IMG/VR virus record: IMGVR_UViG_2675903606_000019 | Span: 1-11,135 of that record | DNA from: a virus | Lineage: Duplodnaviria; Heunggongvirae; Uroviricota; Caudoviricetes | DNA length: 11,135 nt | Reading direction: 5' to 3' (one strand) | Shown: piece after piece, positions 1 to 11,135 of the stretch | How the letters are laid out: each line of letters begins with the position of its first letter | How positions within the stretch are numbered: position 1 is the stretch's first letter | Translations under genes and position numbers: made by a program | The notes under the pieces: generated by a model | What the model saw: the letters and a program-made list of their open reading frames with translations, nothing else | Databases searched by the model: none | What the model was told of the DNA's origin: nothing

Positions 1-1218
1 ATGAACAAACTGAGCGATACCTTGCTAAGGAAACTTCATGGTAAGCCAGCGGAGAAAAACACGTTTTATAGTGATGGCGGAAACCTGAGCGTGAAATATT
101 TAACATCAGGGAAATTGACCTGGTATTTCACATACAGGGCCGGAACGGGAAGGGAGACACGACCCGAACGCATTAAGCTGGGAAGTTATCCTGATCTGAG
201 CCTGAAAGCAGCCAGGGAAAAAGCCGCACAGTGTCGCACATGGCTGGCTGAGGGGAAAAATCCACGTCATGAGATGAATTACACCGTACAGGAAGCGTTA
301 AAGCCCGTAACGGTTGGCGATGCGCTCACCTACTGGCTTGAGTATTACGTAAAGGAAAACCGCGTGGATTATATCGCCCTGAAAAGGCGACTTAATAATC
401 ACGTAATACAGCAGATTGGTGCTATGCCGCTGGATAAATGCGAGCTACGGCACTGGCTGGCCTGTTTTGACCAGGTGGCAAAGCGAACGCCTGTTACTGC
501 CGGATTCGTGCTACAGGCGTGCAAACAGGCGCTTAAGTTCTGCCGTAGGCGGCGCTATGCAATCAGCAACGTTCTGGACGATCTGAACGTGGCGGACGTT
601 GGGAAAAAACCGGATATAAGCGAACGTGTCTTAAGTAACAAAGAACTTGGCGAATTATTGCAGGCACTGGACAAAAAAATATTTTCCCCTTACTACGTCG
701 CGTTAATCCGCCTCCTGATTGTCTTCGGAGCCAGGACGGTAGAACTGAGGCTATCGGAGATCGGGGAGTGGGATTTTACGGAAATGCTATGGACCGTTCC
801 GAAGGAGCACAGCAAAACGAAGGTCGCAATATTCCGGCCCATACCGGAAGCGATCCTGCCGTTCGTCACGCAGCTGGTGGAGCAGAACAGGCACACGGGC
901 TTATTGCTGGGGGAAGCGAAACAGGAGGCCAGCGTATCGCAGTATGGAAGATTAGCGCACAGGAGGCTTAATCATCCTCACTGGTCACTGCATGACATCC
1001 GGCGCACCTTTACAACCATGCTGAACGATTTAGGCGTTGATCCGCATGTCGTGGAGCAGCTTACAGGTCATCAGATGCCAGGAATGCAGCGAGTTTATAA
1101 TCATTCCCGTTATCTGGATGCTAAACGCAATGCGCTGGATATGTGGACGGAGCGGTTAGGGATACTGGCGGGAACACATGAAAACGTAACCACGCTACCA
1201 GTAGCCAGAAGAAAATAA
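1..1218 (+). CDS. int: P4-family tyrosine integrase (site-specific recombinase)
   Basis: 405-aa ORF from the track. N-terminal arm-binding-type segment (GKLTWYFTYR, GSYPDLSLKAAREKA) and C-terminal tyrosine-recombinase signature (HDIRRT ... GHQMPGMQRVYNHSRY). Overall pattern matches P4/CP4-57 IntA-type integrases from memory. Confidence 0.9.
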   Translation: MNKLSDTLLRKLHGKPAEKNTFYSDGGNLSVKYLTSGKLTWYFTYRAGTGRETRPERIKLGSYPDLSLKAAREKAAQCRTWLAEGKNPRHEMNYTVQEALKPVTVGDALTYWLEYYVKENRVDYIALKRRLNNHVIQQIGAMPLDKCELRHWLACFDQVAKRTPVTAGFVLQACKQALKFCRRRRYAISNVLDDLNVADVGKKPDISERVLSNKELGELLQALDKKIFSPYYVALIRLLIVFGARTVELRLSEIGEWDFTEMLWTVPKEHSKTKVAIFRPIPEAILPFVTQLVEQNRHTGLLLGEAKQEASVSQYGRLAHRRLNHPHWSLHDIRRTFTTMLNDLGVDPHVVEQLTGHQMPGMQRVYNHSRYLDAKRNALDMWTERLGILAGTHENVTTLPVARRK

Positions 1219-1236
1219 TTTTTTTCGTGTTTTTTC

Positions 1237-1252
1237 AGTATGCGCATACTGG
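1237..1252. repeat. Perfect 16-bp palindrome CAGTATGCGCATACTG just 3' of int
   Basis: Read directly from the sequence. A T-run precedes it on the plus strand and no U-run follows, so it is more likely a protein-binding dyad than a terminator. Confidence 0.6.
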
Positions 1253-1263
1253 ATATGCGAACA

Positions 1264-1320
1264 GATACAACATGCAACAATGAGCAACAATGCGGAACAA
1301 CTACGAACAAGAGGCGAAAA
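1264..1320. repeat. Helically phased (10-bp period) AACAA/ACAA repeats, 5-6 copies
   Basis: Consecutive 10-nt blocks each end in ACAA: gatACAA / catgcAACAA / tgagcAACAA / tgcggAACAA / ctacgAACAA / gaggcgAAAA. Strict 10-bp phasing suggests same-face binding sites or a bent-DNA element in the int-alpA spacer. Confidence 0.5.
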
Positions 1321-1404
1321 AGTGTACGGATTTATAAGTGGCTGATTTTTAATGTGTTACTGGTTTTTTATACACTAGCGAATCACTCTTTAAATAGCGA
1401 GAAA

Positions 1405-1433
1405 AAAGGCATGAAACAATATTTTATGCCTTT
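1405..1433. terminator. Hairpin AAAGGCAT-N13-ATGCCTTT flanked by A-run and T-run (possible bidirectional terminator)
   Basis: 8-bp inverted repeat seen in the sequence. On the minus strand the stem is followed by UUUUUUCUC, on the plus strand by UUUGUAUU. The loop is large (13 nt), so the call is weak. Confidence 0.3.
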
Positions 1434-1592
1434 GTATTAACATGAATTTAAATGATTTTATCCTGATTATTCCTGTTTCTGTAAACCATACGACCTCAAC
1501 ATTTGCCAACTCTGAATCATCCTGACACAATCAGACACATCCCAACGCAATAGAACACGAAATAACTCTTTAAGAAACGAAAGGGGGCAATA

Positions 1593-1781
1593 GTGTTAAG
1601 CACTGATCGGTTTATACGTGAAAAAGAATGCGAAAAGCTAACAGGCCTTAGCCGCTCATGCCGCTACCGCCTGGAAAAGGCCGGACAATTCCCATCACGT
1701 CGTAAACTTGGCGGTCGTTCCGTTGGCTGGTCTTTATCCGAGGTTCTGGCCTGGAAGGATAGCTGCAAGGCAGTTCATTAA
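1593..1781 (+). CDS. alpA: AlpA-family prophage transcriptional regulator (small HTH protein)
   Basis: 62-aa ORF with GTG start at 1593 and RBS AAGGGGG about 6 nt upstream. Pattern EKLTGLSRSCRYRLEKAGQFPSRRKLGGRSVGWSLSEVLAW matches the AlpA signature (G.SR...Y.....G.FP....LG.RSVGW...E...W). Confidence 0.85.
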   Translation: MLSTDRFIREKECEKLTGLSRSCRYRLEKAGQFPSRRKLGGRSVGWSLSEVLAWKDSCKAVH

Positions 1782-1927
1782 TCACGCTGGCGGCACACAG
1801 CCGCCACACATCAATCATCTGAACACAGAGCTATAACCATGAAGATTGAATATACGCCAGAACGTGGGCGGGGATTCGTTCGCCCTGGTGAGACTGGAAA
1901 ACCACAAAATTGGGGTTTTTCAGGCAT

Positions 1928-1955
1928 AAAAAAAGCGGCCCCGAAATGGAGCCGC
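1928..1955 (-). terminator. Rho-independent terminator for the leftward small-gene operon
   Basis: GC stem GCGGC/GCCGC (1935-1939 / 1951-1955) with possible inner pairs. On the minus strand it is followed by a 7-U run (complement of A-run 1928-1934). It lies about 100 nt downstream of the minus-strand gene ending at 2051. Confidence 0.5.
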
Positions 1956-2050
1956 CTTTCTGAACAGATAACCCGCTGCGCCGTTTGTGTGTGTGATCCC
2001 AAACATAAGCACGGGGATGATAGCCGCTATCAGGCTGGTGGGCAATGCAA

Positions 2051-2239
2051 TCAGTCTGGTTCAGTTCGTTGCCATACCTGCAATGAGCGCTTTTCCCTGT
2101 ACTCTTTAAGGAATTGCTCAAGGGCAAAAGCACATGGCGCGAATCTTTCTGATTCATGTTCTATCTTTCTGCGCCGTCTTTTCCGTGCCGGTGATAATGT
2201 TTTGGTCAATTCTTTATCGGTCATTGTGTTGTCCTGCAT
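2051..2239 (-). CDS. Small basic hypothetical protein (62 aa; alternative start at 2224 gives 57 aa)
   Basis: Track ORF MQDNTMTDKELTKTLSPARKRRRRKIEHESERF... The second ATG (MTDKEL) has an AGGA RBS 7 nt upstream. Arg/Lys-rich segment suggests nucleic-acid binding. It sits second in a leftward two-gene unit ending at the terminator near 1928-1955. Confidence 0.5.
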   Translation of the reverse strand: MQDNTMTDKELTKTLSPARKRRRRKIEHESERFAPCAFALEQFLKEYREKRSLQVWQRTEPD

Positions 2240-2281
2240 AGCAATGCGCCGTAATACCTTACACCACGGCGCTGATGGTGA

Positions 2282-2461
2282 TTACTCTGGTTCTTTGGCC
2301 TTGCGCCGCTGGCGATATTCAACTTCTCGTTTTAATGCTGCAGTAACAAATTGCCCCGTACTTTCGCCAGGCATTTTTACCGCCTCAACATTGTTCATAA
2401 CTTCATGCGGAACCCTTGCCGCAACGGTTTGTGATTTTGCGTTTACTGCTTTTGTCGCCAT
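2282..2461 (-). CDS. Small hypothetical protein (59 aa, below the ORF-track cutoff), candidate switch regulator
   Basis: Hand-translated from the minus strand: MATKAVNAKSQTVAARVPHEVMNNVEAVKMPGESTGQFVTAALKREVEYRQRRKAKEPE, stop TAA. RBS GAGGGG lies 8-13 nt upstream of the ATG (complement of 2459-2461). It is the first gene transcribed leftward from the operator region. Confidence 0.5.
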   Translation of the reverse strand: MATKAVNAKSQTVAARVPHEVMNNVEAVKMPGESTGQFVTAALKREVEYRQRRKAKEPE

Positions 2462-2511
2462 GTGGTGTACCCCTCATAAAAAACAAATGCAGTATGCAGG
2501 AAAAAAAATAA

Positions 2512-2563
2512 GTGTTCAACACTTGACGTGTTTAACACCTGGGTTTAAATTGGTGTTCAACAC
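2512..2563. promoter_or_regulatory. Three near-palindromic 11-bp operator-like sites GTGTT(C/T)AACAC overlapping divergent promoter elements
   Basis: Sites at 2512-2522, 2528-2538 and 2553-2563. Rightward -35 TTGACG (2523-2528) and -10 TAAATT (2546-2551, 17-bp spacer) lie between and within the sites. On the minus strand a TTGAAC -35 lies inside site 1. The region sits between divergently oriented small genes. Confidence 0.5.
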
Positions 2564-2660
2564 CTTGTTGGCGCAAGGTGCAGAAACGACGAAACCCGGC
2601 AGTGCGCTAACACTAACCGGGCTTCTAACCACCAACGATAGCGAAAGTATCGAGGTAGCT

Positions 2661-2864
2661 ATGAGAAATAATACCACACACCCGCAAGGGCGGGATTCGC
2701 ACAACCTGAATAAATACATCTGGCGTTTTATCGCCCTGAGCACGGCACAACCGCGCGTGATTACCATTGAGGCCACCAGCGAACAGGAAGCACGCCAGCA
2801 ATCTCCGGCTGGCTGCGTGATGGTATTCGCCGCCCGTATTCGTCAAGGGGTGTGCCATGACTGA
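2661..2864 (+). CDS. Small hypothetical protein (67 aa), first gene of the rightward early operon
   Basis: ATG at 2661 preceded by GAGGT RBS. In frame with the long track ORF 1839..2864 but only this 3' part is plausible. Its stop TGA (2862-2864) overlaps the next start ATG (2857-2859), consistent with translational coupling. Confidence 0.55.
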   Translation: MRNNTTHPQGRDSHNLNKYIWRFIALSTAQPRVITIEATSEQEARQQSPAGCVMVFAARIRQGVCHD

Positions 2865-3177
2865 TATGTCAAATTACCAGTACCTGATTAATCCGCATTT
2901 TAACTGTGAGCATGATATTGCTAAAAAGGTTTATTCCGCTGCGGATGGGGCTACTGACAATATATCAATGGCTGTTTCGTCAATTGGTAGCCTGATGTGG
3001 TATGCGTCAGAAAATAAGGAATATGACGAAAAGGCCATGCGCATTGATATGGGTAATATCGGTTTGTTACTGGCAATGCTTGGACAGTTTAATATTTCGT
3101 TACGGTGCACCATTGAAAATGCCACAGATGCATTAAATGCCATAAAGAAAGCGAATACTGATTCAAATCGGGGATAA
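2857..3177 (+). CDS. Hypothetical protein (106 aa), AT-rich cargo-like gene
   Basis: Track ORF MTDMSNYQYLINPHFNCEHDIAKK... Start overlaps the upstream stop (ATGACTGA). Visibly lower GC than neighbouring genes (estimated by eye). No recognisable family signature. Confidence 0.65.
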   Translation: MTDMSNYQYLINPHFNCEHDIAKKVYSAADGATDNISMAVSSIGSLMWYASENKEYDEKAMRIDMGNIGLLLAMLGQFNISLRCTIENATDALNAIKKANTDSNRG

Positions 3178-3183
3178 ATAATC

Positions 3184-3483
3184 ATGAGAACATATTTATC
3201 TGGCTTGACTGCCAGCGGTTATGCACACCCAAAAATTATCCCCGGCGCTATTTATCTGGATAAGAACGGTAACAGAGTAACGGTAAAAGAACTGATGTTT
3301 GACCGTGTTTATTTTATCCGTGATGGATATTCATTTCTTAGTTCGCTGAACGTGGAGATCTTTATTTGCAGATTCCGGCGGGAAATCCCGACTTCCAGAA
3401 ATAACCATGTGTCACGTGTGGATGTGGATAAAAAACTACAGGAACTGAAAAACATGATTGCCGCGTGGAGAGAGCAGAAATGA
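3184..3483 (+). CDS. Hypothetical protein (99 aa), AT-rich cargo-like gene
   Basis: Track ORF MRTYLSGLTASGYAHPKIIPGAIYLDKNGNRVTVKELMFDRVYFIRDGYSF... RBS GGGGA upstream. Its stop TGA (3481-3483) overlaps the ATG (3480-3482) of the primase gene (ATGA coupling). Confidence 0.65.
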   Translation: MRTYLSGLTASGYAHPKIIPGAIYLDKNGNRVTVKELMFDRVYFIRDGYSFLSSLNVEIFICRFRREIPTSRNNHVSRVDVDKKLQELKNMIAAWREQK

Positions 3484-5603
3484 AAAAAGCGCCAAATTTA
3501 AAACACCAGCCGCGTGACAAAATGACGGAAGTCATCATTTTTGCGGGTAGTGATGCGTGGGCACATGCGAAGCAGTGGCAGGAACAGGACGGGCGACTGG
3601 CTGGCGACAGCGTGCCTCCTGTCTGGCTTGGAGAGCAACAACTTGCCGAACTGGATAAGCTGCAAATTGTGCCGGAAGGCCGAAAATCAGTACGCATATT
3701 CAGGGCCGGACATCTTGAGCCAGTAATGATCAAGGCGATTGGTCAGAAGCTGGCGGCGGCAGGCGTACAGGATGCAAATTTTTACCCTGATGGAATGCAC
3801 GGTCAGGAGGTGGAGAACTGGCGCGAATATCTAGCCCGTGAGCGGCAGAATCTTTCTGATGGTCTGGTTATTGAGTTTCCGGTAAAGAAAAAAGATACCG
3901 GAAGCCATAGCGATGACGAATTAAAGCCACGCGTTGAAAGTCGCGCCGATGGTGTTTTCTGGGTAACGCCCAAAGTGGATAAGCAGTCAGGCGAAATTAT
4001 CCGGCCTGAGACGTGGTTATGTTCTCCGCTTGAACTACTGGGAACGGGGACGATCGGTAAAGAGCATTACCGCGTGATGCGCTGGAAAAAAACCGCAAAC
4101 CATGAAGTCATCACAATGGCGATCCCGTGTGGTGGTATCGGCGACCGTGACGGCTGGCGGTTACTTAAAGATCACGGGCTGAACGTGACAACCAACGGCA
4201 AATACAGGGCAATCCTGGCGGACTGGATGCAGTTAAGCGGAAGCCATGAGGAATGGCAGTTAAGCACAACAACGGGCTGGCATTTTGGCGCGTACATCAT
4301 GCCGGACGGTTCGATCATTGGTGAATCTGAAAAACCGATCCTGTTTACCGGAAAAAGCGCCGCGATTAACGGTTATTCCGTGGCGGGCACGGCGGATGGC
4401 TGGCGCGACAGCGTGGCGCGGCTGGCTGGCGGTAATGCCTCAATGATGCTGGGTGTGGCAACGTCACTGGCAGCGCCTTTAATTGGCCTTGTGGGTGCTG
4501 ACGGCTTCGGGGTGCATCTTTTCGAACAGTCATCGGCAGGTAAGACCACCACGCAGAACATCGCATCAAGTTTATGGGGAGAGCCGGACGCGCAGCGGCT
4601 GACCTGGTACGGCACGGCGTTAGGTATTGCCAATGAGGCCGAGGCCCATAATGACGGGCTTTTACCACTGGATGAGATAGGCCAGGCCGGAAATGCGCGG
4701 GAAGTGTCAACGTCTGCTTATACGCTGTTTAACGGTTCAGGGAAATTGCAGGGGGCGAAGGATGGCGGCAACAGGGAGATCAAACACTGGCGAACGGTGG
4801 CAATCAGCACCGGAGAAATGGACGTTGAGACATTCCTCAAAAGTGAGGGGATAAAAGTTAAGGCGGGGCAGCTTGTCCGACTGCTTAACGTTCCGATGGA
4901 AAAAGCCACGAAATTTCACGAATACAGCAACGGTAAGGAACATGCTGACGCGTTAAAGGATGCCTGGACAGCAAATCACGGGGCGGCGGGTCGTGAGTGG
5001 GTTAAATGGCTGGCAGGCCACCAGCAGGAGGCAAAGGATACGGTAAGGGAATGCCGCGAACGGTGGCGCAACCTGATACCGGAGAGCTACGGCGAGCAGG
5101 TCCACCGCGTGGGTGAACGTTTCGCCATACTGGAGGCCGCGCTTGTGCTTTCCGGTCATGTAACTGGCTGGGTCGTGCAGGAATGCCGCGACGCGATACA
5201 GCATAACTTTAATGCCTGGGTGAAGGAGTTCGGCACGGGTAACAGGGAATTTAAACAGATGGTTGAACAGGCTGAGGCGTTTTTGTCGTCGTTTGGGTTT
5301 AGCCGCTACCTTCCGTACCCCAATACAGATGAGCGTGATTTACCGATTAAAGAGCTTGCCGGATACAGAAAAGGGAGCATTCGCAACGAAGATGACGAGA
5401 TGCGCTATTACACGTTCCCGCACGTGTTTGAGAGTGAGATAGCGAAGGGATTTAATCCGGCGCATTTTGCGCGTGCCCTGGATGCTGCCGGAATGCTGGA
5501 GAAGGGAAGCGATCGCCGATACAAAAAAAAGGCGCTGGGCAAGATTGGGGGTAAGCAGCATGTTTTTTACGTGCTGATGTTCCAGCCTGATGATGAAGAT
5601 TAA
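3480..5603 (+). CDS. Replication primase/helicase-type protein (P4 alpha / PICI Pri-Rep-like; NTPase with Walker A motif)
   Basis: About 707 aa (track ORF 3465..5603; the ATG at 3480 with ATGA overlap is preferred, ATG at 3465 or 3522 possible). Contains Walker A-like SSAGKTTT and is followed directly by an iteron array. Size and position match the satellite/prophage primase-helicase class. The exact domain family needs a profile search. Confidence 0.8.
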   Translation: MKKAPNLKHQPRDKMTEVIIFAGSDAWAHAKQWQEQDGRLAGDSVPPVWLGEQQLAELDKLQIVPEGRKSVRIFRAGHLEPVMIKAIGQKLAAAGVQDANFYPDGMHGQEVENWREYLARERQNLSDGLVIEFPVKKKDTGSHSDDELKPRVESRADGVFWVTPKVDKQSGEIIRPETWLCSPLELLGTGTIGKEHYRVMRWKKTANHEVITMAIPCGGIGDRDGWRLLKDHGLNVTTNGKYRAILADWMQLSGSHEEWQLSTTTGWHFGAYIMPDGSIIGESEKPILFTGKSAAINGYSVAGTADGWRDSVARLAGGNASMMLGVATSLAAPLIGLVGADGFGVHLFEQSSAGKTTTQNIASSLWGEPDAQRLTWYGTALGIANEAEAHNDGLLPLDEIGQAGNAREVSTSAYTLFNGSGKLQGAKDGGNREIKHWRTVAISTGEMDVETFLKSEGIKVKAGQLVRLLNVPMEKATKFHEYSNGKEHADALKDAWTANHGAAGREWVKWLAGHQQEAKDTVRECRERWRNLIPESYGEQVHRVGERFAILEAALVLSGHVTGWVVQECRDAIQHNFNAWVKEFGTGNREFKQMVEQAEAFLSSFGFSRYLPYPNTDERDLPIKELAGYRKGSIRNEDDEMRYYTFPHVFESEIAKGFNPAHFARALDAAGMLEKGSDRRYKKKALGKIGGKQHVFYVLMFQPDDED

Positions 5604-5625
5604 TCCCCTGTGTGAGGAAAAAAAT

Positions 5626-5941
5626 TGCGGGTTATGCGGGTTATCCTGTGTATAAGTGTATTAAGTGCATGAATATAAAGGAAACCAATAACCCGCACGT
5701 AACCCGCAAAAGGGCATTTATAACCCGCAAAAGCACGATTATAACCCGCAGGCGAATAACTGAAGTAACACCGGACAGTCATGCGTAACCCGCAGAAAAA
5801 ACCCAGTTTGCGGGTTATTTTGAGCGTTTTGCGGGTTACGTGGTGAGCAAATAATAAACAGGGTGTTTTGCAAAATACTGATATAAAAGGATAAAAAATG
5901 GTTAGCACGCTAAGATAACCCAATAACCCGCATAACCCGCA
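5626..5941. repeat. Iteron array: about 11-12 copies of TAACCCGCA in both orientations (probable replication origin)
   Basis: Reverse copies (TGCGGGTTA) at 5626-5634, 5635-5643, 5809-5817, 5830-5838. Forward copies at 5689-5697, 5700-5708, 5721-5729, 5742-5750, 5786-5794, 5924-5932, 5933-5941, plus a degenerate copy near 5914-5922. AT-rich stretches at 5855-5960. Lies immediately downstream of the primase/helicase gene. Confidence 0.75.
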
Positions 5942-5973
5942 CATGTTTCTATATATATAAATTGAGGTGGCAA

Positions 5974-6225
5974 ATGACCAGAACACGCAGAGACAGAACA
6001 GAGCCAAAATATAAAGCGTTAGACATGACTGAGCACACCTTAAAGGTGGCAATCAGAACGATAGACCGCCACACGCGGGAAGGATACGCGAAGGAACATC
6101 CCGACCTGATAAGCGCATTCATGACCACGGCGGCGGCAAACTTTGCCACGCTGACAGAACGGGAGATTGCCGAAGCGGAACAGGTAACAACCATCAACGT
6201 TAAAACCGGAGAGGTGGAATCATGA
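5974..6225 (+). CDS. Hypothetical protein (83 aa from ATG 5974; the track starts at TTG 5962)
   Basis: RBS GAGG at 5964-5967 precedes ATG 5974. Its stop overlaps the ssb start (ATGA at 6222-6225). No family recognised. Confidence 0.6.
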   Translation: MTRTRRDRTEPKYKALDMTEHTLKVAIRTIDRHTREGYAKEHPDLISAFMTTAAANFATLTEREIAEAEQVTTINVKTGEVES

Positions 6226-6632
6226 CAGCACAGATAGCGGCTTACGGTCGGCTGGTGGACGACCCGCAGGTAAAACAGACCAGCAAGGGCACACCGATGA
6301 CGCTGGCGCGTATGGCGGTATCACTGCCATGCAGTCAGGCACAGGACGGACAGGCGACGTTATGGCTATCGGTCATCGCATTTGGTAAGCAGGCCGACTT
6401 CCTGGCTAAACATCAAAAAGGCGACGTTGCCAGCGTATCCGGCACGATGCAGGTAAGCCAGTGGACCGGACAGAACGGGGAGACGCGTCAGGGTTATCAG
6501 GTTATTGCAGACAGCGTAATCAGTGCCCGTGCGGCACGTCCTGGCGGGAACAGACGCAAAACCACAGGCGCACAGGGTAATCAGCCACCAGCGGGAGGCG
6601 ATGACCCTTACGGTGATGATATTCCGTTCTGA
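6222..6632 (+). CDS. ssb: Single-stranded DNA-binding protein (SSB), short form with canonical acidic C-terminal tip
   Basis: 136 aa. OB-fold-like core (GRLVDDPQV..., W...FGKQADFL..KG..V...G......W....G..R) and C-terminus ending DDPYGDDIPF, matching the conserved SSB DDDIPF tail that recruits partner proteins. Confidence 0.85.
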   Translation: MTAQIAAYGRLVDDPQVKQTSKGTPMTLARMAVSLPCSQAQDGQATLWLSVIAFGKQADFLAKHQKGDVASVSGTMQVSQWTGQNGETRQGYQVIADSVISARAARPGGNRRKTTGAQGNQPPAGGDDPYGDDIPF

Positions 6633-6642
6633 GGGGGTGACG

Positions 6643-6915
6643 ATGGTACATGACCGCATAGCGGAAGAACTCGAAGCGAAAGGATTTTACCGGAGGGCGG
6701 CGGCGCGATGGGGTGAAGTCATGATGCTGGTGGAGACAGACAAGGAACGGCATCACATCACGATGCGACGGCTGGAATGTTCCAGGAAGGCACAGAGGCC
6801 ACCGGAGCCGCCGGATAACTTCGGAGACCTGAGAAAGGCAGTCGATCGCACTTATGCTGAAATGGGTATAGATGGTGTAAGCGATGAAATATGGCGTAAT
6901 TACCCAGGCAGCTAA
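6643..6915 (+). CDS. PerC-like small transcriptional regulator (90 aa)
   Basis: ATG at 6643 with RBS GAGGGGG 5 nt upstream (the track ORF 6523..6915 is in frame but its 5' part overlaps ssb). Motif EELEAKGFYRRAAARWGEVMM resembles the PerC-family signature (G-[FW]-[WY]-RRAA-x-RW) as I recall it. Confidence 0.55.
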   Translation: MVHDRIAEELEAKGFYRRAAARWGEVMMLVETDKERHHITMRRLECSRKAQRPPEPPDNFGDLRKAVDRTYAEMGIDGVSDEIWRNYPGS

Positions 6916-6921
6916 TCAACA

Positions 6922-6943
6922 GCCGGAGTAATCCGGCTTTTTT
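6922..6943 (+). terminator. Rho-independent terminator after the replication module
   Basis: Stem GCCGGA/TCCGGC with GTAA loop followed by TTTTTT (6938-6943). Confidence 0.7.
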
Positions 6944-6956
6944 GTACCCAAAAAAA

Positions 6957-6992
6957 GCCCGATAAGTACAGGAGGCATCTTATCGGGCTTTT
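6957..6992. terminator. Second hairpin terminator, potentially bidirectional
   Basis: 10-bp stem GCCCGATAAG/CTTATCGGGC with 12-nt loop. A-run upstream (6950-6956), TTTT downstream, and a further T8 run at 7003-7010. Confidence 0.5.
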
Positions 6993-7071
6993 GCATATGA
7001 GGTTTTTTTTGGTGCACTGACACACATGATCGGGATCATCATTTCATAATTTGCAACACAACTCAACATCA

Positions 7072-7099
7072 TTGCATAAAATGCAATCATGATTATAAT
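7072..7099 (+). promoter_or_regulatory. Strong sigma70-like promoter for the capsid operon (-35 TTGCAT, 16-bp spacer, -10 TATAAT)
   Basis: TTGCAT at 7072-7077 and a perfect TATAAT at 7094-7099. Located about 55 nt upstream of the first late-operon start codon. Confidence 0.5.
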
Positions 7100-7103
7100 C
7101 AGA

Positions 7104-7119
7104 TCTGGATGAACATCCA
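7104..7119. promoter_or_regulatory. Perfect inverted repeat CTGGATG-AA-CATCCAG at the predicted transcription start
   Basis: Seen in the sequence. Followed within 6 nt by a T6 run (GATTTTTTAAG). Could be an operator or a 5' RNA hairpin/attenuator. A second dyad, ATGATC-GG-GATCAT, lies upstream at about 7026-7039. Confidence 0.45.
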
Positions 7120-7155
7120 GTTATGATTTTTTAAGTCAAAGAGGAATTTCTTACT

Positions 7156-7362
7156 ATGGCTGAAGAGAAAAAAGGCGGTGTTTCGGTGTACATAAGCCCC
7201 GACATCGTGAAGGCGCTCAAGGAACGCCACCAGCAGAACGTAAAAGCAGGCATTGCGGCAGGACTTGATCCGCTGGCGATGGTTGAGCCGTCAACAGGCT
7301 GGCAGGTACGCGCCTATTTACGCGCGGCGCTGGGTATGAATCAGGTTCACGGGGGTGAATAA
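7156..7362 (+). CDS. Hypothetical protein (68 aa), first gene of the capsid operon
   Basis: RBS GAGGA 10 nt upstream. Its stop TAA overlaps the major capsid gene start (TAATG at 7360-7364). No family recognised. Confidence 0.6.
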   Translation: MAEEKKGGVSVYISPDIVKALKERHQQNVKAGIAAGLDPLAMVEPSTGWQVRAYLRAALGMNQVHGGE

Positions 7363-8417
7363 TGACAGTAAAAGCAATAGCACTTAACACTAACCAGCTT
7401 TTTGTGTACCTGAATCGCGAGGATATTGCGGAATTTAAATTCAGTCCGCTGTTTACCGCGCTGTTTTTCCCGAACGTGGCGACATTCAACACACAGGACA
7501 TCATGTTAGATAACCTGGATATTGAAGAAGTCACTATGTCGGCGTTTTGTTCGCCTATGGTGGGTAGCCAGGTTCAGCGCGATAAAGGGTACGAAACAAG
7601 CATTATTCGCCCTGGCTACATGAAGCCAAAACACGAAATCGATCCATTAAAAACAATAATGCGCATGGCTGGAGAAGATCCAGCACAGCTTAACGACCCT
7701 ACCTACCGCCGTATGCGCCTGATTACTGGCAACATGCGCCGCCAGATAAACGCCATTAAAGCGCGCGTGGAATGGCTGGCGGTAAATGCGGTAACGACCG
7801 GAAAAAACATCATTGAGGGCGAAGGCATAGAGCGCTATGAAATCGACTGGAAGATACCGGAAAAAAACATCATAGAGCAGGCCGACGGTAAAAAATGGTC
7901 AGAGCAGGACAAAGACATACACGACCCAATCTATGACATTGAGCTATACGCAGATCAGGCAGGTTGCCCCGCCAACGTCATGATTATGGGCGTTGATGTA
8001 TGGCGCATGTTACGCAGCTTTAAAAAATTCCGTGAACTGTACGATCTCTCCCGTGGTTCAGAATCCGCCGCAGAGCTGGCATGTAAAAACCTGGGCGAAG
8101 TGGTGAGCTTTAAAGGCTATCTTGGTGATCTGGCCCTTATCGTCTATTCCGGCAAATACACTGACAGCGACGGCACAGAAAAATATTTCCTTGAGCCTGA
8201 TTTGCTGGTCCTGGGCAACACCAACAATAAAGGGCTGGTGGCCTATGGTGCGATTATGGAACAGGAAGCGGTAAGAACGGGCGCAACGCAAAACATGTTT
8301 TACCCGAAAAACTGGATTGAAGACGGCGATCCGGCGATTGAGTACGTGCAGACACACAGCGCACCGCAGCCTGTTCCGGCAGATATTCGCAAATTTGTTA
8401 CCGTCAAAATTGGTTAA
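7362..8417 (+). CDS. Major capsid protein, lambda gpE family
   Basis: 351 aa. Multiple blocks match phage lambda gpE as recalled: FKFSPLFTALFF (lambda FKFDPLFLRLFF), PGYMKPKHEIDP (PGYVKPKHEVNP), EDPAQLNDPTYRRMRLITGNMRRQ (EDPQNLADPAYRRRRIIMQNMRDE), YPKNWIEDGDPAIEYVQTHSAP (YPKNWVTTGDPAREFTMIQSAP). Confidence 0.9.
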   Translation: MTVKAIALNTNQLFVYLNREDIAEFKFSPLFTALFFPNVATFNTQDIMLDNLDIEEVTMSAFCSPMVGSQVQRDKGYETSIIRPGYMKPKHEIDPLKTIMRMAGEDPAQLNDPTYRRMRLITGNMRRQINAIKARVEWLAVNAVTTGKNIIEGEGIERYEIDWKIPEKNIIEQADGKKWSEQDKDIHDPIYDIELYADQAGCPANVMIMGVDVWRMLRSFKKFRELYDLSRGSESAAELACKNLGEVVSFKGYLGDLALIVYSGKYTDSDGTEKYFLEPDLLVLGNTNNKGLVAYGAIMEQEAVRTGATQNMFYPKNWIEDGDPAIEYVQTHSAPQPVPADIRKFVTVKIG

Positions 8418-8428
8418 CGGTGGATTCT

Positions 8429-8764
8429 ATGAACACTCCATACATTGAGTTATTTGCAGGCAGTCAGCAGGTATCAACGACGCTGGTACATTTTGCCGCT
8501 GATGCTGGCGTTATTCAGGAATTTACCCCGCTGATGCTGGCGGACAATGGCGAGTTTAAGCCGTGGGATGGTCAGGAATCTGGCAAGGCTGTTTATCTGA
8601 CCTCGTACCCCGTTGACACGTCGACGCAGAAATCAGCACAGTGCTATAAGACGGGGATATTCAATATCGCCGCCGTTAACTGGCCTGAGAGCGTCGACAC
8701 CGATGCGAAAAAATGCGCCGCCTTTGCGGGTTCTGGCGTATCCGTTCAGCCGCTGGCCCGATAA
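8429..8764 (+). CDS. Head decoration protein, lambda gpD family
   Basis: 111 aa from ATG 8429 (the track starts at GTG 8420); RBS GGTGGA 5 nt upstream. Matches lambda gpD blocks: TPLMLADNGEFKPWDG (lambda TPLMLDTSSRKLVAWDG), YKTGIFNIAAVNWPESVDTDAKKCAAFAGSGVSV ([35 protein letters not shown]). Confidence 0.85.
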   Translation: MNTPYIELFAGSQQVSTTLVHFAADAGVIQEFTPLMLADNGEFKPWDGQESGKAVYLTSYPVDTSTQKSAQCYKTGIFNIAAVNWPESVDTDAKKCAAFAGSGVSVQPLAR

Positions 8765-8776
8765 GCAGGGGGAACG

Positions 8777-9190
8777 ATGGCAACGAATGAAAGCATCATG
8801 GCGCTACCGCTGGCGAGTAAATTTAAAGCCGAAGCGCGGGCAATGGCTGACAGAGGGTTATCAACCTACGAGGCCGTATATCAACTCAACAAACTGGAAG
8901 AACAGGACAAGCCGCGCGCTGATGCGATTATGGCGCTTCATGAACATAACGACTATCAGCCGCTGTTACGTGCAATGGCAAACGTGCCATGTATTAGCGT
9001 CGATAATGCTCGTGAAATCCTGAACATGACCATAGAGCAGGAGCGCCCAAAGGTTGCACCAGAGCTTACCGCAGCCTTTGAAAACTTTATGGACATGCAC
9101 AGCCCGCAAGCCGTATCAGCTGGCATGGCATACGATGGCAGAAACCAGGGCGATGACGGCGACATCGATCACATACTGAAAACCATCTGA
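8777..9190 (+). CDS. Hypothetical protein (137 aa), last gene of the capsid operon
   Basis: RBS AGGGGGA 4 nt upstream of the ATG. Acidic C-terminus. No resemblance noted to lambda FI/FII/W as I recall them. Followed by a strong terminator. Confidence 0.65.
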   Translation: MATNESIMALPLASKFKAEARAMADRGLSTYEAVYQLNKLEEQDKPRADAIMALHEHNDYQPLLRAMANVPCISVDNAREILNMTIEQERPKVAPELTAAFENFMDMHSPQAVSAGMAYDGRNQGDDGDIDHILKTI

Positions 9191-9196
9191 GACAAG

Positions 9197-9220
9197 GCCG
9201 GAGAAATCCGGCTTTTTTTT
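9197..9220 (+). terminator. Strong rho-independent terminator (GNRA tetraloop hairpin plus T8)
   Basis: Stem GCCGGA/TCCGGC with GAAA loop and 8 T (9213-9220). The stem is identical to that of the terminator at 6922-6943. Confidence 0.8.
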
Positions 9221-9298
9221 ACGGGTCCTTTCCGGCATATGGACCCGTTACGGGGCGGCGACCTCGCGGTTTTTCGCTATTTATGAGCCTTTTCAGGG
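9221..9298. other. Lambda-type cos site (cosQ-like, cosN 12-nt cohesive end GGGCGGCGACCT at 9253-9264, start of cosB)
   Basis: ACGGGTCCTTTCCGG...GTTACG-GGGCGGCGACCT-CGCGGTTTTTCGCTATTTATGA closely matches the right and left termini of phage lambda as I recall them (right end ...ACGGGTCCTTTCCGGTGATCCGACAGGTTACG, left end GGGCGGCGACCTCGCGGGTTTTCGCTATTTATGA...). Sequence diverges from lambda after about 9298. Confidence 0.8.
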
Positions 9299-9358
9299 GG
9301 GTGGTGGTGGTTTTGTTGTTTGCTCTATCTTTATGAATGAAAAGGGAAAGATGCAAAC

Positions 9359-9396
9359 AATACACCAACCTGAAGCAGTAATTAAGTTGGTGTATT
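9359..9396. repeat. Perfect 11-bp inverted repeat AATACACCAAC-N16-GTTGGTGTATT abutting the terS start codon
   Basis: Read directly from the sequence. The right arm ends 2 nt before ATG 9398. Candidate cosB-type binding site or a translational-control hairpin. Confidence 0.5.
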
Positions 9397-9397
9397 A

Positions 9398-9940
9398 ATG
9401 AAATCGCACCTGATGAACAAAAAAAACATGGCGAAAAGCTGCCGTGTAAGTGCGACAGCGTTCGACAAGTGGGGAGTGACTCCCGTTGAACGTAAAGGCC
9501 GTGAGGCGTTTTACGATGTTGCCAGCGTGATAGACAATAGGGTTAACAATGCAATTAGCCAGCTTACAAACGACAAAGGCGATATTGATGATGATGAACT
9601 CTTACGAGTCAGGATCAGATTACTGACAGCACAGGCGGAGGCGCAGGAACTTAAAAACGAGCGCGATCGCGGTGACGTGATCGATACTGAGTTTTGCCTG
9701 TACGCGCTTTCAAAGCTGGCGAGTCAGATTTCATCAATCATGGACAGCCTCCCGCTTACTATGCAAAGGAGCTTCCCACAGATTACCCCCGCCATGCTGG
9801 ATAGGCTTAAAAGGGAAGTGGTTAAAGCCTGTAATGCCAGTGCCAGAGTTGCCGACAACCTCCCACAGATACTGGCTGATTACTTGAAAGAAACAACCGG
9901 AAACGTACCGGAAAAGTTGCAGCCGAATAAAGATAAGTAA
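9398..9940 (+). CDS. Terminase small subunit, lambda Nu1 family
   Basis: 180 aa. C-terminal two thirds align with lambda Nu1 as recalled: RLLTAQAEAQELKNERDRGDVIDTEFCLYALSKLASQISSIMDSLPLTMQRSFPQ (lambda RLTRAQADAQELKNARDSAEVVETAFCTFVLSRIAGEIASILDGLPLSVQRRFPE). N-terminal region is more divergent but still shows NKK...W...G.PV.R.G....YD.A.VI. Confidence 0.85.
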   Translation: MKSHLMNKKNMAKSCRVSATAFDKWGVTPVERKGREAFYDVASVIDNRVNNAISQLTNDKGDIDDDELLRVRIRLLTAQAEAQELKNERDRGDVIDTEFCLYALSKLASQISSIMDSLPLTMQRSFPQITPAMLDRLKREVVKACNASARVADNLPQILADYLKETTGNVPEKLQPNKDK

Positions 9941-9951
9941 CGTAGTACGCT

Positions 9952-10233
9952 ATGACTGAATCCGAAATACTGCGATTAATCCGCCGCGTCTCTGGAATCA
10001 GCCAGCAGGCTGACGAACAGACCACGCAGCCGGACAGCGTGACAGCCGAAAACTATGCGCGTGTTGTTGCTGAGGTGATGCGCCGTGATGGTATAGAACT
10101 TAATGGCGTGGATATGCGCAACATACGAACCAGAGTTCTTGAGTTGCTGGCCTACCGTCGCCGCGTGGAGATGTATCGGGAGAAGGAGAAAATAACGTAC
10201 CACTGGAAGAAGCCGGAGCGGTTGCGGCGGTAA
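9952..10233 (+). CDS. Hypothetical protein (93 aa) downstream of terS
   Basis: Track ORF MTESEILRLIRRVSGISQQADEQ... It occupies the position where lambda has the large terminase gene A, but is far too small to be a terminase. No family recognised. Confidence 0.55.
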   Translation: MTESEILRLIRRVSGISQQADEQTTQPDSVTAENYARVVAEVMRRDGIELNGVDMRNIRTRVLELLAYRRRVEMYREKEKITYHWKKPERLRR

Positions 10234-10526
10234 CTGGTTGATATTCCCGACGGACCAAAAATGGGTGGCTACATCCCTCGCTTCTGAGGACTGTTAACAA
10301 GCTGCCTGAAAGACAGTCACAAACTACGAAATTTTCGCAGTTTAATTAATGATCAGCTTAATCGCTAACCCGCTGATATTTTCGGAAACCTCAATTTGAG
10401 GAAGTCGGCGCGGTAACTCGCTGAACTTTAAGCAAAGCGCAAAATTGCGCTTGCTGAATAATCATTATGATTACGCAGATGATTAAGGAATGACCGAAGG
10501 CGGAAATTCGCCTGTGGTTAATGGGG

Positions 10527-10546
10527 GAGTTGCAGATCTGCAACTC
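10527..10546. repeat. Perfect 20-bp palindrome GAGTTGCAGATCTGCAACTC
   Basis: Read directly from the sequence. A perfect 20-bp palindrome is very unlikely by chance in 11 kb. Confidence 0.7.
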
Positions 10547-10552
10547 GACCAT

Positions 10553-10639
10553 GAAACTACGGAAACTACCCGTAGTTTGGGTAGTAAGAGTAACACCCAG
10601 ATTTTGGGTCTTACTCGTGATACCCAAATTTGGGGTATC
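10553..10639. repeat. Half-site array (AAACTAC x2, then GTAGTTT and a partial GGGTAGT) followed by two adjacent stable hairpins / palindromic sites
   Basis: AAACTAC at 10554-10560 and 10563-10569, GTAGTTT at 10572-10578, partial copy at 10579-10585. Hairpin GAGTAA-c-ACCCA-gattt-TGGGT-c-TTACTC (10588-10616). Hairpin GATACCC-aaatttg-GGGTATC (10619-10639). The two ACCCA...GGGT units are direct repeats of a palindromic site about 27 bp apart. Confidence 0.55.
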
Positions 10640-10902
10640 AGTGGCAACCATAACGACTTTCGTTACGGTTGATGCTTTTACCCCATTGGGGGAAAGGTAT
10701 TACGATAATCATAACACCTACCGAACAGGTAAAGCCCACCAGCCTGATTAACGTTTAACCGGAAAAAAATTCCGGTAGGTGGGGATCCCCATATCGACAT
10801 TAACGCCCCTCATGAATTGGTGCGCTTCCCCCTGGAAAGATGATCCGCCTGTATATTTCTTGTGTCTATTTGTTCCACGTTGTTTCATACAGTGCACCGA
10901 AC

Positions 10903-10924
10903 GGTGTAGTCACTGGTGTAGTCA
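10903..10924. repeat. Tandem direct repeat GGTGTAGTCA x2 (12-bp period) near the right junction; candidate integrase arm-type sites
   Basis: GGTGTAGTCA at 10903-10912 and 10915-10924, followed by TTTTGCG repeats at about 10924-10950. About 75 bp inside the proposed junction. Confidence 0.4.
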
Positions 10925-10976
10925 TTTTGCGATTTTTGGCACTTTTTGCGGTGAAAATTATTTAATTAAATCAACG

Positions 10977-11135
10977 TGTTATGTGAAATAAGTTATATAT
11001 AACAGCAATAAATAATGCGAGAATAAACGGCACGATGATCTCGGTGGCAAAACGGATACCGCAGAGAATAATGACCAGCATTCCCAACATAATGACGATT
11101 TTTAGGCCATTGAGCGTGATGATCGGCTTTGCCAT
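10977..11135 (-). pseudogene. tqsA: Truncated 5' fragment of a tqsA-like (AI-2 exporter family) membrane protein gene; likely chromosomal flank interrupted by the element
   Basis: Minus-strand ORF of 52 codons, [52 protein letters not shown], then TAA. The first 46 or so residues match the N-terminus of E. coli TqsA/YdgG as I recall it; the reading frame then diverges and stops, where the native protein continues for about 300 more residues. Confidence 0.55.

Follow-up and report, generated by a model that had tools for sequence, protein, structure and literature searches.

A probable EcCICFT073-family PICI in Escherichia coli tqsA with lambda-family capsid genes and its own small terminase subunit gene

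The whole stretch of viral DNA analysed here (11,135 nucleotides, hereafter the window) is very probably a classical Gram-negative phage-inducible chromosomal island (PICI), nearly complete, that belongs to the EcCICFT073 family and is integrated in E. coli tqsA, and this is the best explanation overall in the light of the PICI literature (PMC6092414, PMC6739421, PMC9026076, PMC10085698, PMC10111431). Its length is about 11.2 kb, a figure that includes 196 bp borrowed from a relative, the left att lying outside the window. The satellite family is published and very common in E. coli, and the window is an ordinary member of it. The first-pass annotation had correctly observed lambda-like capsid and decoration genes, but these have been known since 2018. 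What is added here is a TerS in the place of Rpp, accompanied by a differing cosB, a probably Nu3-like orf137, and the deletion of the second cos site.

The left half of the window carries the genes for integration, regulation and replication:

1..1218, + strand: tyrosine integrase (Pfam Arm-DNA-bind_3, 1.3e-18, and Phage_integrase, 1.4e-16; phrog_1 integrase, 1.5e-70)
1593..1781, + strand: AlpA regulator / excisionase-type HTH protein (Pfam Phage_AlpA, 5e-18)
2051..2461, - strand: two small leftward ORFs of 62 and 59 aa (phrog_21027, phrog_949)
2640..2864, + strand: Icd-like small protein (phrog_6196, 5.9e-50), annotated in relatives as 'host cell division inhibitor Icd-like protein'
2857..3483, + strand: 106-aa ORF (phrog_15327) and DUF4222 protein (Pfam DUF4222, 5.9e-17), 5' of the primase
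3465..5603, + strand: primase/replicase, DUF927 type (Pfam DUF927, 1.6e-48; phrog_1139 DNA primase, 1.6e-190)
5626..5941, no strand: replication origin, an AT-rich core surrounded by 11 exact TAACCCGCA iterons that run in both orientations
5962..6632, + strand: 87-aa ORF (phrog_1231), then SSB (6222-6632; Pfam SSB, 4.2e-17)
6640..6915, + strand: PerC-family transcriptional activator, an accessory gene (Pfam PerC, 1.4e-44)
6921..6996, + strand: terminator-like hairpins between the replication/PerC unit and the capsid unit

The integrase-AlpA-primase-origin backbone noticed earlier was thus recovered by Pfam and PHROG searches and by iteron counting (11 found against 0.14 expected). The position of the origin 3' of pri agrees with that of the functional PICI ori (PMC6092414). 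The window begins about 12 nt inside int; the annotated gene of RM10466, the closest relative at the same tqsA site, starts 12 nt upstream. The second leftward ORF in 2051..2461 is the counterpart of a gene that two relatives (L001 and L003) have annotated as YlcI/YnfO-family, and the true start of the Icd-like gene is probably near 2661. The primase module varies among sister islands, those of CFT073 and O157 having other primase/RepA types at the same position.

At the opposite end, the window reaches into the chromosomal gene tqsA, the integration target:

10490..10670, no strand: inverted repeat/hairpin cluster in the non-coding right arm (z = -8.8 and -9.6 for the two strands)
10902..10924, + strand: GGTGTAGTCACT repeated in tandem, proposed as arm-type sites for the integrase
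10999..11007, no strand: attR core ATAACAGCA, the same as at the RM10466 attL junction, deduced from the 9-mer common to both tqsA junctions
11008..11135, - strand: tqsA (ydgG) 5' fragment, from ORF translation and the annotation of the matching RM10466 junction

The GGTGTAGTCACT repeat also occurs upstream of int in RM10466, where core genes form both flanks, pntAB with tqsA at one end and mdtJI at the opposite end. Portal, terminase-large, protease and tail genes were absent from the vicinity of 77 of the 80 related IMG/VR loci, the remaining three representing the published helper-embedded configuration. These results bear out the earlier view of a satellite island rather than a piece of a prophage. 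Pfam and PHROG searches of the window ORFs gave no match to any family of portal, large terminase, tail or lysis proteins. The sole protease-family match was that of orf137, and it falls in the scaffold part at the C-terminal end of the phrog_53 protease profile. The previously claimed absence of portal, protease, large terminase and tail genes therefore holds, while that of a scaffold gene probably does not, orf137 being a probable Nu3-type protein (see below).

Two other origins of the window can be considered. It might be a decayed lambdoid prophage, stripped of most late genes, as the families of E, D, Nu1 and cos are all those of lambda. This is, however, highly improbable, being already contradicted by the island's own int-alpA-primase-ori backbone, by the core-gene flanks in RM10466, by purifying selection, by an E-D-scaffold order that is the reverse of that in lambda, and by the identical architecture found in hundreds of genomes. 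Moreover, no INPHARED phage has an E more than 48% or a TerS more than 46% identical to those of the window, which argues against a recent prophage remnant. The integrase, AlpA-type regulator, Icd-like gene and primase would also suit a P4-like satellite, but this reading can practically be discounted: Pfam and PHROG scans of the ORFs revealed no homologue of Sid, Psu, Delta or Epsilon, the cos site is of the lambda and not the P2/P4 type, and the architecture fits the PICI model (PMC10085698). Only the second half of the suggested 'P4/PICI backbone' was thus retained.

Downstream of the PerC gene, terminators bound the E, D and scaffold-like genes as a separate unit:

7156..7362, + strand: 68-aa ORF, orf68 (phrog_3255, 8.4e-37)
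7362..8417, + strand: major capsid protein, lambda gpE family (Pfam Phage_cap_E, 5.5e-49)
8429..8764, + strand: head decoration protein, lambda gpD family (Pfam HDPD, 3.7e-18; alternative GTG start at 8420)
8777..9190, + strand: orf137, 137-aa probable scaffolding protein, Nu3 type (phrog_53 C-terminal part, 7.2e-10)
9194..9215, + strand: intrinsic-terminator-like hairpin and T-run, end of the capsid unit

The profile searches confirmed both capsid gene assignments, the Phage_cap_E match covering nearly the whole E product (profile positions 15-328 of 329). In direct BLASTP comparisons, E was 43% identical to lambda gpE over 328 aa (6e-92) and D 37% identical to lambda gpD over 76 aa (6e-14); E shares 95% identity with EcCICFT073 c1499 and 45% with E of the CFT073 helper prophage. 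The location of E 5' of D, opposite to the lambda order, was likewise verified. In all 80 related loci orf68 precedes E; in the window its stop overlaps the E start codon. Both E (dN/dS 0.07-0.17) and D (0.04-0.15) are under purifying selection. As for orf137, it is 37% identical to aa 416-493 of gpC of the CFT073 icd-prophage (2e-10) and shares 32% identity across 112 aa with P0043, which equals the nested last 200 aa of the same gpC; its AF2 model is all-helical with low confidence, and BLASTP gave no matches to lambda Nu3 or N15 gp6. Judged by this similarity to phage-21-type gpC, on which the scaffold call solely depends, orf137 probably resembles the nested, Nu3-type scaffold part.

The capsid unit is followed by cos and a terminase gene:

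9221..9286, + strand: cosQ, cosN (9253-9264) and I2-like segment, lambda type
9287..9397, + strand: island-specific cosB, with GGTGGTGGTGG at bp 48-58 (counted from the cohesive end); a 10-bp inverted repeat lies 5' of terS
9398..9940, + strand: full-length small terminase subunit (TerS), Nu1 family (Pfam Phage_Nu1, 2.3e-23; phrog_57, 2.9e-53)
9952..10233, + strand: 93-aa ORF, orf93 (phrog_1561, 4.7e-56), 3' of TerS or Rpp in sister islands, with conserved gene order

Both the lambda-type cos and the Nu1 homologue of the first-pass annotation proved real. The lambda cohesive-end 12-mer GGGCGGCGACCT occurs as a single exact copy at 9253-9264 (chance expectation about 0.001 in 22 kb), and from cosQ through cosN to ...CTATTTATGA 57 of 66 positions are identical to lambda, far beyond chance. 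The cosQ-cosN-I2 segment is conserved between islands of both types (TerS and Rpp) and the CFT073 helper prophage. The cosB of the window diverges completely from that of lambda and, directly after ...TATTTATGA, from the Rpp type; up to this point the segment is identical in EcCICFT073, the cosB of which is unrelated. Across islands, the cosB type swaps jointly with the TerS/Rpp cassette. A second, inverted cos site is present in most relatives and deleted in the window's island. TerS, also under purifying selection, is collinear, up to and including its C-terminal end, with N15 gp1 (45%) and lambda Nu1 (38%), LPQILADYL there being aligned with IPGLLSEYI; similarity to RppA was not detected.

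The model Gram-negative cos PICI, EcCICFT073 of E. coli CFT073 (Fillol-Salom 2018, 2019), has the same gene order: int, alpA, small ORFs, DUF4222, primase, ori, SSB, PerC, orf68, E, D, orf137, cos, specificity gene, orf93. The two islands differ in integration site (tqsA in the window, roxA-phoQ in EcCICFT073), primase (DUF927 type versus CFT073 type), specificity gene (a 180-aa Nu1-family TerS versus the 144-aa RppA) and number of cos sites (one versus two). The 2018 supplement (PMC6092414) also lists an 11.2-kb PICI in E. coli O157:H7 EC4115/TW14359. It is equal in size and shares with the window the module E-D-orf137-cos-TerS-orf93, with nucleotide identity of 92-93% (H29; L005 from strain F7386), but it occupies the roxA-phoQ site, has a RepA-type replication gene and has kept cos2. 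RM10466 carries the module as well. The proposed survey of related islands confirmed a conserved order, orf68-E-D-orf137-(TerS or Rpp)-orf93 being invariant in the 80 IMG/VR loci (31 of TerS type, 17 of Rpp type, none with TerL). The whole module was found in 496 (about 9%) of 5426 complete E. coli genomes, E-D in 598 and TerS in 768. The SatelliteFinder PICI model counts a capsid gene among its core components (PMC10085698), and 21 of 29 reference Gram-negative PICIs have one (PMC10111431).

From homology with the characterised sister EcCICFT073, for which induction and cos-dependent transfer have been shown, a model of the island can be proposed. A lambdoid helper phage would turn on alpA, Int would excise the island, and replication would proceed from its own primase and iteron origin. 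Concatemeric island DNA would then be packaged, the helper large terminase cutting at the lambda-type cosN. EcCICFT073 relies on Rpp, which must borrow the helper TerS, whereas the window's island encodes a full-length TerS beside a matching cosB; the TerS N-terminal winged helix is predicted to bind the island cosB, and its conserved C-terminal end may, by homology, recruit helper TerL (gpA type). The island TerS would thus give island DNA an advantage, in competition with the helper TerS. Because the unit is 11.2 kb, about four copies would fill one helper-size head: four amount to 44.8 kb (about 45 kb), 92% of lambda, which fits a lambda-size head. The first-pass annotation had reasoned that an 11-kb genome must be packaged as multimers or into smaller capsids; the former is supported, and the latter is not, since packaged EcCICFT073 DNA is phage-sized, not satellite-sized, which the authors regarded as excluding capsid size redirection (PMC6092414).

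The capsid unit is conserved and under purifying selection, yet dispensable in the published EcCICFT073 tests. Our best guess is that the island E, D and scaffold-like proteins form or join helper-size, DNA-filled heads, redundantly with helper E and D, rather than small capsids; retention of the D gene would then make sense. The earlier suggestion was that the E/D pair, perhaps undescribed, represents a distinct piracy strategy, building a small shell around helper-supplied portal and scaffold. In the form weighed here, the scaffold-like protein takes part, the helper provides portal and protease, and each small head packages one 11-kb genome. A coherent kit of capsid, decoration and scaffold-like genes kept by selection would suit this, as would the mere 37-47% identity to helper counterparts, which makes co-assembly less obvious than self-assembly, and capsid homologues cause, or are suspected to cause, small capsids in SaPIbov5 (Ccm) and PmCI172 (PMC6092414). 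However, c1499 (capsid, 95% identical to the window's) and c1500 (head decoration) were reported already by Fillol-Salom et al. 2018 (PMC6092414), all packaged DNA of that island was phage-sized, deletion of either gene left lambda interference and transfer by resident prophages unchanged, and lambda and phage 80 could still transfer the c1499::cat island. Four island copies, moreover, would fit a lambda-size head. The small shell seems quite unlikely, and, with both genes reported in 2018, the suggestion of a new strategy falls. It is also unlikely, in our view, that the unit is non-structural and antiphage, for example poisoning the assembly of capsids by lambdoid phages that are not helpers, or serving as a defence decoy or trigger. 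Dispensability for transfer combined with conservation would agree with such a role, and PICIs are known to carry interference and defence functions, but lambda interference was not relieved by deletion of c1499 or c1500 (PMC6092414), and a cognate decoration protein would have no known role unless shells were expanded and filled.

Partial parallels exist in other systems. As in pac SaPIs, a satellite small terminase would divert the helper large terminase to satellite DNA, but SaPI TerS works in headful (pac) packaging, whereas the window's island has cos with a lambda-type cosN. SaPIbov5 Ccm is likewise a capsid-protein homologue encoded by a satellite; it causes small capsids, an effect that the EcCICFT073 homologue did not show. 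The cf-PICIs (e.g. EcCIEDL933) share with the window the int-alpA-rep left half, a major capsid protein and TerS, but encode also portal, protease, head-tail connectors, TerL and HNH, genes missing from the window, and make their own small capsids. Finally, the closest phage TerS is N15 gp1 (45-46% identity). The cosB of the window is N15-like in being short and devoid of the lambda R3-I1-R2-R1 array (PMC9026076), while its cosN is the lambda sequence and not the N15 variant; the candidate R3-position sequence is GGTGGTGGTGG in the window and GAGGTTGTTGTTT in N15.

The element in the window is a PICI of an already known kind, of the EcCICFT073 type. The literature already covers its capsid and decoration genes, its cos site and how often it occurs in E. 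coli. ORF calling in all six frames, combined with profile searches, yielded one co-oriented set of genes, with the following features:

1-1218, tyrosine integrase (int), left end of the island
1593-1781, AlpA-type regulator, lying downstream of int in the same orientation (Pfam Phage_AlpA, 5e-18)
between alpA and the primase gene, a pair of short leftward ORFs followed by an Icd-like gene, a 106-aa ORF and a DUF4222 ORF
3465-5603, primase of the DUF927 type, 712 aa (matches to DUF927 and phrog_1139)
5626-5941, non-coding iteron origin (11 exact copies of TAACCCGCA in both orientations, 0.14 expected)
between the origin and the SSB gene, 87-aa ORF
6222-6632, SSB
6640-6915, PerC-family transcriptional activator, cargo (Pfam, 1.4e-44)
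compact capsid unit, in the order orf68, E, D, orf137
7362-8417, gpE-family capsid gene E (Pfam Phage_cap_E, 5.5e-49)
8429-8764, gpD-family decoration gene D (Pfam, 3.7e-18)
after D, orf137, a 137-aa ORF and last gene of the capsid unit
9398-9940, Nu1-family small terminase TerS, 180 aa (Pfam, 2.3e-23)
after TerS, orf93, a 93-aa ORF
after orf93, non-coding right arm of about 750 bp, then the first 128 bases of chromosomal tqsA

The capsid, decoration and Nu1-like genes of the first-pass annotation were thus recovered in the Pfam profile search; an exact lambda cosN is also present. Portal, large terminase, tail and lysis families had no match in the 20 ORFs scanned, in line with the absence of portal, large terminase and tail genes noted at first pass, and the sole protease-family match came from orf137, which aligned with the scaffold portion at the C-terminal end of the phrog_53 protease profile.

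The sequence-based properties by which Gram-negative PICIs are recognized (Fillol-Salom 2018; SatelliteFinder model) were all found, i.e. an integrase, AlpA, the island's own primase/replicase followed by an iteron origin (judged by sequence), a capsid gene, a packaging determinant (helper-type cos and/or terS or rpp), a size of about 10-15 kb and a chromosomal att site with a direct repeat. Of the five core components in the SatelliteFinder PICI model, one is a capsid component and another a small terminase (PMC10085698), and a capsid gene is present in 21 of 29 reference Gram-negative PICIs (PMC10111431). The question, raised at first pass, whether E/D-like genes are already described for this satellite class can therefore be answered with yes, capsid genes being recorded in both sources and the capsid and decoration genes in Fillol-Salom 2018. 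Gene order in the window is that of EcCICFT073, which lies near roxA-phoQ in the CFT073 chromosome and whose capsid protein c1499 is 95% identical to E; helper-dependent induction, packaging, high-frequency transfer and interference have been shown for EcCICFT073 only (PMC6092414). An 11.2-kb PICI of O157:H7 EC4115/TW14359 is contained in the supplement of the same study (PMC6092414); the module match in TW14359 falls inside its coordinates, and the sister strain O157:H7 F7386 carries the same E-D-orf137-cos-TerS-orf93 module as the window. The replication gene is a swappable cassette, since three unrelated types occupy one slot of otherwise homologous islands: the DUF927 gene (window 3465-5603), a CFT073-type primase (L003:20242-21996, the CFT073 locus) and a RepA helicase (L005:5907-7307, the F7386 locus).

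Several other identities were considered. The backbone had been described at first pass as P4/PICI, of which the PICI half stands; a P4-like satellite was rejected, as no match to Sid, Psu, Delta or Epsilon was present in the ORFs scanned and cos is lambda-type, not P2-type. A capsid-forming PICI was rejected, since neither portal, maturation protease, head-tail adaptor/connector, TerL nor HNH was found in the window ORFs. An Rpp-type cos PICI (Rpp of about 144-153 aa, with a wHTH and a C-terminal dimerisation helix) was likewise rejected, the window having no RppA similarity and an unrelated cosB. The reading as a prophage remnant was also rejected, and the element is, as the first-pass annotation had proposed, a satellite and not a piece of an ordinary prophage. 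In RM10466, its best full-length relative among complete E. coli genomes (85% coverage, 93.6% identity), the island lies in tqsA and is flanked by core genes, pntAB and the rest of tqsA on one side and mdtJI on the other. Furthermore, 77 of 80 related loci, retrieved from IMG/VR with the capsid protein, had no portal, large terminase, tail or lysis genes nearby. Only three (L049, L050 and L011) had portal, protease or tail genes nearby, the lambdoid late genes lying right outside the island; L049 (1-19053) shows both flanks, and there a portal fragment borders the island on one side and the protease gene on the other. These three match the published helper-embedded PICI configuration (PMC10111431).

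The survey of related islands that the first pass had called for gave a constant picture: the order orf68-E-D-orf137-(TerS or Rpp)-orf93 was invariant across the 80 IMG/VR loci, and none carried a large terminase. TerS-type loci numbered 31 and Rpp-type loci 17; TerS-type cos PICIs were the more frequent also among complete E. coli genomes. The PerC gene was found in 49 of the 80. Among 5426 complete E. coli genomes, the E-D pair was present in 598, the TerS gene in 768 and the whole 3.2-kb E-to-orf93 module (at least 80% coverage) in 496. About one in nine of the complete genomes carries the capsid, decoration and scaffold-like genes. A search with E against one genome per species found no relative.

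As for packaging, the lambda cohesive-end sequence GGGCGGCGACCT occurs once and exactly, at 9253-9264, and from cosQ (ACGGGTCCTTTCCGG) through cosN to ...CGCTATTTATGA 57 of 66 bases are those of lambda; rightward of this, the sequence is unrelated to lambda cosB. Judged by this agreement, the cos site is real. TerS scored 83 bits against the Nu1 family PF07471 (cut-off 30) and aligns end to end with N15 gp1 (45%) and lambda Nu1 (38%), from the winged-helix N-terminus to a C-terminal LPQILADYL, the counterpart of lambda IPGLLSEYI. The TerL-binding domain lies within the last 40 residues of TerS and is absent from Rpp proteins (Murialdo and Feiss, PMC9026076). TerS occupies the rppA position, but BLASTP against RppA revealed no similarity (E = 1.4), and the RppC crystal structures gave no PDB match at E <= 0.01. 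When cos regions of five islands and the CFT073 helper prophage were aligned, cosQ-cosN-I2 was common to all, whereas TerS-type and Rpp-type islands diverged completely directly afterwards. The cosB region thus travels with its specificity protein. At the R3 position of lambda and N15 (window 9300-9310), TerS-type islands have GGTGGTGGTGG, bp 48-58 from the cohesive end; Rpp-type islands (cosB of the CFT073 locus, L003) have ACACCACCACCAC at bp 53-65, with the triplet motif of GGTGGTGGTGG in the opposite orientation.

We propose that island TerS would bind island cosB and recruit the helper TerL directly. Its role would then parallel, in cos packaging, the SaPI TerS strategy, without the bridging through helper TerS on which Rpp depends. 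In the literature, we found no paper testing direct TerL recruitment for a TerS-type cos PICI. How these islands redirect a lambda-type large terminase is a question worth recording, Rpp being the sole dissected route. Islands that share a backbone but carry either TerS with its cosB or Rpp with its cosB, a clean exchange, offer a ready-made natural experiment on TerL redirection. An inverted second cosN (cos2) lies between the specificity gene and orf93 in the CFT073, RM10466 and O157 islands; the window is without the segment of about 245 bp that holds it (window 9941-9951; compare L001:22699-22953 of RM10466 and L003:26095-26373 of CFT073). Among 29 TerS-type IMG/VR loci, both cos sites were found in 18, the first only in 8 and a window-like short gap in 5. 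Deletion of cos2 from EcCICFT073 raised lambda-mediated transfer (PMC6092414).

Pairwise Nei-Gojobori estimates among five islands gave dN/dS of 0.07-0.17 for E and 0.04-0.15 for D, next to 0.08-0.24 for int, 0.04-0.26 for SSB, about 0.2 for TerS and 0.1-0.6 for orf137. On these values the capsid and decoration genes are under purifying selection, though dispensable in published tests. Among INPHARED phages, identity to the island proteins does not exceed 48% for E or 46% for TerS; these are old satellite lineages, neither recent captures nor decaying remnants. The only known role of a decoration protein, as in lambda gpD, is stabilising expanded, DNA-filled heads; the conservation of D therefore suggests DNA filling of shells that contain island E. 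Island and helper E/D are 43-47% identical. Two terminator-like hairpins precede the capsid unit and another closes it. Between such hairpins the unit has its own 5' region (window 7000-7155) with the palindrome ATTGCATAAAATGCAAT at about 7071-7087, which suggests separate regulation of the capsid genes.

The remaining member of the unit, orf137, is a probable scaffold because of its similarity to phage-21-type gpC/Nu3 and to the C-terminal part of the PHROG head-maturation-protease profile (phrog_53). Against the 501-aa gpC of the CFT073 icd prophage, identity is 37% across gpC residues 416-493 (E = 2e-10); from its integration in icd, we take this prophage to be phage 4, the published helper of EcCICFT073. 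The only matches to orf137 in word-index and exhaustive HMMER searches were a very narrow E. coli family and the scaffold-like 195-aa protein P0043, aligned over 112 residues including the FExFMxxHSPxxVxxG tail. P0043 corresponds to the nested C-terminal 200 residues of the icd-prophage gpC, starting at an internal Met, which is the Nu3 arrangement. Compared with lambda, where the order is C/Nu3, D, E, the island genes run exactly the other way round (E, D, scaffold). No match to lambda Nu3 or N15 gp6 was obtained, the AF2 model is all-helical and of low confidence (pLDDT 63.5), TerS, orf137 and orf93 had no match in PDB sequence searches, and no capsid-unit or packaging protein matched NCBIfam. 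The NCBI family name 'phage head-tail connector protein' for orf137 had no computed support.

What purpose the conserved capsid, decoration and scaffold-like genes serve in classical Gram-negative PICIs is a question worth recording, although the discovery value is otherwise small, as the type of element, these genes, cos and the frequency are published. The distinct piracy strategy put forward at first pass is contradicted by experiments on the orthologue c1499: deletion of c1499 or c1500 (head decoration) left lambda interference and resident-prophage transfer unchanged, lambda and phage 80 could still transfer an island carrying c1499::cat, and packaged EcCICFT073 DNA was all phage-sized, which the authors read as ruling out capsid size redirection (PMC6092414). 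These knock-outs show only dispensability with the helpers tested. A different, in our opinion unlikely, reading is that the island is a functional intermediate between classical and capsid-forming PICIs, with its own shell on a helper portal and packaging independent of helper TerS. Its capsid, decoration and Nu3-like scaffold would form a shell together with particular natural helpers or if the helper's supply of capsid failed, and the full-length TerS would free packaging from helper TerS; only portal, protease, large terminase, connectors and tails would come from the helper, and redundancy with the helpers used in the laboratory would explain the published null phenotypes. Four island copies amount to 44.8 kb, or 92% of the lambda genome.

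Finally, an Rfam search of the window returned nothing above a gathering score. A SymR-antitoxin-like match at 2588-2660 (- strand), antisense to the 5' end of the Icd-like gene, reached 33 bits against a gathering score of 61 and is probably due to chance. No tRNA genes are present in the window, so integration was not at a tRNA gene. Both tqsA junctions carry the 9-mer ATAACAGCA; its attR core lies at 10999-11007 and equals attL in RM10466, and a tandem GGTGTAGTCACT repeat is found near both island ends. Counted from the att core, the island measures about 11.19 kb, the end being taken from RM10466 as attL is outside the window. A dense cluster of hairpins and palindromes (10490-10670), with orf93 to one side and proposed arm-type integrase repeats to the other, is covered by no ORF-family or Rfam match. 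It folds far better than shuffled sequences (z = -8.8 and -9.6 for the two strands) and could represent att-arm architecture or an undescribed RNA. Integration splits tqsA, an AI-2 transporter gene (window 10999-11135); in RM10466 the annotation gives both halves as pseudogene fragments, and tqsA is therefore probably inactivated in island carriers.

Follow-up and report, generated by a model that had tools for sequence, protein, structure and literature searches.

In an Escherichia coli phage satellite, the spacer between the integrase gene int and the regulatory gene alpA carries a set of phased 10-bp repeats (array 1) that is real, conserved and functional-looking. Sequence features and analogy with better studied systems suggest that these repeats, together with related arrays elsewhere on the island, are probably cooperative binding sites for AlpA, a small protein of the Xis/TorI type, and that they serve both autoregulation of alpA and excision of the element. 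Phased excisionase-type sites are a well-known kind of element; their position upstream of alpA is undescribed in the literature that we searched.

The stretch of DNA that we analyzed (11,135 nt, hereafter the window) represents a complete E. coli phage satellite (PICI). It starts just inside int and ends with attR at the start of tqsA, the host gene interrupted by the island (Table 1). According to the RefSeq annotation of the E110019 locus, int begins 12 nt 5' of the window edge, and its product possesses arm-binding, central and catalytic domains. Beyond the genes listed in Table 1, the window carries an SSB gene, a lambda-E-type capsid gene and a gene for a Nu1-type small terminase. Its first 1.8 kb are identical to E. 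coli E110019, and related int-alpA regions are present in more than 870 (about 880-910) of 5426 complete E. coli genomes, element Sp7 of the O157:H7 strain Sakai among them. The capsid-forming island EcCIEDL933 of O157:H7 EDL933, whose induction requires alpA (bioRxiv 10.1101/2022.09.08.507074), is taken to be the O157:H7 relative of the window locus. The packaging module of the window (6200-11135) encodes the lambda E-type capsid and the Nu1-type small terminase, and that of the E110019 island (L009) an HK97-type capsid, a protease, a portal protein and a P27-type terminase. As the int-alpA regions of both islands are identical and the replication genes that we inspected match, the late region is a mosaic. 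A weak Rfam match to the SymR antitoxin RNA on the minus strand (2588-2660; 33 bits against a gathering score of 61; E 0.0034) falls in a region that is annotated with YlcI/YnfO-family and Icd-like genes in E110019, and is probably due to chance.

Table 1. Coordinates of features of the satellite island; positions are those of the window unless another sequence is named.
Feature	Position	Strand	Description
int	1..1218	+	P4-type tyrosine integrase; Pfam Arm-DNA-bind_3, Phage_int_M (below cutoff), Phage_integrase; RefSeq annotation of the identical E110019 locus
T-rich block TTTTTTTCGTGTTTTTT	1219..1235	.	Directly 3' of the int stop codon; nearly invariant among 53 distinct spacers
Palindrome CAGTATGCGCATACTG	1236..1251	.	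Perfect over 16 bp; lineage-specific
Array 1	1261..1320	+	Five in-phase 10-bp units ending in (A/T)ACAA plus a degenerate sixth; proposed AlpA binding sites
Hairpin AAAGGCATGAAA/TTTTATGCCTTT	1405..1433	+	Conserved 12-bp stem between array 1 and alpA
Candidate alpA promoter	1503..1531	+	-35 TTGCCA (1503-1508), 17-bp spacer, TG-extended -10 CACAAT (1526-1531); consensus scan
Array 2	1521..1560	+	Four weaker 10-bp units CCTGACACAA, TCAGACACAT, CCCAACGCAA, TAGAACACGA
alpA	1593..1781	+	62-aa winged-helix protein, excisionase type; Pfam Phage_AlpA (PF05930), 5e-18
DUF927 primase-type gene	3465-5603
Replication origin	5625-5942	both orientations	About 13 copies of the 9-mer TAACCCGCA/TGCGGGTTA, directly 3' of the DUF927 primase gene
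attR (P arm) array	10860..10890	-	TTGTGTC, TTGTTCC, TTGTTTC at exact 10-bp spacing; array 1 motif on the opposite strand
12-bp doublet GGTGTAGTCACT GGTGTAGTCATT	10903..10926	+	Proposed Int arm-type sites; follows the attR array
Second doublet copy	L001 1843-1866		Upstream of int, outside the window
att core ATAACAGCA	10999..11007	.	Common to attL and attR

Array 1 comprises the units GATACAA, GCAACAA, GCAACAA, GGAACAA and CGAACAA, followed by the degenerate GCGAAAA. ACAA starts at 1267, 1277, 1287, 1297 and 1307, and hence at exact 10-bp intervals; four of the units contain the full AACAA (1276, 1286, 1296 and 1306), the first unit reads TACAA, and the sixth ends with GAAAA (1316-1320). Shuffling the window 2000 times with dinucleotides preserved gave period-10 runs of at most two AACAA, as against the four observed, and of at most three ACAA (in four shuffles), as against five observed. 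TRF reported a period-10 array at 1274-1300. Positions, shuffles and TRF thereby confirm the original prediction, which had described five to six ACAA-ending blocks at an exact spacing of 10 bp.

Selective constraint on these repeats is evident from a set of 53 distinct int-alpA spacers compiled from E. coli genomes and IMG/VR contigs. The mean diversity is 0.09 at the five core positions of the array 1 units and 0.36 at the five linker positions (permutation p<1e-5), the latter value exceeding even the average of the whole spacer (0.24). Two positions, the central C and the G at position -7, are invariant in every unit. Array 1 gains one 10-bp unit in a relative (L040) and has six units in divergent lineages. 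The lengths of the 53 spacers group near 354, 364, 374 and 384, with indels of 10-bp units; since slippage of such units alone may be sufficient to explain this quantization, we do not take it as a sign that the phase between distant elements is under selection.

The motif of array 1 recurs elsewhere on the island. Over whole islands (10-13 kb), phased runs of at least three ACAA or TTGT elements are found at four places only: in the P and P' arms, between int and alpA and, in a single island (E110019), upstream of the capsid operon. The phased TTGT triple at 10860-10883, about 130 bp inside attR, is the sole other such run in the window (0.07 expected), and the array to which it belongs is conserved in other islands. 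The P' arm of the identical E110019 locus contains four units (CCTTGTTCCA, GCTTGTTTCA, CGTTGTAGCC and CTTTGTGCAA) between the att core and the start of int; individual units match units of array 1, CGTGAAACAA, for example, occurring in both. In both att arms the inverted motif TTGTTC, spaced by 10 bp, is located beside a doubled GGTGTAGTnnnn. The original prediction had deduced from the helical phasing that several copies of a protein bind on one face of the DNA, and had named Xis-type sites and control of alpA as candidate functions; the constrained cores, the recurrence of the motif in the P and P' arms, and the resemblance to the mapped sites of TorI (PMC2951348) lend support to each of these proposals.

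The perfect trio upstream of the E110019 capsid operon (TTGTTCG, TTGTTCC, TTGTTCG at 10-bp spacing; L009 11420-11460, between perC and the capsid gene) is positioned just after a terminator hairpin, 5' of the packaging operon, and is not adjoined by an Int doublet. This arrangement suggests that the same protein may control late genes in the E110019 island as well. No phased TTGTT array is present in the window's own packaging module.

A single-sequence structure model of AlpA (pLDDT 87) found its best structural match in the GIsul2 excisionase 8C3T (TM 0.79, 39% identity), a PDB entry that was also matched by the AlpA sequence. RdfS, Pukovnik Xis, TorI and MerR-type winged helices were further structural matches, and the modeled fold of AlpA is of the excisionase type. 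A second AlpA subfamily, encoded by islands next to cspD/yljB, is 56-60% identical and has conserved helix and wing residues. Its spacer cannot be aligned with that of the window, yet it carries three to four GAAC units at exact 10-bp spacing and in the same orientation as alpA; this array ends just before a TTGGCA hexamer, and its linkers vary between lineages. The att arms of these islands contain three to four copies of TTGTTCG, followed by two copies of GGTGTAGT. The comparison of relatives for phasing rather than for sequence, which had been suggested along with the original prediction, thus gave a positive outcome.

AlpA varies little across our set, so no true co-variation between AlpA and its motif is to be seen; both subfamilies keep the helix and wing residues along with the GAAC core and do not provide an informative divergent pair. 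Two distant AlpA homologues from other phyla, whose genomic contexts differ, are not accompanied by a phased array. A search of contigs with AlpA alone yielded three loci, two of them in unrelated contexts devoid of arrays, and our alignment-based viral scan mostly kept near-identical loci. In E. coli K-12, the 43 bp before the start codon of the original alpA gene in CP4-57 (L285 3102-3144) contain GCAACCAAAG, TGAACCAATG and AGAGGCAACA, two to three units with AAC that are spaced by 10 bp and look similar to array 1; the attL of CP4-57 carries GTCC(C/G), likewise with a 10-bp spacing.

Sites of the excisionase type are arranged as direct repeats with a spacing of one helix turn (PMC7498355), and the filaments of RdfS and BldC are head-to-tail, each turn being occupied by one protein (PMC11963761). 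The arrays described here share several hallmarks of winged-helix excisionase site arrays: direct repeats at one-turn spacing, a constrained core with free linkers, sites in the att arms beside likely Int arm-type sites, and a small winged-helix protein of the excisionase type encoded by the island itself. TorI, a small winged-helix excisionase from a group annotated as AlpA family, recognizes five attL sites in KplE1 with the cores GTTCG, GATCG and GTCCG (PMC2951348). In the K-12 sequence of KplE1, sites I3-I5 read GTTCG, GTTCG and GATCG at exact 10-bp spacing and abut the -35 region of the intS promoter (PintS); I1 and I2 are 20 bp apart, and the Int arm sites are nearer to the int start. 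As in the arrays analyzed here, the direct repeats of sites I1-I5 of KplE1/CPS-53 are made up of 5-bp cores separated by 5-bp linkers that vary (Panis et al.; PMC2951348, PMC3509656). The KplE1 sites are bound cooperatively by a winged-helix excisionase of ~66 aa and lie upstream of a P4-type int; the order upstream of int in our island, with the array followed by the likely Int arm sites nearer to int, is the same. The cores are related too, GTTCG for TorI and TTGTTCG here, the reverse complement of CGAACAA containing GTTCG. However, TorI sites are known only at attL, where they mediate repression of int, whereas our island has an additional, larger array between int and the regulator's own gene, inverted and 1.45 kb away from the core. 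AlpA and TorI are, moreover, only distantly related (fold TM 0.63, 22% identity).

Other recombination systems show some of these features. The Xis sites X1-X1.5-X2 of phage lambda resemble the layout proposed here: a winged-helix excisionase occupies them head to tail, roughly one turn apart, adjacent to an Int arm site, and bends the DNA. They differ in that there are just three sites, on one arm only, and no separate promoter array. Cox of phage P2 is a dual excisionase and transcription regulator, and activates a promoter (P4 PLL). With the proposed role of AlpA, Cox and Apl of coliphage 186 have in common that one small protein uses one-turn direct repeats both at att and in a promoter region, for Apl between promoters (PMC7498355). 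Apl and Cox belong to protein families different from that of AlpA, and they repress lysogenic or early promoters of a phage switch, whereas the proposed target here is the regulator's own promoter in a satellite, and the effect reported in relatives is activation. We discarded the Pseudomonas aeruginosa AlpA antiterminator (PMC9371919) as a model because it is unrelated to the 62-aa AlpA protein and shares its name only; it has at least 142 residues, is Q-like and uses a single GGGACG between -35 and -10.

AlpA acts as an excisionase in PICMI (PMC10803314) and in CP4So (PMC5148205), and AlpA of EcCIMP1 is a positive autoregulator (PMC11773190). It is on account of these published roles that we read the arrays as AlpA operators; the identity of the binding protein is inferred, as are the sign and mechanism of the regulation. 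AlpA would recognize a 7-bp core, G-N-A-A-C-A-A, once per helical turn, and array 1 would provide five to six such sites in head-to-tail arrangement. Bound monomers would be aligned along a single face of the DNA, and might act cooperatively and induce a bend. The weaker array 2 would belong to the same family of sites. Bound to the arrays in the att arms, AlpA would steer excision of the island and probably also modulate the int promoter in the way TorI does in KplE1; bound to arrays 1 and 2 between int and alpA, it would autoregulate its own gene, with autoactivation possibly brought about by relieving the silencing of a spacer with 35% G+C.

The region between array 1 and alpA contains several further elements. 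TTGCCA-17-CACAAT is the only consensus promoter in front of alpA; TTTGCCA is invariant, and the (A/C)ACAAT hexamer at a distance of 17 bp is kept even in lineages with a replaced spacer. By eye, no convincing sigma-70 promoter could be found directly 3' of array 1, as TATAAG at 1333 is missing the last T and is not preceded by a clear -35. Array 1 lies about 190-250 bp upstream of the candidate promoter, with the conserved hairpin in between. One pair of the hairpin stem is A:T, G:T or G:C depending on the relative, a series that fits an RNA structure on the + strand; the hairpin tail is weakly T-rich on the + strand and better so on the - strand. The terminator scan did not call this hairpin, and it is a possible terminator or attenuator of rightward transcripts. 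Array 2 covers the candidate -10 and the early leader, where binding would more typically repress than bring about the autoactivation that has been reported. Its first unit, taken as the core with its 3' flank (TGACACAATCA), equals a variant found in array 1 of relatives, and its size varies among relatives, 10 bp being inserted in CH4799 and 10-bp stretches being deleted in Sakai-type spacers. Two copies of a sequence beginning with AAT(C/A)ACTCTTTAA(A/G), 180 bp apart (1381-1400 and 1561-1580), are highly conserved in relatives, the second being located just 5' of the alpA ribosome-binding site. A permissive-threshold search of Rfam gave no match within the int-alpA spacer.

The original prediction had also drawn attention to a perfect 16-bp palindrome 19 bp after the int stop. 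The palindrome is indeed present, but it starts at 1236 instead of 1237, 17 nt after the stop codon (1216-1218), it is within chance expectation (57 of 300 shuffles of the window contain a perfect palindrome of at least 16 bp), and it is not conserved. Sakai Sp7 and L015 have single uncompensated changes within it, and more divergent lineages carry two extra GACAA/AACAA repeat units (GCGGACAA and CGTGAAACAA) in its place. With no T-run after it on either strand, it does not qualify as an intrinsic terminator, and it was not among the calls of the terminator scan. We have therefore dropped it as a terminator or operator; it is probably a lineage-specific accident and unlikely to be a functional unit. 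A longer perfect palindrome (20 bp; GAGTTGCAGATCTGCAACTC) is found at 10527-10546 in the non-coding stretch 5' of attR.

Could the repeats be an intrinsically curved, AT-rich element on which host nucleoid proteins (H-NS, possibly Fis/IHF) silence alpA, with no island protein reading the sequence? The G+C content of the spacer (35%, versus 49% for the window) would be in keeping with this idea, and H-NS binds and represses the alpA promoter in CP4So of Shewanella (PMC5148205). Array 1 also ranks in the top 2-3% of the window for 10-bp AA/TT periodicity and for curvature predicted from wedge angles; the parameter-free AA/TT periodicity measure places array 1 at the 97.5-98th percentile. This curvature is moderate, however, being exceeded by that of the origin, the attR arm and the region upstream of terS. 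The original prediction had named an intrinsically bent element as one possibility, but a bend would preserve A-richness and does not explain a central C and a G at -7 in every unit. Nor does it account for the recurrence of the 7-mer next to the Int arm motif in the two att arms, or for GAAC phasing in an unrelated spacer. As the sole explanation, intrinsic curvature is in our view rather unlikely; as a second layer it is compatible with reading by AlpA.

That the sites are read by a protein from outside the island, either a helper-phage factor that induces alpA or a host regulator of the OmpR/ArcA type with its 10-11-bp direct repeats, appears quite unlikely. Some of the units have the sequence TGAAACAA, which presumably resembles an OmpR half-site. 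Helper phages switch on alpA through its upstream region even when AlpA is absent (PMC6092414; PMC11773190), and in EcCIMP1 the helper response of a reporter fragment (-449 to +50) persists in a delta-alpA strain (PMC11773190). A host regulator would, however, not be expected in both att arms beside Int sites, nothing points to any specific phage factor, and the helpers of related islands are diverse.

The arrays could alternatively be additional arm-type sites for the N-terminal domain of the integrase, autoregulating int or alpA or forming part of the recombination complex. Int does possess an arm-binding domain, the array 1 motif is present in the P and P' arms, and phased direct repeats are common among arm-type sites, as in P'1-P'3 of lambda. 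Array 1, however, starts 1452 bp from the center of the attL core, far beyond any known arm, and in KplE1 the layout seen here is that of excisionase sites, not of Int sites (PMC2951348). A better candidate for the integrase is the tandem 12-bp doublet GGTGTAGTCACT GGTGTAGTCA(C/T)T that follows each att-arm array, with centers 88 bp before and 144 bp after the core. Its last four nucleotides are either CACT or TAAT (GGTGTAGT-CACT versus -TAAT) in accordance with the type (A or B; 78% identical) of the N-terminal arm-binding domain of Int, not with the rest of the protein. The attR doublet, 10 kb away, tracks the domain type in nine of ten contigs, the exception being a hybrid (L052); this tracking reflects few independent events and two Int domain types, and the attL copy is physically linked to the int start. 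The TTGTT arrays are identical in islands with type A and type B domains, whereas the neighboring GGTGTAGTnnnn switches at both island ends. Since its variant tracks the domain type, the GGTGTAGTnnnn doublet is the likelier integrase arm-type site; this assignment, and that of TTGTT to AlpA, rests on analogy and on two Int domain types. Integrase arm sites, one of the candidates originally put forward for array 1, are accordingly a very unlikely explanation of it.

The attP doublet tgTGTATTGCa of helper-embedded PICIs (PMC10111431) is similarly a tandem of 12-bp sequences that occurs once per arm in co-orientation, at -81/+132 as compared with -88/+144 for GGTGTAGTnnnn. It differs in sequence from GGTGTAGTnnnn, whose variant follows the Int domain; the study that described it reported that other PICIs do not have it and did not settle which protein binds it (PMC10111431).

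A further scenario, which we deem highly improbable, is that the helper's own Xis/TorI-type excisionase binds GTTCG-containing sites upstream of alpA and starts its expression, upon which AlpA autoactivates. This scenario would be compatible with the AlpA-independent induction by helpers (PMC6092414, PMC11773190) and with the GTTCG cores of TorI sites (PMC2951348). Excisionase cross-talk between the helper Kapi1 and its satellite has been demonstrated, and the Xis protein of Kapi1 was reported to be 100% identical in sequence to PDB entry 1Z4H (PMC11773190), which is the structure of TorI. If true, induction of the satellite would be tied directly to the decision of the helper to excise.

That array 1 is a neutral tandem repeat, a fragment of a small gene or a set of replication iterons is hardly tenable: tandem 10-bp units can arise by slippage and a 66-codon ORF spans 1240-1440, but the difference in constraint between core and linker opposes neutrality, 10-bp and 1-bp indels break the ORF among relatives, and the iterons of the origin are located elsewhere and have an unrelated motif. 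The origin iterons flank the most curved, AT-rich stretch of the window (5766-5800).

In Gram-negative phage satellites, AlpA serves as the master switch. From the literature that we found, it is known to activate its own promoter, to be needed for excision and to be switched on by a helper-phage signal; its DNA sites are unmapped in these studies, and our search found no published mapping of them. The model proposed here, G-N-AACAA at 10-bp spacing, places such sites in each att arm, ahead of alpA and, on some islands, also 5' of the capsid operon. It thereby makes the autoregulation of AlpA, its dual role as excisionase and regulator, and the search for the helper signal amenable to experimental testing, and it could help to annotate att sites and regulatory regions of phage satellites.

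Follow-up and report, generated by a model that had tools for sequence, protein, structure and literature searches.

The intergenic region ahead of the primase operon in this DNA is probably the core of a two-layer control unit of a Gram-negative phage-inducible chromosomal island (PICI). The unit comprises a small predicted repressor of the YlcI family, three palindromic operators, two predicted promoters and a candidate antisense RNA opposite the translation start of the first operon gene. The island is integrated in tqsA; the window, i.e., the whole analyzed stretch of 11,135 bp, carries int, AlpA, DUF927 primase, SSB, PerC, major capsid, decoration protein and terS genes. PICIs are recognized by int, alpA, a primase/replication module, often a captured major capsid gene, a length of ~10–15 kb and likeness to a validated member. 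The window belongs to them by this definition: its gene order is that of the type island EcCICFT073, and DNA identity is 86–95% over much of EcCICFT073. The control cassette is also present in EcCICFT073 itself and in one packaged capsid-forming PICI.

In EcCICFT073, AlpA is required, overexpressed AlpA alone induces replication, and uncontrolled expression of the island impairs growth (PMC6092414). The same study, published in 2018, left open whether a master repressor exists (PMC6092414). No description of the cassette was found in the literature searched, nor anything relevant on ribbon-helix-helix (RHH) proteins in PICIs, antisense RNAs to Icd-like genes, SymR in satellites or EcCICFT073 derepression. 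Operators and YlcI were compared in ~105 related loci, and antisense RNA hits were tested in 64 loci across Enterobacterales. The comparison of gene presence included 25 non-E. coli loci, and the frame upstream of the Icd-like gene was checked in 21 relatives. When phage collections were queried with YlcI and the Icd-like protein, a single record, vB_KppS-Ant, was returned.

The YlcI-like protein and the second leftward gene

The ylcI-like gene (2282..2461, minus strand), recognized by its open reading frame and a family match, encodes a predicted RHH repressor of 59 aa. The sequence-only reading was right that this gene exists; "unannotated", as it was called there, is true only of the ORF track used, as RefSeq annotates close relatives and names the orthologues YlcI/YnfO. 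The protein belongs to NCBIfam family NF041551 (YlcI/YnfO; 59.7 bits over residues 9–50, cutoff 30) and also matches phrog_949. YlcI (DLP12) and YnfO (Qin) of E. coli K-12 are members of NF041551 as well, but these prophage genes are uncharacterised and lie in surroundings unlike those of island ylcI; no functional literature on YlcI/YnfO was found.

The RHH superfamily (Arc/MetJ/CopG) is marked by an N-terminal beta-strand and two subsequent helices separated by a G-x-S/T/N turn. The AF2 model of YlcI has the strand–helix–helix order, hhalign sets the protein in register with Arc and CopG, and the G-E-S turn and R16 are invariant in the family. These features lend weak support to an RHH fold, with the protein probably acting as a dimer. 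Placement of YlcI in an RHH family or with a solved structure at the sequence level was rejected for want of a significant match: no Pfam RHH family reached threshold (CB_ParB_C and PSK_trans_fac matched weakly, at E 0.03–0.15 and for few members), and a PDB sequence search yielded nothing relevant.

The second small gene, orf57 (2051..2224, minus strand), encodes a small basic protein. The 62-aa ORF at 2051–2239, which had been taken for a gene, indeed behaves as coding: the frame is kept through in-frame indels in 36 homologues, and differences at the three codon positions number 81, 67 and 140. The product has 62 aa if the ATG at 2239 is used; most homologues start at Met6, with an AGGA Shine–Dalgarno sequence 7 nt upstream, and are mostly 57 aa long, so that 57 aa is probably the true length. 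Structure prediction had been proposed to look for an HTH or RHH fold in this protein. Its structure model contains neither, only a disordered basic N-terminus and a single helix.

The gene is limited to E. coli/Shigella, immediately follows ylcI in all E. coli islands that carry it, and is absent from 25 of the 25 non-E. coli loci compared; in EcCICFT073 it is 100% identical despite a different YlcI and different operators. A role of orf57 as an antirepressor or conserved switch part was rejected owing to its restriction to E. coli/Shigella, the lack of co-variation with the operators and the lack of a recognisable fold. Of the repressor/antirepressor immunity switch proposed earlier, the divergent repressor/operator arrangement ahead of the primase operon is thus retained, while the pairing with an antirepressor falls with the absence, identity and fold of orf57.

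The leftward ylcI–orf57 transcript could be ended by a predicted intrinsic terminator (1925..1959, minus strand), which consists of a 12-bp stem (AAAGGCGGCUCC/GGGGCCGCUUUU) followed by UUUAU. The same element stands behind alpA on the plus strand and is weaker there: two stem pairs that are G·U on the minus strand are A·C mismatches on the plus strand.

Operators, promoters and their pairing with YlcI

The 11-bp motif GTGTTYAACAC is found in exactly three copies in the 11,135-bp window (2512–2522, 2528–2538 and 2553–2563) against 0.03 expected by chance, with at least three copies in 0 of 200 shuffles, which confirms the operator triad described earlier. When up to two mismatches are allowed, the sole additional site is 1593–1603, and the count is not above chance. 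This near-operator (GTGCTTAACAC), located on the alpA start codon, was rejected for that reason and because cognate sites near alpA are lacking in all relatives; in every 8-kb relative, cognate sites are confined to the intergenic region discussed here.

The rightward operon could be transcribed from a predicted sigma-70-like promoter returned by a promoter scan (2523..2551, plus strand; TTGACG at 2523–2528, 17 nt spacer, TAAATT at 2546–2551), with a predicted start site at about 2557–2560. Its −35 element, TTGA(C/A/G)N, is kept at an identical offset in relatives. The predicted leftward ylcI promoter (2491..2519, minus strand; TTGAAC at 2519..2514, 17 nt spacer, CATACT at 2496..2491) was read from the sequence; it matches the consensus at 8 of 12 positions and was not reported by the consensus promoter scan. 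The ylcI Shine–Dalgarno sequence, GAGGGG, lies at 2475..2470. Relatives have TATACT at the leftward −10 position, fused to an operator copy, and an operator over the ylcI start site, absent in the window, is present in most of them.

Site 1 (GTGTTCAACAC, 2512..2522) overlaps the leftward −35 and abuts the rightward −35, site 2 (GTGTTTAACAC, 2528..2538) lies in the −35/−10 spacer of the rightward promoter, and site 3 (GTGTTCAACAC, 2553..2563) is placed on the rightward start site. The claim that the copies overlap −35 and start positions of both promoters thus holds for the leftward −35 (site 1) and the rightward spacer and start (sites 2 and 3), but the leftward start is uncovered. Across related islands, the position of site 2 is kept in nearly all of the ~105 loci and that of site 3 is conserved 22–26 bp from it (inverted in some relatives), whereas a copy at the site 1 position occurs only in window-type cassettes. 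Directly after site 3 there is a conserved stem-loop, CACCTTG/CAAGGTG (2561..2580), found in nearly all relatives with differing sequences. A strand preference of this hairpin was tested and none was seen; it could be either an mRNA 5′ hairpin or a backstop for the antisense RNA.

Across the ~105 loci, the predicted DNA-reading strand of YlcI (residues 9–17) changes one-for-one with the operator core; the variable residues 11–15 track the core, and R16 and the GTG/CAC arms are constant. In this set, some nine beta-strand motifs can be matched one-to-one to operator cores. KSQT[VLI]AARV pairs with GTGTTYAACAC, KSKKLEARV with GTGGCTGACAC, KSQALKARV with GTGGGCCACAC (the EcCICFT073 operator type) and KSQSVTARI with GTGTAAGACAC. 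This comparative evidence suggests that the beta-strand side chains of YlcI would read the operator, as RHH proteins do with repeated or palindromic DNA sites.

Nature has also exchanged parts of the cassette. In an Edwardsiella locus (L002), YlcI is 100% identical to that of the window and the sites are the same, with AlpA only 31%, Int 24% and the Icd-like protein 53% identical. EcCICFT073 equals the window at 93–95% on both flanks, and only about 260 bp differ; this stretch encodes YlcI from residue 1 to about residue 49 and contains the sites and promoters. Loci L003 and L011 have the same operator sites with an unrelated first gene. Since these natural swaps part the YlcI–site pairing from AlpA, the Icd-like protein and the second small gene, YlcI is likely the operator-binding repressor and the best candidate for this role.

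A candidate antisense RNA and alternative explanations

The rightward operon consists of an Icd-like gene, orf106, DUF4222 and the primase gene. The Icd-like gene (2661..2864, plus strand; 67 aa; NF033153, 69.8 bits; phrog_6196) has a GAGG Shine–Dalgarno sequence at 2652–2655 and ends in an overlap with the start of the following gene at 2857. Its ATG is conserved at 179–217 nt from the ylcI start. The 341-aa ORF covering this region had been suspected to be an artefact, and the relatives bear this out: in 7 of 21 the in-frame open stretch upstream of the ATG is only 15–135 nt (15 nt in a relative with the same cassette), and the leader contains non-multiple-of-three indels, with in-frame stops in 7 of 21 loci. 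Both this ORF and the 103-aa extended Icd-like CDS given by PGAP in a close relative were rejected as not conserved. Wherever the distance from ylcI to the ATG equals 2 mod 3, a long open frame results, since that antisense frame of ylcI happens to be free of stops. The first gene behind the cassette varies (89 aa in L003, 171 aa in L011, Ash family of 204–258 aa in L035–L037).

Opposite the Icd-like translation start lies a candidate SymR-like cis-antisense RNA of about 78 nt (2583..2661, minus strand), which the sequence-only reading had missed. In CFT073 the corresponding RNA is predicted on the minus strand of NC_004431.1, from about 1380857 to 1380771. Helix 1 (2661..2626) spans the part complementary to the start codon and Shine–Dalgarno sequence of the Icd-like gene; helix 2 (2625..2591) with its U-rich tail is a predicted terminator, the U-tract of which is interrupted (GUCGUUUCU). 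The minus strand folds at −47.1 kcal/mol (z = −5.3) and the plus strand at −31.3 (z = −2.4); the antisense strand is more stable in 49 of 49 distinct sequences. The alignment contains 26 pairs, 16–18 of them compensatory, values reached by 0 of 500 shuffles, and slid controls pair at 34–47%. Canonical cells amount to 625/648 (96.5%) on the minus strand versus 518/648 (80%) on the plus strand, and G·U pairs to 109 versus 2. There is exactly one match, on the expected strand, in 64 of 64 loci.

A promoter for this RNA is predicted within Icd-like codons 3–6 (extended −10 TGgTATTAT, 2668..2676, minus strand; TATTAT at 2673..2668), and the TAnnnT hexamer is found at an identical offset in 26 of 26 loci although the codons differ. 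Experiments mapped the −10 of symR to the matching codons of symE, and it is abolished by silent mutations at that position (PMC1891008). The architecture of SymR is thus present: an RNA that covers the Shine–Dalgarno sequence and start, a −10 in the first codons and two stem-loops, the second being a terminator. The Rfam SymR model matches 2660..2588 with 33.3 bits and the relatives with 28–46 bits, where the gathering threshold of RF01809, 61, is reached by neither. Conversely, a covariance model built from the island RNAs finds the annotated symR of E. coli K-12, full-length and on the correct strand (36 bits, E = 5e-6). The target is different: tblastn over all loci detected no SymE, the AbrB-fold toxin, and blastn against the symE leader gave no similarity in the islands, so that SymE protein or nucleotide-level leader similarity was rejected. 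With a score far below 61 and no blastn similarity, homology of the RNA to SymR is not proven, and convergence could also account for the likeness. The RNA is regarded as a candidate second, post-transcriptional control layer.

Three other explanations should be weighed against two-layer control. The palindromes could be bound by another protein (AlpA, the Icd-like protein, orf57, or a host or helper-phage factor), YlcI being unrelated to them, e.g., an antitoxin-like or partition-type RHH protein. DNA binding by YlcI is a prediction, PHROGs labels Icd-like families "transcriptional repressor", and AlpA is the only regulator experimentally proven in such islands (PMC6092414). However, operator cores follow residues 9–17 of YlcI and no other feature: the sites of L002 equal those of the window in spite of its diverged AlpA and Icd-like protein, the sites of EcCICFT073 differ although its Icd-like gene is near-identical and its orf57 identical, and L003 and L011 keep the sites before an unrelated first gene. 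A host factor, moreover, cannot explain about nine site types in one bacterial family, several within E. coli alone, and binding by a protein other than YlcI appears quite improbable. The chance is smaller still, and very slight, that the stem-loops following site 3, ahead of the Icd-like ATG, belong to plus-strand mRNA, as an attenuator, an immunity RNA of the P4 CI/P1 C4 type or a coding extension, with no antisense RNA at all. Immunity RNAs of the C4/isrK type do occur in some Gram-negative PICIs (PMC10111431), the Icd-like CDS is lengthened by PGAP as noted, and the plus strand folds too. Against this stand the distribution of G·U and canonical pairs, the greater stability of the minus strand in every distinct sequence and its conserved TAnnnT at the right distance; the indels and stops of the leader speak against coding. 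A leader RNA of the C4/isrK/P4 CI type was rejected, because neither strand of the window or of eight relatives matched Rfam C4/isrK with E ≤ 1, and selection on the structure acts on the strand opposite to the operon.

The Icd-like gene and the antisense RNA could also form a type I toxin–antitoxin addiction pair that stabilises the island, YlcI merely setting the strength of the toxin promoter. The family takes its name from Icd of P1, which inhibits cell division. The nearest relative of the RNA, SymE/SymR, is described as toxin–antitoxin-like (PMC1891008), and the growth impairment by uncontrolled EcCICFT073 expression (PMC6092414) would fit as well. Conservation of the cassette before unrelated first genes (L003, L011, L035–L037), however, argues that it guards the operon rather than one toxin, which makes an addiction pair unlikely as the main explanation. 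The toxin–antitoxin reading is compatible with two-layer control.

Proposed mechanism and relation to known systems

DNA binding and repression by YlcI, expression and action of the RNA, and any helper-phage link are what we infer for two-layer control. In the first layer, a YlcI dimer would bind the three GTGTTYAACAC sites, flanking the rightward −35, filling the spacer and covering the rightward start, so that the Icd-like, orf106, DUF4222 and primase operon would be silent while the island is quiescent. Site 1, located over the −35 of ylcI itself, could provide autoregulation. In the second layer, the RNA initiated from the extended −10 within the first Icd-like codons, fully complementary to the leader, Shine–Dalgarno sequence and start codon, would block translation of any leaky transcript. 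The downstream genes overlap, so this block should reach them as well, through translational coupling and polarity. YlcI would not be an insurmountable lock, since overexpressed AlpA alone triggers EcCICFT073 replication (PMC6092414).

A broader joint reading is offered tentatively, as possible rather than probable. The YlcI family could be the master repressor of Gram-negative PICIs, including EcCICFT073 and capsid-forming PICIs, diversified into many "immunity types" that let several islands share one cell. Helper-phage/AlpA induction could overcome YlcI, e.g., by read-through from the alpA promoter head-on into ylcI. The antisense-controlled leader could be a portable cassette fused to various first genes, with chromosomal symE–symR as its relative.

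Gram-positive satellites have a known master repressor, which is inactivated by helper-phage proteins. The cassette provides a concrete Gram-negative candidate with defined parts (repressor, operators, two promoters and antisense RNA) that occurs in the experimentally tractable EcCICFT073, and the natural specificity variants of YlcI and its operators permit clean swaps. It also explains recurrent mis-annotations, namely long spurious ORFs and over-extended Icd-like CDSs. The candidate RNA would extend SymR-type antisense RNA from one chromosomal locus to 64 of 64 related island loci across Enterobacterales.

By analogy, the logic of the cassette resembles that of P22 immI and LexA/SymR. P22 immI contains the RHH repressors Mnt and Arc, the divergent Pmnt/Pant promoters and the sar antisense RNA. 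Common to both are a small (in the cassette, predicted) RHH repressor divergent from the repressed operon, operators over both promoters and a short cis-antisense RNA over the ribosome-binding site of a gene of that operon. YlcI nevertheless has no detectable sequence relationship to Mnt or Arc; the cassette has three 11-bp sites, or four in relatives, whose core varies, instead of the single Omnt; its RNA targets the first gene and is SymR-like, not sar-like; and its operon encodes satellite replication functions, that of P22 an antirepressor. In P1 immI, which comprises the C1 operator Op51, c4 antisense RNA, icd and ant, an Icd-family gene likewise opens the operon, a promoter repressor is combined with a small RNA at the icd start, and the downstream genes depend on icd translation, as proposed for the cassette. 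However, c4 of P1 and CI of P4 come from the target's own strand, being processed from the leader, whereas the cassette structure is selected on the opposite strand.

The symE–symR locus shares with the cassette a cis-encoded RNA of about 77 nt with two stem-loops, a −10 in target codons (5–7 for symR) and complementarity to leader, Shine–Dalgarno sequence and AUG (Kawano et al. 2007, PMC1891008). The covariance models match reciprocally, and both systems combine a transcriptional repressor with an antisense RNA (predicted in the cassette). They differ in that the cassette scores 28–46 bits, below the Rfam threshold of 61, with no blastn-level similarity, in the target (instead of SymE, an Icd-like gene or a different first gene) and in the repressor (YlcI with its own operators, not LexA). 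Stl/Rpr of Gram-positive PICIs (SaPIs) are, like YlcI, encoded divergently from the excision/replication operon and adjoining int, and the role of keeping the island quiescent is presumably common to them. YlcI is unrelated to Stl, a large protein of the HTH type; that a helper-phage protein lifts repression is shown for Stl and would be hypothetical for YlcI. Gram-negative PICIs, unlike the Stl-controlled ones, additionally need AlpA (PMC6092414).

The island and its switch region

The ~11-kb island is inserted in tqsA and begins with the integrase gene (1-1218) and alpA (1593-1781). The switch region is followed by an Icd-like gene (2661-2864), a 106-aa ORF, a DUF4222 gene and the DUF927 primase gene (3465-5603), with genes for SSB, a PerC-like protein, a lambda-E-type major capsid protein, a decoration protein and terS downstream in this order. 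EcCICFT073, the model Gram-negative phage-inducible chromosomal island (PICI), has the same gene order and, along much of its length, is 86-95% identical in DNA sequence, which identifies the window, at the level of sequence, as a Gram-negative PICI. The ~720-bp segment carrying terS (9222-9941) is missing from EcCICFT073 and inverted relative to a 96% identical E. coli island (L001, 17635..16917). In L001 its ends appear to carry a ~65-bp inverted repeat; none was found in the window. The int-alpA RNA (Rfam RF02996) is above threshold between int and alpA in two related loci (L005, 6893-6961; L018, 6519-6587), with no match in the window at E <= 1. A sub-threshold Rfam match to Spy1186876 at 6953-7140 (-) (26.8 bits vs 208) is almost certainly due to chance; at the 3' side it finishes in a terminator-like hairpin (AAAAGCCCGAUAAG...CUUAUCGGGCUUUU) directly after the PerC-like gene.

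The operator GTGTTYAACAC occurs exactly three times in the window, as the sequence-only reading had it: site 1 at 2512-2522, site 2 at 2528-2538 and site 3 at 2553-2563 (0.03 copies expected by chance; at least three in 0 of 200 shuffles). The divergent promoters overlapped by operators in that reading are also recovered as predictions. A promoter scan places the rightward promoter on the plus strand (-35 TTGACG, 2523-2528; 17 nt; -10 TAAATT, 2546-2551), so placed that the -35 directly follows site 1, the spacer contains site 2 and the start site is covered by site 3. The predicted ylcI promoter, read from the sequence of the minus strand, comprises TTGAAC (2519..2514), 17 nt and CATACT (2496..2491), its -35 falling within site 1. 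No cognate operator lies outside the switch in any of the 8-kb loci compared. GTGCTTAACAC at 1593-1603, exactly on the alpA start codon, has one mismatch to the operator on the minus strand; it was rejected as an operator, being not above chance and having no cognate counterpart near alpA in any relative. Directly after site 3 a stem-loop (2561-2580) is kept in nearly all relatives with differing sequences and, unlike the antisense RNA described below, shows no strand bias. It could serve the mRNA as a 5' hairpin, stop transcription as a backstop, or work at the level of DNA.

YlcI and its proposed operators

The 59-aa ORF at 2282-2461 (-), a candidate ribbon-helix-helix (RHH) repressor gene, belongs to the YlcI/YnfO family (NF041551, 59.7 bits). 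It is a gene, as had been proposed, but not an unannotated one: RefSeq annotates ylcI in relatives, and it was absent only from the ORF track used earlier. The most telling evidence comes from comparing loci; the set comprised 31 loci from GTDB genomes, 80 from IMG/VR, three E. coli contigs, EcCICFT073 and vB_KppS-Ant, a packaged capsid-forming satellite. All loci compared conserve one operator/promoter architecture. Reading on from the ylcI start, there is an operator copy after ~24 nt, fused to the ylcI -10 (TATACT); next come an A-rich tract and a TTGACG -35, then a spacer that holds another copy, the -10, and a further copy on the start site.

Among these loci the operator core varies one-to-one with YlcI residues 9-17. 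KSQT[VLI]AARV is found with GTGTTYAACAC, KS[KR]KLEARV with GTGGCTGACAC, KSQ[AS]LK[AS]RV with GTGG[GA]CCACAC, KSQSVTARI with GTGTAAGACAC, KSKR[FI]D[VA]RV with GTGTCC[GC]ACAC, KSQK[LV]Q[AT]RA with GTGGA[GA]TCCAC, KSQKMSARV with TGGGTGCCAG, KSQKIQARA with CTGGAATCCAG and KSQMTTVRI with GTGTATTTCAC. When YlcI is aligned with Arc in the same register, its DNA-facing side would comprise the invariant R16 together with variable residues 12 and 14, which fits a variable core between constant GTG/CAC arms.

Two natural swaps bear on which protein binds these sites. In L002 (Edwardsiella hoshinae NZ_BAUC01000010.1, cassette at 3800-4171), YlcI and the sites are identical to those of the window, with AlpA, Int and the Icd-like protein 31%, 24% and 53% identical. 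Between EcCICFT073 and the window, identity is 95% up to 2314 and 93% from 2574 on, while the 260 bp between, containing YlcI residues 1 to ~49, both promoters, the operator sites and the 2561-2580 stem-loop, find no match; there EcCICFT073 has GTGGGCCACAC with KSQALKARV. Together, the swaps exclude, as far as sequence can, binders other than YlcI. L002 indicates that the ~0.5-kb switch cassette is transferred by recombination between islands and genera.

An antirepressor had been proposed to pair with the repressor, and this finds no support. The second small minus-strand gene is real: the 62-aa ORF at 2051-2239 (-) has 36 homologues with frame-keeping indels and 81/67/140 differences by codon position. 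Most homologues start at Met6 behind an AGGA ribosome-binding site, so the gene is probably orf57 (57 aa, 2051-2224 (-)). It lies immediately downstream of ylcI in E. coli islands, is absent from 25 loci of other genera, and in EcCICFT073 is 100% identical to that of the window although YlcI and the operators differ. The predicted structure shows one helix and a disordered basic tail; orf57 is an accessory gene. A strong terminator (1959..1925 (-)) ends the ylcI-orf57 operon. It is asymmetric: the minus strand has a 12-bp stem and a U7 tract, the plus strand two A·C mismatches and only CUUUCU, a weak signal, and alpA transcription may read through it head-on into ylcI.

The 341-aa plus-strand ORF over the region (1839-2864) is an artefact, as suspected; 7 of 21 relatives have a stop in this frame 15-135 nt before the Icd-like ATG. 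In 14 of 21 loci the ylcI start and this ATG are separated by a distance that equals 2 mod 3, and the antisense frame of ylcI is open in 13 of these 14, the exception being L002, which has the same cassette and a stop 15 nt upstream. This open frame generates long spurious ORFs (480-1044 nt) in the window and relatives. Public records annotate the region wrongly: in L001 (9335-9776 and 10049-10360) PGAP calls a plus-strand pseudogene opposite orf57/ylcI and begins the Icd-like CDS (103 aa) inside site 3; in vB_KppS-Ant (LR881103.1, 8578-9552) a 324-aa ORF covers the whole switch and ylcI is omitted.

A predicted SymR-like antisense RNA

Between site 3 and the Icd-like ATG there is a predicted SymR-like RNA that the sequence-only reading overlooked. 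This ~100-nt stretch folds at -47.1 kcal/mol (z = -5.3) on the minus strand vs -31.3 (z = -2.4) on the plus strand. Rfam SymR matches it full-length but sub-threshold at 2660..2588 (-) (33.3 bits), and relatives at 28-46 bits. Aligning 25 distinct sequences yields two helices with 26 pairs in all, with 96.5% of cells paired and compensatory changes in 16 pairs; 0 of 500 shuffles equal the alignment on any measure, and pairing in slid controls is 35-47%. The structure is specific to the minus strand, given 625 of 648 canonical cells vs 518 of 648 on the plus strand and 109 G·U pairs vs 2. A covariance model built from this alignment matches all of 64 loci, each exactly once and on the strand of ylcI, and recovers the genuine symR of E. 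coli K-12 full-length on the right strand (36 bits, E = 5e-6). In an expanded set of 49 distinct sequences pairing is 94.8% (99.1% in helix 2), and all 49 fold more stably on the antisense strand.

The predicted RNA spans ~78 nt (~2661 to 2583 (-)). Pairing in helix 1 ties up the bases complementary to the start codon and Shine-Dalgarno; most relatives have the anti-Shine-Dalgarno in the loop. Helix 2 and a U-rich tail form the predicted terminator. In 26 of 26 loci a TAnnnT hexamer precedes the start-codon complement by 10 nt, although the overlapped codons differ; in the window it belongs to a predicted extended -10 promoter, TGgTATTAT (2676..2668 (-)). In symE, silent changes in these same codons abolish the symR promoter (PMC1891008). 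No similarity to symE was detected by blastn, nor to SymE protein, across loci, so the relation to SymR is either distant homology or close convergence.

Proposed control and known systems

The operators, small divergent genes and spurious ORF were correctly observed and the divergent switch stands, while its interpretation lacked the antisense RNA. Control is most likely exerted at two levels. YlcI dimers on sites 1-3 would block access to the rightward promoter, holding the replication operon silent, and ylcI would be autoregulated via site 1 in the window and via the site over the ylcI start in relatives. A constitutive antisense RNA would pair with the leader of any transcripts that escape, so that the first gene is not translated. 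Since the next genes overlap (2857/2864 and 3465/3483), coupling and polarity should extend this block downstream. YlcI would take the place of LexA in the two-level logic of SymR/LexA; SymR itself needs neither Hfq nor RNase III and works chiefly at translation, in parallel with LexA (PMC1891008).

The cassette appears, from these sequences, to be fused to different first genes. Those behind the conserved leader are unrelated (89 aa in L003, 171 aa in L011, Ash-family proteins of 204-258 aa in L035-L037), which argues that it guards the operon, not one protein. In L003, L009, L011 and L035-L037 the first ORF varies and its initial ~7 codons, where the antisense promoter lies, remain similar. 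The switch could be overcome by a helper-phage antirepressor, or by transcription from the alpA promoter that reads past the terminator, meets ylcI head-on and continues into the operon. In EcCICFT073 AlpA is required, and its overexpression alone induces replication (PMC6092414).

The founding paper on EcCICFT073 leaves the existence of a repressor open (PMC6092414), and no description of the switch cassette was found in the literature searched; its value lies in supplying, for a much-studied type of satellite, a repressor, operators and an antisense RNA that can be put to the test. Some Gram-negative PICIs have C4/isrK-type immunity RNAs (PMC10111431); C4/isrK/P4 CI-type models gave no match in the window or the relatives tested. 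The closest known RNA is SymR. Stl of Gram-positive islands has the same position and presumed role as YlcI, but the ancestry is not shared. P1 immI and P4 CI resemble the island cassette in their Icd context but, unlike it, use same-strand RNAs. In its logic, the closest known system is P22 immI, where divergent RHH repressors are combined with the sar antisense RNA.

Follow-up and report, generated by a model that had tools for sequence, protein, structure and literature searches.

What do two small, AT-rich genes contribute to a phage satellite that carries them immediately before its replicase gene? The question arises from a preliminary description of the 11,135-nt stretch of viral DNA analyzed here (hereafter, the window), which noticed two ORFs of 106 and 99 aa at positions 2857-3483. 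Both are present as described, and we refer to them as orfA and orfB. The window itself is a Gram-negative PICI-type phage satellite of the OI-51/EcCIEDL933 kind. PICIs were recognized by an integrase gene (int), alpA, a pri-rep gene followed by an iteron origin, packaging genes, a length of ~11-15 kb and a specific att site; the window carries int, alpA, a DUF927 replicase gene with adjoining iterons and packaging genes, and its closest relatives in E. coli have the island inserted within tqsA. The replicase is 97% identical over its full length to that of EDL933 O-island 51 (CP-933C). The features relevant to the pair are as follows.

1-1218: integrase gene (int)
1593-1781: alpA
Minus strand, divergent from icd: YlcI-like gene
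2506..2563, plus strand: candidate control region of the early operon (promoter scan, direct repeats D7 and sequence)
2661..2864, plus strand: Icd-like gene (icd), 67 aa (NCBIfam NF033153, 69.8 bits; phrog_6196)
2857..3177, plus strand: orfA, 106 aa, ATG to TAA (phrog_15327/phrog_6805)
3184..3483, plus strand: orfB, 99 aa, ATG to TGA (Pfam PF13973, DUF4222)
3480..3860, plus strand: N-terminal domain of the replicase, ~125 aa (alignment, Pfam scans and coverage profile)
3861..5603, plus strand: DUF927 primase/helicase body of the replicase (Pfam and PHROG matches)
5619..5948, no strand assigned: predicted iteron-type replication origin (repeat families D1-D5 and I1-I18)
6643-6915: gene for a PerC-family regulator

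The predicted origin lies directly 3' of the replicase gene and consists of many direct and inverted copies of TAACCCGCA around an AT-rich core, a layout like that of the origins of Gram-negative PICIs (PMC6092414). Beyond it, the window encodes SSB, PerC, a major capsid protein, a decoration protein and TerS.

The AT-richness of the pair, estimated by eye in the preliminary description at about 40% GC against about 52% for the neighbours, was borne out by exact calculation. The GC content is 39.3% in orfA, 42.0% in orfB and 40.4% when both are taken as one stretch, versus 49.8% in the left flank and 51.7% in the right flank of equal length, 55.4% in icd, 53.8% in the primase gene and 49.1% in the window. 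Only 0.65% of all 627-nt segments are equally AT-rich, and they correspond either to the orfA-orfB stretch or to the intergenic region between int and alpA. The low GC content is also present at synonymous sites: GC3 is 39-44% in orfA and orfB versus 55-60% in the neighbouring genes, and of the 203 codons in the pair, 119 have A or T at the third position, whereas the amino-acid composition combined with the codon usage of the island predicts 89.1 +/- 6.8 (z = 4.4; none of 5000 simulations reached the observed count).

Translational coupling with both neighbours, also proposed at the outset, was found as well. The start of orfA overlaps the icd stop as ATGACTGA, as read from the sequence, and the primase ATG at 3480 overlaps the orfB stop (ATGA) and is preceded by GGAGAG. 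The gap between orfA and orfB is 6 nt, with GGGGA 5' of the orfB start, and each of the three junctions has a Shine-Dalgarno-like motif. Scanning the plus strand of 2857-3483 revealed no internal promoter or terminator. A sigma-70-like promoter match (TTGACG-17-TAAATT, 2523-2551; a match to the consensus only) sits among three GTGTT(C/T)AACAC palindromes between the YlcI-like gene on the minus strand and icd on the plus strand, and the region 2506-2563 probably controls the early operon. Given the coupling, the lack of internal signals and the promoter-like site 5' of icd, the four genes icd, orfA, orfB and replicase look like one operon, headed by icd. No Rfam family matched at its gathering score, and a search 5' of icd for an immunity RNA of the P4/P1 C4/CI type returned only a sub-threshold SymR-like match. 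Both orfA and orfB are real genes, because they are under purifying selection, with dN/dS of 0.28 for orfA (53 alleles) and 0.38 for orfB (49 alleles) among the DNA alleles of 71 islands that bear the pair as a cassette, and because orfA has homologues in other genera.

The earlier statement that the two ORFs match no family proved wrong for both. orfB scores 61.4 bits against Pfam PF13973 (DUF4222; cut-off 27), with its residues 16-67 aligned to profile positions 1-52 of 53, and also matches phrog_285 (E 6e-22); for orfA, the match to phrog_15327 spans the entire protein (E 1.8e-69, 1-106 of 106), and phrog_6805 matches as well (E 5e-4). The DUF4222 domain is the one assigned in a review to RgdR (PMC10877973), a non-specific DNA-binding protein encoded by ECs1581 in O-island 51 (PMC3378721). 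The only phenotypes published for RgdR concern host gene regulation: it activates LEE1/T3S and represses motility, with Congo red binding also among the phenotypes (PMC3378721), and it affects sheep colonisation (PMC3378721; PMC10877973). Its name derives from the RGD tripeptide at residues 20-22; residue 20 affects activity in a context-dependent manner, and K35 is required for full activity (PMC3378721).

We used the six residues of ECs1581 named as diagnostic in that study (PMC3378721) to place the island proteins. The DUF4222 protein of EDL933 (L169:4159-4458) has all six (D10, R20, Q27, K35, H45, R61) and for this reason is, judging by its sequence, RgdR. orfB aligns with it without gaps over all 99 residues at 31% identity, and is 34% identical to the RGD-type allele of a sister island. 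It keeps K35, has P20-G21-A22 where RgdR has R-G-D, and carries A10 and K27, as does the inactive commensal variant ECED1_1787. The missing RGD, together with the context dependence of residue 20, weakens the claim that orfB is RgdR and leaves its family membership untouched. orfB and RgdR have a common architecture, comprising an N-terminal SGLTASG-type motif, a beta-rich core (PGxIYxD...RVxFxR[DE]GY) and a C-terminal amphipathic helix. The AF2 model of orfB, a basic protein (pI 9.86), has low confidence (pLDDT 53) because its alignment was limited to near-identical homologues; its secondary structure agrees with the shared architecture. By profile matches and alignment, orfB is a DUF4222 family member and a divergent allele of RgdR, and its annotation should read DUF4222/RgdR-family protein.

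The position of the DUF4222 gene is fixed. All 12 E. coli islands sampled have it directly 5' of the replicase gene, as an intact copy in 11 and a truncated one in the twelfth; the sample consists of EDL933, the islands most closely related to the window, and six loci picked at regular intervals from the ranked matches to the replicase N-terminal domain. The DUF4222 stop and the replicase start overlap as ATGA in all 11 junctions read, namely those of the window, five E. coli genome islands, one Klebsiella island and four IMG/VR islands, and the truncated copy likewise runs into the replicase start. The replicase body that follows contains DUF927, D5_N/DUF5906/Pox_D5 or a RepA-type AAA_25 helicase, and the ~125-aa N-terminal domain, which has no Pfam match, is common to all of these replicases. 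Since DUF4222 directly precedes the replicase in every sampled island, whatever the helicase body, orfB is a core gene of E. coli islands, not cargo. RgdR is encoded by all E. coli PICIs analyzed in an earlier study (PMC6092414). Searches of 5426 complete E. coli genomes identified the replicase N-terminal domain in 1747, an RGD-type DUF4222 region in 1517 and the cassette of orfA and orfB in 474, and DUF4222/RgdR stands beside a satellite replicase gene in roughly a third of the genomes. E. coli loci with the replicase N-terminal domain number ~2400 in all. The DUF4222 proteins of 99-100 aa that precede these replicases have a pI of 9.5-10.6, and two short variants (60-72 aa, other genera) a pI of 8-9. 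Kluyvera satellites with the same replicase N-terminal domain carry a phrog_6610 gene instead of DUF4222. According to the preliminary description, its proposal of cargo would fall if both ORFs were conserved core genes with a known replication role; orfB is core in 12 of 12 islands, which bears out half of this, and its role in replication is putative.

The interval between icd and DUF4222, where orfA resides, is occupied in sister islands by differing sets of one to three small ORFs. orfA is present in three of 11 sampled E. coli genome islands (L012, L013 and L170) in addition to the window, while the other eight have other ORFs in its slot. In all four islands with orfA it stands immediately before DUF4222; in all eight sampled genome islands without it, this place belongs to a phrog_2196-like gene (~75 aa). 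Proteins of both types are acidic (pI 4.7-5.1), and comparison of the orfA family with the phrog_2196-like proteins by hhalign showed no similarity (probability 0.2%). The pattern of acidic partners is weaker in the few IMG/VR loci without orfA that were examined. The preliminary description had suggested checking whether the slot varies among related islands: it does so at orfA and does not at orfB, DUF4222 being present in 12 of 12.

orfA and orfB are tightly linked. Both orfA and the PGA-type DUF4222 allele are present in 471 of the 474 E. coli genomes carrying either, and the two genes co-occur in every IMG/VR contig that is not cut at its end. A more divergent version of the pair (orfA 64% and orfB 86% identical) is likewise linked and likewise AT-rich. 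Among 72 unique cassette-bearing IMG/VR islands, the block common with the window spans approximately 2600-3800, from icd to the replicase N-terminal domain: icd is common to 57 of 72 islands, window positions 3500-3800 to 71-72 of 72-73, and the replicase body beyond them to only 13-14. The cassette is found upstream of at least three replicase types, and the replicases behind it differ in length (about 605, about 707 and others). Its AT-richness is specific, as the GC content of RGD-type DUF4222 genes is ~50% and that of orfA homologues in other genera 46-52%. The simplest reading is that orfA-orfB is a cassette of foreign origin, swapped by recombination, apparently via the conserved flanks, icd on the left and the replicase N-terminal domain on the right. 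A tblastn search with orfA and orfB against 50,697 phage records produced no match. The initial view of a foreign two-gene module is thus supported by co-occurrence in 471 of 474 genomes and by foreign composition, and fails for orfB insofar as this gene is core and not cargo. We found no functional data for genes of the icd-replicase slot in PMC6739421 or in the bioRxiv cf-PICI preprint.

The partner of orfB belongs to a small Enterobacterales family without assigned function (phrog_15327/phrog_6805), both profiles of which are matched by the homologues of orfA in other genera. orfA is acidic (pI 4.9), and its AF2 model consists of two long helices, 19-51 and 58-105 (pLDDT 79.8), so that we predict a two-helix hairpin with fair confidence. 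The loop between the helices is the most conserved part of the protein (motif GSLM[WF]xA[ST][ED]NxxY). Homologues with 28-64% identity occur in Klebsiella, Kluyvera, Trabulsiella, Erwinia and Serratia, and a scan of genome contigs with the orfA profile, using a narrow peptide pattern, returned three Serratia loci. Klebsiella homologues are named "ubiquinol-cytochrome C reductase" at NCBI, a name that is very probably mistaken. Wherever its context was examined, the orfA-family gene is located in the early operon 5' of a satellite replicase. The gene order is orfA-like, phrog_2196-like, DUF4222 and D5-type primase in Klebsiella; Icd-like, orfA-like, phrog_6610 and primase in Kluyvera; orfA-like, phrog_6610 and primase in Serratia; and Icd-like, a 58-aa ORF, orfA-like, three small ORFs and a Toprim/DUF927 primase in Erwinia. 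Homologues of orfA occur without DUF4222 in Serratia, Erwinia and Kluyvera. That the family holds its operon position in Escherichia, Klebsiella, Kluyvera, Serratia and Erwinia alike is more in keeping with a gene of the life cycle than with cargo.

Foldseek searches of PDB and BFVD with the orfA model returned nothing at E <= 0.001 and only generic helical hairpins at E of about 0.2-3, the best being hairpins of the EsxB and TraM types (E about 1). We considered and rejected a WXG100/TPR-like hairpin family for orfA, there being no significant fold match and no WxG motif. A resemblance to the KLC-type TPR repeats of a single 1222-aa eukaryote-type repeat protein was also dismissed as hairpin-level and not homology; Pfam did not reproduce it. 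Searching PDB chain sequences with the orfA and orfB proteins and with profiles A1 and A2 yielded nothing below E 0.1. The remote homology search and structure prediction recommended in the preliminary description have given DUF4222 for orfB and a predicted hairpin for orfA and, in the Foldseek searches with the orfA model, no informative fold match.

Taken together, the pair is an allelic cassette of a core module that is known from E. coli PICIs but little understood, made up of a divergent RgdR/DUF4222 protein and an uncharacterised partner. As to its role, the interpretation that we favour, with roughly even chances of being correct, is that of an early-operon accessory, in which a DNA-binding DUF4222 protein has a cognate acidic partner; the pair would be one allele of a core module that serves the life cycle, and not defence cargo. 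Helper-triggered activation would switch on the early operon, and the DUF4222 protein would be made together with the replicase, as its gene immediately precedes that of the replicase and overlaps with the replicase start. By acting on DNA, it may then assist early regulation or replication initiation at the adjoining iteron origin, and the acidic hairpin orfA could be its cognate binding partner or modulator, although an interaction between orfA and orfB is pure conjecture. RgdR-like effects on host transcription (LEE, motility) would be side effects. We put the chances no higher because a DUF4222 protein with 31% identity accompanies a replicase with 97% identity (window versus OI-51), because phrog_6610 is found in Kluyvera, and because some orfA homologues have no DUF4222 next to them. 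The first of these discrepancies indicates that DUF4222 does not co-evolve tightly with the replicase body. Cargo genes, too, typically show foreign composition and sit in a variable slot, which counts against a life-cycle role.

Such a role has to be weighed against what RgdR is known to do. orfB, possibly tuned by orfA, might reprogram chromosomal transcription (LEE/T3S, motility, surface) and be dispensable for the satellite cycle. This would agree with activation of LEE1/T3S, repression of motility and the effect on sheep colonisation by RgdR of OI-51 (PMC3378721; PMC10877973), with the conservation of K35 in orfB and with the presence on the same island of a PerC-family regulator, which represents another family of LEE activators. 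We nevertheless consider it unlikely. orfB has P20-G-A in place of R20-G-D, its A10 and K27 are those of the inactive commensal variant ECED1_1787 (PMC3378721), and the family occurs in roughly 1500-1750 of 5426 E. coli genomes, the majority of them outside the LEE-positive pathotypes; moreover, an overlap with the replicase start that is fixed in every island speaks for a function in the cycle of the island itself. The proposal of anti-phage or helper-interference cargo made in the preliminary description, by which the pair would be a small novel defence or interference system in a variable slot, found no positive evidence, and we regard it as distinctly improbable. Neither orfA, orfB nor their neighbours match a PADLOC family at E <= 0.1, and no enzymatic, sensor or effector domain can be recognised in either protein of the pair, a 106-aa helical hairpin and a 99-aa DUF4222 protein. 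PICI defence hotspots have been described at the 5' end, at the 3' end and downstream of pri (PMC11364771), while orfA and orfB are upstream of pri. orfB is core rather than variable, and the orfA family holds its early-operon place across five genera. What speaks for cargo is that the icd-DUF4222 slot differs among sister islands, that the composition of the cassette is foreign, that homologues are absent from the 50,697 phage records and that PICIs do carry defence genes, some of which are missed by PADLOC and DefenseFinder (PMC11364771).

Two further possibilities concern the helper phage. By analogy with epsilon of P4, the tip of the orfA hairpin might bind a helper or host protein, for example a repressor, and exchange of cassettes might set which helpers are usable. 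The pair sits where P4 has epsilon/orf151/orf106, with the immunity (Icd-like) region on one side and the primase on the other, the inter-helix loop is the best conserved part of orfA, and the cassettes are exchanged as alleles between islands. There is, however, no sequence similarity to epsilon, orf151 or orf106, and to our knowledge the Gram-negative PICIs so far described are induced by the helper, never the reverse; we think this option very unlikely. It also seems improbable, though somewhat less so, that the acidic hairpin and the basic DUF4222 protein form a two-protein specificity module that sets which helper phages the island responds to, exploits or blocks. At least two versions with non-homologous partners, orfA with PGA-type DUF4222 and phrog_2196 with RGD-type DUF4222, would by that account, and with the same small likelihood, be swapped as cassettes. 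If true, such a module would be a functional counterpart of P4 epsilon or an unrecognised minimal interference system upstream of pri.

Our conclusion is a modest one: the pair is mostly ordinary, and demonstrated anti-phage cargo it is not. Its significance lies in the DUF4222/RgdR family, whose sole studied role is that of a virulence regulator in O157:H7. The fixed place at the replicase start and the allelic pairing with alternative acidic partners point to an unstudied role in the satellite cycle. Should the pair merely fine-tune replication or early transcription, the interest would be limited to specialists.

Comparison with known systems places the pair as follows. PICI defence systems such as Tai belong to the same satellite class and, like the pair, occupy regions that differ among related islands, but they are located at the 5' end, at the 3' end or downstream of pri, and their anti-phage phenotypes have been demonstrated (PMC11364771). 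The left operon of P4 (orf88(alpA)-cI-epsilon-orf151-orf106-alpha) is colinear with the operon of the window, having small ORFs (two or three) followed by the primase, and one of its small genes, epsilon, acts on the helper. P4 differs in the N-terminus of its primase and in lacking DUF4222. BLASTP and hmmsearch comparisons of orfA and orfB with the P4 proteins (epsilon, orf151 and orf106/DUF5375) gave nothing significant, and the latter map to other Pfam families or to none. The phrog_2196-like proteins encoded ahead of RGD-type DUF4222 in other PICIs of E. coli resemble orfA in position, small size class and acidity, whereas profile-profile similarity is absent and both genes occur together in Klebsiella. 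Among the closest counterparts is RgdR itself (ECs1581, OI-51/CP-933C of E. coli O157:H7). Like orfB, it is a basic DUF4222 protein of 99 aa with an SGLTASG-type motif, a beta-rich core and a C-terminal helix, and its gene is the last before, and overlaps, a replicase gene, the two replicases being 97% identical. orfB differs from it in sequence (31% identity, PGA and not RGD), in GC content (42% versus about 50%) and in the gene that precedes it, which is orfA for orfB and a phrog_2196-like gene for RgdR.

The DUF4222/replicase junction is kept despite decay of the DUF4222 gene in E. coli 2014C-3011 (locus L173), where a DUF4222 remnant truncated to ~39 aa (1495-1647) overlaps the replicase start. 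The replicase itself begins with a conserved domain that has no match in Pfam:

3480-3860, replicase N-terminal domain, ~125 aa, with the motif MKxAPNxK...IIFAGSDAWAHAKQW...PPVWLG...GR..VR...AG

The same domain is also present at loci L013, L014, L002, L004, L090 and L091. Behind this one N-terminal domain stand three unrelated replicase bodies (DUF927; D5_N/DUF5906/Pox_D5; RepA AAA_25), and it appears to serve as the right-hand flank for recombination when cassettes are exchanged.

Many homologues of orfA, ~105 aa in length and found in Klebsiella, Raoultella and Erwinia (P0073-P0165 in our homology searches), are listed by NCBI and UniRef under the name “ubiquinol-cytochrome C reductase”. 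Their location in satellite early operons, together with the lack of any domain supporting this name, suggests that it is a propagated misannotation. Residues 41-84 of orfA are similar to the repeat unit of another protein retrieved in these searches, P0058 (1222 aa, 13 KLC-type TPR repeats; YDEKHPSLATTLGNLGLILQDLGQY):

3018-3110, TPR-like stretch of orfA, residues ~54-84, resembling P0058

Since Pfam TPR models do not match orfA, this similarity is probably a resemblance at the level of the hairpin.

Upstream of the cassette, three features were recorded in the early-operon control region and the alpA-icd interval:

2506-2563, palindrome GTGTT(C/T)AACAC in three copies, in the region from which the ylcI-like gene and icd diverge
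2588-2660 (-), sub-threshold match to the SymR antitoxin sRNA (Rfam 33.3 bits, gathering score 61, E 7e-4)
1839-2864 (+), ORF of 341 aa covering the alpA-icd interval

The palindromes bracket a sigma-70-like promoter (2523-2551) and look like putative operator sites for a regulator of the early operon. The SymR-like match is antisense to the leader immediately 5' of the icd start; no immunity RNA of the C4/CI type was detected upstream of icd. The 341-aa ORF runs antisense to the ylcI-like gene and a 62-aa gene, and is probably not a gene itself, because the annotation of related genomes shows nothing at this position but a truncated pseudogene.

Directly 3' of the replicase gene lies what is presumably the replication origin of the island, followed further along by a regulator gene:

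5619-5948, dense iteron array of TAACCCGCA in direct and inverted copies, surrounding an AT-rich core
6643-6915, PerC-family regulator gene (Pfam E 4e-44)

With this gene, the island has members of two families reported as LEE regulators, PerC and RgdR/DUF4222.

The remaining features belong to the late region:

7362-10233, ORFs from the major capsid gene to the right end (351, 114, 137, 180 and 93 aa)

According to sister-island annotation, the 351-, 114- and 180-aa products are the major capsid protein, a decoration protein and TerS, respectively. Inspection of the ORFs in this region, with product names taken from that annotation, revealed none that is portal- or protease-like, whereas the capsid-forming islands of the cf-PICI preprint are described as having portal and protease genes.

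Follow-up and report, generated by a model that had tools for sequence, protein, structure and literature searches.

A short single-stranded DNA-binding protein gene beside a predicted iteron origin in a putative Escherichia coli phage-inducible chromosomal island

Layout of the locus

The window, meaning the whole stretch of 11,135 nucleotides that was analysed, carries on its plus strand a tightly packed cassette of three genes (5974–6915), encoding a helical protein of 83 residues (hyp83), an SSB (single-stranded DNA-binding protein) of 136 residues and a 90-residue regulator of the PerC family (Table 1). All three open reading frames lie where the original prediction had placed them. The hyp83 gene starts at an ATG that follows a GAGGTGG ribosome-binding site, and its stop codon overlaps the ATG of the SSB gene in the tetranucleotide ATGA (6222–6225); the ATG of the PerC gene lies 10 nt past the SSB stop codon, which is overlapped by a GAGGGGG site. 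The cassette is closed directly after PerC by two tandem intrinsic terminators, the first formed by a hairpin at 6921–6938 with a U-run and the second by a 14-bp stem (6953–6992) that is preceded by an A-run and followed by UUUU. No sigma-70-like promoter was found on the plus strand upstream of the cassette, the origin included, and the spacing of the three genes suggests that they form an operon.

Table 1 Positions of the genes, origin and terminators in the window, and of iteron spacers in related islands
Feature	Position	Strand	Basis
Tyrosine integrase gene	1–1218		
AlpA gene	1593–1781		
DUF4222 gene	between the AlpA and replicase genes		
DUF927 primase-helicase (island replicase), 712 aa	3465–5603	+	PF06048 (DUF927), E 1.6e-48
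Iteron-type replication origin (predicted)	5627–5940	.	11 TAACCCGC(A) repeats, some in each orientation, around AT-rich stretches
hyp83, 83 aa, helical	5974–6225	+	phrog_1231, E 5e-53
Island SSB, 136 aa	6222–6632	+	PF00436, 62.5 bits (cut-off 26), E 4.2e-17; TIGR00621, 58 bits (cut-off 53.95)
Acidic C-terminal tip codons, DDPYGDDIPF (residues 127–136)	6600–6629	+	alignment with K-12 SSB
PerC-family regulator, 90 aa	6643–6915	+	PF06069, 150.7 bits (cut-off 22.6), E 1.4e-44, model positions 1–89 of 90
Two tandem intrinsic-terminator hairpins	6921–6996	+	terminator scan; RNA fold −33.1 kcal/mol, z −5.2
Iteron spacers	window 5627–5940; L003 6738–6937; L004 6793–7079; L007 6765–7000; L016 6626–7000; L010 6749–7000; L009 6586–7000		

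Along the window the gene order is integrase, AlpA, DUF4222, DUF927 primase-helicase, cassette and capsid-related genes. The primase-helicase gene, whose counterparts in sister islands are annotated ‘DUF927 domain-containing protein’, lies directly upstream of the predicted origin and the cassette, and the end of the origin is separated from the hyp83 start codon by 33 nt. The repeat TAACCCGC has 13 matches in the window, 11 of them within the origin, against an expectation of 0.4 for the whole window; the origin region also contains the repeat families D1–D5.

Gram-negative phage-inducible chromosomal islands (PICIs) were taken to be elements of approximately 10–15 kb that possess an integrase, AlpA, a primase or replicase with its origin, and packaging-related genes, and that are devoid of lysis and tail genes. 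The window shows this gene content, by which it is an E. coli PICI, and tqsA is the insertion site in related E. coli records. The island context proposed originally is thus borne out by the tyrosine integrase, AlpA, DUF927 protein, lambda-like capsid protein, Nu1-like terminase and tqsA insertion. Capsid-forming PICIs (cf-PICIs) possess a full set for capsid formation and packaging, made up of protease, portal, connectors and HNH together with a major capsid protein and small and large terminases; the genes of this kind in the window are limited to those for a capsid protein of lambda type, a decoration protein, one scaffold-like protein and the small terminase. Two sister islands with the same cassette (L001 and L002) possess a complete HK97-type cf-PICI module.

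The capsid-related genes, at 7156–10233, encode a lambda-type major capsid protein E, a decoration protein D, the scaffold-like protein, whose match is to the C-terminal part of a PHROG of head-maturation proteases, together with a small terminase that is Nu1-like; portal, protease and large terminase are absent from the island. In the island of E. coli PM4-5 (L004, 10917–11459) the Nu1-like gene is annotated on the strand opposite to that in the window and the other sister islands, which suggests a local inversion. A 341-residue open reading frame at 1839–2864 on the plus strand is probably not one real gene, as relatives annotate there a truncated hypothetical gene and an Icd-like cell-division inhibitor; their annotation also has a YlcI/YnfO-family gene opposite it, on the minus strand (2282–2461). 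Three minus-strand open reading frames (5600–6052, 6366–6659 and 6520–6756), unannotated in the related records examined, were dismissed as by-products of the coding strand. No hidden RNA gene or tRNA was found in the window.

The island SSB and its acidic tip

Profile searches upheld the SSB assignment, with PF00436 and TIGR00621 both matched above their curated cut-offs, and likewise the assignment of the downstream gene to the PerC family (PF06069; Table 1). The scores against two SSB subfamily models are far under their cut-offs: 28.2 bits against 260 for NF006533, the enterobacterial chromosomal subfamily, in which the K-12 SSB scores 360, and 24.8 bits against 265 for NF010292 (PRK13732). 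The best solved relatives are the SSBs of Thermus, Deinococcus and Thermotoga. By these comparisons the 136-residue protein is a divergent bacterial OB-fold SSB, 26–29% identical to the 178-residue SSB of E. coli K-12.

The predicted OB domain spans approximately residues 1–104 and is connected to the C-terminal tip by a linker at approximately residues 105–126, which, with about 22 residues compared with about 56 in the host protein, is short, as had been anticipated. Members of the island SSB family range from 136 to 149 residues because this linker varies in length. Of the four aromatic residues that stack on ssDNA in the host protein (W40, W54, F60 and W88), the last three have aligned counterparts in the island SSB, namely W48, F54 and W81. 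Host W40 is replaced by C37, which is invariant across the island family, and host H55 by L49. From its sequence the protein would be expected to bind ssDNA, and it may form homo-oligomers.

The island SSB ends in ...GGDDPYGDDIPF, the last five residues of which (DDIPF) are identical to those of the K-12 SSB (...MDFDDDIPF), so the original description of an intact, host-like tip holds for this protein. Among the 120 family clusters listed, GGDDPYGDDIPF is the commonest tail and most end in IPF, with DNIPF, DGIPF, DDISF and DDVPF as variants. In orthologues from other genera the end is mostly PF or DF preceded by acidic residues (PPFDDEAPF, PYDDDF and FDDDIPF are examples), and a few have lost the terminal Phe. 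Judged by these alignments, the acidic tip is generally conserved, not invariant, and the natural variants together with the lost terminal Phe would mean that docking of partners on the tip is not strictly maintained. Loci with variant tips include L003 (7186–7596), L002 (8623–9033) and L004 (7322–7732). The SSB of E. coli O157:H7 PA20 ends in ...DGIPF, in place of the DDIPF of the window, and another natural E. coli allele ends in ...DDISF, whose Pro-to-Ser replacement is that of the classical host ssb-113 mutation. Such natural alleles, the ssb-113-like one included, are ready material for testing the island SSB.

The SSB gene is under purifying selection, with dN/dS values of 0.05–0.24 that include pairs from different genera with dS above 1. 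At a coverage of at least 80% it occurs in 994 of 5,426 complete E. coli genomes, approximately one-fifth, with up to six copies per genome and 1,453 places in total, all but one of them chromosomal; a single protein cluster comprises 1,200 member sequences. E. coli E110019 encodes a 100% identical protein annotated ‘single-stranded DNA-binding protein’, and SSBs annotated as such in RefSeq are 99–100% identical. At the DNA level the gene is absent from 50,697 phage records, in which the best protein match is 35% identical and the matches are mostly from phages of Gram-positive hosts; it is also rare in plasmid records.

Three possible recent sources of the gene were rejected. The identity of 26–29% rules out a recent origin in the host chromosome; helper-type phages are ruled out as a source by an identity of at most 35% and by the mostly Gram-positive origin of the matches, and the PRK13732 lineage by a score far under the subfamily cut-off, as well as by the rarity of the gene in plasmid records. 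The lack of a close phage relative and the scores far under the NF006533 and PRK13732 cut-offs point to a long-standing satellite lineage of the island SSB, not a recent capture.

Synteny and the companion genes

Sampling of one genome per species yielded 35 loci from Enterobacterales, with genera including Escherichia, Klebsiella, Enterobacter, Leclercia, Kluyvera, Edwardsiella, Pectobacterium, Serratia, Rahnella and Budvicia. The SSB gene comes directly after a gene for a DUF927 or P4-alpha-like primase in approximately 30 of the 35 loci, and PerC follows it in approximately 11. SSB is retained in more than 30 species, while hyp83, PerC and the type of replicase come and go. Within E. coli, three unrelated replicases (DUF927, P4-alpha-like DNA primase and RepA-type helicase), each with iterons of its own, are encoded upstream of a cassette that is identical or nearly so; downstream of it, some islands have a partial set of lambda-like capsid genes and others a full HK97-type cf-PICI module.

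Between the replicase gene and SSB (or hyp83), every one of the eight islands examined has an AT-rich spacer crowded with iterons, with a different, lineage-specific set in each (examples are TAACCCGCA, AAAAGTGAGG, CTGTTCACC, GGGACAAG, GAGACAACA, CTGAACCAAC and ATGAACACC; positions in Table 1). Islands with other replicases carry different iterons at the same position, and the SSBs encoded downstream of these differing sets are homologous in all eight. The conserved unit thus consists of a replicase, its cognate origin and the SSB, of which the SSB is, by this synteny, the part independent of replicase and iteron specificity.

The upstream gene, hyp83, left without an assignment in the original prediction, retains that status: its only profile match is phrog_1231, a PHROG without known function, and no match was found in Pfam, NCBIfam, PADLOC or the sequences of the PDB. 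Proteins closely related to it are confined to Escherichia, Shigella and Citrobacter and, among the 35 Enterobacterales loci, the gene is present only in Escherichia and Shigella; on this distribution, hyp83 is an Escherichia-group addition to the cassette. Exhaustive HMMER and profile searches defined a wider family of proteins of 70–110 residues with the conserved core ID..FG.GYA..HPELVAAFM.TAA.DF, all of which match phrog_1231. AlphaFold models reached a pLDDT of 67 and then, with 67 sequences, of 82.5; the latter model is a helical hairpin, for which Foldseek returned nothing significant among PDB and viral structures.

One Pseudomonas phage and four loci of metagenomic or genomic origin served to inspect the surroundings of distant hyp83 homologues. 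In the Pseudomonas phage, KT1, the homologue follows a Prim-Pol/DUF5906 primase-helicase; the others adjoin a beta-clamp gene, precede a 957-residue protein that has no Pfam match, lie near a DNA methylase gene, or are located in a region with defence-type genes. All are in early regions of prophage-like or mobile elements, which suggests that hyp83 is cargo of early or replication regions. Since an SSB gene is not a consistent neighbour of these homologues, no function was assigned to hyp83.

The PerC-family protein matches PF06069 over its full length, as a member of the family that includes PerC of EPEC, PchA–E of EHEC and EcCIMP1_025. It shares 85 of 90 residues (94%) with the corresponding protein of island OI-51 in strain PA20 and, on this similarity, is the orthologue of PchE from E. 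coli O157:H7. Function varies in the family: PerC and the Group 1 Pch proteins activate LEE, whereas PchE does not, and EcCIMP1_025, encoded by a PICI, represses LEE1 (PMC11773190). PerC-family genes are common in Gram-negative PICIs (PMC11773190). Plasmid over-expression of PchE repressed csgD, curli and biofilm formation and raised flagellar expression with little effect on LEE, and in O157:H7 an SOS-inducing antibiotic lowered the pchE transcript by more than six-fold (PMC6265319, PMC7369912). The original prediction held that PerC could couple island induction to host gene expression; an influence on host expression agrees with the effects of PchE over-expression on curli and flagella, but the fall of pchE under SOS offers no tie to induction.

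The island of E. coli RM10466 (L005, 8768–9420) lacks PerC, and there the same two terminators come immediately after the SSB stop codon, which makes PerC optional; from this comparison and its distribution, PerC appears to be a frequent but dispensable accessory regulator between SSB and terminators. A sub-threshold match of the window PerC (6643–6915) to the ANR negative-regulator model NF033650 (E 4.8e-4; 19.9 bits against 32) echoes a remark in the EcCIMP1 paper. A very short open reading frame overlapping the 3′ end of PerC (L002, 9285–9400; L004, 7972–8100) is labelled ‘trigger factor’ in many RefSeq records and marked as a frameshifted pseudogene in PA20; the label looks like a propagated mis-annotation.

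Candidate roles of the SSB and relation to known islands

We think it rather likely that the region is the distal end of a PICI replication module, in which the SSB coats ssDNA and carries a host-like tip, PerC is an accessory gene and hyp83 an Escherichia-group addition. This reading builds on what was observed for the cassette genes: the families to which they belong, their conserved residues and tip, the coupling and synteny of the genes, their prevalence and the signs of purifying selection. A contribution of the SSB to the island's own replication, one of the roles suggested at the outset, fits the succession of replicase, iteron origin and SSB across islands.

On induction of the island, the primase-helicase would bind the adjacent TAACCCGCA iterons and open the AT-rich origin, and the OB-fold SSB encoded just downstream would coat the single strands thus exposed. 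Its tip probably recruits host replisome proteins: because the last five residues are those of the host, the same partners should dock there, such as the chi subunit of Pol III and enzymes of the primosome and of repair. With an SSB of its own that bears a host-like docking tip, the satellite would add SSB capacity for a replication burst in which it and the helper phage compete for the SSB of the host. The arrangement further suggests co-transcription of the cassette with the replicase, and the SSB may be needed to some degree for island replication as well as for recruiting partners. Phage P4 and the staphylococcal SaPIs are not known to use an SSB of their own for replication, and the island SSB may therefore be helpful, not required. 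The literature searched yielded no experiment with a PICI SSB, and the cf-PICI papers do not mention an SSB.

The sufficiency of host SSB for P4 and SaPIs would also accord with a working SSB that is redundant with that of the host, contributes little and persists because its module moves as a block, and the tip variants and some truncated alleles could be read in the same way. Such a passenger is nevertheless unlikely, given dN/dS values that stay low even between genera and the retention of SSB through changes of hyp83, PerC and replicase type. It is alternatively conceivable, much as the original prediction suggested when it raised titration of host or helper factors, that the protein acts mainly by competing for the partners of host SSB, or for helper proteins that bind such tips, with interference with the helper, damped recombination or SOS, or a gain for the satellite as the outcome. 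The exact match of the last five residues to the host's would serve this purpose, the much shorter linker could change how partners are presented, and a lineage absent from sequenced phages would be a satellite-specific asset. There is, however, no specific sign of competition, and the position beside the origin, kept with different types of replicase, is explained more simply by replication; natural alleles with altered tips speak against partner binding as the main function under selection, and the cassette has no PADLOC defence match. We therefore hold competition as the main role to be quite unlikely.

Some phage SSBs trigger retron-based or reverse-transcriptase-based defence systems, one phage SSB-like protein has reportedly been linked to activation of DRT10 (in a preprint), and PICIs often carry defence cargo. 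By analogy with that link, and with defence cargo so frequent in PICIs, the island SSB might be an anti-defence factor or a target sensed in phage-defence conflicts. This is most improbable, as no cassette protein matches a defence family in PADLOC and the SSB gene sits in the replication module, not in an accessory region. Taken together, the synteny, the selection data and the lack of defence-family matches leave all three of these alternatives less well supported than a replication role. A more elaborate scheme, to which we attach very little probability, would have the SSB as a dedicated hub through which replisome and repair proteins of the host are steered towards the satellite origin or kept from the helper phage, with the coupled hyp83 as an Escherichia-group partner and PerC ancestrally in control of satellite genes; PerC is also present in genera that lack LEE.

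The cassette itself is already known, being annotated in RefSeq and having had its SSB and PerC genes described in 2012 (PMC3378721). With that annotation and with an SSB gene in about one-fifth of complete E. coli genomes, the locus has little discovery value; the layout of replicase, iterons and SSB across Enterobacterales provides a clean, testable case of why satellites carry an SSB despite that of the host.

The closest described counterpart is OI-51 of O157:H7 (also CP-933C or Sp7; the cf-PICI EcCIEDL933), where this trio of genes, identically ordered and spaced, comes directly behind a DUF927 replicase and the same TAACCCGCA iteron origin. Identities between the window and O157:H7 PA20 are 94% for hyp83, 99% for SSB and 94% for PerC/PchE. 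The two islands differ in their insertion site, which is tqsA for the window island and roxA–phoQ for OI-51, and in the downstream module, a full HK97-type set of capsid, portal and terminase genes in OI-51 compared with the partial lambda-like set of the window. The SSB (as ‘ssDNA’) and PchE of OI-51 were both noted in that earlier work, which also reported conservation of the SSB gene in the islands of ED1a and CFT073 (PMC3378721). Further afield, the island of Enterobacter asburiae, with the order AlpA, AntA antirepressor, Ash, Zn-ribbon/Toprim/DUF927 primase, iterons, SSB and PerC, resembles the published layout of EcCIMP1 (PMC11773190). An analysis of PICI gene content assigned SSB, along with Primase, DUF5906 and mapped origins, to its Replication category (PMC10111431, Mageeney et al. 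2023), and the architecture of the Gram-negative PICI replication module described there is the same as that seen here, with no material difference, so that the window represents one more instance of it.

Follow-up and report, generated by a model that had tools for sequence, protein, structure and literature searches.

The window, by which we mean the whole 11,135-nucleotide stretch analysed here (IMGVR_UViG_2675903606_000019, positions 1 to 11,135), represents the EcCICFT073/CP-933C type of Gram-negative phage-inducible chromosomal island (PICI). It combines int, an alpA-type regulator gene, a primase gene, an iteron origin 3' of pri and unidirectional genes within the ~10-20 kb typical of PICIs, and it is free of lysis and tail genes. 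The genes identified are int, an alpA-like gene and those encoding a DUF927 primase, SSB, PerC, an E-like capsid protein, a D-like decoration protein and a Nu1-like protein, while the origin iterons (TAACCCGCA) occupy 5625-5944. The region is found in 736 of 5426 E. coli genomes, with relatives including Nissle 1917 and O157:H7, and the relatives are integrated at tRNA-Pro, roxA/phoQ or yrbL. Scans of one genome per species recovered no relatives with the capsid protein and a single, unrelated match with the DNA pattern; the promoter motif formed by the repeats R1 and R2, described below, is essentially restricted to Escherichia islands.

Our subject is the 240-bp spacer between perC and the first gene of the capsid operon, the features of which are collected in Table 1. 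The longest open reading frame of the PerC-family gene starts at 6523, and RefSeq relatives annotate 273 nt. Many relatives that retain the promoter are missing perC altogether. The small open reading frames of the spacer encode only 35-43 aa on the minus strand (those of 35-37 aa lie wholly inside it) and are unsupported. An Rfam scan of the whole window (E <= 1) gave no match in the region except one streptococcal sRNA model, which was treated as noise at 27 bits against a gathering score of 208.

Table 1. Features of the perC-capsid spacer and of the operon downstream (positions in the window).
Feature	Position	Strand	Basis
PerC-family gene, last of the upstream replication/accessory unit	6643-6915	+	Pfam PF06069, E 4e-44; RefSeq relatives
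T1, AGCCGGA-GTAA-TCCGGCT + TTTTT	6921-6943	+	terminator scan, RNA fold
T2, A-run, 10-bp GC stem GCCCGATAAG/CTTATCGGGC, 12-nt loop, T-run; bidirectional shape	6950-6992	+	RNA fold
Upstream dyad ATGATC-GG-GATCAT, two GATC sites	7026-7039	.	sequence; lineage-specific
R1 CATCATTTCATAATTTGCAA, dyad TTTCA-N5-TGCAA, centre ~-57 from predicted start	7037-7056	.	direct repeat
R2 CATCATTGCATAAAATGCAAT, perfect dyad ATTGCAT-AAA-ATGCAAT, centre ~-27	7067-7087	.	direct repeat
-35 TTGCAT	7072-7077	+	read from sequence; TTGC invariant across lineages
-10 TATAAT, within 12-bp palindrome TGATTATAATCA (7090-7101)	7094-7099	+	sequence, conservation
32-bp palindrome AATCAGATCTGGATG-AA-CATCCAGTTATGATT + T-run 7127-7132	7097-7132	+	inverted repeat, folds, pair counts
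LexA-box-like 20-mer ATCTGGATGAACATCCAGTT (CTG-N10-CAG), overlaps predicted start	7103-7122	.	heterology index
Shine-Dalgarno AGAGGA (7140-7145) + ATG (7156) of first gene	7140-7158	+	sequence; all E-type relatives
First operon gene, 68 aa, PHROG 3255	7156-7362	+	PHROG
Lambda-E-like capsid gene	7362-8417		downstream of 68-aa gene
Lambda-D-like decoration gene	8420-8764		
137-aa gene	8777-9190		
Terminator	9194-9215		
Nu1-like small terminase gene	9398-9940		

Two hairpins follow directly after the perC stop. T1 has a GC-rich stem of 7 bp (6921-6938) with a run of five T (6939-6943) and folds at -12.6 kcal/mol (z -3.8). The GC-rich stem of T2 (6957-6966/6979-6988) is extended by A/U pairs to 6953-6992 and has a U-run of four; it folds at -20.5 kcal/mol (z -4.6) and is absent from the terminator scan output because its loop exceeds 8 nt. 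Both have the canonical structure of an intrinsic terminator, and from this we infer that both terminate transcription. Thus the initial annotation was right to place two terminators ahead of the capsid operon, and its insulation from upstream transcription is upheld in that both are bona fide. Among relatives T1 accompanies the perC module, and the T2 stem is kept with a variable loop. Every lineage has a terminator at the T2 position, the sequence differing, and in the lineages L011, L159 and L122 it is another A-run/GC-stem/T-run hairpin.

The claim that the capsid operon has its own near-consensus sigma70 promoter survives with one correction. The -10 is perfect, matching at 6/6 positions, but the -35, previously rated good, matches TTGACA at only 3/6 and is moderate, with TTG kept. 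The hexamers are 16 bp apart, within the 16-18 bp of sigma70 promoters, and the start is predicted from the -10 at ~7105-7107. A consensus scan omits this promoter because the -35 falls below 4/6, and the pattern TTGnnn-N16-18-TATAAT, with one match in the window, has at least one match in 23% of shuffled windows; therefore the promoter call rests on conservation and not on the match itself. That conservation is considerable, as TTGC of the -35 and TA...T of the -10 are invariant in six diverged lineages, including that of a capsid-forming PICI (cf-PICI) with unrelated downstream genes (HK97 capsid, protease, portal and TerL). Variants of the -10 are TAAAAT and, less clear, TATTGT/TGTAAT in L122. 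A 3/6 -35 with a 16-bp spacer may be weak unaided, and R1 and R2 could therefore be activator sites. Given a perfect -10 and a -35 lying under R2, a regulator would more likely limit initiation than activate it.

R1 and R2, absent from the first reading, are the best-conserved part of the region. These 20-nt direct repeats (7037-7056 and 7067-7086) are 85% identical and spaced 30 bp apart, each is a dyad of the TTGCA-N5-TGCAA type, and R2 overlaps both the -35 and the promoter spacer. TGCAA and ATT.CA of R1, and TTGC and ATG.AA of R2, are invariant in the six lineages, and both repeats are retained where the flanks have diverged in an alignment of BLAST hits unselected by motif. Only this alignment and the six-lineage comparison are free of pattern bias, as a further 80 IMG/VR sequences were gathered by a pattern that forces R1/R2 conservation. 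A double-dyad scan of IMG/VR gave mostly unrelated coding repeats together with L159 and L122, the former with a pair of perfect TTGCA-N5-TGCAATGATG sites at a spacing of 32 bp. A metagenome scan for perfect sites gave single sites, apparently due to chance, with the exception of one PICI. The spacer as a whole holds 11 perfect dyads with 6-bp arms vs. 0.73 expected (0/2000 shuffles), which is 15 times chance. Operator control, as originally suggested, is retained only in part: there is operator-like symmetry over the promoter, but the upstream dyad, previously taken as an operator, is perfect only in the window/L001 lineage, reads GATAAT in most relatives and is replaced by unrelated sequence in other lineages.

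Several candidate binders or sources of these repeats were rejected. Many relatives with the same promoter have no perC, which argues against PerC as an activator; AlpA was set aside because R-like sites occur neither ahead of the alpA-like gene nor anywhere else in the window; and the origin iterons are of a different sequence. Comparison by eye with the Fur, IHF, CRP, FNR, NsrR and Fis consensus sequences was unconvincing (best, Fur at 13/19). While p87, SSB, PerC and p93 are common to the E-type and cf-type islands, none of the four turned up in L159 or L122. No island protein is thus common to all R-bearing lineages fetched (these two loci being partial), and therefore a host factor is one possibility.

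The dyad CTGGATG-AA-CATCCAG noted earlier at the start site is present (7105-7120) but is only the core of a 32-bp palindrome with 15-bp arms (7097-7111/7114-7128). The palindrome adjoins the T-run, leaving no 6-nt gap after the stem, and the combined shape is that of an intrinsic terminator (T3). It folds at -11.1 kcal/mol in the window, with two internal mismatches, and the commonest relative has a fold of -17.7 kcal/mol (z -6.6). Among relatives 94.6% of cells are paired and three pairs are changed on both sides, a level reached by 1 of 500 shuffles. These apparent compensatory changes could arise from templated quasi-palindrome mutation and not from selection; G.U-type and A.C-type mismatches are roughly equal in frequency. 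Transcripts from the promoter cannot hold the whole hairpin because the first base of its 5' arm, 7097, already falls within the -10, and a start at ~7105-7107 leaves a hairpin of 5-7 bp lying 7 nt upstream of the U-run. Only read-through from upstream contains T3 entire. The hairpin is also missing in the L011, L159 and L010 lineages, diverged relatives that keep the promoter, and the promoter-proximal attenuator previously suggested is not supported on either count. Three successive terminators seem redundant. A -10-like TTATGA at +16 was considered as a sigma70-dependent pause element and ruled out, as it is poorly kept among relatives (TTGTGA, TCCTGA, TTCTGA).

Expression data are available for CP-933C of EDL933, a ~88% identical relative, from one study that sampled RNA at a single time point, the strain carrying 18 prophages. 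Ciprofloxacin treatment increased primase RNA 5.3-fold and lowered capsid RNA 1.8-fold, while the early and late genes of the Stx phage, including Q, rose 30-100-fold (PMC11125564, Table S1). The capsid protein was detected and was essentially unchanged with ciprofloxacin, as was the protein encoded immediately ahead of capsid (PMC11125564, Table S1), which by locus-tag order we infer to be the product of the 68-aa first gene. This argues for a constitutive capsid operon that is under neither helper late regulator nor SOS control. Constitutive expression, one of two observations that the initial annotation had itself named as jointly contrary to its proposal, is what the EDL933 data suggest.

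That proposal envisaged a strong promoter with a promoter-proximal attenuator or operator, relieved by a helper Q-like antiterminator or late activator. It draws on the terminator-shaped hairpin and T-run between the -10 and the ribosome-binding site, on the cf-PICI leader of ~170 nt that ends in a hairpin and T-run before the capsid gene (as read by eye, without folding), and on R2, which has ATTG.ATAAAAT in common with the lambda pR' spacer (an 11/12 match). However, the 5' arm of the hairpin lies upstream of any start from that -10, the downstream TTATGA varies, and the pR' similarity is 5-6 bp out of register with what we take to be the Q-binding position and is therefore judged to be chance. 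With capsid RNA failing to rise in EDL933 as Stx-phage Q and late genes were induced 30-70-fold, we consider this model very improbable. DNA damage could instead act directly, with LexA occupying an operator over the start until its release derepresses the capsid/packaging operon. The sequence match is respectable: the heterology index of the 20-mer is 9.18, within the 0.3-9.3 of 18 known boxes scored on the same matrix (PMC3009722, Table 4), and most relatives score 6.0-7.4 (highest 9.12). The ruvA box scores 6.5 and has identical CTGGAT/ATCCAG arms. A site as good as that of the window occurs in only ~3% of shuffled windows, and values like those of the relatives in <1%. Furthermore, CTG and CAG are invariant across 21 variants, changes of CATCCAG to CATACAG disrupt the hairpin yet improve the fit to LexA, the location over +1 is usual for SOS boxes, and DNA damage also induces helper prophages. 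On the other hand, any palindrome with CTG..CAG arms and an A/T-rich center gets a reasonable score on this matrix, and the L011, L159 and cf-PICI lineages retain the promoter but not the box. The function of the box is made doubtful by the EDL933 data in particular, because a copy scoring 6.3 was accompanied by a drop in capsid RNA under ciprofloxacin, the proteins being already there. Overall, SOS control of this promoter is unlikely.

Other readings concern what, if anything, binds the promoter. The 68-aa product may be a ribbon-helix-helix type protein that binds the palindrome from -10 to +23 and steadies the level of its own operon, as might be expected from the steady protein levels of EDL933. 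The palindrome co-occurs with closely related 68-aa genes, is degenerate where the gene has diverged (L011, L159) and is missing where the gene is missing (cf-PICI). The predicted topology is strand-helix-helix (strand 9-13, helices 15-34 and 47-58), and the R1/R2 promoter of L122 precedes a small protein that by eye resembles ribbon-helix-helix proteins. Yet the model is a monomer with a pLDDT of 74.5, the protein has no Pfam, NCBIfam or PDB sequence match and no Foldseek match at E < 1 that would indicate DNA binding, and the gene might equally encode a structural or assembly factor; such autoregulation seems rather improbable. A simpler scheme dispenses with a dedicated regulator, R1 being a UP-like A/T-rich element, R2 the -35 and spacer of a strong, tandem-duplicated promoter and the palindromes incidental. 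Constitutive expression in EDL933 would be consistent with this, as would the placing of R1, A/T-rich in its left part, at the UP-element position. It accounts poorly for R1 TGCAA and R2 spacer ATG.AA remaining invariant across lineages that differ at neighboring bases, for a dyad density so far above chance, and for the same dyads at the same spacing in unrelated phages without a matching -10 after them, and is in our opinion quite unlikely.

The phages in question are virulent and T1-like (Braunvirinae), and carry an array collinear with R1/R2, ATCATTGCA-N5-TGCAA and, after 31 bp, CATCATTGCATTAAATGCAAT. In phiA2-1 and TR1 a single intergenic region contains four such dyads in a 95-bp span, and R2 is identical to phiA2-1 at 22 of 23 positions (blastn of island vs. 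phage, E 0.01 against 2.3 Gb). A factor common to both could therefore recognize these sites, either a host regulator or a phage protein sensed by the island promoter. The islands and phiA2-1 have no protein in common at E <= 1e-3, which favors a shared factor, as does the lack of an island protein common to all R-bearing lineages. CytR recognizes TTGCA/TGCAA pentamers with flexible spacing (PMC3454398), and we could document no other E. coli regulator that does so. This published motif fits the four pentamers found within 45 bp, and the best matches to its octamers (GTTGCATT) are 6-7/8. However, conservation exceeds the CytR octamer (CATCATTGCA, which has an A in place of the G preferred by CytR), the conserved CATCAT flank lies outside its motif, and no good flanking CRP site (TGTGA-N6-TCACA) was seen by eye. 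The similarity to the phages is also short and A/T-rich, and perfect single sites elsewhere in metagenomes resemble chance. We know of no documented helper relationship between T1-like phages and PICIs, and little likelihood is attached to a shared factor. Still less probable is the broader proposal that R1/R2 is a putative operator for one regulator shared by the morphogenesis promoters of PICIs and cf-PICIs and by the Braunvirinae early region. If true, the islands would use a host signal also used by T1-like phages, or their promoter would mimic a phage operator and so sense infection by virulent phages of a family for which no interaction with PICIs is known.

We favor, with a probability of roughly 0.6, the reading that the region is the boundary of two PICI transcription units, with an insulated, constitutive capsid promoter under R1/R2 and T3 as a fail-safe. 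T1 and T2 would halt transcripts arriving from the inducible early/replication unit (alpA ... pri, ssb, perC), and the morphogenesis/packaging operon would start at its own sigma70 promoter, TTGCAT-16-TATAAT. This promoter is probably on in the resting island, making capsid-type proteins constitutively and independently of island induction, as suggested by the one dataset from a close relative. R1 and R2 may be cooperative sites for a dimeric regulator. The palindrome and T-run, specific to the main lineage, would be a third, fail-safe terminator: since the palindrome begins inside the -10, only upstream-derived transcripts would form the hairpin, and those from the promoter would escape with just a short hairpin at the 5' end.

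Published work on EcCICFT073/EcCIEDL933-type PICIs describes how AlpA induces the early unit and how Rpp acts in packaging (PMC6092414; PMC6739421), and in it we found no description of the promoter, terminators or R1/R2 repeats. A search of the literature likewise turned up no start-site mapping, termination assay or binding assay for this region, and transcription of the capsid/packaging genes of E. coli PICIs is not known to have been studied. A separate, insulated and probably constitutive capsid unit fits a view of the capsid, decoration and small-terminase homologues as standing interference or defense factors and not late genes. Two unrelated morphogenesis modules, a lambda-type partial set and the complete HK97-type cf-PICI set, are driven by one promoter cassette, which therefore marks a recombination joint that would be useful for engineering islands. 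R1/R2 also presents a target of ~50 bp for finding the regulator.

Among known systems, lambda pR'-qut-tR' resembles the window in its near-consensus constitutive promoter, a terminator-shaped element nearby and ATTG.ATAAAAT. It differs from the window, where the hairpin begins upstream of the start and no -10-like pause element is conserved, and from the EDL933 operon, which is unresponsive to phage Q induction. In the staphylococcal islands, SaPI operon I has a LexA-repressed packaging-operon promoter. It is likewise a satellite packaging/morphogenesis operon with its own promoter apart from the master-regulated early unit, and the window has a LexA-box-like dyad over the start site; however, an SOS inducer failed to raise expression of the E. 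coli operon (one dataset), and the box is absent from several lineages. The Braunvirinae phages phiA2-1 and TR1 share with the window the half-site CATCATTGCA, the dyad TTGCA-N5-TGCAA, a phasing of 30-31 bp and ~60 bp of collinearity, but their sites number four, the array precedes an early operon that runs rightward close to the start of packaging, and TATAAT is lacking at the corresponding position. The closest counterparts are the EcCICFT073 and EcCIEDL933 (CP-933C, O-island 51) islands, whose gene order and content are the same as those of the window (Fillol-Salom 2018, PMC6092414; 2019, PMC6739421). Common to all are int, an alpA-like gene, DUF4222 (RgdR family), the primase gene with iterons 3' of pri, homologues of PerC, the lambda-type capsid protein and the Nu1-like small terminase, an entirely rightward gene orientation and a size of ~11-15 kb. 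Directly related to the window is the island that O157:H7 carries between roxA and phoQ, the two capsid proteins being 94% identical.

The features named in the initial annotation of the spacer between perC and the 68-aa gene are real, but their interpretation needs revision. The two terminators said to precede the capsid operon are both canonical in shape, folding at -12.6 kcal/mol (T1, followed by TTTTT) and -20.5 kcal/mol (T2, missed by a consensus scan solely because its loop is 12 nt long). Across the aligned sets, every lineage has a terminator with A-run, GC stem and T-run 40-60 bp before the conserved core, and in diverged lineages the one at that position is entirely different in sequence. 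Retention of the position while the sequence is replaced is good evidence that termination there matters, and T1 and T2 probably do terminate transcription. The promoter was credited with a perfect -10 and a good -35; the -10 is indeed TATAAT, but the -35, TTGCAT with a 16-bp spacer, keeps TTG and matches consensus at only 3/6 positions, which is why the scan left the promoter uncalled. Such a match is weak evidence alone, since 23% of shuffled windows contain one. The spacer was compared in three sets, namely twelve E. coli relatives taken from BLAST hits (74-100% identity), 80 distinct IMG/VR sequences collected with a motif pattern, and an alignment of six diverged lineages. The -35 TTGC and -10 TA...T are invariant in all six, one being a capsid-forming PICI (cf-PICI) in which an HK97 capsid, protease, portal, connectors, HNH and terminase replace the lambda-type set downstream. 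This invariance indicates that the promoter is real and part of a cassette driving interchangeable morphogenesis modules; the predicted sigma70 promoter is phylogenetically supported.

The best-conserved feature of the spacer had been overlooked: a 20-nt direct repeat with 30-bp spacing (R1 and R2), each copy containing a TTGCA-N5-TGCAA dyad. Both copies are perfect in the more distant contig L159 (…TTGCA-N5-TGCAATGATG, 32 bp apart). R2 spans the -35 and half of the promoter spacer, and its right half, ATG.AA, is invariant. Sigma70 promoters have no sequence requirement in this stretch, so the invariance points to a bound protein, and this conserved dyad-repeat pair around the -35 probably binds a regulator, more likely limiting than activating. 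Perfect dyads number 11 in the spacer against 0.73 expected, and both dyads first described are present. The upstream one, however, is perfect through a single base (C for A) in the window/L001 lineage only, with unrelated sequence at its position in other lineages. The control region has three GATC (Dam) sites, of which at least the second and third occur in that lineage only, relatives having GATAAT and CATAACTGG, CAGAGCTGG or CAGGACTGG.

Features of the control region and the surrounding island, in window coordinates
Feature	Position	Sequence or remark
Tyrosine integrase (int)	1-1218	
LexA-box-like 20-mers	1247-1266 and 1358-1377	between int and the alpA-like gene
Four tandem repeats	1268-1315	type GCAACAATG/GGAACAAC/CGAACAAG
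AlpA-type excisionase/regulator	1593-1781	
DUF4222 (RgdR-family) protein		in the window
SymR-like match	2588-2660	minus strand
DUF927 primase	3465-5603	
Iterons	5625-5944	TAACCCGCA; other strand TTGCGGGTTA
SSB and PerC-family protein		upstream of the spacer
Terminator T1	6921-6938	
Terminator T2	6953-6992	
Upstream dyad	7026-7039	
GATC (Dam) sites	7028-7031, 7034-7037, 7102-7105	
Repeat R1	7037-7056	CATCATTTCATAATTTGCAA
Repeat R2	7067-7086	CATCATTGCATAAAATGCAA
Promoter -10	7094-7099	
Palindrome arms	7097-7111 / 7114-7128	
Start-site dyad	7105-7120	
Predicted start site	~7105-7107	
68-aa protein, lambda-E-like major capsid, lambda-D-like decoration, 137-aa protein, terminator, Nu1-like small terminase		3' of the spacer, in this order
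137-aa protein	8777-9190	
Terminator before the Nu1-like gene	9194-9215 and 9251-9266	
93-aa operon-ending protein	9952-10233	counterpart in L176: 6183-6461

The start-site dyad and the T-run after it, previously read as a possible promoter-proximal attenuator, are there, but the dyad is only the core of a larger palindrome with 15-bp arms leading directly into the T-run. The commonest relatives have perfect arms (fold -17.7 kcal/mol, z -6.6), and the window copy, with two internal mismatches, folds at -11.1 kcal/mol. In a set of 21 distinct variants, pairing holds in 94.6% of cells, three pairs are changed on both sides (e.g., AATCAGGAC/GTCCTGATT, AATCACAAC/GTTGTGATT, AATTATAAC/GTTATAATT), and the observed pairing values were reached in 1/500 shuffles. 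Together these argue for maintained complementarity, but templated quasi-palindrome mutation could give the same picture. Since the 5' arm starts inside the -10, RNA begun at the predicted start site would hold a hairpin of only 5-7 bp, separated by 7 nt from the U-run that follows; this is not a terminator, which argues against attenuation. The complete hairpin requires a transcript that comes from upstream, and the palindrome would probably act as a fail-safe terminator for such read-through. It is also lineage-specific, with no comparable hairpin in the lineages L011 (fold ~-4.7 kcal/mol, z near 0) and, by inspection, L159, and a different sequence at its position in the cf-PICI.

The inner 20-mer of the palindrome fits CTG-N10-CAG, and a late promoter under SOS (LexA) control, as in SaPI operon I, would on sequence grounds be an attractive alternative. 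Scored by heterology index on a matrix built from 18 boxes (PMC3009722, Table 4), the window 20-mer reaches 9.18, within the 0.3-9.3 of known boxes; most relatives score 6.0-7.4 (highest 9.12), and ruvA, whose CTGGAT/ATCCAG arms are identical, 6.5. A site as good as 9.18 turns up in about 3% of shuffled windows, and variants that break the hairpin (CATACAG) fit LexA better. Published RNA-seq and proteomics of EDL933 with ciprofloxacin (PMC11125564, Table S1) argue against derepression by LexA cleavage: Stx-phage genes rose 30-110-fold and primase RNA of CP-933C, the O157 relative of the island, 5.3-fold, whereas its major capsid RNA fell 1.8-fold with the products already present. At 3 h and 12 h the fold changes were 1.56 and 1.03 for the capsid protein, and -1.48 and -1.05 for the product of the gene just 5' of the capsid gene, by locus-tag order probably the 68-aa gene; both proteins were detected. 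The fall in capsid RNA while Stx-phage genes rose also argues against the proposed relief by a helper late regulator, whether by activation or antitermination, at least for the phages resident in EDL933. The early unit thus responds to induction and the capsid operon does not, a decoupling predicted by T1/T2 insulation. As it comes from one study of a relative ~88% identical, we take this evidence as strong, not final; the operon is probably constitutive in the window island, as it appears in EDL933. Of the two LexA-box-like 20-mers near int, TACTGGATATGCGAACAGAT has an index of 11.6 and TACTGGTTTTTTATACACTA, on the minus strand with GTG replacing CTG, 5.0; through them the early unit might be linked to SOS.

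The window has the Gram-negative PICI layout of the EcCICFT073/CP-933C type (PMC6092414; PMC6739421). Of 5426 complete E. coli genomes, 736 have a match to positions 6850-7250 (80-100% identity), among them Nissle 1917 and O157:H7, where the island sits between roxA and phoQ. The iterons, about a dozen of 9-10 bp each, follow the primase gene directly, the arrangement published for the PICI replication origin, and the tandem repeats of ~10-11 nt just 3' of int could be bound by the arm domain of the integrase or by an excisionase. A weak SymR antitoxin RNA match (33 bits, gathering score 61, E 0.0034) is antisense inside a 341-aa gene annotated Icd-like in RefSeq relatives, the C-terminus of whose product matches PHROG families labelled 'transcriptional repressor'. 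The 137-aa protein resembles the C-terminal part of head-maturation proteases (residues 45-119 match the C-terminal end of that PHROG, E 7e-10), which suggests a Nu3-like scaffolding protein; the operon would then have capsid, decoration and scaffold but no portal, protease or large terminase. The terminator between the capsid/scaffold and Nu1-like genes is strong (-16.3 kcal/mol, T8), and the 200-bp gap after it is the expected place for a lambda-type cos site.

Genes flanking the morphogenesis cassette (p87, ssb and perC on its upstream side, p93 at its distal end) are 84-98% identical between islands with the lambda-E-like capsid (E-type) and cf-PICIs. The two types seem to have the same fixed flanks and to differ in the cassette swapped in between. 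The 93-aa protein is 89% identical to the last gene product of the complete cf-PICI (L010 = L176). In this cf-PICI ~170 nt separate the -10 from the HK97 capsid start, and this long leader contains an 8-bp GC stem (CCCGCCTG/CAGGCGGG) and, immediately 5' of the start codon, an 11-bp hairpin with T7 whose 3' arm contains the AGGA of the ribosome-binding site; as read from sequence, a leader terminator or ribosome-binding-site trap is possible. The IMG/VR contig L159 holds two lambda E/D-type capsid and decoration pairs (4008-5401 and 8300-9627; 63%/52% and 44%/41% identical to the window proteins) and may be an island adjoining a prophage.

Which protein might bind R1/R2 was considered among island and host candidates. 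PerC is excluded because relatives that carry this promoter often lack it, and AlpA is unlikely because no R-like site was found near alpA or elsewhere in the window. A role as origin iterons was rejected, those being the distinct repeats 3' of the primase. The proteins p87, SSB, PerC and p93 are common to E-type and cf-type islands, but a search of the partial loci L159 and L122 found none of them. The 68-aa protein was modelled as strand-helix-helix, with no supporting match, and its gene is missing from the cf-PICI. In a blastn search of phage genomes only virulent T1-like Braunvirinae phages matched (E 0.01); phiA2-1 and TR1 carry one intergenic region with four TTGCA-N5-TGCAA dyads 31, 17 and 30 bp apart, collinear with R1-R2 over ~60 bp and 22/23 identical at R2. 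No protein shared between phiA2-1 and the islands was detectable. These findings point either to a factor of the host or to an operator that mimics one from a phage. In the phages (L112 2280-2340 and 2613-2636; L113) the array adjoins a very A/T-rich repeat tract, and downstream of the array is one copy of the 21-nt T1-type intergenic repeat (ATAGCAC...TTG.TAAA), which PMC11447400 describes as being of unknown function; the TR1 record annotates its packaging start on this stretch. Among host factors, CytR is the only E. coli regulator for which the analysis could document TTGCA/TGCAA pentamers at flexible spacing (PMC3454398), and the fit is partial, with no CRP sites seen by eye. Overall, this is a terminator-insulated promoter, a commonplace type of element, in an island family already known; its one curious feature is the R1/R2 array that it shares with T1-like phages.

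Follow-up and report, generated by a model that had tools for sequence, protein, structure and literature searches.

A 137-amino-acid acidic protein, encoded by the last gene of the capsid operon of an EcCICFT073-type island, is very probably, judging from pairwise and profile comparisons, a homologue of the C-terminal tail of the lambda proteins gpC and Nu3. We characterized its gene in an 11,135-nucleotide stretch of viral DNA (the window; IMG/VR virus record IMGVR_UViG_2675903606_000019). The protein consists of two ~44-residue repeats followed by a C-terminal tail, it is encoded directly after genes for a gpE-like capsid protein and a gpD-like decoration protein, and it is under purifying selection. 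The explanation that we mildly favor as a whole is that it represents a stand-alone gpC/Nu3 scaffold module, co-transcribed as the last member of a four-gene satellite capsid module. Its best reading in terms of function, to which we give about an even chance on sequence grounds, is that of an internal scaffold of the Nu3 type that lacks a protease part and serves the gpE-like capsid protein of the same island.

Results

An EcCICFT073-type island with a bounded capsid unit

By its gene content, the window is an EcCICFT073-type Gram-negative PICI. It carries genes for an integrase, an AlpA-type regulator, a DUF927 primase, an SSB and a PerC-family regulator, followed by the capsid unit, cos, a gene for a Nu1-like TerS and a 93-aa ORF, and it is collinear with EcCICFT073 (L006:32931-43655). 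All the features that define this island type were found, namely int, alpA, a primase/rep gene, a post-ori module with cos and Rpp/TerS, a size of ~10-11 kb and, as judged from a related island, an att of its own; portal, protease and large terminase genes are absent from the island. The protein under study is 92% identical to the product of L006:42084-42497, a 137-aa gene after c1500, and c1501 is listed as 137 aa in the supplement of PMC6092414. The high identity, the equal length and the place after c1500 thus identify our gene as the c1501 orthologue.

The place of RppA in EcCICFT073 is occupied in the window by the gene for a Nu1-like small terminase (9398-9940; PF07471, 2e-23; 35% identity to lambda Nu1), and the Nu1-like protein and RppA are unrelated. 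The 93-aa ORF downstream was considered as a candidate Rpp and rejected, because a PDB sequence search gave no Rpp match. On the plus strand at 1839-2864, a 341-aa ORF of odd composition is probably not a real gene; related islands annotate small minus-strand genes there (YlcI/YnfO family and hypotheticals). The right end of the window (10971-11135, minus strand) encodes a hydrophobic 54-aa N-terminal fragment. In E. coli RM10466, where a related island splits tqsA, the flank that corresponds to this end is annotated as split tqsA (AI-2 transporter), so that insertion of this island lineage into tqsA, with disruption of the gene, is possible.

The capsid unit comprises four genes in the order orf68, gpE-like, gpD-like and the gene for the 137-aa protein (Table 1). 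A hairpin after the PerC-family gene (6921-6938) precedes it and a terminator-like hairpin follows it, so that the four genes form a bounded unit; as the second hairpin, which with its T-run was placed at 9194-9215, begins 4 nt past the stop codon of the 137-aa ORF, this gene closes the unit. The earlier sequence-only reading had described an unassigned, acidic 137-aa protein that ends the capsid operon and whose gene follows the gpD-like gene with a good ribosome-binding site, and our analysis upheld this description. The ORF is as proposed and ends before a hairpin with a T-run, the protein is acidic (pI 4.78, net charge -9, 22 D+E versus 13 K+R, 15.2 kDa), and the stop codon of the gpD-like gene (8762-8764) lies 12 nt 5′ of the ORF, with an AGGGGGA sequence in between. 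The assignment to capsid morphogenesis was borne out as well, the upstream genes matching PF03864 and PF02924, and curated libraries were silent on the 137-aa protein itself.

The lambda-type cosN lies ~60 bp from the end of the gene, which is therefore the last one ahead of cosN. Beyond this site, most of the next ~22 nt (to ~9290) also match lambda, and the cosB-side sequence past ~9290 diverges both from lambda and from EcCICFT073. No sigma-70-like promoter was found on the plus strand ahead of the capsid unit (6921-7155), which hints at activator-dependent expression. The ORF of the PerC-family regulator (6523-6915) overlaps the end of the SSB gene and its Pfam match runs from residue 41 onward, so that an internal start is likely.

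The gpE-like major capsid protein (MCP) shares 43% identity with lambda E and 46% with the MCP of the prophage at icd in CFT073. The gpD-like ORF, when listed from GTG 8420, has 114 codons; since its orthologues have 111 residues and begin with MDTPYI, ATG 8429 is probably the real start. The product of orf68 has 68 residues, the length of lambda gpW, but shows no similarity to gpW; the gene is mosaic, with 69% identity in RM10466 versus 93% for the adjoining MCP. When all proteins of the module were searched by BLASTP, the counterparts in lambda or the helper were E, D, the gpC tail and Nu1.

Table 1 Features of the capsid unit and of the 137-aa protein in the window
Feature	Position	Strand	Details
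orf68 (c1498 orthologue), first gene of the capsid module	7156..7362	+	phrog_3255, 8e-37
gpE-like major capsid protein (c1499 orthologue)	7362..8417	+	PF03864, 5.5e-49
gpD-like head decoration protein (c1500 orthologue)	8420..8764	+	PF02924, 3.7e-18
SD-like ribosome-binding site AGGGGGA	8767..8773	+	3-4 nt 5′ of the ATG of the 137-aa ORF; direct reading of the sequence
CDS of the 137-aa protein	8777..9190	+	ATG 8777, stop 9188-9190; 137 aa; ORF list
Repeat 1 (aa 7-50), degenerate	8795..8926	+	internal local alignment; natural one-repeat deletions
Repeat 2 (aa 51-94)	8927..9058	+	matches IM..EA.GRE...LA..PGMT.E.A..IL of lambdoid gpC/Nu3 tails
C-terminal tail (aa 95-137)	9059..9187	+	TAAFENFMDMHSPQAVSAG motif, acidic/Gly stretch, terminal DIDHILKTI
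Intrinsic terminator-like hairpin and T-run	9194..9224	+	9 pairs, 5 GC; conserved in CFT073
cosN GGGCGGCGACCT	9253..9264	+	identical to the lambda 12-nt cohesive end; alignment with the lambda left end and CFT073

Similarity to the tail of lambdoid protease/scaffold proteins

The 137-aa protein had no match in Pfam or NCBIfam (E ≤ 0.1), including the connector and Packaging_FI (PF14000) families, and none among PDB sequences. In PHROGs, it falls into phrog_1999 (unknown function; 1.3e-63), and the sole annotated match was that of its residues 45-119 to positions 494-567 of the 583 positions of phrog_53, 'head maturation protease' (7e-10). A tblastn search of phage records also returned a single match, the extreme C-terminus of an S49 protease ORF in phage 204576 that lies directly upstream of gpD-like and gpE-like genes. 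By BLASTP, residues 49-131 aligned with residues 416-493 of a 501-aa S49 peptidase of the CFT073 icd-prophage (37% identity, E = 2e-10), whose gene precedes D and E genes. This lambdoid prophage has been described as the helper of EcCICFT073.

Lambda Nu3 matches the same icd-prophage peptidase (2e-31), with the single repeat of lambda falling on repeat 2 of the prophage protein. A direct BLASTP comparison of the 137-aa protein with lambda Nu3 gave nothing, and the link needed intermediates and profiles. Using hhalign, we aligned the family of the 137-aa protein with the helper-type tails (97.8% probability, E = 7e-13) and with the lambda-type Nu3 tails (85.8%, E = 5e-6; 72 columns, residues 47-124 against gpC 360-433); the lambda-type and helper-type tails aligned with each other at 98.5%. 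Control comparisons with W, FI and FII of lambda and the helper, and with lambda D, Nu1, the portal and gpC 1-300, were negative (E = 0.04-0.9; 0.13 for gpC 1-300). The homologous span covers residues 47-131 and reaches the extreme C-terminus of the lambdoid S49 protease/scaffold proteins, that is, the C-terminal scaffold module of gpC/Nu3 represented by the C-terminal part of phrog_53.

No S49 domain was found in the protein or anywhere within the window. The arrangement of the gene also departs from that of lambda Nu3 in the strict sense, which is defined by an internal in-frame start in the protease gene and a position immediately upstream of D and E. Here, the gene is separate and has its own ribosome-binding site, and the order runs orf68, E-like, D-like and then this gene, with MCP and D genes upstream in 80/80 related loci and orf68 in 78/80. 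A set of uniform, 131-137-aa lambda-type matches was considered as stand-alone Nu3 genes and rejected, as these are contig-edge truncations of phage gpC: many assemblies (metagenome contigs L014, L015, L016 and L017) break gpC genes of the lambda type at much the same place, which leaves C-terminal fragments of 131-137 aa at the contig starts.

The sequence-only reading had found no match to lambda FI, FII or W, and both BLASTP and hhalign agree. Lambda Nu3/gpC was absent from its list of candidates, yet proved to be the remote match of the protein. These searches bear on the proposal that the protein is a head-tail connector or head-completion protein, or else a gpFI-like packaging chaperone. 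Many homologues in NCBI clusters are named 'phage head-tail connector protein', and the size and acidity of the protein resemble those of lambda FI (132 aa). By contrast, the comparisons with W, FII and FI of lambda and the helper by BLASTP and hhalign were negative (E = 0.19-0.86), the connector and Packaging_FI families gave no match at the threshold stated above, a Foldseek search with a low-confidence model found nothing in PDB or BFVD (see below), RefSeq complete genomes name the gene a hypothetical protein, and the positive homology is instead to the protease/scaffold tail. We therefore regard this proposal as very improbable, and with it the suggestion of a head-completion factor made in the sequence-only reading. 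The 'head-tail connector' label of NCBI is unsupported by HMM, profile or fold evidence.

Repeat architecture and predicted structure

An internal alignment, natural deletions of one unit and a repeat HMM together divide the protein into a degenerate repeat 1, a repeat 2 and a tail (Table 1). Residues 5-50 aligned with residues 49-94 with a score of 43, compared with 19.1 +/- 3.9 for shuffled sequences (z = 6.2, 0/5000). Three natural variants of 93 aa (P0027, P0029 and P0031) lack exactly residues 21-64, one 44-aa unit, in frame; the deletion runs from RAMA to RAMA, with a CG.GCAATGGC DNA microhomology at the junction. These variants are one-repeat forms, like the tail of lambda, and they keep the C-terminal tail.

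Phage tails of this kind comprise one (lambda) or three (CFT073-type) ~40-aa units, IM..EA.GRE..LA..PGMT.E.A..IL, followed by a F.HFM..HSP..V-like tail. An HMM built from the phage repeats alone matched residues 51-82 of the 137-aa protein (i-E = 2e-5), in which the ~40-44-aa IM..EA.GRE..LA..PGMT repeat is thus present, and repeat 2 aligns with lambda Nu3 119-160 and with residues 416-450 of the CFT073 icd-prophage S49 protein. In the N-terminal third, the same HMM did not score above shuffles (52/300 reach the score); in the equivalent segment of the island homologue P0045, it gave 1e-5 and 0/300 shuffles. The tail aligns with the prophage S49 tail TTAMFEHFMANHSPAAVQGG...DGDAD and with the TALDRLM..AP motif of the lambda type, and ILK and the C-terminal end are invariant among divergent homologues of the protein.

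An AF2 model, built from an 11-sequence alignment, was all-helical with a mean pLDDT of 62.8; good confidence was limited to residues 1-50, and the tail scored poorly. A Foldseek search with this low-confidence model against PDB and BFVD (E ≤ 0.001) gave no match and no connector fold. Among the checks proposed in the sequence-only reading, the one for remote homology gave a profile match to the gpC/Nu3 tail, and structure prediction gave an AF2 model with which Foldseek matched nothing.

Distribution and selection

A profile search of 1.84 billion representatives gave 13 matches only, which indicates that the family is narrow; two of them (P0046 and P0048) were discarded as spurious, being repeat or ankyrin proteins. 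A contig scan of species-representative genomes returned no relative. Within E. coli, 597 of 5426 complete genomes, about one in nine, contain the block of gpE-like, gpD-like and 137-aa genes at a query coverage of 80% or more, and O157:H7 strains are among the matches listed.

Conservation was examined in a sample of 80 IMG/VR loci, in 76 of which the 137-aa ORF is intact. Downstream of the capsid module, 35 of the loci carry a Nu1-like gene, 22 carry Rpp and 9 carry neither, so that the capsid module is combined with differing packaging strategies. Over 759 allele pairs, the dN/dS of the gene was ~0.27. The gene is under purifying selection, and this ratio together with the intact reading frames places it beyond a chance ORF. 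Divergent homologues with 30-53% identity (P0045, ~30%; P0039, ~50%) keep the order orf68, MCP (351 aa), D and X, in which X is the homologue, and islands of the P0045/P0039 type differ in their replication modules and in the chromosomal genes that flank them.

These data can be set against the view that the protein does little or nothing and is left over from a phage head module, having stayed with the capsid and decoration genes in a dispensable 'adaptable' region. Its gene is the fastest-evolving one of the module (30% identity between lineages versus 62% for MCP), one-repeat deletion variants occur, and in the published work described below no phenotype was found for c1499 or c1500 and c1498-c1501 could be replaced by cargo. 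A remnant is made less likely, however, by the dN/dS and the intact ORFs given above, by the frequency of the block among complete E. coli genomes, by a length and architecture that are kept at 30% identity across island lineages, and by deletion variants that remain in frame and retain the tail. We consider that the remnant view is unlikely to be correct.

Published experiments on the orthologous genes

None of the papers found on EcCICFT073 gives c1501 a function; in them, c1501 serves as a marker or cargo site. Deletion of c1499 (MCP) or c1500 (decoration) left transfer and lambda interference unchanged (PMC6092414), and phi80 still transferred the island when c1498-c1501 had been replaced by cas9 or melA cargo (PMC10530653, PMC10460865). 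According to the published data, then, the capsid module is dispensable for laboratory transfer with lambda, phi80 and the CFT073 helper. With lambda and EcCICFT073, the packaged DNA was all phage-sized and small capsids were not seen (PMC6092414, which leaves unstated the marked island used). We entertained the idea that c1501::tetA breaks the orthologue and that the capsid module of the published islands was therefore broken, and dropped it for the tetA island. The arms of 'c1501::tetA' end at the c1501 stop codon and resume at the terminator (L006:42438-42560), which puts the cassette right after the stop codon and just upstream of cos. If the c1501::tetA island was used, the coding sequences of c1498-c1501 were intact in the experiment that gave phage-sized DNA.

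The same experiments bear on a decoy or competitor role, in which the Nu3-like tail would bind helper gpE (or gpC/gpB) and poison procapsids or redirect them to a smaller size; the protein would then target helper proteins, either to interfere or to redirect size, in a role analogous to that of SaPI CpmB. Such a role could be accommodated by the 37% identity to the tail of the CFT073 icd-prophage protein and by an island of ~1/4 of the helper genome size, and remodelling of helper capsids is described as common among satellites in passages of PMC6893505 and of a cf-PICI preprint. On the other hand, lambda plaques were not reduced by a pBAD18 clone with c1501 as its sole island gene (pJP2216; PMC6739421). 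The only cloned gene that reduced them was c1503 (RppA), with similar results for phi80, and deletion of c1503 restored lambda plating almost fully (PMC6739421). Packaged DNA of phage size also speaks against a decoy. So does the fact that the island has a gpE-like protein of its own, with 43-46% identity to its phage counterparts, so that cognate pairing is the simpler explanation. We judge a decoy improbable, whether it is framed as binding to helper proteins or by analogy with CpmB.

Among the roles suggested in the sequence-only reading, that of a helper-capsid inhibitor is contradicted for lambda by the pJP2216 result. A size determinant was the closest guess, since the protein is homologous to the scaffold tail of Nu3/gpC and shell assembly is governed by proteins of the scaffold class; a change of size, by contrast, finds no counterpart in the phage-sized DNA packaged with lambda.

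Discussion

The scaffold of lambda is Nu3, which forms dimers and interacts with E, C and B (PMC3224144). If the 137-aa protein acts as a scaffold, it would, like Nu3, bind the interior of the shell protein via its repeat/tail module and self-associate. It could then chaperone or nucleate the assembly of the island's gpE-like protein into procapsid shells or mixed shells. The portal, the protease and the large terminase would come from the helper, given that the island lacks them, and the gpC-type protease of the helper would presumably remove the scaffold. Several observations count against the scaffold reading: the protein is without the N-terminal part of Nu3 (the S49 overlap and the linker), the genes are arranged as E, D, scaffold, opposite to the phage order, the module was dispensable and the packaged DNA phage-sized in the published experiments, the link to lambda Nu3 is remote, and the mean pLDDT of the model is low.

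An extended proposal, which we think has a small chance of being right, is that the gpE-like, gpD-like and Nu3-like trio forms, with orf68, a self-sufficient shell-building kit for use with other natural helpers. Conceivable roles for such a kit are the production of satellite-specific capsids around a stolen portal and the rescue of mobilisation by prophages with defective E, D or Nu3. Lambda has a T=7 head and a 48.5 kb genome; simple volume scaling from these values, a matter of arithmetic and not a finding, puts the capacity of a T=3 shell at ~14 kb, near the ~11 kb of the island. If the kit proposal is true, classical PICIs would be intermediate between satellites that steal whole capsids and self-building cf-PICIs.

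What is new here is a stand-alone, satellite-encoded member of a known scaffold module. The finding improves the annotation of a gene already on record and does not describe a new kind of system. The gene sits in the best-studied Gram-negative PICI, yet it has been treated as hypothetical, mislabelled 'head-tail connector' or used as a cargo slot. Once its Nu3-type character is recognized, these islands are seen to encode shell, decoration and scaffold proteins as a coherent set, and not two stray capsid homologues. It also sharpens the question of why islands that are reported to be packaged in helper-sized capsids retain a conserved capsid module under purifying selection. Furthermore, the module of repeats plus tail, which occurs with one repeat in lambda, two in the islands and three in CFT073-type prophages, is a candidate for the coat-binding element of lambda-type scaffolds.

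Compared with the C-termini of lambda Nu3/gpC and of the CFT073-type S49 proteins, the 137-aa protein has the same repeat and tail motif, is likewise acidic (pI 4.78 versus 4.53 for Nu3) and predicted to be helical, and its gene, like that of lambda Nu3/gpC, shares a head module with genes of the gpD and gpE types. The protein differs in repeat number (two; lambda has one and the CFT073 prophage protein has three) and, relative to lambda Nu3, in being the product of a stand-alone satellite gene that is not nested in a protease gene and that follows E and D instead of preceding them, and in having neither an S49 domain nor a low-complexity linker. EcCICFT073 carries the orthologue c1501 at the same place between c1500 and cos; the island in the window differs from EcCICFT073 in its Nu1-like TerS instead of RppA, its DUF927 primase and its putative tqsA insertion.

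SaPI CpmB, an internal scaffold, and SaPIbov5 Ccm are likewise satellite-encoded capsid-assembly proteins, and Ccm, like the c1499-type gene product here, is homologous to the capsid protein of the helper (PMC5052747, PMC8569155). We detected no sequence relationship between either of them and the 137-aa protein. For CpmB and Ccm, the formation of small capsids from helper proteins has been demonstrated, whereas no such capsids were seen for the EcCICFT073 type with lambda. The cf-PICIs, such as EcCIEDL933, resemble the island studied here in that both are PICIs that encode capsid proteins of their own. The cf-PICIs have a full head and packaging set (MCP, protease, portal, connectors, HNH, TerS and TerL), whereas the present island type brings only an MCP, a decoration protein, a scaffold-like protein and either TerS or Rpp.

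Follow-up and report, generated by a model that had tools for sequence, protein, structure and literature searches.

The window analysed in this work (the whole stretch of DNA, 11,135 nucleotides) carries a compact island in which all genes are oriented in one direction. Up to the cos site, the following genes were identified (by gene calls and family profiles).

1–1218, + strand: integrase
1593–1781, + strand: AlpA-like regulator
3465–5603, + strand: DUF927 primase/helicase
6222–6632, + strand: SSB
inside 6523–6915, + strand: PerC-family ORF
7362–8417, + strand: lambda-E-like capsid protein
8420–8764, + strand: lambda-D-like decoration protein
8777–9190, + strand: 137-aa protein, upstream neighbour of cos

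The same element lies between the two halves of tqsA in Escherichia coli RM10466, the closest complete genome copy. Gram-negative PICIs are defined by an integrase, AlpA, a primase, a capsid-related gene and terS (PMC10085698); in line with the criteria of that study, the island genes run in one direction over about 10–12 kb, and tail and lysis genes are absent. By gene content and insertion point, the whole window is a PICI-type phage satellite of E. coli inserted in tqsA. Gene calls and Pfam and PHROG profiles detected no large terminase (TerL), portal, tail or lysis gene in the window, and neither TerL nor portal was found in any sister island examined. The small terminase gene (terS) has no overlapping TerL gene downstream, unlike in phages, as expected of a satellite. 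A cf-PICI assignment was rejected, the island having no TerL, portal or connectors of its own (only the E-like, D-like and 137-aa proteins were found), and a P4-like assignment was ruled out on gene content. Of 5426 complete E. coli genomes, 763 carry the module formed by cos and terS, and a small-terminase annotation of the gene already exists in RefSeq for hundreds of genomes; a genome-contig search with the TerS protein gave no confirmed locus.

Three observations concern the rest of the island. The PerC-family ORF (6523–6915) overlaps the 3' end of the SSB gene and encodes a homologue of PerC-family transcriptional activators (Pfam E 4e-44); PerC-like proteins are virulence gene regulators in pathogenic E. 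coli. The 341-aa ORF at 1839–2864 has an odd composition and no family match, and is probably not real, since RM10466 annotates several small opposite-strand genes there. The last ~900 bases (10240–11135) contain no convincing gene and end in a tqsA fragment, by comparison with RM10466.

The packaging region is composed of the elements listed below, in which bp numbers count from 9253, the first base of the cohesive end (bp 1).

9194–9219, + strand: terminator-like hairpin AAGGCCGGA/TCCGGCTTT followed by a T run (terminator scan, inverted-repeat search)
9222–9235, + strand: cosQ-type element CGGGTCCTTTCCGG, identical in lambda, phage PhiR5_1 and the LR-51 helper prophage
9250–9269, + strand: cosN, ACG-GGGCGGCGACCT-CGCGG, identical to annotated lambda cos
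9270–9295, + strand: spacer between cosN and cosB, I2 equivalent (alignments)
9296–9323 (bp 44–71), + strand: putative TerS site GGGGGGTGGTGGTGGTTTTGTTGTTTGC, R3 equivalent (conservation, offset)
9353–9370, − strand: putative R2-equivalent site GCAAACAATACACCAACC, inverted (inverted-repeat search, conservation)
9386–9396 (bp 134–144), + strand: putative R1-equivalent site GTTGGTGTATT (inverted-repeat search)
9398–9940, + strand: terS, 180-aa Nu1-family small terminase (Pfam, PHROG, BLAST)
9952–10233, + strand: 93-aa ORF, function unassigned, next gene after terS

The cohesive end and its immediate flanks had been predicted to match lambda, and the alignment run here bears this out: GTTACG-GGGCGGCGACCT-CGCGG shows no difference from the lambda reference (the DE3 copy, in which cos is annotated). 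The lambda cohesive end forms the predicted 12-nt 5' overhang, 9253–9264. A search for ACGGGGCGGCGACCTCGC gave a single hit in the window (9250–9267), for 0.01 matches expected by chance; with this single cosN match, the window holds no second cos site of the kind present in EcCICFT073. The only change in the beginning of the spacer is a G to T at 9270 (bp 18), after which TTTTCGCTATTTATGA is identical to lambda up to 9285. Conservation was assessed on 11 distinct upstream regions, from E. coli islands and from Enterobacter- and Citrobacter-type islands, the latter two gathered through protein-database homologues of TerS and their encoding contigs. In this alignment CGGGTCCTT (cosQ) is invariant in all 11 sequences, as is the spacer core CGCTATTTATGAG at 9275–9287; cosN is the same in all but one of them. 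The distance from cosQ to cosN in the window is about 30 bp, as in lambda. The terminator-like hairpin directly follows the 137-aa gene and extends into cosQ; the same element is found upstream of cos1 in an Rpp-type sister island (L004). No promoter-like site for terS was found in the scan, and the terminator-like hairpin precedes cos.

BLAST searches matched many lambda-like phages with 84% identity over 9216–9298 (E 8e-15) and PhiR5_1 with 96% identity. The 31-nt stretch from cosQ to cosN is identical to PhiR5_1 at all 31 positions, compared with 23 of 31 for lambda (8 differences), so that the closest helper-type flank is PhiR5_1-like rather than that of lambda itself. The helpers are likely to be found among lambdoid phages that have the cohesive end of lambda, and for the window's island the flank identity points to PhiR5_1-like ones; a literature search on phage PhiR5_1 returned nothing relevant.

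The resemblance to lambda ends at about 9288–9295. As the original prediction proposed, cosB diverges from there on: the alignment detected no similarity to lambda cosB downstream, and no lambda R sequence is present in the island cosB. The predicted G-rich run is GGGGGG(TGG)3T at 9296–9311, with (GGT)4 at 9300–9311 (bp 48–59), and a GGT run this long was obtained in none of 5000 dinucleotide shuffles. An R3-like core, GGTGGTGGT.TTGTT, is located at 9303–9317 (bp 51–65); it is unique in the window and invariant in the 11 island sequences, whose TerS proteins are 57–100% identical. Its offset matches that of lambda R3, which lies at bp 50–65 and is followed by R2 in inverted and R1 in forward orientation (PMC9026076), and that of N15, which carries GAGGTTGTTGTTTAA in the bp 48–62 interval to which its R3 was mapped (PMC9026076).

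The R3-like GGTGGTTTTGTTGTTTGC and the R2-like GCAAACAATACACCAACC (9353–9370) form an 18-nt imperfect inverted repeat. The R2-like motif, AATACACC[A/C]AC, is nearly invariant and is kept in Enterobacter and Citrobacter islands with only 57–59% identical TerS proteins; its counterpart is AATACAACAACC in a lambdoid prophage of E. coli O103 ML775 (L005) and in the second cos site (cos2) of L004, the R2 site of the island differing from this type by a single base. The R1-like arm overlaps the ribosome-binding region of terS and is restricted to the lineage formed by the window, L001 and L015, being degenerate in L006, L016 and L017. Taken together, the R-like sites of the island (R3 forward, R2 inverted, R1 forward) reproduce the order, orientations and offsets of lambda with sequences of their own. 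The bases around the conserved cos blocks vary across the 11 upstream regions. Position and conservation identify the GGT run as the equivalent of R3; among the non-coding elements of the island family it is the best conserved. The A+T-rich segment between R3 and R2 was scanned for an IHF site, and no match to WATCAANNNNTTR was found with two mismatches or fewer; the same scan recovers lambda I1 with one mismatch.

A perfect 11-bp inverted repeat was predicted to abut the terS start and is indeed there: AATACACCAAC at 9359–9369 (bp 107–117) and GTTGGTGTATT at 9386–9396 are complementary at 11 of 11 positions across a 16-nt gap, and the repeat ends one base before the terS ATG at 9398. A perfect inverted repeat of at least 11 nt was present in 3 of 5000 shuffles. 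By location, its arms correspond to R2 and R1. The perfect palindrome is not a feature of the family, because only the first arm is conserved outside the window's lineage; in the alignment it is a lineage-specific addition, the first arm of which behaves as R2.

Taken alone, this repeat could instead form an RNA hairpin that masks the ribosome-binding region of terS and limits translation, rather than providing TerS sites. The predicted RNA fold of 9345–9415 pairs both arms to one base before the AUG (-18.1 kcal/mol, z -3.6), and a Shine-Dalgarno-like AGGTG/GAGG is present at the corresponding position in relatives. However, the hairpin is not conserved, as the L006-type region folds no better than shuffles (z -0.39), and the first arm is conserved alone across genera, at the position of lambda R2. 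A purely RNA-based role therefore seems doubtful, although the RNA-hairpin and DNA-site readings are not mutually exclusive; the arms are considered below as putative TerS sites.

The adjacent gene had been described as encoding a homologue of Nu1, the lambda small terminase, and all family searches agreed. TerS scores 83 bits against Pfam Phage_Nu1 (PF07471, cut-off 30), matches phrog_57 over its full length (residues 1–175, E 2.9e-53) and aligns end to end with lambda Nu1 (35% identity over 179 aa, E 1e-34). Its N-terminal DNA-binding domain is of the N15 type and is followed by a central helical region 37–50% identical to phage TerS, a Nu1-like C-terminal region and a 13-aa tail. Residues 128–167 align with the last 40 residues of Nu1 and are 28–48% identical to phage TerS; in lambda Nu1, the C-terminal region is the TerL-binding part. 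A single-sequence PDB search with TerS returned nothing meaningful; only the profile of the island family reached lambda TerS, aligning residues 6–84 with the solved fragment 6HN7_B (E 0.005). The order of secondary structures in the AlphaFold2 model of TerS fits such a domain, but the model is of too low confidence to be relied on (mean pLDDT 60, pTM 0.29).

Island terS alleles show dN/dS values of 0.08–0.22 throughout, indicative of purifying selection. Their synonymous divergence increases from 0.12 in the DNA-binding domain to 0.9–1.1 in the C-terminal third, and this about ninefold 5' to 3' rise argues for a functional gene that is mosaic by recombination. It was also observed that a conserved 13-aa tail, GNVPEKLQPNKDK, ends the TerS proteins of E. 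coli islands and is absent from phage TerS.

The N-terminal 46 residues are the most conserved part of TerS (76–100% identity among islands). They are 60% identical to N15 gp1 and 69% identical to the L005 prophage TerS, compared with only 35–37% for lambda, phage 21 and PhiR5_1. The cosB regions show the same relationship. L005 carries GAGTTGTTGTTTAA, an inverted AATACAACAACC and a forward GGTTGTTGTAT; the R core is GGTTGTTGT in N15 and L005 and GGTGGTGGT in islands, the island sites having the N15/L005 pattern with T-to-G changes (GGTGGTGGT and GGTTGGTGTAT). In the presumed recognition helix, Thr20 is invariant in islands and is replaced by Gln in N15 and L005. The covariation of the T-to-G change with Thr20 is suggestive rather than statistical, because it represents one evolutionary event. 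The island cosB is 77–79% identical to the cosB of L005 and of L004 cos2, and in this comparison is a derivative of the N15/L005-prophage type, not unrelated to phages. The divergence of this cosB in the original prediction holds with corrections: it is non-lambda and conserved in the island family, but it is related to N15/L005 phages and its palindrome is not family-wide. N15 and L005 have the DNA-binding domains closest to that of the island, and their R sites share both shape and offset with those of the island; they differ from it in being complete phages in which TerL adjoins TerS, and the N15 cohesive end differs from the lambda sequence of the island. Cross-recognition by N15/L005-type phages is possible, since few bases separate their cosB from that of the island.

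Related islands were collected from E. coli, Enterobacter- and Citrobacter-type genomes (the TerS proteins of the latter two being only 57–59% identical), and in all of them a capsid-like gene is followed by a decoration-like gene, a small gene, cos and terS. A sister island in E. coli LR-51 interrupts the portal gene of a lambda-type prophage that encodes an almost unchanged lambda Nu1 and carries the lambda R3, R2 and R1. The cos sites of this island and of its host prophage are identical from bp 1 to bp 34 and share 28 of 31 positions from cosQ to cosN, and their cosB regions are unrelated. The C-terminus of the LR-51 island TerS matches the host prophage TerS at 15 of 40 positions and PhiR5_1 TerS at 18 of 40, so that in this one natural pair a helper-specific matching of the TerS C-terminus is not demonstrated.

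A second informative relative is L004, which stood in our comparisons for islands of the EcCICFT073 kind. It is 91% identical to the window over 7006–9294, up to bp 42 of cos, a stretch that takes in the capsid-like genes, the terminator, cosQ, cosN and the spacer, and identity resumes at 89% over 9952–10245; in the interval between, L004 has rpp together with another cosB and an additional cos in inverted orientation. The L004 146-aa protein matches RppC 6HLK (E 2.4e-31). The swap at bp 42 between L004 and the window indicates that the recognition protein was exchanged jointly with its site.

Several further observations were made on sister islands. TerS-type islands L007–L012, from Enterobacter-type contigs, sit in the capsid E gene of lambdoid prophages and, with L017 and L018 (portal gene, E. 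coli LR-51), are helper-embedded PICIs carrying terS. The Citrobacter island (L013/L014, about 5880–5900) has CTACG-AGGCGGCAGCGT-CGCAG as its cohesive end, whereas its cosB is the GGTGGTGGT type common to the family; from this change of cosN alone it follows that cosN and cosB evolve as separate modules; its cohesive end points to a helper with another cosN. In L001 (14845–14920) and L004 (3001–3151), a second, inverted cos lies between terS or rpp and the 93-aa gene. The cosB of cos2 looks helper-type, resembling lambda in L001 (GATCCGTTCTTCTTC) and N15/L005 in L004. In the window, the place of this second cos is taken by only 11 bp. In cos1 of L004 (3753–3790), the Rpp-type site ACACCACCACCAC (bp 53–65), which is the R3 proposed in the literature for Rpp islands, corresponds to the (GGT)n core of the window read as its reverse complement. 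The window (bp 48–59) and Rpp islands thus share a repeat and its place but not its orientation, and Rpp and TerS share no sequence similarity.

The sequences directly show what the cos elements are, where they lie and how they are conserved, that TerS is a complete homologue of Nu1, that TerL is absent, and how the cassettes are built. From these we infer binding of TerS to its sites, contact with TerL, cutting and redirection, and we consider it probable that the island carries a packaging module made of a helper-type cutting site, a private cosB and its own TerS that recruits the helper TerL. Because cosQ, cosN and the spacer are kept in lambda-like helper form, the helper large terminase (gpA type) would be able to nick the shared cosN at 9253–9264, and the shared cosQ would serve it for packaging termination. 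The island TerS would bind the private R sites through its N15-type winged-helix domain, anchoring TerL on island DNA, and its Nu1-like C-terminal region would recruit the helper TerL. Terminase activity of the helper would thereby be diverted to island concatemers, which would carry over to a cos system the logic established for headful packaging with SaPI TerS. The original prediction that the island supplies its own recognition subunit with a cognate cosB is supported in this comparison by the complete Nu1 homologue, the lack of TerL and the LR-51 pair. Since it has a full TerS and its own cosB, transfer of the island is predicted to be independent of the helper's TerS.

An Rpp-like mode of action was considered, in which the island TerS would form mixed oligomers with the helper TerS, block recognition of the phage cosB and retarget the mixed complex to the island cosB, so that the helper TerS would still be needed. 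Sister islands encode Rpp in the same slot, downstream of the same cosQ/cosN, Rpp heterodimerises with lambda TerS through a TerS-like domain (PMC6739421), and the similarity of the central region to phage TerS makes mixed oligomers conceivable. However, Rpp is a shorter protein (139–154 aa), reported to be devoid of the C-terminal TerL-binding part (PMC9026076), which borrows the helper's TerS by pairing (PMC6739421; PMC9026076), whereas the island TerS aligns with Nu1 to its end; being complete, it needs no bridge to TerL. No similarity between TerS and Rpp was detected (BLAST E 1.3, and no match to 6HLK with the protein or the profile), and the island was not assigned to the Rpp type, as the same searches identified no Rpp homologue. 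Such a mode is thus unlikely.

Still less probable is the absence of any private specificity, the island having copied cos and terS from a lambdoid helper of the N15/L005 type and the extra terS merely raising dosage. P4 and SaPIbov5 are satellites that carry their helper's cos, and the 77–79% identity of the island cosB to those of L005 and L004 cos2, the 69% identity of the DNA-binding domain to L005 TerS and the R2 sites one base apart would all agree with a copy. Nevertheless, the GGTGGTGGT core and Thr20 are fixed in 11 of 11 island sequences and both are unlike N15 and L005; the sole island seen with a probable helper (LR-51) resides in a prophage whose cosB and Nu1 are of lambda type and not of N15 type; and the cosQ–cosN stretch matches PhiR5_1, whose cosB and TerS DNA-binding domain differ. 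Finally, E-like, D-like and Nu1-like genes without the rest of the head operon, together with one frameshifted E. coli terS copy, could suggest a decaying head-region remnant of a lambdoid prophage with no present function, which is highly improbable as the compact gene order with integrase, AlpA-like and primase genes recurs in three genera and in the 763 E. coli genomes, terS is under purifying selection and the non-coding R3 block is invariant.

Assuming a private packaging module, the comparisons raise a further hypothesis, which is tentative: TerS could be a re-assortable two-part adaptor, and the Rpp cassette an alternative plug-in at bp ~42 that uses the same (GGT)n in opposite orientation. 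The first part would be a private cassette, cosB with the DNA-binding domain, to which the island lineage remains tied; the second, the cosQ/cosN flank and the TerS C-terminus, might recombine to follow the available lambdoid helper. If this is true, Rpp and the island TerS are two solutions on one recognition code, and the family is a set of orthogonal packaging specificities.

The window belongs to the same island family as EcCICFT073 and the Rpp-type cos PICIs (Fillol-Salom 2018, 2019; Murialdo & Feiss 2022), and a lambda-like cosQ/cosN with a foreign cosB was already published for EcCICFT073 (PMC6092414, PMC6739421). The logic is common, a helper-type cosN with an island-specific cosB beside the gene of the protein that reads it. 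The protein is Rpp (144–153 aa) in those islands and a complete 180-aa Nu1 homologue in the window. Three R-like sites are present in the cosB of the window, against one at most in published descriptions of Rpp islands.

In SaPI1 and SaPIbov1 of Staphylococcus aureus, as proposed here, a satellite TerS homologue works with the helper TerL on the satellite's own site; SaPIs differ in their headful (pac) packaging and unrelated TerS family, the island being of cos type, and in that the island shares the cutting site with its helper, only the anchoring site being private. Nothing resembling Ppi, an inhibitor of the helper TerS, was identified in the island. Helper-embedded PICIs of the 11capE type (PMC10111431) resemble the sister islands located inside lambdoid prophages, while the window's island is in chromosomal tqsA (by comparison with RM10466); 11capE was reported to lack terS (PMC10111431).

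The notion of a satellite TerS homologue that directs the helper TerL to the satellite's own site has been quoted for PICIs in general (PMC10085698) and appears also in a bioRxiv cf-PICI paper; terS is listed among the core components of PICIs, with packaging redirection as its assumed role (PMC10085698). A 2022 overview of strategies names only carriage of the helper cos, SaPI TerS and Rpp, and our literature searches found no paper testing the Nu1-type TerS of a cos PICI or describing its cosB. What is added here is the anatomy of this cosB, the N15-type ancestry of the specificity and the cassette relation to Rpp islands. To our knowledge, Rpp is the sole packaging-piracy route tested for cos-type islands. 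The family concerns about 1 in 7 complete E. coli genomes, and its members carry virulence regulators and defence genes. The reading of TerS sites in lambda is hard to settle in vitro because binding is weak; the island provides defined bases (the GGTGGTGGT core) and a residue (Thr20) for probing how lambda-type small terminases read DNA.

A last observation concerns the 137-aa protein encoded immediately upstream of cos (8777–9190). It belongs to phrog_1999, a family with no assigned function, and has no PDB match; over residues 45–119 it weakly resembles a 'head maturation protease' family at the C-terminal end of the latter (E 7e-10), and it may be a scaffold-like fragment. Its gene forms, with the E-like and D-like genes, a three-gene capsid module, and in the sister islands L006 and L007–L014 it is replaced at the same slot by a gene encoding a 127-aa AlpA-family protein.

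What the first reader, a model, noticed from the sequence alone, without database searches (positions are those of the whole stretch)
9398..10233. Nu1-family small terminase with conserved large-terminase-interaction region, followed by a 93-aa protein where gene A would sit
The C-terminal two thirds, which in lambda Nu1 contact the large terminase, are strongly conserved, while the N-terminal DNA-binding part is more divergent. That fits hijacking of helper large terminase with altered DNA specificity. The small downstream ORF could modulate holoenzyme assembly, functionally analogous to packaging-redirection proteins described for Gram-negative PICIs, though I cannot verify any homology.
Basis: partly seen in the sequence, partly recalled or inferred. 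Interest (0 to 1): 0.65.

Follow-up and report, generated by a model that had tools for sequence, protein, structure and literature searches.

The report
Satellite island's own small terminase
This stretch is the DNA-packaging module of an E. coli phage satellite (a PICI): a lambda-type cos site, the island's own Nu1-family small terminase and a conserved satellite gene of unknown role. It is a common, already catalogued type whose mechanism has not been tested.

Summary
ORF 9398-9940 is a full-length Nu1-family small terminase (TerS). ORF 9952-10233 is a real, conserved 93-aa gene.

The window is an EcCICFT073-family PICI with int, alpA, a DUF927 primase, SSB, PerC, lambda E-like and D-like capsid genes, and no TerL, portal or protease.

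A cos site lies just upstream of terS, with cosN at 9253-9264. Its cosQ-cosN part is phage-type. Its cosB is private, with R3/R2/R1-like repeats.

- **Domains.** The DNA-binding domain is N15-type, not diverged lambda-type. The best-conserved part is the central self-assembly domain. The C-terminal 40 residues, which bind TerL in lambda, are only 30% identical to lambda.
- **Cassette.** cosB plus terS occupies the slot that cosB plus rppA fills in EcCICFT073.
- **Natural chimera.** One island swapped the DNA-binding domain and cosB together and kept the island-type C-terminal half.

Most likely the island TerS binds its own cosB and recruits a helper gpA-type TerL. This is inferred, not shown.

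The 93-aa gene is backbone. It also follows rppA in EcCICFT073 and terL in cf-PICIs, and it is absent from phages. A terminase-modulating role is not supported.

This is a new member of a known kind.

The parts
1..1218 (+). Tyrosine integrase at the left end of the island (backbone context). The island sits in tqsA.
   Evidence: Pfam Arm-DNA-bind_3 and Phage_integrase. The tqsA fragments flank the related island in L002.
1593..1781 (+). AlpA-family regulator (backbone context).
   Evidence: Pfam PF05930, E 5e-18.
3465..5603 (+). DUF927 primase/replication protein (backbone context).
   Evidence: Pfam PF06048, E 1.6e-48.
7362..8417 (+). Homologue of the lambda E major capsid protein, in the morphogenesis module upstream of cos.
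   Evidence: Pfam Phage_cap_E, E 5.5e-49. 43% identity to lambda E, E 1e-83.
8420..8764 (+). Homologue of the lambda D head-decoration protein.
   Evidence: Pfam HDPD, E 3.7e-18. tblastn with lambda D, E 2e-11.
8777..9190 (+). 137-aa protein of unknown function, possibly scaffold-like.
   Evidence: PHROG 1999 (unknown function) over its full length. It also matches positions 494-567 of 583 of PHROG 53 'head maturation protease', E 7e-10. No similarity to lambda FI.
9194..9215 (+). Terminator-like GC-rich hairpin followed by a T run, after the 137-aa gene.
   Evidence: Inverted repeat I4.
9217..9294 (+). cosQ-cosN segment, the part acted on by TerL. Homology with EcCICFT073 ends at 9294, which is cos bp 42.
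   Evidence: 71-bp comparison: 67/71 to PhiR5_1, 68/71 to EcCICFT073 cos1, 60/71 to lambda, 58/71 to phage 21, 57/71 to N15. Break point.
9253..9264 (+). The 12-nt cohesive-end sequence GGGCGGCGACCT, identical to lambda. It is the only copy in the window.
9306..9323 (+). R3-like TerS-binding repeat GGTGGTTTTGTTGTTTGC at cos bp 54-71. It contains the TTGTTGTTT core also present in N15 R3.
   Evidence: Lambda R3 lies at bp 53-64. The core TGGTGGTGGTTTTGTTGTT is invariant in 7 islands. A related GGTGGTGGTGTTGTTATTT occurs in the Enterobacteriaceae islands.
9353..9370 (-). R2-like repeat in inverted orientation, at cos bp 101-118.
   Evidence: 14 of 18 positions complementary to the R3-like repeat; 4 of 500 dinucleotide shuffles reach this. 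Lambda R2 lies at bp 109-120 on the minus strand.
9385..9397 (+). R1-like partial repeat GTTGGTGTATT, abutting the terS start codon.
   Evidence: Inverted repeat I2, 11/11 complementary to part of the R2-like repeat. Less conserved in L014 and L015.
9398..9940 (+). terS: a 180-aa Nu1-family small terminase. Residues 1-47 form an N15-type winged-HTH DNA-binding domain. Residues 68-126 form the conserved self-assembly core. Residues 127-166 form an island-type C-terminal tail, followed by a 14-residue extension absent from phage TerS.
   Evidence: dN/dS 0.08-0.19.
9952..10233 (+). orf93: a conserved, satellite-restricted backbone gene of unknown function.

Best explanation
The region is the packaging-specificity cassette of an EcCICFT073-family phage-inducible chromosomal island (PICI).

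**What is shown by the sequence**
- A cos site lies directly upstream of terS. Its cosQ-cosN part is of the lambda/PhiR5_1 type.
- Its cosB part is private and carries R3-, R2- and R1-like repeats at lambda-like positions.
- terS encodes a full-length Nu1-family TerS with an N15-type DNA-binding domain, the conserved Nu1 self-assembly core and an island-specific C-terminal tail.
- The island encodes no TerL, portal or protease.

**What is inferred**
- After induction by a lambdoid helper, the island TerS binds the cosB repeats through its winged-HTH domain.
- Through its C-terminal tail it recruits the helper's gpA-type TerL, which nicks the phage-type cosN and packages island concatemers.
- This draws TerL away from the phage.
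- The helper is probably a PhiR5_1-like lambdoid phage.

The cassette (cosB plus terS) is an alternative to the cosB plus rppA cassette in the same slot of the same backbone.

The 93-aa gene downstream is not part of the terminase system. It is a satellite backbone gene that flanks whichever packaging module an E. coli PICI carries. Its role is unknown. My guess, with low confidence, is a general island life-cycle or regulatory function.
For: **Family and architecture.** Searches place the ORF in the Nu1 family. One search shows that only lambda E, D and Nu1 have homologues in the window.

**cos site.**
- cosN is identical to lambda, and the 71-bp cosQ-cosN segment is 67/71 identical to PhiR5_1.
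- cosB diverges from lambda, N15 and EcCICFT073 after about bp 40.
- The R3-like and inverted R2-like repeats lie at bp 54-71 and 101-118, against lambda's 53-64 and 109-120. Only 4 of 500 shuffles reach the repeat score.

**Co-conservation of the DNA-binding domain and cosB.**
- The domain is nearly invariant (dN 0.009-0.018) and the cosB core is invariant across 7 islands whose terS differs by up to about 14% in nucleotides.
- TerS proteins that are 57-59% identical, from other Enterobacteriaceae, keep both the recognition helix and a GGTGGTGGTGTTGTT cosB.

**Natural domain swap (L018).** TerS residues 1-110 are 92% PhiR5_1-type and residues 111-180 are 91% island-type. cosB has switched to the 21/PhiR5_1 type.

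**Cassette boundaries.** Homology with EcCICFT073 runs at 93% up to cos bp 42 and resumes exactly at the orf93 start codon.

**Selection and abundance.** terS dN/dS is 0.08-0.19. It is present in 759 of 5,426 complete E. coli genomes, against 97 for rppA.

**orf93 as backbone.**

**Literature.** PMC9026076 gives the TerS domain roles, the role of R3, and the fact that Rpp lacks the TerL-binding tail. PMC6092414 reports that some Gram-negative PICIs encode TerS.
Against: - No binding or transfer experiment exists for this TerS in the literature I could search.
- The TerL-contact tail is only 30% identical to lambda Nu1 and at most 50% identical to the phage TerS proteins compared by domain. The best match to the whole C-terminal half in 50,697 phage records is PhiR5_1 at 60.6%. 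No cognate TerL is identified.
- The two TerS-encoding E. coli islands tested in 2018 (IHE3034 and 18098) were not mobilised by their resident prophages (PMC6092414). I did not check whether their TerS is of this type.
- The L018 variant shows that a private DNA specificity is dispensable.
- No IHF consensus lies between the R3-like and R2-like repeats.
- A terminator-like hairpin precedes cos, and no sigma-70-like promoter was found before terS.
- The AlphaFold model has low confidence (pLDDT 64). Foldseek matches to MerR-type winged-HTH domains are not significant.
Confidence: 0.6

Rival explanations
1. Rpp-like mechanism. The island TerS forms mixed oligomers with the helper's TerS through the conserved central domain or the DNA-binding-domain dimer. 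It reaches TerL only through the phage TerS, retargeting the mixed complex to the island cosB and poisoning phage packaging.
For: - The central self-assembly domain is the part best conserved with phage TerS: 53% to lambda and 63% to PhiR5_1, against 30-50% for the tail.
- The gene sits exactly in the rppA slot.
- RppA's own DNA-binding domain is TerS-like: PHROG 57 matches its residues 7-47, E 3.9e-8.
- Rpp works by binding phage TerS (PMC6739421, PMC9026076).
Against: - The protein aligns with lambda Nu1 out to lambda residue 180, so it keeps the tail that Rpp proteins lack (PMC9026076).
- There is no sequence similarity to RppA (E 1.4).
- The island-type C-terminal half is kept through the L018 domain swap. 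This suggests it has its own partner.
Confidence: 0.2
2. The 93-aa protein modulates terminase holoenzyme assembly or redirects packaging, taking the place of gene A functionally or acting like Rpp or Ppi.
For: - It lies 11 bp after terS in this window.
- It is conserved and under purifying selection.
- It always lies at the distal end of the packaging module.
- A 'hypothetical gene 1792' of the EcCIEDL933 packaging module reduced transfer when mutated (bioRxiv 10.1101/2022.09.08.507074). I could not establish whether that gene is the orf93 homologue.
Against: - The same gene (86-91% identity) follows rppA in EcCICFT073 and an unrelated P27-family TerS plus TerL in cf-PICIs.
- It is absent from the Nu1-TerS islands of other Enterobacteriaceae.
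- In most relatives it is separated from terS by 73-275 bp that contain an inverted cos2.
- It has no similarity to gpA or RppA.
- It has no Pfam, NCBIfam or PADLOC match and no fold match.
- Only c1503 of the EcCICFT073 post-ori genes inhibited lambda (PMC6739421).
Confidence: 0.07
3. Decaying prophage remnant. The Nu1-like gene and the cos site are leftovers of a lambdoid prophage and have no function.
For: Lambda-like E, D and Nu1 genes and a cos site occur without the rest of a phage.
Against: - The element has the full PICI architecture: int, alpA, primase and the size of a PICI.
- The gene order differs from lambda (E, D, X, cos, Nu1).
- Purifying selection acts on terS.
- The same module is found in 759 genomes and in other genera.
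- The sister element EcCICFT073 is experimentally mobile (PMC6092414).
Confidence: 0.03

Closest known systems
EcCICFT073 and its Rpp system (Fillol-Salom 2018 and 2019; Murialdo & Feiss 2022)
   Same: - Same island backbone and gene order: SSB, PerC, 68-aa gene, E-like, D-like, 137-aa gene, cos, specificity gene, orf93.
- 93% nucleotide identity up to cos bp 42.
- Phage-type cosQ-cosN with a private cosB.
- The specificity gene lies directly downstream of cos1.
   Different: - The slot holds a 180-aa full-length Nu1-family TerS instead of the 144-aa RppA. There is no sequence similarity between them.
- The TerS keeps the C-terminal region that Rpp lacks.
- cosB differs in sequence.
- This window lacks the second, inverted cos2.
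- The mechanism here is untested.
Lambda Nu1 and N15 gp1 small terminases
   Same: - Same family and three-part layout.
- cos lies directly upstream, with an R3-like repeat at about bp 54.
- The DNA-binding domain is 60% identical to N15 gp1, and the TTGTTGTTT core of N15 R3 is shared.
   Different: - There is no overlapping or adjacent terL.
- The C-terminal tail is 30% identical to both proteins.
- A 14-residue C-terminal extension is present.
- The shared R3 core sits 9 bp further from cosN than in N15.
- The gene lies in a satellite, not a phage.
SaPI TerS (TerS_S) of pac-type Staphylococcus aureus pathogenicity islands
   Same: The concept is the same: a satellite-encoded small terminase that recognises the satellite's own packaging site and uses the helper's TerL (as summarised in PMC6739421 and PMC6092414).
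   Different: - A different TerS family and headful (pac) packaging, not cos.
- SaPIs add Ppi to block the phage TerS. No Ppi-like gene is evident here.
cf-PICI EcCIEDL933
   Same: - It shares the replication backbone: 97.6% identity over window 4912-6943.
- It shares the orf93 homologue at 91% nucleotide identity.
- A closely similar cf-PICI, in strain FDAARGOS_1281, occupies the same tqsA site.
   Different: The cf-PICI encodes a complete HK97-type capsid, portal, protease, connectors, HNH, P27-type TerS and TerL. This island has only E-like, D-like and Nu1-like genes.
Escherichia phage PhiR5_1 (lambdoid)
   Same: - Closest phage to the TerS C-terminal half (60.6%).
- Closest phage to the cosQ-cosN segment (67/71).
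- It is the closest phage relative found for the DNA-binding-domain half of the L018 chimera.
   Different: - It is a complete phage with TerL.
- Its DNA-binding domain and cosB are of the 21/lambda type, not the N15 type.

Membership tests
Nu1-family small terminase (Pfam PF07471) | Profile match above the curated threshold. | tested here: met
   83 bits against a cut-off of 30. PHROG 57 over the full length, E 2.9e-53.
Nu1-family small terminase (Pfam PF07471) | [quoted passage not shown] | tested here: met
   - 60% identity to the N15 gp1 DNA-binding domain; tblastn E 4e-16.
- The AF2 secondary structure of residues 5-54 is strand-helix-helix-strand-strand-helix.
- Structural matches to MerR-type winged-HTH domains are only suggestive (E 0.25).
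- The sequence search of the PDB found no match at E<=1. It did not recover a lambda Nu1 DNA-binding-domain structure, which I recall as PDB 1J9I.
Nu1-family small terminase (Pfam PF07471) | Central self-assembly domain. | tested here: met
   Residues 68-126 are 53% identical to lambda and 63% to PhiR5_1. Oligomerisation itself is not testable here.
Nu1-family small terminase (Pfam PF07471) | C-terminal tail that binds the cognate TerL. | not testable with these tools
   The tail is present and alignable to the end of lambda Nu1. Identity is only 30% to lambda and 50% to PhiR5_1. The partner is unknown.
Nu1-family small terminase (Pfam PF07471) | Cognate cos site with cosB repeats directly upstream. 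| tested here: met
   cosN at 9253-9264, with R3-, R2- and R1-like repeats. cosB and the DNA-binding domain co-vary in L018.
Nu1-family small terminase (Pfam PF07471) | Overlapping or adjacent terL (gene A), as in phages. | tested here: not met
   No gpA homologue anywhere in the window. This is expected for a satellite and does not bear on protein-family membership.
Gram-negative PICI (EcCICFT073 type) | Integrase, AlpA regulator and primase/replication module in the canonical order; size about 10-15 kb. | tested here: met
   About 11-12 kb between the tqsA fragments in the related L002.
Gram-negative PICI (EcCICFT073 type) | No tail or lysis genes and no complete head module. | tested here: met
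   Only E-, D- and Nu1-like genes match lambda head genes. Pfam hits of the ORFs scanned include no tail or lysis function.
Gram-negative PICI (EcCICFT073 type) | Induction, packaging and transfer by a helper phage. | not testable with these tools
   Shown for EcCICFT073 (PMC6092414) but not for the TerS-type islands.
Rpp (redirecting phage packaging) proteins | Sequence homology to RppA, RppB or RppC. | tested here: not met
   TerS against RppA, E 1.4. orf93 against RppA, E 4.3. The PDB sequence search found no match to any solved protein at E<=1, so none to a solved Rpp structure either.
Rpp (redirecting phage packaging) proteins | About 144-153 aa: a winged-HTH domain plus a C-terminal part that lacks the TerL-binding tail. 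| tested here: not met
   The TerS is 180 aa and aligns with lambda Nu1 to its last residues. Rpp lengths are given in PMC6739421.
Rpp (redirecting phage packaging) proteins | Encoded directly downstream of the island cos1. | tested here: met
   Same slot, and the cassette boundaries are defined. This holds for terS, not for orf93.
cf-PICI | Own TerL, portal, protease and head-tail connectors. | tested here: not met
   compare EcCIEDL933.

The most novel reading that the evidence does not exclude
The island-specific C-terminal half of the TerS was kept intact when the DNA-binding domain and cosB were swapped, and it ends in a 14-residue extension that no phage TerS has. It could be a dedicated TerL-capture module that out-competes the helper's TerS. 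One protein would then do in a cos system what the SaPI TerS and Ppi do together. It might also work with the island's own E-like, D-like and scaffold-like proteins to build or mark capsids. That would make these very common islands an intermediate between classical PICIs and capsid-forming PICIs.
Probability: 0.15. Interest if true: 0.7.

Novelty: new member of a known kind. Interest (0 to 1): 0.4.

Why it matters
TerS-encoding PICIs of E. coli were catalogued in 2018, and TerS is a core marker in SatelliteFinder. The only cos-type hijacking mechanism worked out in Gram-negative PICIs, however, is Rpp.

In complete E. coli genomes this terS is about eight times more frequent than rppA: 759 against 97 of 5,426. 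Carriers include O157:H7, O26 and Nissle 1917.

If the inferred mechanism holds, the commonest route by which lambdoid phages mobilise E. coli islands is direct capture of TerL by a satellite TerS. The exchangeable cosB-plus-gene cassette would set which helper and which DNA get packaged.

The natural chimera and the cassette boundaries give ready-made constructs for testing TerS-cosB and TerS-TerL specificity.

Tried and rejected
- **orf93 as a TerL fragment or a relative of FI or Rpp.** No similarity was found.
- **The 255-bp spacer of relatives as a gene A remnant.** It is not one. It holds an inverted second cos site.
- **The 137-aa ORF as lambda FI.** No similarity.
- **orf93 function by profile search.** Pfam, NCBIfam and PADLOC found nothing, and PHROG 1561 has no assigned function.
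- **orf93 function by fold.** The AF2 model is a three-helix protein with pLDDT 70. Foldseek against the PDB and BFVD gave no hit with E<0.1. Weak DARPin/ankyrin sequence hits were judged spurious.
- **A deeper orf93 family.** Only 37 representatives exist in 1.8 billion proteins, so no deep alignment was possible.
- **TerS fold search.** Not significant. The PDB sequence search found no match, and nothing for the Nu1 DNA-binding domain.
- **An IHF site between the R3-like and R2-like repeats.** None within one mismatch of the consensus.
- **Identity of 'hypothetical gene 1792' of EcCIEDL933.** It could not be resolved from the text, the supplements or cluster names.
- **A paper characterising a Nu1-type PICI TerS.** None was found. 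The library is limited to open-access papers and bioRxiv.
- **The hairpin-rich element at 10516-10700.** No Rfam family, even at E<=1. Eight homologues showed no compensatory changes.
Full report
**What the window is**

The 11.1-kb window is an integrated phage satellite of the EcCICFT073 (PICI) family. It carries:
- a tyrosine integrase (1-1218)
- AlpA (1593-1781; PF05930)
- a DUF4222 protein
- a DUF927 primase (3465-5603)
- SSB and PerC
- a lambda E-like major capsid gene (7362-8417)
- a lambda D-like decoration gene (8420-8764)
- a 137-aa gene (8777-9190)
- the two ORFs of the finding.

The window ends in the 5' part of tqsA on the minus strand. Related islands are flanked by tqsA fragments. 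tblastn with the lambda head and packaging proteins finds only E (43% identity), D and Nu1. It finds no A (TerL), W, B (portal), C, Nu3, FI or FII.

**Check of the observation**

ORF 9398-9940 is a Nu1-family small terminase. Pfam PF07471 scores 83 bits against a cut-off of 30. PHROG 57 matches the full length. BLASTP against lambda Nu1 gives 35% identity, E 1e-34, aligned to lambda residue 180.

I quantified identity by domain on a multiple alignment:

| Island residues | Region | lambda | N15 gp1 | PhiR5_1 |
|---|---|---|---|---|
| 1-47 | DNA-binding domain | 36% | 60% | 30% |
| 48-67 | linker | 10% | 25% | 10% |
| 68-126 | central self-assembly domain | 53% | 49% | 63% |
| 127-166 | C-terminal 40 residues | 30% | 30% | 50% |

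According to Murialdo & Feiss (PMC9026076), lambda TerS has an N-terminal winged-HTH DNA-binding domain and a central oligomerisation domain. TerL binding lies in the C-terminal 30-40 residues. The conserved part, though, is the oligomerisation core, not the TerL-contact tail.

The DNA-binding domain is not a drifted lambda domain. tblastn with residues 1-67 finds N15 gp1 (55.7%), an identical-scoring Enterobacter phage, and Pseudomonas and Alteromonas phages. It finds no lambda, 21 or phi80 type. The C-terminal 113 residues are closest to Escherichia phage PhiR5_1 (60.6%), then PhiR12 (51%), then lambda (45%). The protein looks like a mosaic and ends in a 14-residue extension (GNVPEKLQPNKDK) that phage TerS proteins lack.

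The 12-nt lambda cohesive end GGGCGGCGACCT occurs once, at 9253-9264. That is 145 bp upstream of the terS ATG.

The 71 bp spanning cosQ-cosN compare as follows:

| Compared with | Identical of 71 |
|---|---|
| EcCICFT073 cos1 | 68 |
| PhiR5_1 | 67 |
| lambda | 60 |
| phage 21 | 58 |
| N15 | 57 |

The spacer GGCATATGGACCCGTTACG is shared only with PhiR5_1 and the islands. From about cos bp 40 the sequence is unrelated to lambda.

In this private cosB there are three repeats:
- an R3-like repeat, GGTGGTTTTGTTGTTTGC, at bp 54-71
- an inverted R2-like copy at bp 101-118 (14 of 18 complementary; 4 of 500 dinucleotide shuffles reach this)
- a partial direct R1-like copy abutting the start codon.

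Lambda has R3 at bp 53-64, R2 inverted at 109-120 and R1 at 155-166. The R3-like repeat contains TTGTTGTTT, which is also the core of N15's R3 (N15 bp 52-60; R3 was mapped to bp 48-60 per PMC9026076). This fits the N15-type recognition helix: island TAFDKWGV against N15 QAFDKWGV. No IHF consensus lies between the repeats.

**Evidence that TerS and cosB work as a pair**

1. Across seven islands whose terS differs by up to about 14% in nucleotides, the DNA-binding domain is almost invariant (dN 0.009-0.018). The cosB core TGGTGGTGGTTTTGTTGTT is invariant. The C-terminal 54 residues vary most (dN up to 0.17). Overall dN/dS is 0.08-0.19.
2. TerS homologues 57-59% identical occur in Enterobacter, Citrobacter and other Enterobacteriaceae, in PICI-like islands (cap_E, HDPD, AlpA-like, Nu1, no TerL). 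In the island I examined (L019), TerS keeps the recognition helix, and a cos site follows with cosB GGTGGTGGTGTTGTTATTT at bp 51-69.
3. Strain 2014C-4135 is a natural chimera, with the same backbone in the same tqsA site. Its TerS residues 1-110 are 92% identical to PhiR5_1 and 31% to the window protein. Residues 111-180 are 91% identical to the window protein and 57% to PhiR5_1. Its cosB has switched to the 21/PhiR5_1 type: the R3 region is AAAATCATGTCGGTAC against AAAATCGTGTCGGTAC in phage 21, and the R1 region is nearly identical to that of PhiR5_1 (19 of 20 bases).

The DNA-binding domain and cosB therefore move together. The island-type C-terminal half is what the family keeps.

**Relation to Rpp**

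By chance I fetched EcCICFT073 itself. It has the same order: 68-aa gene, E-like, D-like, 137-aa gene, cos1, a 144-aa gene (RppA, c1503), then a 93-aa gene.

The window aligns with it at 93% identity from 6046 to 9294, which is cos bp 42. Homology then stops, and resumes exactly at 9952, the orf93 start codon, at 89%. So cosB plus terS here replaces cosB plus rppA plus cos2 there.

TerS and RppA share no detectable similarity (E 1.4). RppA's N-terminal winged-HTH domain does hit the TerS PHROG (E 3.9e-8). Rpp proteins lack the TerL-binding tail and need the phage TerS to bring TerL (PMC9026076). This protein has the tail.

In most relatives a second, inverted cosQ-cosN (cos2) lies between terS and orf93. 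Two cos sites were also described for EcCICFT073, where deleting cos2 raised transfer (PMC6092414). The window has no cos2 and only 11 bp between the genes, as does strain HZDC01.

**Abundance**

By megablast at 80% coverage or more, this terS occurs in 759 of 5,426 complete E. coli genomes, and rppA in 97. The rppA count excludes more diverged Rpp types.

A sensitive blastn with the DNA-binding-domain coding stretch finds 767 genomes. All are at least 80% identical and annotated only as small terminase, as in the island loci inspected, with no weaker class of matches. So I see no resident prophage Nu1 with this DNA-binding domain. The limits are the DNA-level sensitivity and the fact that the source genome is unknown.

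**The 93-aa ORF**

It is a real gene.
- 1022 clusters match, and nearly all of those listed are 93 aa long.
- dN/dS is 0.19-0.33 in the more diverged pairs.

It is not tied to this terminase.
- It is 86% identical to the EcCICFT073 gene after rppA.
- At 91% nucleotide identity it is the last gene of the cf-PICI EcCIEDL933, directly after an unrelated P27-family TerS and a TerL. The same holds for a cf-PICI in the same tqsA site.
- It is absent from the Enterobacteriaceae Nu1-TerS islands, where FRG and DUF3892 genes follow terS.
- It is essentially absent from 50,697 phage records.

The family is narrow, with 37 representatives among 1.8 billion proteins. It has no Pfam, NCBIfam or PADLOC match, and PHROG 1561 has no assigned function. 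The AF2 model is a three-helix protein with pLDDT 70 and no fold relatives. It has no similarity to gpA or RppA.

In EcCICFT073, expressing the post-ori genes one at a time showed that only c1503 blocked lambda (PMC6739421). I infer, but cannot confirm, that the orf93 homologue was among those tested.

The cf-PICI preprint mentions a 'hypothetical gene 1792' whose mutation severely reduced transfer. I could not establish whether that is this gene. This remains an open lead.

**Mechanism**

*Shown by sequence:*
- a phage-type cosQ-cosN with a private cosB
- a full-length Nu1-type TerS
- co-variation of the DNA-binding domain with cosB
- no TerL
- purifying selection.

*Inferred:* TerS binds the cosB repeats, recruits a helper gpA-type TerL through its tail, and so directs cutting at cosN and packaging of the island. 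The helper is probably a PhiR5_1-like lambdoid phage. Three observations point that way: the cosQ-cosN identity, the closest TerS C-terminal half, and the recombination partner of the chimera.

The main rival is an Rpp-like route through mixed oligomers with the phage TerS. The central domain being the best-conserved part favours it.

**Status in the literature**

Fillol-Salom et al. 2018 already noted that some Gram-negative PICIs, including those of E. coli IHE3034 and 18098, encode TerS. Resident prophages did not mobilise those islands. I did not check whether their TerS is of this type. SatelliteFinder uses a capsid-morphogenesis gene and TerS as PICI core components. I found no paper that characterises a Nu1-type PICI TerS.

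**Verdict**

This is an ordinary but mechanistically untested member of a known class.

Noticed in passing
window 10516-10700 (+), core 10524-10645: A hairpin-rich, unannotated element lies downstream of orf93. Its RNA minimum free energy is -93.7 kcal/mol, z = -8.4 against shuffles, and it consists of four or five different palindromes. The 122-nt core is present in 664 of 5,426 E. coli genomes and is far better conserved than its flanks. In several islands it starts about 40 nt after orf93. It matches no Rfam family even at E<=1. Eight homologues show no compensatory changes, and one T-to-C change breaks a predicted pair. It could be a DNA-level site rather than an RNA.
   Followed up: partly
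window 8777-9190: The 137-aa ORF between the D-like gene and cos matches the C-terminal end (positions 494-567 of 583) of PHROG 53 'head maturation protease', E 7e-10. That is where protease-scaffold fusions carry the scaffold part, so the ORF may be a Nu3-like scaffold. One RefSeq homologue is labelled 'phage head-tail connector protein'. With the E-like and D-like genes, the island may encode a partial capsid kit.
   Followed up: partly
L002:13699-13953, L014:1120-1394, L015:1120-1192, against window 9941-9951: Most related islands carry a second, inverted cosQ-cosN (cos2) between terS and orf93. This window and HZDC01 (L013) have lost it, leaving an 11-bp spacer, and L015 keeps a truncated copy. 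Deleting cos2 raised EcCICFT073 transfer (PMC6092414).
   Followed up: yes
L018 (NZ_CP027310.1, strain 2014C-4135) 1982-2812: A natural chimeric island TerS. Residues 1-110 are PhiR5_1-type (92%) and residues 111-180 are island-type (91%). cosB has switched to the 21/PhiR5_1 type in the same backbone and the same tqsA site.
   Followed up: yes
L013 (NZ_CP118681.1, strain HZDC01) about 430-470: This island has the same cosB and TerS but a different cohesive-end sequence (GGGCGTCAGGCG in place of GGGCGGCGACCT). This suggests adaptation to a helper with a different cosN. I did not identify a phage with that end.
   Followed up: no
window 9300-9311 against L008:7612-7620: The proposed Rpp-binding core of EcCICFT073 cosB (ACCACCACC, cos bp 55-63; PMC9026076) is the reverse complement of the (GGT)4 run at cos bp 48-59 of this island. 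This may be chance in a simple repeat, or an inverted relic of a shared site.
   Followed up: no
L019-L021 (metagenome and Logan contigs), 4003-12513: In other Enterobacteriaceae the PICI-like island (RepA-type helicase, cap_E, HDPD, AlpA-like, Nu1 TerS, FRG and DUF3892 accessory genes) is directly followed by a truncated lambda-E-like gene (254-258 aa) and then FI, FII, Z, U, V, G, T and H tail genes. The satellite seems to be inserted in, or recombined with, the capsid gene of a lambdoid prophage.
   Followed up: no
L013-L015 and L022, upstream of cos: The cos-terS-orf93 module also occurs directly after an AlpA/HTH-family gene of about 127 aa instead of the capsid genes, and at other chromosomal sites such as next to clpS. 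The module therefore travels between different island backbones.
   Followed up: partly
window 4912-6943 and 9952-10245 against L003 (EDL933): The replication-proximal backbone is 97.6% identical to the cf-PICI EcCIEDL933. Homology resumes exactly at orf93. The whole morphogenesis and packaging block between PerC and orf93 thus behaves as an exchangeable module among E. coli PICIs.
   Followed up: yes
H179 and H181 (E. coli Nissle 1917), terS 5' part: The probiotic strain Nissle 1917 carries a terS whose first 203 nt are 100% identical to the window. It may be a convenient strain in which to test this island type.
   Followed up: no

Follow-up and report, generated by a model that had tools for sequence, protein, structure and literature searches.

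An untranslated mosaic of covarying hairpins and IHF-like sites follows the packaging operon of an E. coli phage satellite

The window analyzed here, 11,135 nt of the viral record IMGVR_UViG_2675903606_000019, is a PICI-type phage satellite of E. coli integrated in tqsA, and the dyad-rich stretch near its right end is the untranslated tail of that island, lying between ORF93 (stop at 10233) and the attR arm. The tail is a mosaic of linker + hairpin units, a 123-nt core, and further covarying hairpins with a Chi site. We tentatively favor the reading that it is a + strand structured 3′ untranslated region made of reshufflable modules, in which the core is a candidate stable RNA. It falls in the island's known variable zone, from the last gene to the attR arm; a preprint on capsid-forming PICIs (cf-PICIs) describes the regions before and after the packaging operon as variable and expects them to carry immune systems, and the published PICI papers, searched for relevant terms, do not mention a non-coding tail. 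A preliminary description of this DNA had offered three options for the dyads (a structured RNA, a regulator-binding array, or a recombination arm), of which structured RNA is the best supported; the phage-satellite context, the modular repeats, and the Chi site were absent from it.

The window encodes an integrase, a primase with origin iterons, SSB, PerC, a lambda E-like capsid protein, a D-like decoration protein, a scaffold, cos, a Nu1-like small terminase, and ORF93, the last packaging-operon gene. The early operon is closed by a strong terminator (6921-6938); no canonical terminator was found in the window after ORF93, nor was a promoter for a separate RNA in the tail. ORF93 (9952..10233, + strand; 93 aa) belongs to phrog_1561 (E = 4.7e-56), a family with unassigned function. 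A Pfam search returned no family for it, and its predicted structure is a low-confidence three-helix model (pLDDT 64) with a best fold match no better than E = 2.5. Its C terminus is arginine-rich (RRRSQQRRESAKNTYQWKK) and, by eye, loosely resembles lambda N (RRRERRAEKQAQWK). The non-coding mosaic starts at the ORF93 stop codon.

Several assignments of the tail to known island signals were rejected. A lambda-type cos lies at 9210..9330 (+ strand), with the exact cosN GGGCGGCGACCT (9253-9264) preceding the gene for the Nu1-like small terminase, and the dyad-rich tail itself is therefore not cos; this cosN is the sole exact one, and the best match inside the tail has three mismatches, which is the chance level. 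Neither is the tail a replication origin or a P4 crr-like second site, because the origin iterons (TAACCCGCA) lie at 5625-5945 and an identical tail occurs beside unrelated iterons: in O26:H11 strain 11368, a 737-bp tail, 100% identical, stands behind a cf-PICI with a different origin (iterons CTGTTCACC). The tail of the window contains one iteron-like 8-mer. The attR (P′) arm occupies 10860..11009, with the arm-type repeat GGTGTAGTCA present twice (10905-10926), a putative IHF site that matches the consensus at 10969-10981 (− strand), and the att core ATAACAGCA (∼10998-11009) inside tqsA; in strain 11368, the arm repeats and att core are also found at attL, upstream of int. The proposal of a recombination arm at 10300-10800 finds no support: the real arm lies at ∼10860-11009, and the core element is common to islands that differ in integrase and in insertion site (tqsA, a tRNA-Ile gene, and others).

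All of the dyads listed in the preliminary description are present, within one or two bases of where it had placed them. The dyad CGAAATTTTCG (10327-10337) is part of a longer one, AAACTACGAAATTTTCGCAGTTT (10321-10343, + strand), that contains AAACTAC / GTAGTTT half-sites as in the core and, in relatives such as locus L165, forms a perfect 23-nt palindrome. CCTCA-ATT-TGAGG follows at 10389-10401, and then the palindrome AATCATTATGATT (10460-10472, + strand), whose 3′ arm has a second copy, ATGATT, at 10479-10484, ahead of the hairpin AGGCGGAAATTCGCCT (10498-10513, + strand); in the homologous module of relatives (GGTCATAATGACC ... GACCAT), all three arms change together, as judged by eye. Further along are the perfect 20-bp palindrome GAGTTGCAGATCTGCAACTC (10527-10546), four half-sites in 9-bp steps (AAACTAC at 10554 and 10563, GTAGTTT at 10572, and an imperfect GTAGTAA at 10581), the palindromic units ACCCAGATTTTGGGT (10595-10609) and ACCCAAATTTGGGGT (10622-10636), and, near the right end, the hairpin ACCGGAAAAAAATTCCGGT (10758-10776, + strand) that precedes the palindrome GGGGATCCCC (10781-10790, + strand). 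The density of dyads is far beyond chance: a repeat finder identifies 23 inverted repeats in 10200-10900, and the fold of 10500-10800 scores z = −6.7 (+ strand) and −8.6 (− strand), none of 100 shuffles being as good. When the entire window was scanned on both strands in 150-nt windows, the three windows over 10401-10750 were the only contiguous run under z = −4 and included the lowest + strand value (−7.6), making this the window's most structured block. The dyads are conserved in related elements.

In each repeated unit the ORF93 stop region (..GCGG followed by TAACnnGnTGATATT), which matches the IHF consensus YAAnnnnYTGATW, is copied at the start, and a hairpin follows that keeps its shape while the stem sequence varies. 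The linker of unit 1 (TAACTGGTTGATATT; 10231..10269, + strand) matches the consensus perfectly, overlaps the ORF93 stop codon, and is followed by a decayed A-loop hairpin (GGACCAAAAATGGGTGG) that is intact in relatives as GGCCCAAAAATGGGTT. Unit 2 (TAACCCGCTGATATT; 10366..10409, + strand) joins a consensus match to a two-tier hairpin of class I, TTCGG-AAA-CCTCA-ATT-TGAGG-AAG-TCGG, and unit 3 (10414..10455, + strand) joins a degenerate linker (TAACTCGCTGAACTT) to a class II hairpin, AGCAAAGCGCA-AAAT-TGCGCTTGCT. Across homologous islands the stems of both classes covary: with sequences hand-chosen from linker-motif-defined units, and hence with some ascertainment risk, 94.2% of cells are paired in class I (alignment A4; 28 double-change cells versus 8.8 in shuffled alignments, 0/500 as high) and 91.3% in class II (alignment A5; 21 versus 6.8, again 0/500). 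The outer pair of class I is U.G in 18 of 23 sequences, G.U pairs in the hairpin stems are found on the + strand only, and the post-ORF93 regions hold 140 class II (A-rich-loop) hairpins on the + strand and 7 on the − strand. As for the linkers, YAAnnnnYTGATW has 6 matches in the window, those at the origin and att included, versus 0.81 expected (0/200 shuffles reach 6), and 2.8 matches per kb, in one orientation, in post-ORF93 regions versus 0.02-0.09 per kb in upstream genes; the variable linker positions coincide exactly with the N positions of the consensus. Islands that share an integrase differ in their number of units, from 1 to 5 or more.

The core (10522..10644, + strand) has sharp edges (289-411 of the query) and consists of four consecutive hairpins: P1 (10524-10550), which holds the 20-bp palindrome, and hairpins 2 (10565-10585), 3 (10588-10616), and 4 (10618-10640). 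It is present in 664 of 5426 complete E. coli genomes (∼12%), at 754 places and 1-6 places per genome; every context examined is a PICI island, and the core lies 3′ of ORF93 in 53 of the first 54 loci examined. Among diverged loci, its mean identity to the window is 93%, compared with 83.5% for the adjoining ORF93, and it is the better conserved of the two in 59/62 loci, with loops conserved as well as stems. The sharp edges and high identity may, however, reflect recent recombinational spread rather than purifying selection. Under the four-hairpin model, 97.2% of cells are paired and there are 5 double-change cells versus 1.7 (5/500 shuffles as high), the covariation within the core being thin because its copies are 95% identical. 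Pair 97-119 occurs as C-G, U-A, and U.G, there is an invariant G.U at pair 51-57, and nine G.U occur at 67-95; a common variant, AGAGCAAC (10/25 sequences), breaks one + strand pair, and in the most diverged copy (L225) hairpin 3 lacks its tip and P1 contains an A.C mismatch. The core folds with z = −6.4, and with DNA parameters the four hairpins are also the minimum-energy fold (z = −6.6). A single long hairpin, which is the minimum-energy RNA fold, was rejected, as it shows no covariation and one of its pairs is broken in 16/25 sequences.

The core is optional, being absent from 42 ORF93-bearing loci, and L165 has the arrangement of the window minus the core-bearing segment (∼10409-10642 in BLAST coordinates). 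Some islands have two cores flanking half of an origin, and in L124 and L017 it is the right half that the core flanks. In the excised circle, the core is located 556 bp upstream of int. Inspection by eye revealed neither terminal inverted repeats nor target duplications at the core. Its 20-nt palindrome is the same as a 20-21-nt palindrome within KilA-N (antirepressor-type) genes of lambdoid prophages, which is found at 89 places in IMG/VR viral contigs. A covariance model of the core recovered only partial extra copies, comprising P1 alone; the genome scan for distant homologues gave 1 locus, among the 80 loci retained from the metagenome scan none fell below 77% identity to the query, and the protein search for distant homologues had only close E. 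coli relatives among the matches listed. The RNA-family comparison suggested in the preliminary description gave no assignment, with no Rfam (release 15) match in 10234-10970 at E ≤ 1 and none in six related loci at E ≤ 0.5. The tRNA/tmRNA search found none, blastn against a phage collection gave no DNA similarity, and no paper with the palindrome or core sequences was found in the literature. Integron attC, Xer/dif, retron, and type III toxin-antitoxin assignments were rejected by eye, their defining motifs or partner genes being absent.

Downstream of the core, hairpin H5 (10645-10671, + strand) is the CAACCATAACGA / TCGTTACGGTTG inverted repeat, CAACC-A-TAACGA CTT TCGTTA-C-GGTTG, followed by AUGCUUUU; its A-to-G and C-to-T variants yield G.U pairs on the + strand. 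H6 (CTTTTACCCC ATT GGGGGAAAGG; within 10645..10697, after H5, + strand) has a CCCC/GGGG, CACC/GGTG, or CGCC/GGTG stem in relatives and is swapped in some islands for an unrelated hairpin, TCGTCCG-GCAT-TCGGACGA. A conserved block, GTAAAGCCCACCAGCCTGATTAAC (10730..10753, − strand), is kept in 27/27 aligned variants and contains an exact Chi, GCTGGTGG, at 10736-10743, the first Chi correctly oriented for RecBCD entry from the left cos end. There is strong enrichment of Chi, whose orientation is polarized around cos, and in post-operon regions it occurs about once per 675 bp. In L002-type islands there is a terminator-like site ∼28 nt past the core, and other islands carry an alternative cassette with GACGTGGCCAACGTCATTTTTT; we take both as evidence that + strand transcripts probably reach this zone in relatives.

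That the structure is under selection follows from the excess of double-change cells over shuffles in class I, class II, and the core and from the replacement of H6 by unrelated hairpins, and the U.G outer pair of class I, the G.U pairs of the core, and the 140:7 bias of A-rich-loop hairpins point to the + strand. The structured RNA of the preliminary description is best supported in this form, as a 3′ tail composed of independent modules and not as one large fold. In the mechanism we propose, RNA polymerase would leave ORF93, find no canonical terminator, and transcribe the hairpin array; the stacked hairpins would set the 3′ end of the mRNA, shield it against 3′-to-5′ exonucleases, and keep read-through transcription out of attP/int when the island is an excised circle or out of tqsA when it is in the chromosome, and the core could persist as a stable processed RNA or serve as a binding platform. 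At the DNA level, and independently of any RNA, the IHF-like sites, if bound, would bend the DNA and Chi would attenuate RecBCD. The core palindrome is identical to the KilA-N palindrome, and therefore the two RNAs could pair or share a binding protein; that the core is a satellite regulatory RNA, derived from the packaging-operon tail and communicating with a helper phage, is nonetheless highly improbable in our estimate. A related possibility is that the arginine-rich tail of ORF93 binds the A-loop hairpins in a nut-like RNA-protein module.

A double-stranded DNA array, folded by bound proteins into a bent nucleoprotein complex, is a doubtful explanation. IHF would occupy the linkers, and a dimeric or tetrameric protein (with ORF93, another island protein, or a helper-phage protein as candidates) would occupy the 20-bp palindrome and the AAACTAC half-sites, with a role in packaging, in excision or integration, or in int regulation in the excised circle. 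Such binding is suggested by the consensus matches, which number 6 versus 0.81 expected in the window and are dense and uniformly oriented in post-ORF93 regions, by linker variation exactly at the consensus N positions, by the recurrence of AAACTAC / GTAGTTT in two separate modules (10321-10343 and 10554-10587), by the tight linkage of ORF93 and the core, by the placement of the core upstream of int in the circle, and by the occurrence of the same palindrome inside phage KilA-N genes; the sequence conservation of the loops and the half-sites fits DNA recognition by a protein no less well than it fits RNA. However, unit stems change completely with pairing kept, which a sequence-specific DNA-binding protein would not tolerate, and the G.U pairs and A-rich loops are strand-asymmetric. 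The 9-bp half-site spacing is off the helical repeat (as inferred from B-DNA geometry), the unit number varies from 1 to 5 or more among same-integrase islands, ORF93 has no recognizable DNA-binding fold, and a match to the IHF consensus is by itself no evidence of binding. The regulator-binding array once suggested is supported in part, in a different form that consists of IHF-like linkers and half-sites shared by two modules. Compensatory change also weighs against mostly non-functional recombination debris at a cargo-swap hotspot after the packaging operon, an unlikely account in which Chi-stimulated crossovers at the conserved ORF93 end would leave tandem remnants and the core would be a recently spread passenger. 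Each unit starts with the ORF93 stop context (..GCGG/TAAC..), module order and copy number vary widely, the core is a discrete presence/absence indel (L165 versus the window) that in some islands flanks half an origin in two copies, Chi is frequent in post-operon regions, and the cf-PICI preprint calls the zone variable and expects immune systems there, all of which favor this account. Yet pairing kept through compensatory changes is not expected of debris, nor is a core that beats the adjacent gene in conservation in 59/62 loci, that lies in the most structured block of the island, and that by eye has no terminal inverted repeats or target duplications.

Strand asymmetry and the core's four-hairpin minimum-energy fold with DNA parameters are also compatible with signals in single-stranded DNA, where the hairpins would form in the displaced strand during sigma-mode replication for ssi-type priming or protein loading, and the core does flank the right half of the origin in L124 and L017. 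We consider this quite improbable, because the identical region occurs in islands with unrelated origin iterons and primases, the frequent G.T pairs would be weak in DNA (from general knowledge of pairing energetics), no blastn similarity was seen in the phage collection, and the core is optional. Least credible is that the tail encodes small proteins, for example of 60 aa (10490-10672, + strand), 76 aa (10521-10751, + strand), or 86 aa (10391-10651, − strand). Such ORFs are present, and in strain EH53 RefSeq (PGAP) annotates a protein of 52 aa (WP_001364204.1) over the core, with nothing annotated there in nearly all sampled genomes. A comparison of L225 with the window seemed by eye to be synonymous-rich in one frame, but this impression failed a formal count of 51 distinct substitutions, in which no frame had a clear synonymous excess (best three 0.32, 0.39, and 0.36 versus 0.23-0.25 possible). 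Common variants stop every frame (TGA just upstream of the core, TAA or TAG within it), there is no consistent start codon, a variant with a 1-nt deletion exists, and no homologues were found, the tail ORFs of 54-86 aa having no Pfam, PHROG, or phage tblastn relatives. The earlier judgment that the region lacks a convincing ORF is borne out.

In enterobacteria, PICI satellites are among the main agents of gene transfer and of interference with phages, and the post-operon stretch, mapped so far merely as a variable zone, has an internal grammar of oriented IHF-like site + hairpin units, an undescribed 123-nt element, and polarized Chi sites. If the tail governs packaging-mRNA stability, read-through into int after excision, or the survival of cos-cut DNA against RecBCD, satellite biology would include a new layer of cis-regulation, one that could also be used to engineer PICI-based delivery vectors. 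Should the tail prove to be no more than cargo-exchange debris, it would still mark the recombination joints at which accessory and defense genes are swapped.

Parts of the tail resemble known systems. Chi attenuates RecBCD on linear or rolling-circle DNA and has reportedly been described in phages lacking RecBCD inhibitors; the exact GCTGGTGG at 10736-10743, oriented against entry from the left cos end, is predicted to act similarly, but it accounts for only one 8-bp block of the tail and not for the dyads. The lambda nut site comprises boxA and boxB, acts with the arginine-rich protein N, and lies downstream of the early promoter. The tail units are similar in having a conserved single-stranded motif, a 7-9 nt spacer, and a hairpin of 15-16 nt whose loop is A-rich and whose stem covaries (GCCCA-AAAA-UGGGU is one example). 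They differ in that the linker TAACnnGnTGATATT is not boxA (CGCUCUUA), in that their position is the end of an operon whereas nut is at the start, and in that, unlike boxB with its GAAAA-type pentaloop, their loops are AAAA or AAAT closed by A-U, without a G for a GNRA-like fold. Structure after the last gene of a phage-type operon is what the tail would share with 3′UTR-derived small RNAs and phage 3′ hairpins (lambda sib/tI, T7 RNase III sites). As in 3′UTR sRNAs, the L002-type core is just upstream of a terminator-like hairpin, whereas the window lacks a terminator; lambda sib is downstream of int, whereas the core is upstream of int in the excised circle.

The REP/BIME extragenic palindromes of E. 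coli probably protect mRNA 3′ ends at operon ends, in the way proposed here for the tail, and an IHF-binding class of them (RIP/RIB, BIME-1) has reportedly been described. The tail units read TTCGGAAACCTCAATTTGAGGAAGTCGG and GCGCAAAATTGCGC and, by eye, share at most GCCTGAT with the REP consensus. REP/BIME elements have hundreds of dispersed copies, whereas the tail elements are confined to PICI islands, at 1-6 places per genome; RIP has two convergent palindromes around an IHF site, whereas the tail has a single hairpin after each IHF-like site, in one orientation; and, unlike BIMEs, the tail units begin with a copy of the stop region of the upstream gene and are accompanied by a 123-nt sequence-conserved core that has no BIME counterpart. 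The tail is nevertheless broadly comparable: as in RIP/RIB, short imperfect palindromes are combined with an IHF consensus site in a mosaic of variable number and arrangement, and, as with REP/BIME in general, the elements are extragenic, the tail starting at the stop codon of the last packaging-operon gene, a transcription-unit 3′ end. Like REP/BIME, which are transcribed with the upstream operon, the tail is predicted to be transcribed together with the genes that precede it.

The window holds a phage satellite of E. coli, namely a phage-inducible chromosomal island (PICI) inserted inside tqsA. In gene order, it carries a tyrosine integrase (1-1218), a DUF4222 protein and a DUF927 primase (3465-5603), an origin whose TAACCCGCA iterons flank an AT-rich stretch (5625-5945), and SSB and PerC genes. 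Further along come genes for lambda E-like capsid (7362-8417), D-like decoration, and scaffold-like proteins, a cos site with an exact lambda cosN (9253-9264), a Nu1-like small terminase (9398-9940), and ORF93, a 93-aa ORF of unknown function (9952-10233). A strong intrinsic terminator at 6921-6938 (AGCCGGAGTAATCCGGCT, then TTTTTG), directly after the PerC gene, marks the boundary between the early and packaging units of the island. The att core ATAACAGCA lies at ∼10998-11009, preceded by two arm-type repeats GGTGTAGTCA at 10905-10926, and both elements are found again at attL in O26:H11 strain 11368. The dyad-dense region at 10300-10800 was rejected as cos, origin, or att because each of these maps elsewhere; it lies past ORF93, the final gene of the packaging operon, and short of the attR arm. 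With its own capsid, decoration, and scaffold-like proteins, cosN, and small terminase (7362-9940), and without portal or large terminase, the satellite is intermediate between classical Rpp-type and capsid-forming PICIs.

All dyads listed in the preliminary description were recovered, with positions off by at most 1-2 bases, and their density, which it had called unusual, exceeds chance both on folding against dinucleotide shuffles and in a scan of the whole window. A repeat finder returns 23 inverted repeats within 10200-10900, and folding 10500-10800 yields z values of -6.7 (+ strand) and -8.6 (- strand). In the scan, 10401-10750 is the sole contiguous run with z < -4, and the + strand minimum of the window, -7.6, falls within it. 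Next in rank on the + strand is 9301-9450 (z = -6.7), just upstream of and into the small terminase gene, the presumed cosB side. The most structured - strand spot outside the region (z = -6.3) coincides with a weak SymR-antitoxin-like Rfam match at 2588-2660 (33 bits, where the gathering score is 61; E = 0.0034), antisense within a 341-aa ORF (1839-2864). The Rfam search proposed for the dyad-dense region itself was run and matched no family, nor was the region found in the searched literature.

A comparison of 40 distinct versions of the stretch from ORF93 to the core shows that the 737-bp tail following ORF93 begins with tandem units, numbering from 1 to at least 5 in each island. At the head of every unit, the stop context of ORF93 (..GCGG|TAACnnGnTGATATT) is repeated and leads into a hairpin. 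Three units are present in the window, with starts at 10231, 10366, and 10414. This linker fits the IHF consensus (WATCARnnnnTTR on the opposite strand), its variable positions coinciding with the N positions of that consensus. Such matches number 6 in the window versus 0.81 expected, those at the origin and beside the att core included, and occur at 2.8 per kb, in one orientation, in post-ORF93 regions versus 0.02-0.09 per kb in upstream genes. In phage-like elements, IHF sites are expected in the origin centre, beside the att core, and just downstream of int; further exact matches lie at 5871-5883 (+) in the AT-rich centre of the origin, at 10969-10981 (-) adjoining the att core, and at 1335-1347 (+) just downstream of int.

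Unit hairpins fall into two classes, represented by a class I hairpin at 10381-10409 (TTCGG-AAA-CCTCA-ATT-TGAGG-AAG-TCGG), which includes the dyad at 10389-10401 of the preliminary description, and a class II hairpin at 10431-10455, with a 6-7 bp stem and an AAAA or AAAT loop. The suggested covariation analysis was run across homologous islands. Both classes covary strongly in alignments that we assembled from units defined via the linker motif (A4 and A5, respectively): 94% of class I cells are paired, with 28 both-side changes versus 8.8 in shuffles, and 91% of class II cells, with 21 versus 6.8 (0/500 shuffles as high in either case), all shuffle-based statistics here being inflated by the relatedness of the sequences.

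The units are followed by a 123-nt core, at whose edges, 10522 and 10644, BLAST hits stop sharply. Core copies occur at 754 places in 664 of 5426 complete E. coli genomes and in many IMG/VR viral and metagenome contigs; in 53 of the first 54 loci examined, the core lies 3' of ORF93, 45-523 nt from the stop codon. In 59/62 loci, its sequence is better conserved than that of ORF93 (mean identity to the window in 39 diverged loci, 93.2% versus 83.5%). It is also optional: 42 ORF93-bearing loci lack it, and one (L165) has the window arrangement minus the core-bearing segment (∼10409-10642 in BLAST coordinates). Its fold consists of four consecutive hairpins, namely P1, which holds the 20-bp palindrome at 10527-10546, an AAACTAC/GTAGTTT hairpin, and two ACCCA..GGGT hairpins. 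Covariation support for this arrangement is modest (97.2% paired; 5 double-change cells versus 1.7, 5/500 shuffles), with the base pair of hairpin 4 seen as C-G, U-A, and U.G; it is thin because all relatives found are E. coli or Shigella, with at least 69% amino-acid identity in ORF93. The minimum-energy RNA fold, a single long hairpin, was rejected, as covariation does not support it and 16/25 sequences break one of its pairs.

A 20-21-nt form of the palindrome, GAGTTGCAGAT(T/C)TGCAACTCG, also lies inside KilA-N domain genes of prophage-like contigs (89 places in IMG/VR viral loci, e.g., L007, L008, and L011), where it encodes 'SELQICNSV'; outside the palindrome there is no similarity. An interaction of the core, as a satellite RNA, with helper-phage KilA-N transcripts carrying the identical palindrome seems decidedly improbable. 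In some capsid-forming islands (L124 2051-2173 and 9710-9860; L017 4680-4830; L065; L132), the origin is split, the left iteron block staying beside the primase and the right block and AT-rich stretch lying ∼7.5 kb away between two copies of the core. The layout is reminiscent of P4, in which ori and crr are separate sites; alternatively, recombination may have produced it.

Downstream of the core, hairpins H5 (10645-10671) and H6 (10675-10697) keep their pairing through change; H6 stems occur as CCCC/GGGG, CACC/GGTG, and CGCC/GGTG, and some islands have an unrelated hairpin instead. Next, an exact Chi site on the - strand (10736-10743) lies within the invariant block GTAAAGCCCACCAGCCTGATTAAC. 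The window holds 10 exact Chi sites (GCTGGTGG) in 11.1 kb versus 0.32 expected (largest shuffle value, 2), at 873, 2034, 6251, 6726, and 8234 on the + strand and 2773, 5018, 6585, 7227, and 10736 on the - strand. Among related islands, Chi orientation is polarised around cosN (64 + and 34 - on the capsid side; 32 + and 72 - on the terminase side), and the median distance from a cos end to the first correctly oriented Chi is ∼1.0 kb for one end and ∼1.5 kb for the other. This abundance and polarity fit protection of cos-cut or rolling-circle DNA against RecBCD.

The tail is 100% identical in many EHEC genomes, and among 5426 complete E. coli genomes, 1326 match at least part of it, with an annotation there in very few cases. 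The copy in O26 strain 11368 stands 3' of a capsid-forming PICI with different packaging genes and origin iterons unrelated to those of the window; the tail is therefore a module independent of packaging and replication type. One relative, a 10,790-bp PLSDB 'plasmid' (L226; NZ_CP148328.1, whole record), is an excised circular PICI with integrase, AlpA, primase, capsid-protease fusion, DUF1441, ORF93, and core, and displays the attP junction; here, 556 bp separate the core from int, which lies downstream. Core-less islands often carry an alternative cassette of ∼180 nt with four GTGAC repeats (L004 ∼4500-4680; post-ORF93 regions of L145, L161, L189, and L154); it has a canonical + strand terminator, GACGTGGCCAACGTCATTTTTT, and no Rfam match, and could be a small RNA gene. 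In a preprint on capsid-forming PICIs, the zones on either side of the packaging operon are called variable and 'expected to encode immune systems'; the PICI literature searched does not discuss the non-coding sequence of the tail.

Wobble pairing favors the + strand, which is sense for the packaging operon: the outer class I pair is U.G in 18/23 sequences, the core has one invariant G.U pair and another that is G.U in nine, and H5 and H6 variants yield G.U on the + strand, all positions that would be A.C mismatches on the - strand. A counter-example is a C.A in 10/25 core sequences. Hairpins with A-rich loops number 140 on the + strand versus 7 on the - strand. The window has no canonical terminator after ORF93; in relatives, + strand terminators within the post-ORF93 zone are the GACGTGGCCAACGTCATTTTTT of the alternative cassette and, in L002-type islands, a terminator-like hairpin ∼28 nt 3' of the core. 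Strand bias and terminators fit a transcribed 3' untranslated region without proving one.

Our tentative proposal is that the region serves the packaging operon as a modular, structured 3' tail, with hairpins that would set and protect the 3' end of the mRNA and would shield attP/int (556 bp downstream in the excised circle) or tqsA from read-through, the core being a candidate processed RNA or binding platform. Somewhat unlikely is a double-stranded DNA array bound by IHF and a dyad-binding protein: it is favored by the IHF statistics, by AAACTAC half-sites recurring in two modules, and by the conserved loops, but stems are replaced wholesale and the strands are asymmetric. Recombination debris in a cargo hotspot could account for the ORF93-end copies in the units, the varying copy number, the presence/absence pattern of the core, and the duplicated cores on either side of half an origin; covariation and conservation speak against it, and we regard it as distinctly unlikely. 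Single-stranded DNA priming signals are a very unlikely reading. These readings are not fully exclusive. Irrespective of any role of the RNA, IHF and Chi act at the DNA level.

That the region encodes small proteins is extremely improbable. The preliminary description saw no convincing ORF, and the ORFs of 54-86 aa present in the dyad-rich stretch indeed have no relatives in Pfam, PHROGs, or phage genomes. The core was rejected as coding sequence, with no clear synonymous excess in any frame (51 distinct substitutions) and stop codons in every frame among common variants. Annotation in sampled genomes is limited to an occasional automatic small-ORF call; in strain EH53 (L227 1493-1651), RefSeq places a 52-aa 'hypothetical protein' (WP_001364204.1) across the core, probably an over-call given this lack of coding signal.

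The nearest analogy to the proposed operon tail is the IHF-binding class of REP/BIME repeats, which are located at the 3' ends of E. coli operons, although its sequence, copy number, and architecture exclude the tail from that class. Mosaics of hairpins at operon 3' ends are a familiar kind of element; the unit grammar and the conserved core are new.

Follow-up and report, generated by a model that had tools for sequence, protein, structure and literature searches.

The right end of the window (the whole stretch of DNA analysed, 11,135 nucleotides) raises the question of how the beginning of a host transporter gene, tqsA, came to run into island-like DNA, and which enzyme and sites could have joined the two. 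The window spans from the ATG of an integrase gene on the + strand (1-1218) to the ATG of a tqsA fragment on the - strand (10971-11135). The reading favoured here, with a probability of roughly 0.88, is that positions 10853-11007 represent the attR P arm and core of an approximately 11-kb EcCICFT073-type PICI, inserted by its P4-like integrase (1-1218) in codons 44-46 of tqsA.

The - strand ORF at 10971-11135 was originally given as 52 codons; its actual length is 54 codons plus a stop. Its resemblance to the N-terminus of TqsA was correctly recognized: residues 1-46 are those of E. coli TqsA 1-46 except for A31T (46 residues aligned), and residues 47-54 (YNLFHITR) are island-coded and unrelated to TqsA, making a hybrid ORF. 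The chromosomal part, codons 1-46 of the tqsA 5' fragment with the core, lies at 11008-11135 on the - strand, and over 10999-11135 the window is 99.3% identical to uninterrupted tqsA, an identity that holds across thousands of genomes. With 10700-11135 as a megablast query, matches were found in 5,423 of 5,426 complete E. coli genomes, and in most of the matching genomes uninterrupted tqsA aligns only to window positions 10999-11135. The junction itself, counted as present when at least 80% of the 436-base query was found, occurs in 233 of the 5,426. That the short ORF is a native small gene, with a mistaken likeness to tqsA, has next to no probability. It is ruled out by the genome matches, by the residue alignment, in which all 46 positions apart from A31T agree, by the intact 344-aa tqsA gene in about 95% of complete E. 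coli genomes, and by the presence of the full-length gene in the same mdtJ-side context of uninterrupted genomes; PGAP likewise labels the fragment 'pheromone autoinducer 2 transporter, incomplete'.

The junction was resolved by comparing the window with an uninterrupted locus (L002) and with both island ends of strain RM10466 (L003), the closest complete-genome island used for this purpose. The cut-off had been placed near 10995-11000, and homology to tqsA does end at 10999, where a 9-bp identity block, ATAACAGCA, begins (10999-11007). This block is the crossover core that alignment to uninterrupted tqsA had been expected to expose. The attB of the uninterrupted locus reads GTTAAGA-ATAACAGCA-ATAAATA, the attL of RM10466 reads GTTAAGA-ATAACAGCA-TTTTATC, and the attR of the window reads GTTATAT-ATAACAGCA-ATAAATA. 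The 9 bp are common to attR, attL, attB and attP, with the crossover inside them, and the comparison supports the break in tqsA as a site-specific recombination junction. Within the block, the 7-bp overlap is placed at AACAGCA (11001-11007), directly left of a conserved C' site, TTTTATCA, in attL and attP; this register gives identical arm-to-centre distances in three att families. The partner site C on the island side is probably TTATATAT (10993-11000, + strand), from inverted repeats in sister attPs. The roxA-phoQ attP contains a perfect inverted repeat, TGATAAAA-GGACATA-TTTTATCA, and the cspD-clpS attP, found in a contig (L103) of a sister island using that site, reads TTATAAAT-GATAGTT-ATTTATCA. 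Because these two attPs support the register, TTATATAT and AACAGCA were assigned as C and overlap at tqsA. The core-type sites are AT-rich and weakly defined, and the exact limits of the overlap are putative.

The remaining part of tqsA and a matching core repeat had been expected beyond the left edge of the window, upstream of int, and both were found there in related islands. In RM10466 and JNE131328, which carry 93-94%-identical islands, the island is bordered by the 3' part of tqsA to its left and by the 5' part to its right: a fragment labelled 'missing N-terminus' adjoins pntB, and one labelled 'missing C-terminus' adjoins ydgV/mdtJ. A protein identical to the window integrase is indexed in 1,623 blocks of an assembly collection and, among the matches listed, stands beside a tqsA remnant and pntB/pntA in 8 of 8 places. 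In 10 of 10 loci with an identical or 94%-identical integrase, the int ATG is preceded by the core at a distance of 196 bp, and the 3' part of tqsA with the matching core just beyond int was likewise present in 10 of 10 loci, as well as in further IMG/VR loci. The attL of the window copy, whose left flank falls outside the window, is taken by extension from these relatives to be the same. When attL and attR of RM10466 were joined in silico, a 344-aa TqsA was obtained with 345 of 345 codons identical, stop included; joining the attL of another locus (L007) to the attR of the window gave 344 of 345. The transporter gene is disrupted as predicted, with the break in tqsA and two in-frame stops preceding the junction at attL, and therefore no replacement N-terminus is supplied by the island.

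A related island also occurs as a closed molecule. An IMG/VR metagenome contig of 11,098 bp (L131, IMGVR_UViG_3300045988_152974) has a perfect 119-bp terminal overlap and therefore represents a 10,979-bp circle. Its layout is P arm-GTTATATATAACAGCA-TTTTATCA-P' arm-int (the central part can also be written GTTATATATAACAGCA-TTTTATCATTTAG). Window position 1 corresponds to L131 position 307, and the right end of the window aligns to this contig only up to 11007, beyond which the contig runs into the P' arm and int. Judged by its sequence, L131 is a captured excised or packaged form of a tqsA-type island and carries the predicted attP, L103 being its counterpart for the cspD-clpS-type island; for the window island itself the predicted attP junction sequence is GTTATATATAACAGCATTTTATCA. 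These observations bear on whether the window copy could instead be a fixed, immobile remnant beside a dead tqsA pseudogene, with an att site that no longer works. The private A31T change in the tqsA fragment, the lack of an identical full-length island on record and the position of the copy's own attL outside the window are compatible with such a remnant. Decay is improbable, however, given that int is intact and encodes the protein indexed in 1,623 blocks, that open reading frames or sites remain for alpA, the primase, cosN and the late genes, that PCN033 has a P arm and core 99.8% identical to the window's, and that a close relative exists as a circular excised molecule. A recombination site of a mobile island remains the preferred reading.

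A site of this kind would be expected to carry arm-type repeats, and the P arm contains a doubled motif, GGTGTAGTCAcTGGTGTAGTCA, at 10903-10924 on the + strand with a 12-bp period. Exact copies of GGTGTAGTCA lie 12 bp apart at 10903-10912 and 10915-10924, and only 0.31 chance matches to GGTGTAGTCA would be expected across the whole window with up to one mismatch allowed. Each arm has a single copy of the doubled motif, and no further copy was seen in 12 loci. The second, co-oriented doubled motif (GGTGTAGTCAC x2) lies 47-59 bp upstream of int in relatives, outside the window. Relative to the centre of the overlap, the P motif starts 100-101 bp and ends 78-79 bp to the left, a distance that is constant in eight attR junctions (the window and seven loci at the tqsA, roxA-phoQ and cspD-clpS sites), and the P' motif starts exactly 132 bp to the right in tqsA, roxA-phoQ and cspD-clpS islands. 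Both doubled motifs sit within a larger repeat: a P-arm block of about 75 nt (10853-10928, + strand; L003 14791-14866) repeats a block just upstream of int, outside the window, so that 75-76 nt are directly repeated at both island ends with 76% identity, as the second-ranked direct-repeat family (D2) in L003 and the top-ranked one (D1) in L013. The original prediction had proposed two sets of repeats as candidate integrase arm sites. The doubled GGTGTAGTCA stands, since with a second co-oriented pair upstream of int at a fixed distance and an Arm-DNA-bind_3 domain in the integrase it appears to behave as an arm-type site. The TTTTGCG repeats were rejected: they are present (10925-10931 and 10944-10950), but the heptamer is common, with 11 copies in the window against an expectation of 4.2, and the corresponding arms of related islands do not conserve it.

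Further elements of the arms were delimited by alignment of four P arms and seven P' arms, which show no variation in the motif core, in a series of TTGT motifs with 10-bp phasing or in an ATCAA element. Conservation in the P' arm alignment ends exactly at the overlap, and the 30 bp adjoining the core diverge between att families. In the window, three phased TTGT motifs, TTGTGTCT, TTGTTCCA and TTGTTTCA, were read from the sequence at 10860-10887 (+ strand), with columns partly invariant across four att families; three to four copies lie directly upstream of the doubled motif in both arms (P' arm: L007 9890-9930). In islands of the cspD and rcnR types, whose AlpA or integrase is a different one, the motif becomes TTGTTCG. 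The phased motifs are candidate sites for AlpA or a directionality factor (RDF), or bent DNA. Between the arm sites and the core, an IHF-consensus match, AATCAACGTGTTA, is located at 10969-10981 (+ strand) with an A/T tract before it. The pattern used, WATCAANNNNTTR, matches twice in the window against 0.56 expected, and 22 of 200 shuffles give at least two matches; the ATCAA element is invariant in four att families. This consensus match may mark an IHF site. Scanning of the attL/P' arm revealed no consensus sigma-70 promoter upstream of int, and therefore no claim is made on int autoregulation.

The enzyme that would use these sites is a tyrosine integrase of 405 aa with a P4-like architecture (1-1218, + strand). 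Both of its Pfam domains score above the curated cut-offs (Arm-DNA-bind_3, 1.3e-18, 67 bits; Phage_integrase, 1.4e-16, 61 bits), and the protein combines an N-terminal arm-binding domain with a C-terminal tyrosine recombinase catalytic domain, in an island that has repeated arm-type sites distant from the core on both sides. The doubled motifs are very probably integrase arm sites, because their fixed distances across three att families match the P4 attP and the published HE-PICI geometry. It is possible, as an unlikely alternative to which we give a small share of the probability, that the junction is as described but that AlpA or some other accessory protein, for instance an excisionase, binds the doubled GGTGTAGTCA in place of the integrase arm domain. 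Directionality factors are known in the AlpA family, and Tommasini et al. leave open what binds the analogous HE-PICI motif (PMC10111431). Yet the integrase has a dedicated arm-binding domain, P4 shows the same layout, with its tandem 12-bp units entered in the record as attP arm repeats, and the 10-bp-phased TTGT motifs beside the doubled motif are better candidates for an accessory protein. Variation in the motif also bears on the choice. The motif core is invariant across integrases 74-100% identical and changes, to TGTGTGGTCA x2, only with the 67%-identical rcnR-site integrase, in which a strand of the N-domain also differs; the AlpA proteins of islands with GTCAC and with GTTAA arm motifs are 100% identical. 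Because AlpA is constant across variants and the motif core changes with the rcnR-site integrase, the integrase is favoured as the protein that would bind the motif.

A finer correspondence between motif and integrase was considered and downgraded. In every P' arm seen, GTCAC accompanies KYLTSGK and GTTAA accompanies RHSTSGL in a strand of the integrase N-domain. A recombinant island at the roxA-phoQ site (L048/L112, IMGVR_UViG_2859821903_000003) appeared to offer a natural domain swap: integrase residues 1-40 are tqsA-type and residues 52-310 mostly roxA-type, so that the N-domain and P' arm are of the tqsA type and the catalytic region, target site and P arm of the roxA type. Pattern scans, however, gave the other variant in the distal P arm of this island (GTTAA and GTCAA, against GTCAC x2 in the P' arm). 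As N-domain and P arm are of different types here, the correspondence is not strict, a point that favours an accessory protein as binder. Since the P' arm is also physically linked to the 5' end of int, the co-variation was regarded as confounded by linkage. Motif positions 9-11 may be neutral, and the same island suggests that target choice maps to integrase residues 52-310.

By gene content, the island is an EcCICFT073-type PICI, for which helper dependence is predicted. The int and alpA genes stand at one end, co-oriented with a primase/replication module, in an element within the size range of about 10-20 kb that has a partial set of phage late genes and lacks tail and lysis genes. Adding the 196-bp P' arm of relatives to the 10,998 bp up to the core, its length would be about 11.2 kb. 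The AlpA-family regulator (62 aa, 1593-1781, + strand; Phage_AlpA, 5e-18) is, by analogy with the PICI literature, a probable excision/directionality factor and PICI activator. Pfam domains further identify DUF4222 (3184-3483), a DUF927 primase-like protein (3480-5603), an SSB (6222-6632) and PerC (6643-6915). The only late genes recognized by Pfam are Phage_cap_E (lambda gpE-type capsid), HDPD (gpD-type decoration) and Phage_Nu1, and no portal, TerL, tail or lysis domain was detected among window ORFs of at least 90 aa. An exact lambda cosN cohesive-end 12-mer, GGGCGGCGACCT, occurs at 9253-9264, some 130 bp before the start of the Nu1-like gene (9398-9940), where a PICI packaged through cos would be expected to have it. 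A search for Rpp homologues against the PDB returned no match for the 180-aa Nu1-like protein and a neighbouring 137-aa protein, and two non-significant DARPin matches (E 0.21 and 0.92) for the other neighbour, of 93 aa.

This exact mosaic was absent from the database records, the best complete-genome match having 85% coverage and 93.6% identity. Islands with the identical integrase have either this late zone or, as in the cf-PICI type, a full HK97-type capsid/terminase set. No record was found of the primase with its GTG start; with an ATG start it is found in islands at three different att sites, none identical to the window. By these comparisons, the modules of the island are freely exchanged. 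A scan of genome contigs with the integrase detected one Shigella locus only.

No Rfam family was found in the window, and the non-coding stretch at 10240-10900 gave no match in phage genomes. Four consecutive strong hairpins are present at 10510-10695, with predicted RNA folds of -89.3 kcal/mol (z = -9.2) on the + strand and -81.3 kcal/mol (z = -9.0) on the - strand. This element, without an Rfam family or phage match, recurs with 96-100% identity in sister islands inserted at other att sites and is modular, in that hairpins 1-3 and hairpin 4 occur separately. Of 5,426 E. coli genomes, 1,132 have some part of it, either without annotation or as a predicted 52-aa hypothetical protein. On the left side of the window, a 341-codon ORF of odd composition (1839-2864, + strand) occupies a position at which sister islands have small - strand genes (YlcI/YnfO), Icd-like fragments or pseudogenes; it may be spurious or a fused variable-zone gene.

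The clade to which this integrase belongs has been observed at no fewer than seven target sites, namely tqsA, yifB/comM, roxA-phoQ, abgR, cspD-clpS, rcnR and a prophage DUF968 gene. The last was seen in L040 (positions 1-700; IMGVR_UViG_2671180417_000010), in which an island whose tqsA-type integrase has four amino acid differences is inserted in the DUF968 gene of a lambdoid prophage and not in tqsA, at a site that shares AATAACAGCA. Judged by this sequence, the DUF968 gene is an off-target or secondary site, and the arrangement resembles helper-embedded PICIs. In E. coli NCCP 13717 (L018, positions 600-1000), a sister island whose integrase is 87% identical and which has the same GTCAC arm motif splits a Mg-chelatase-domain gene beside ilvL (yifB/comM). 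The yifB gene is also on the published gene-integrity list (Mageeney et al. 2020, PMC7192596).

These elements can be combined in a proposed scheme for integration. The N-terminal arm-binding domains of the integrase would bind the two co-oriented doubled 12-bp motifs, one of them GGTGTAGTCA x2 starting 101 bp left of the crossover and the other starting 132 bp to its right, shortly before int. The imperfect inverted core sites around the 7-bp overlap would be bound by the catalytic and core-binding domains. Bending of the IHF type at 10969-10981 would probably allow a single integrase to span arm and core, and strand exchange within the overlap would join attP to tqsA. Integration would split TqsA in the middle of helix H2 and detach the H1 pentamer contact, leaving the gene inactivated and unrepaired, and excision, probably assisted by AlpA, would rebuild tqsA exactly. 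In the cryo-EM structure of TqsA, H1 (residues 7-29) forms the main cytoplasmic pentamer contact and H2 comprises residues 31-57 (PMC9475539). The break falls after Ile46, so that H1 and half of H2 are cut off from the remainder of TqsA. Gene callers predict a tqsA product of at most 291 aa, which by its length starts at Met54. Loss of TqsA function in carriers is likely on these grounds.

The locus also has several features of regulated gene integrity. The coding sequence is disrupted and unrestored, with eight foreign residues and a stop following Ile46 at attR. Many interrupted and uninterrupted alleles exist at one position, with the same core in all loci. Precise excision in silico returns all 345 codons, and an excised circle with the predicted attP exists. 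Cargo differs among the tqsA islands, a sign of independent acquisitions or of extensive recombination. About 4% of complete E. coli genomes have such an island, which would inactivate the sole dedicated exporter of AI-2 in this species. Export of AI-2 and biofilm behaviour may therefore be altered in carriers and could revert on excision, an idea already in print. It is conceivable, though we consider it doubtful, that the tqsA insertion is a working switch and, jointly, that the integrase clade retargets itself among its target sites. Were this so, helper-phage or SOS-triggered excision would rebuild the AI-2 exporter and couple satellite mobilization to quorum-signal export and biofilm; retargeting would proceed mainly via the 7-bp overlap, the left core site of attP and a few residues between 52 and 310; and the clade would offer a natural model for reprogrammable integration.

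In comparison with known systems, the feature in the window is a textbook-type attR, of a known kind of element in a known target. A first parallel is satellite phage P4, in which the core lies within a tRNA-Leu gene that is restored on integration. The P4 core measures 20 bp and its arm repeat reads TTGGGGGCAT, whereas the window core measures 9 bp and lies inside a protein-coding gene that is left unrestored. As in the window island, the P4 integrase has an arm-type domain, and the P4 record (NC_001609) annotates tandem, co-oriented 12-bp 'attP arm sequence repeats' on both arms, one pair of them 16-39 bp upstream of int. P4 also encodes an AlpA-like protein, ORF88, annotated as 'excisionase and transcriptional regulator'. 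The two integrases share about 22% identity (88/403, local alignment) and the same domain architecture, and are distant relatives. A second parallel is provided by the HE-PICI attP, which has the doubled motif tgTGTATTGCa x2 (Tommasini, Mageeney and Williams 2023, PMC10111431). There too, two co-oriented doubled motifs are found, 81+/-2 bp upstream and 132+/-2 bp downstream of the centre, close to the values of the window clade, in which 78-79 bp lie between the end of the upstream motif and the centre and exactly 132 bp between the centre and the start of the downstream one. The sequence of the motif differs (GGTGTAGTYA in the window clade), and so do the targets, which are chromosomal genes or intergenic sites in the window clade and prophage late genes for HE-PICIs; the HE-PICI motif was stated not to have been found in other PICIs (PMC10111431). 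By gene content the island was likened to EcCICFT073 (Fillol-Salom et al. 2018, 2019; PMC6092414, PMC6739421), with which it has in common int, alpA, the primase and a size of about 11 kb, together with a late zone of lambda gpE-like capsid and gpD-like decoration homologues and a lambda-type cosN.

The target and the switch idea have been published: in the TIGER survey of Mageeney et al. (2020, NAR, PMC7192596), tqsA is among 19 new 'regulated gene integrity' candidates, represented in E. coli by Eco33.11.tqsA, Eco557.15.tqsA and Eco282.16.tqsA. These elements share with the window the host species, target gene and size class (11-16 kb), and are listed there as disrupting the UPF0118/AI-2E domain and leaving it unrestored. 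The survey does not describe the anatomy of the att site, for which arm motif, overlap, putative IHF site and circular form were worked out here. A literature search found no description of the GGTGTAGTYA doubled arm motif of this clade, of its geometry as identical to that of HE-PICI and P4 sites, or of a base-level placement of the overlap at tqsA, and the motif string GGTGTAGT gave only irrelevant matches. The additions are incremental and leave current understanding unchanged. They consist of a base-level att map (overlap, clade-specific arm motif and fixed geometry) and a captured circular form, and both should be useful for annotating PICI boundaries and for testing target switches of related integrases. 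As in the known gene-integrity switches, among them Listeria comK, E. coli mlrA with its Stx prophage and B. subtilis sigK (PMC7192596), a mobile element splits a host gene that precise excision can rebuild, the tqsA case being a candidate for such a switch.
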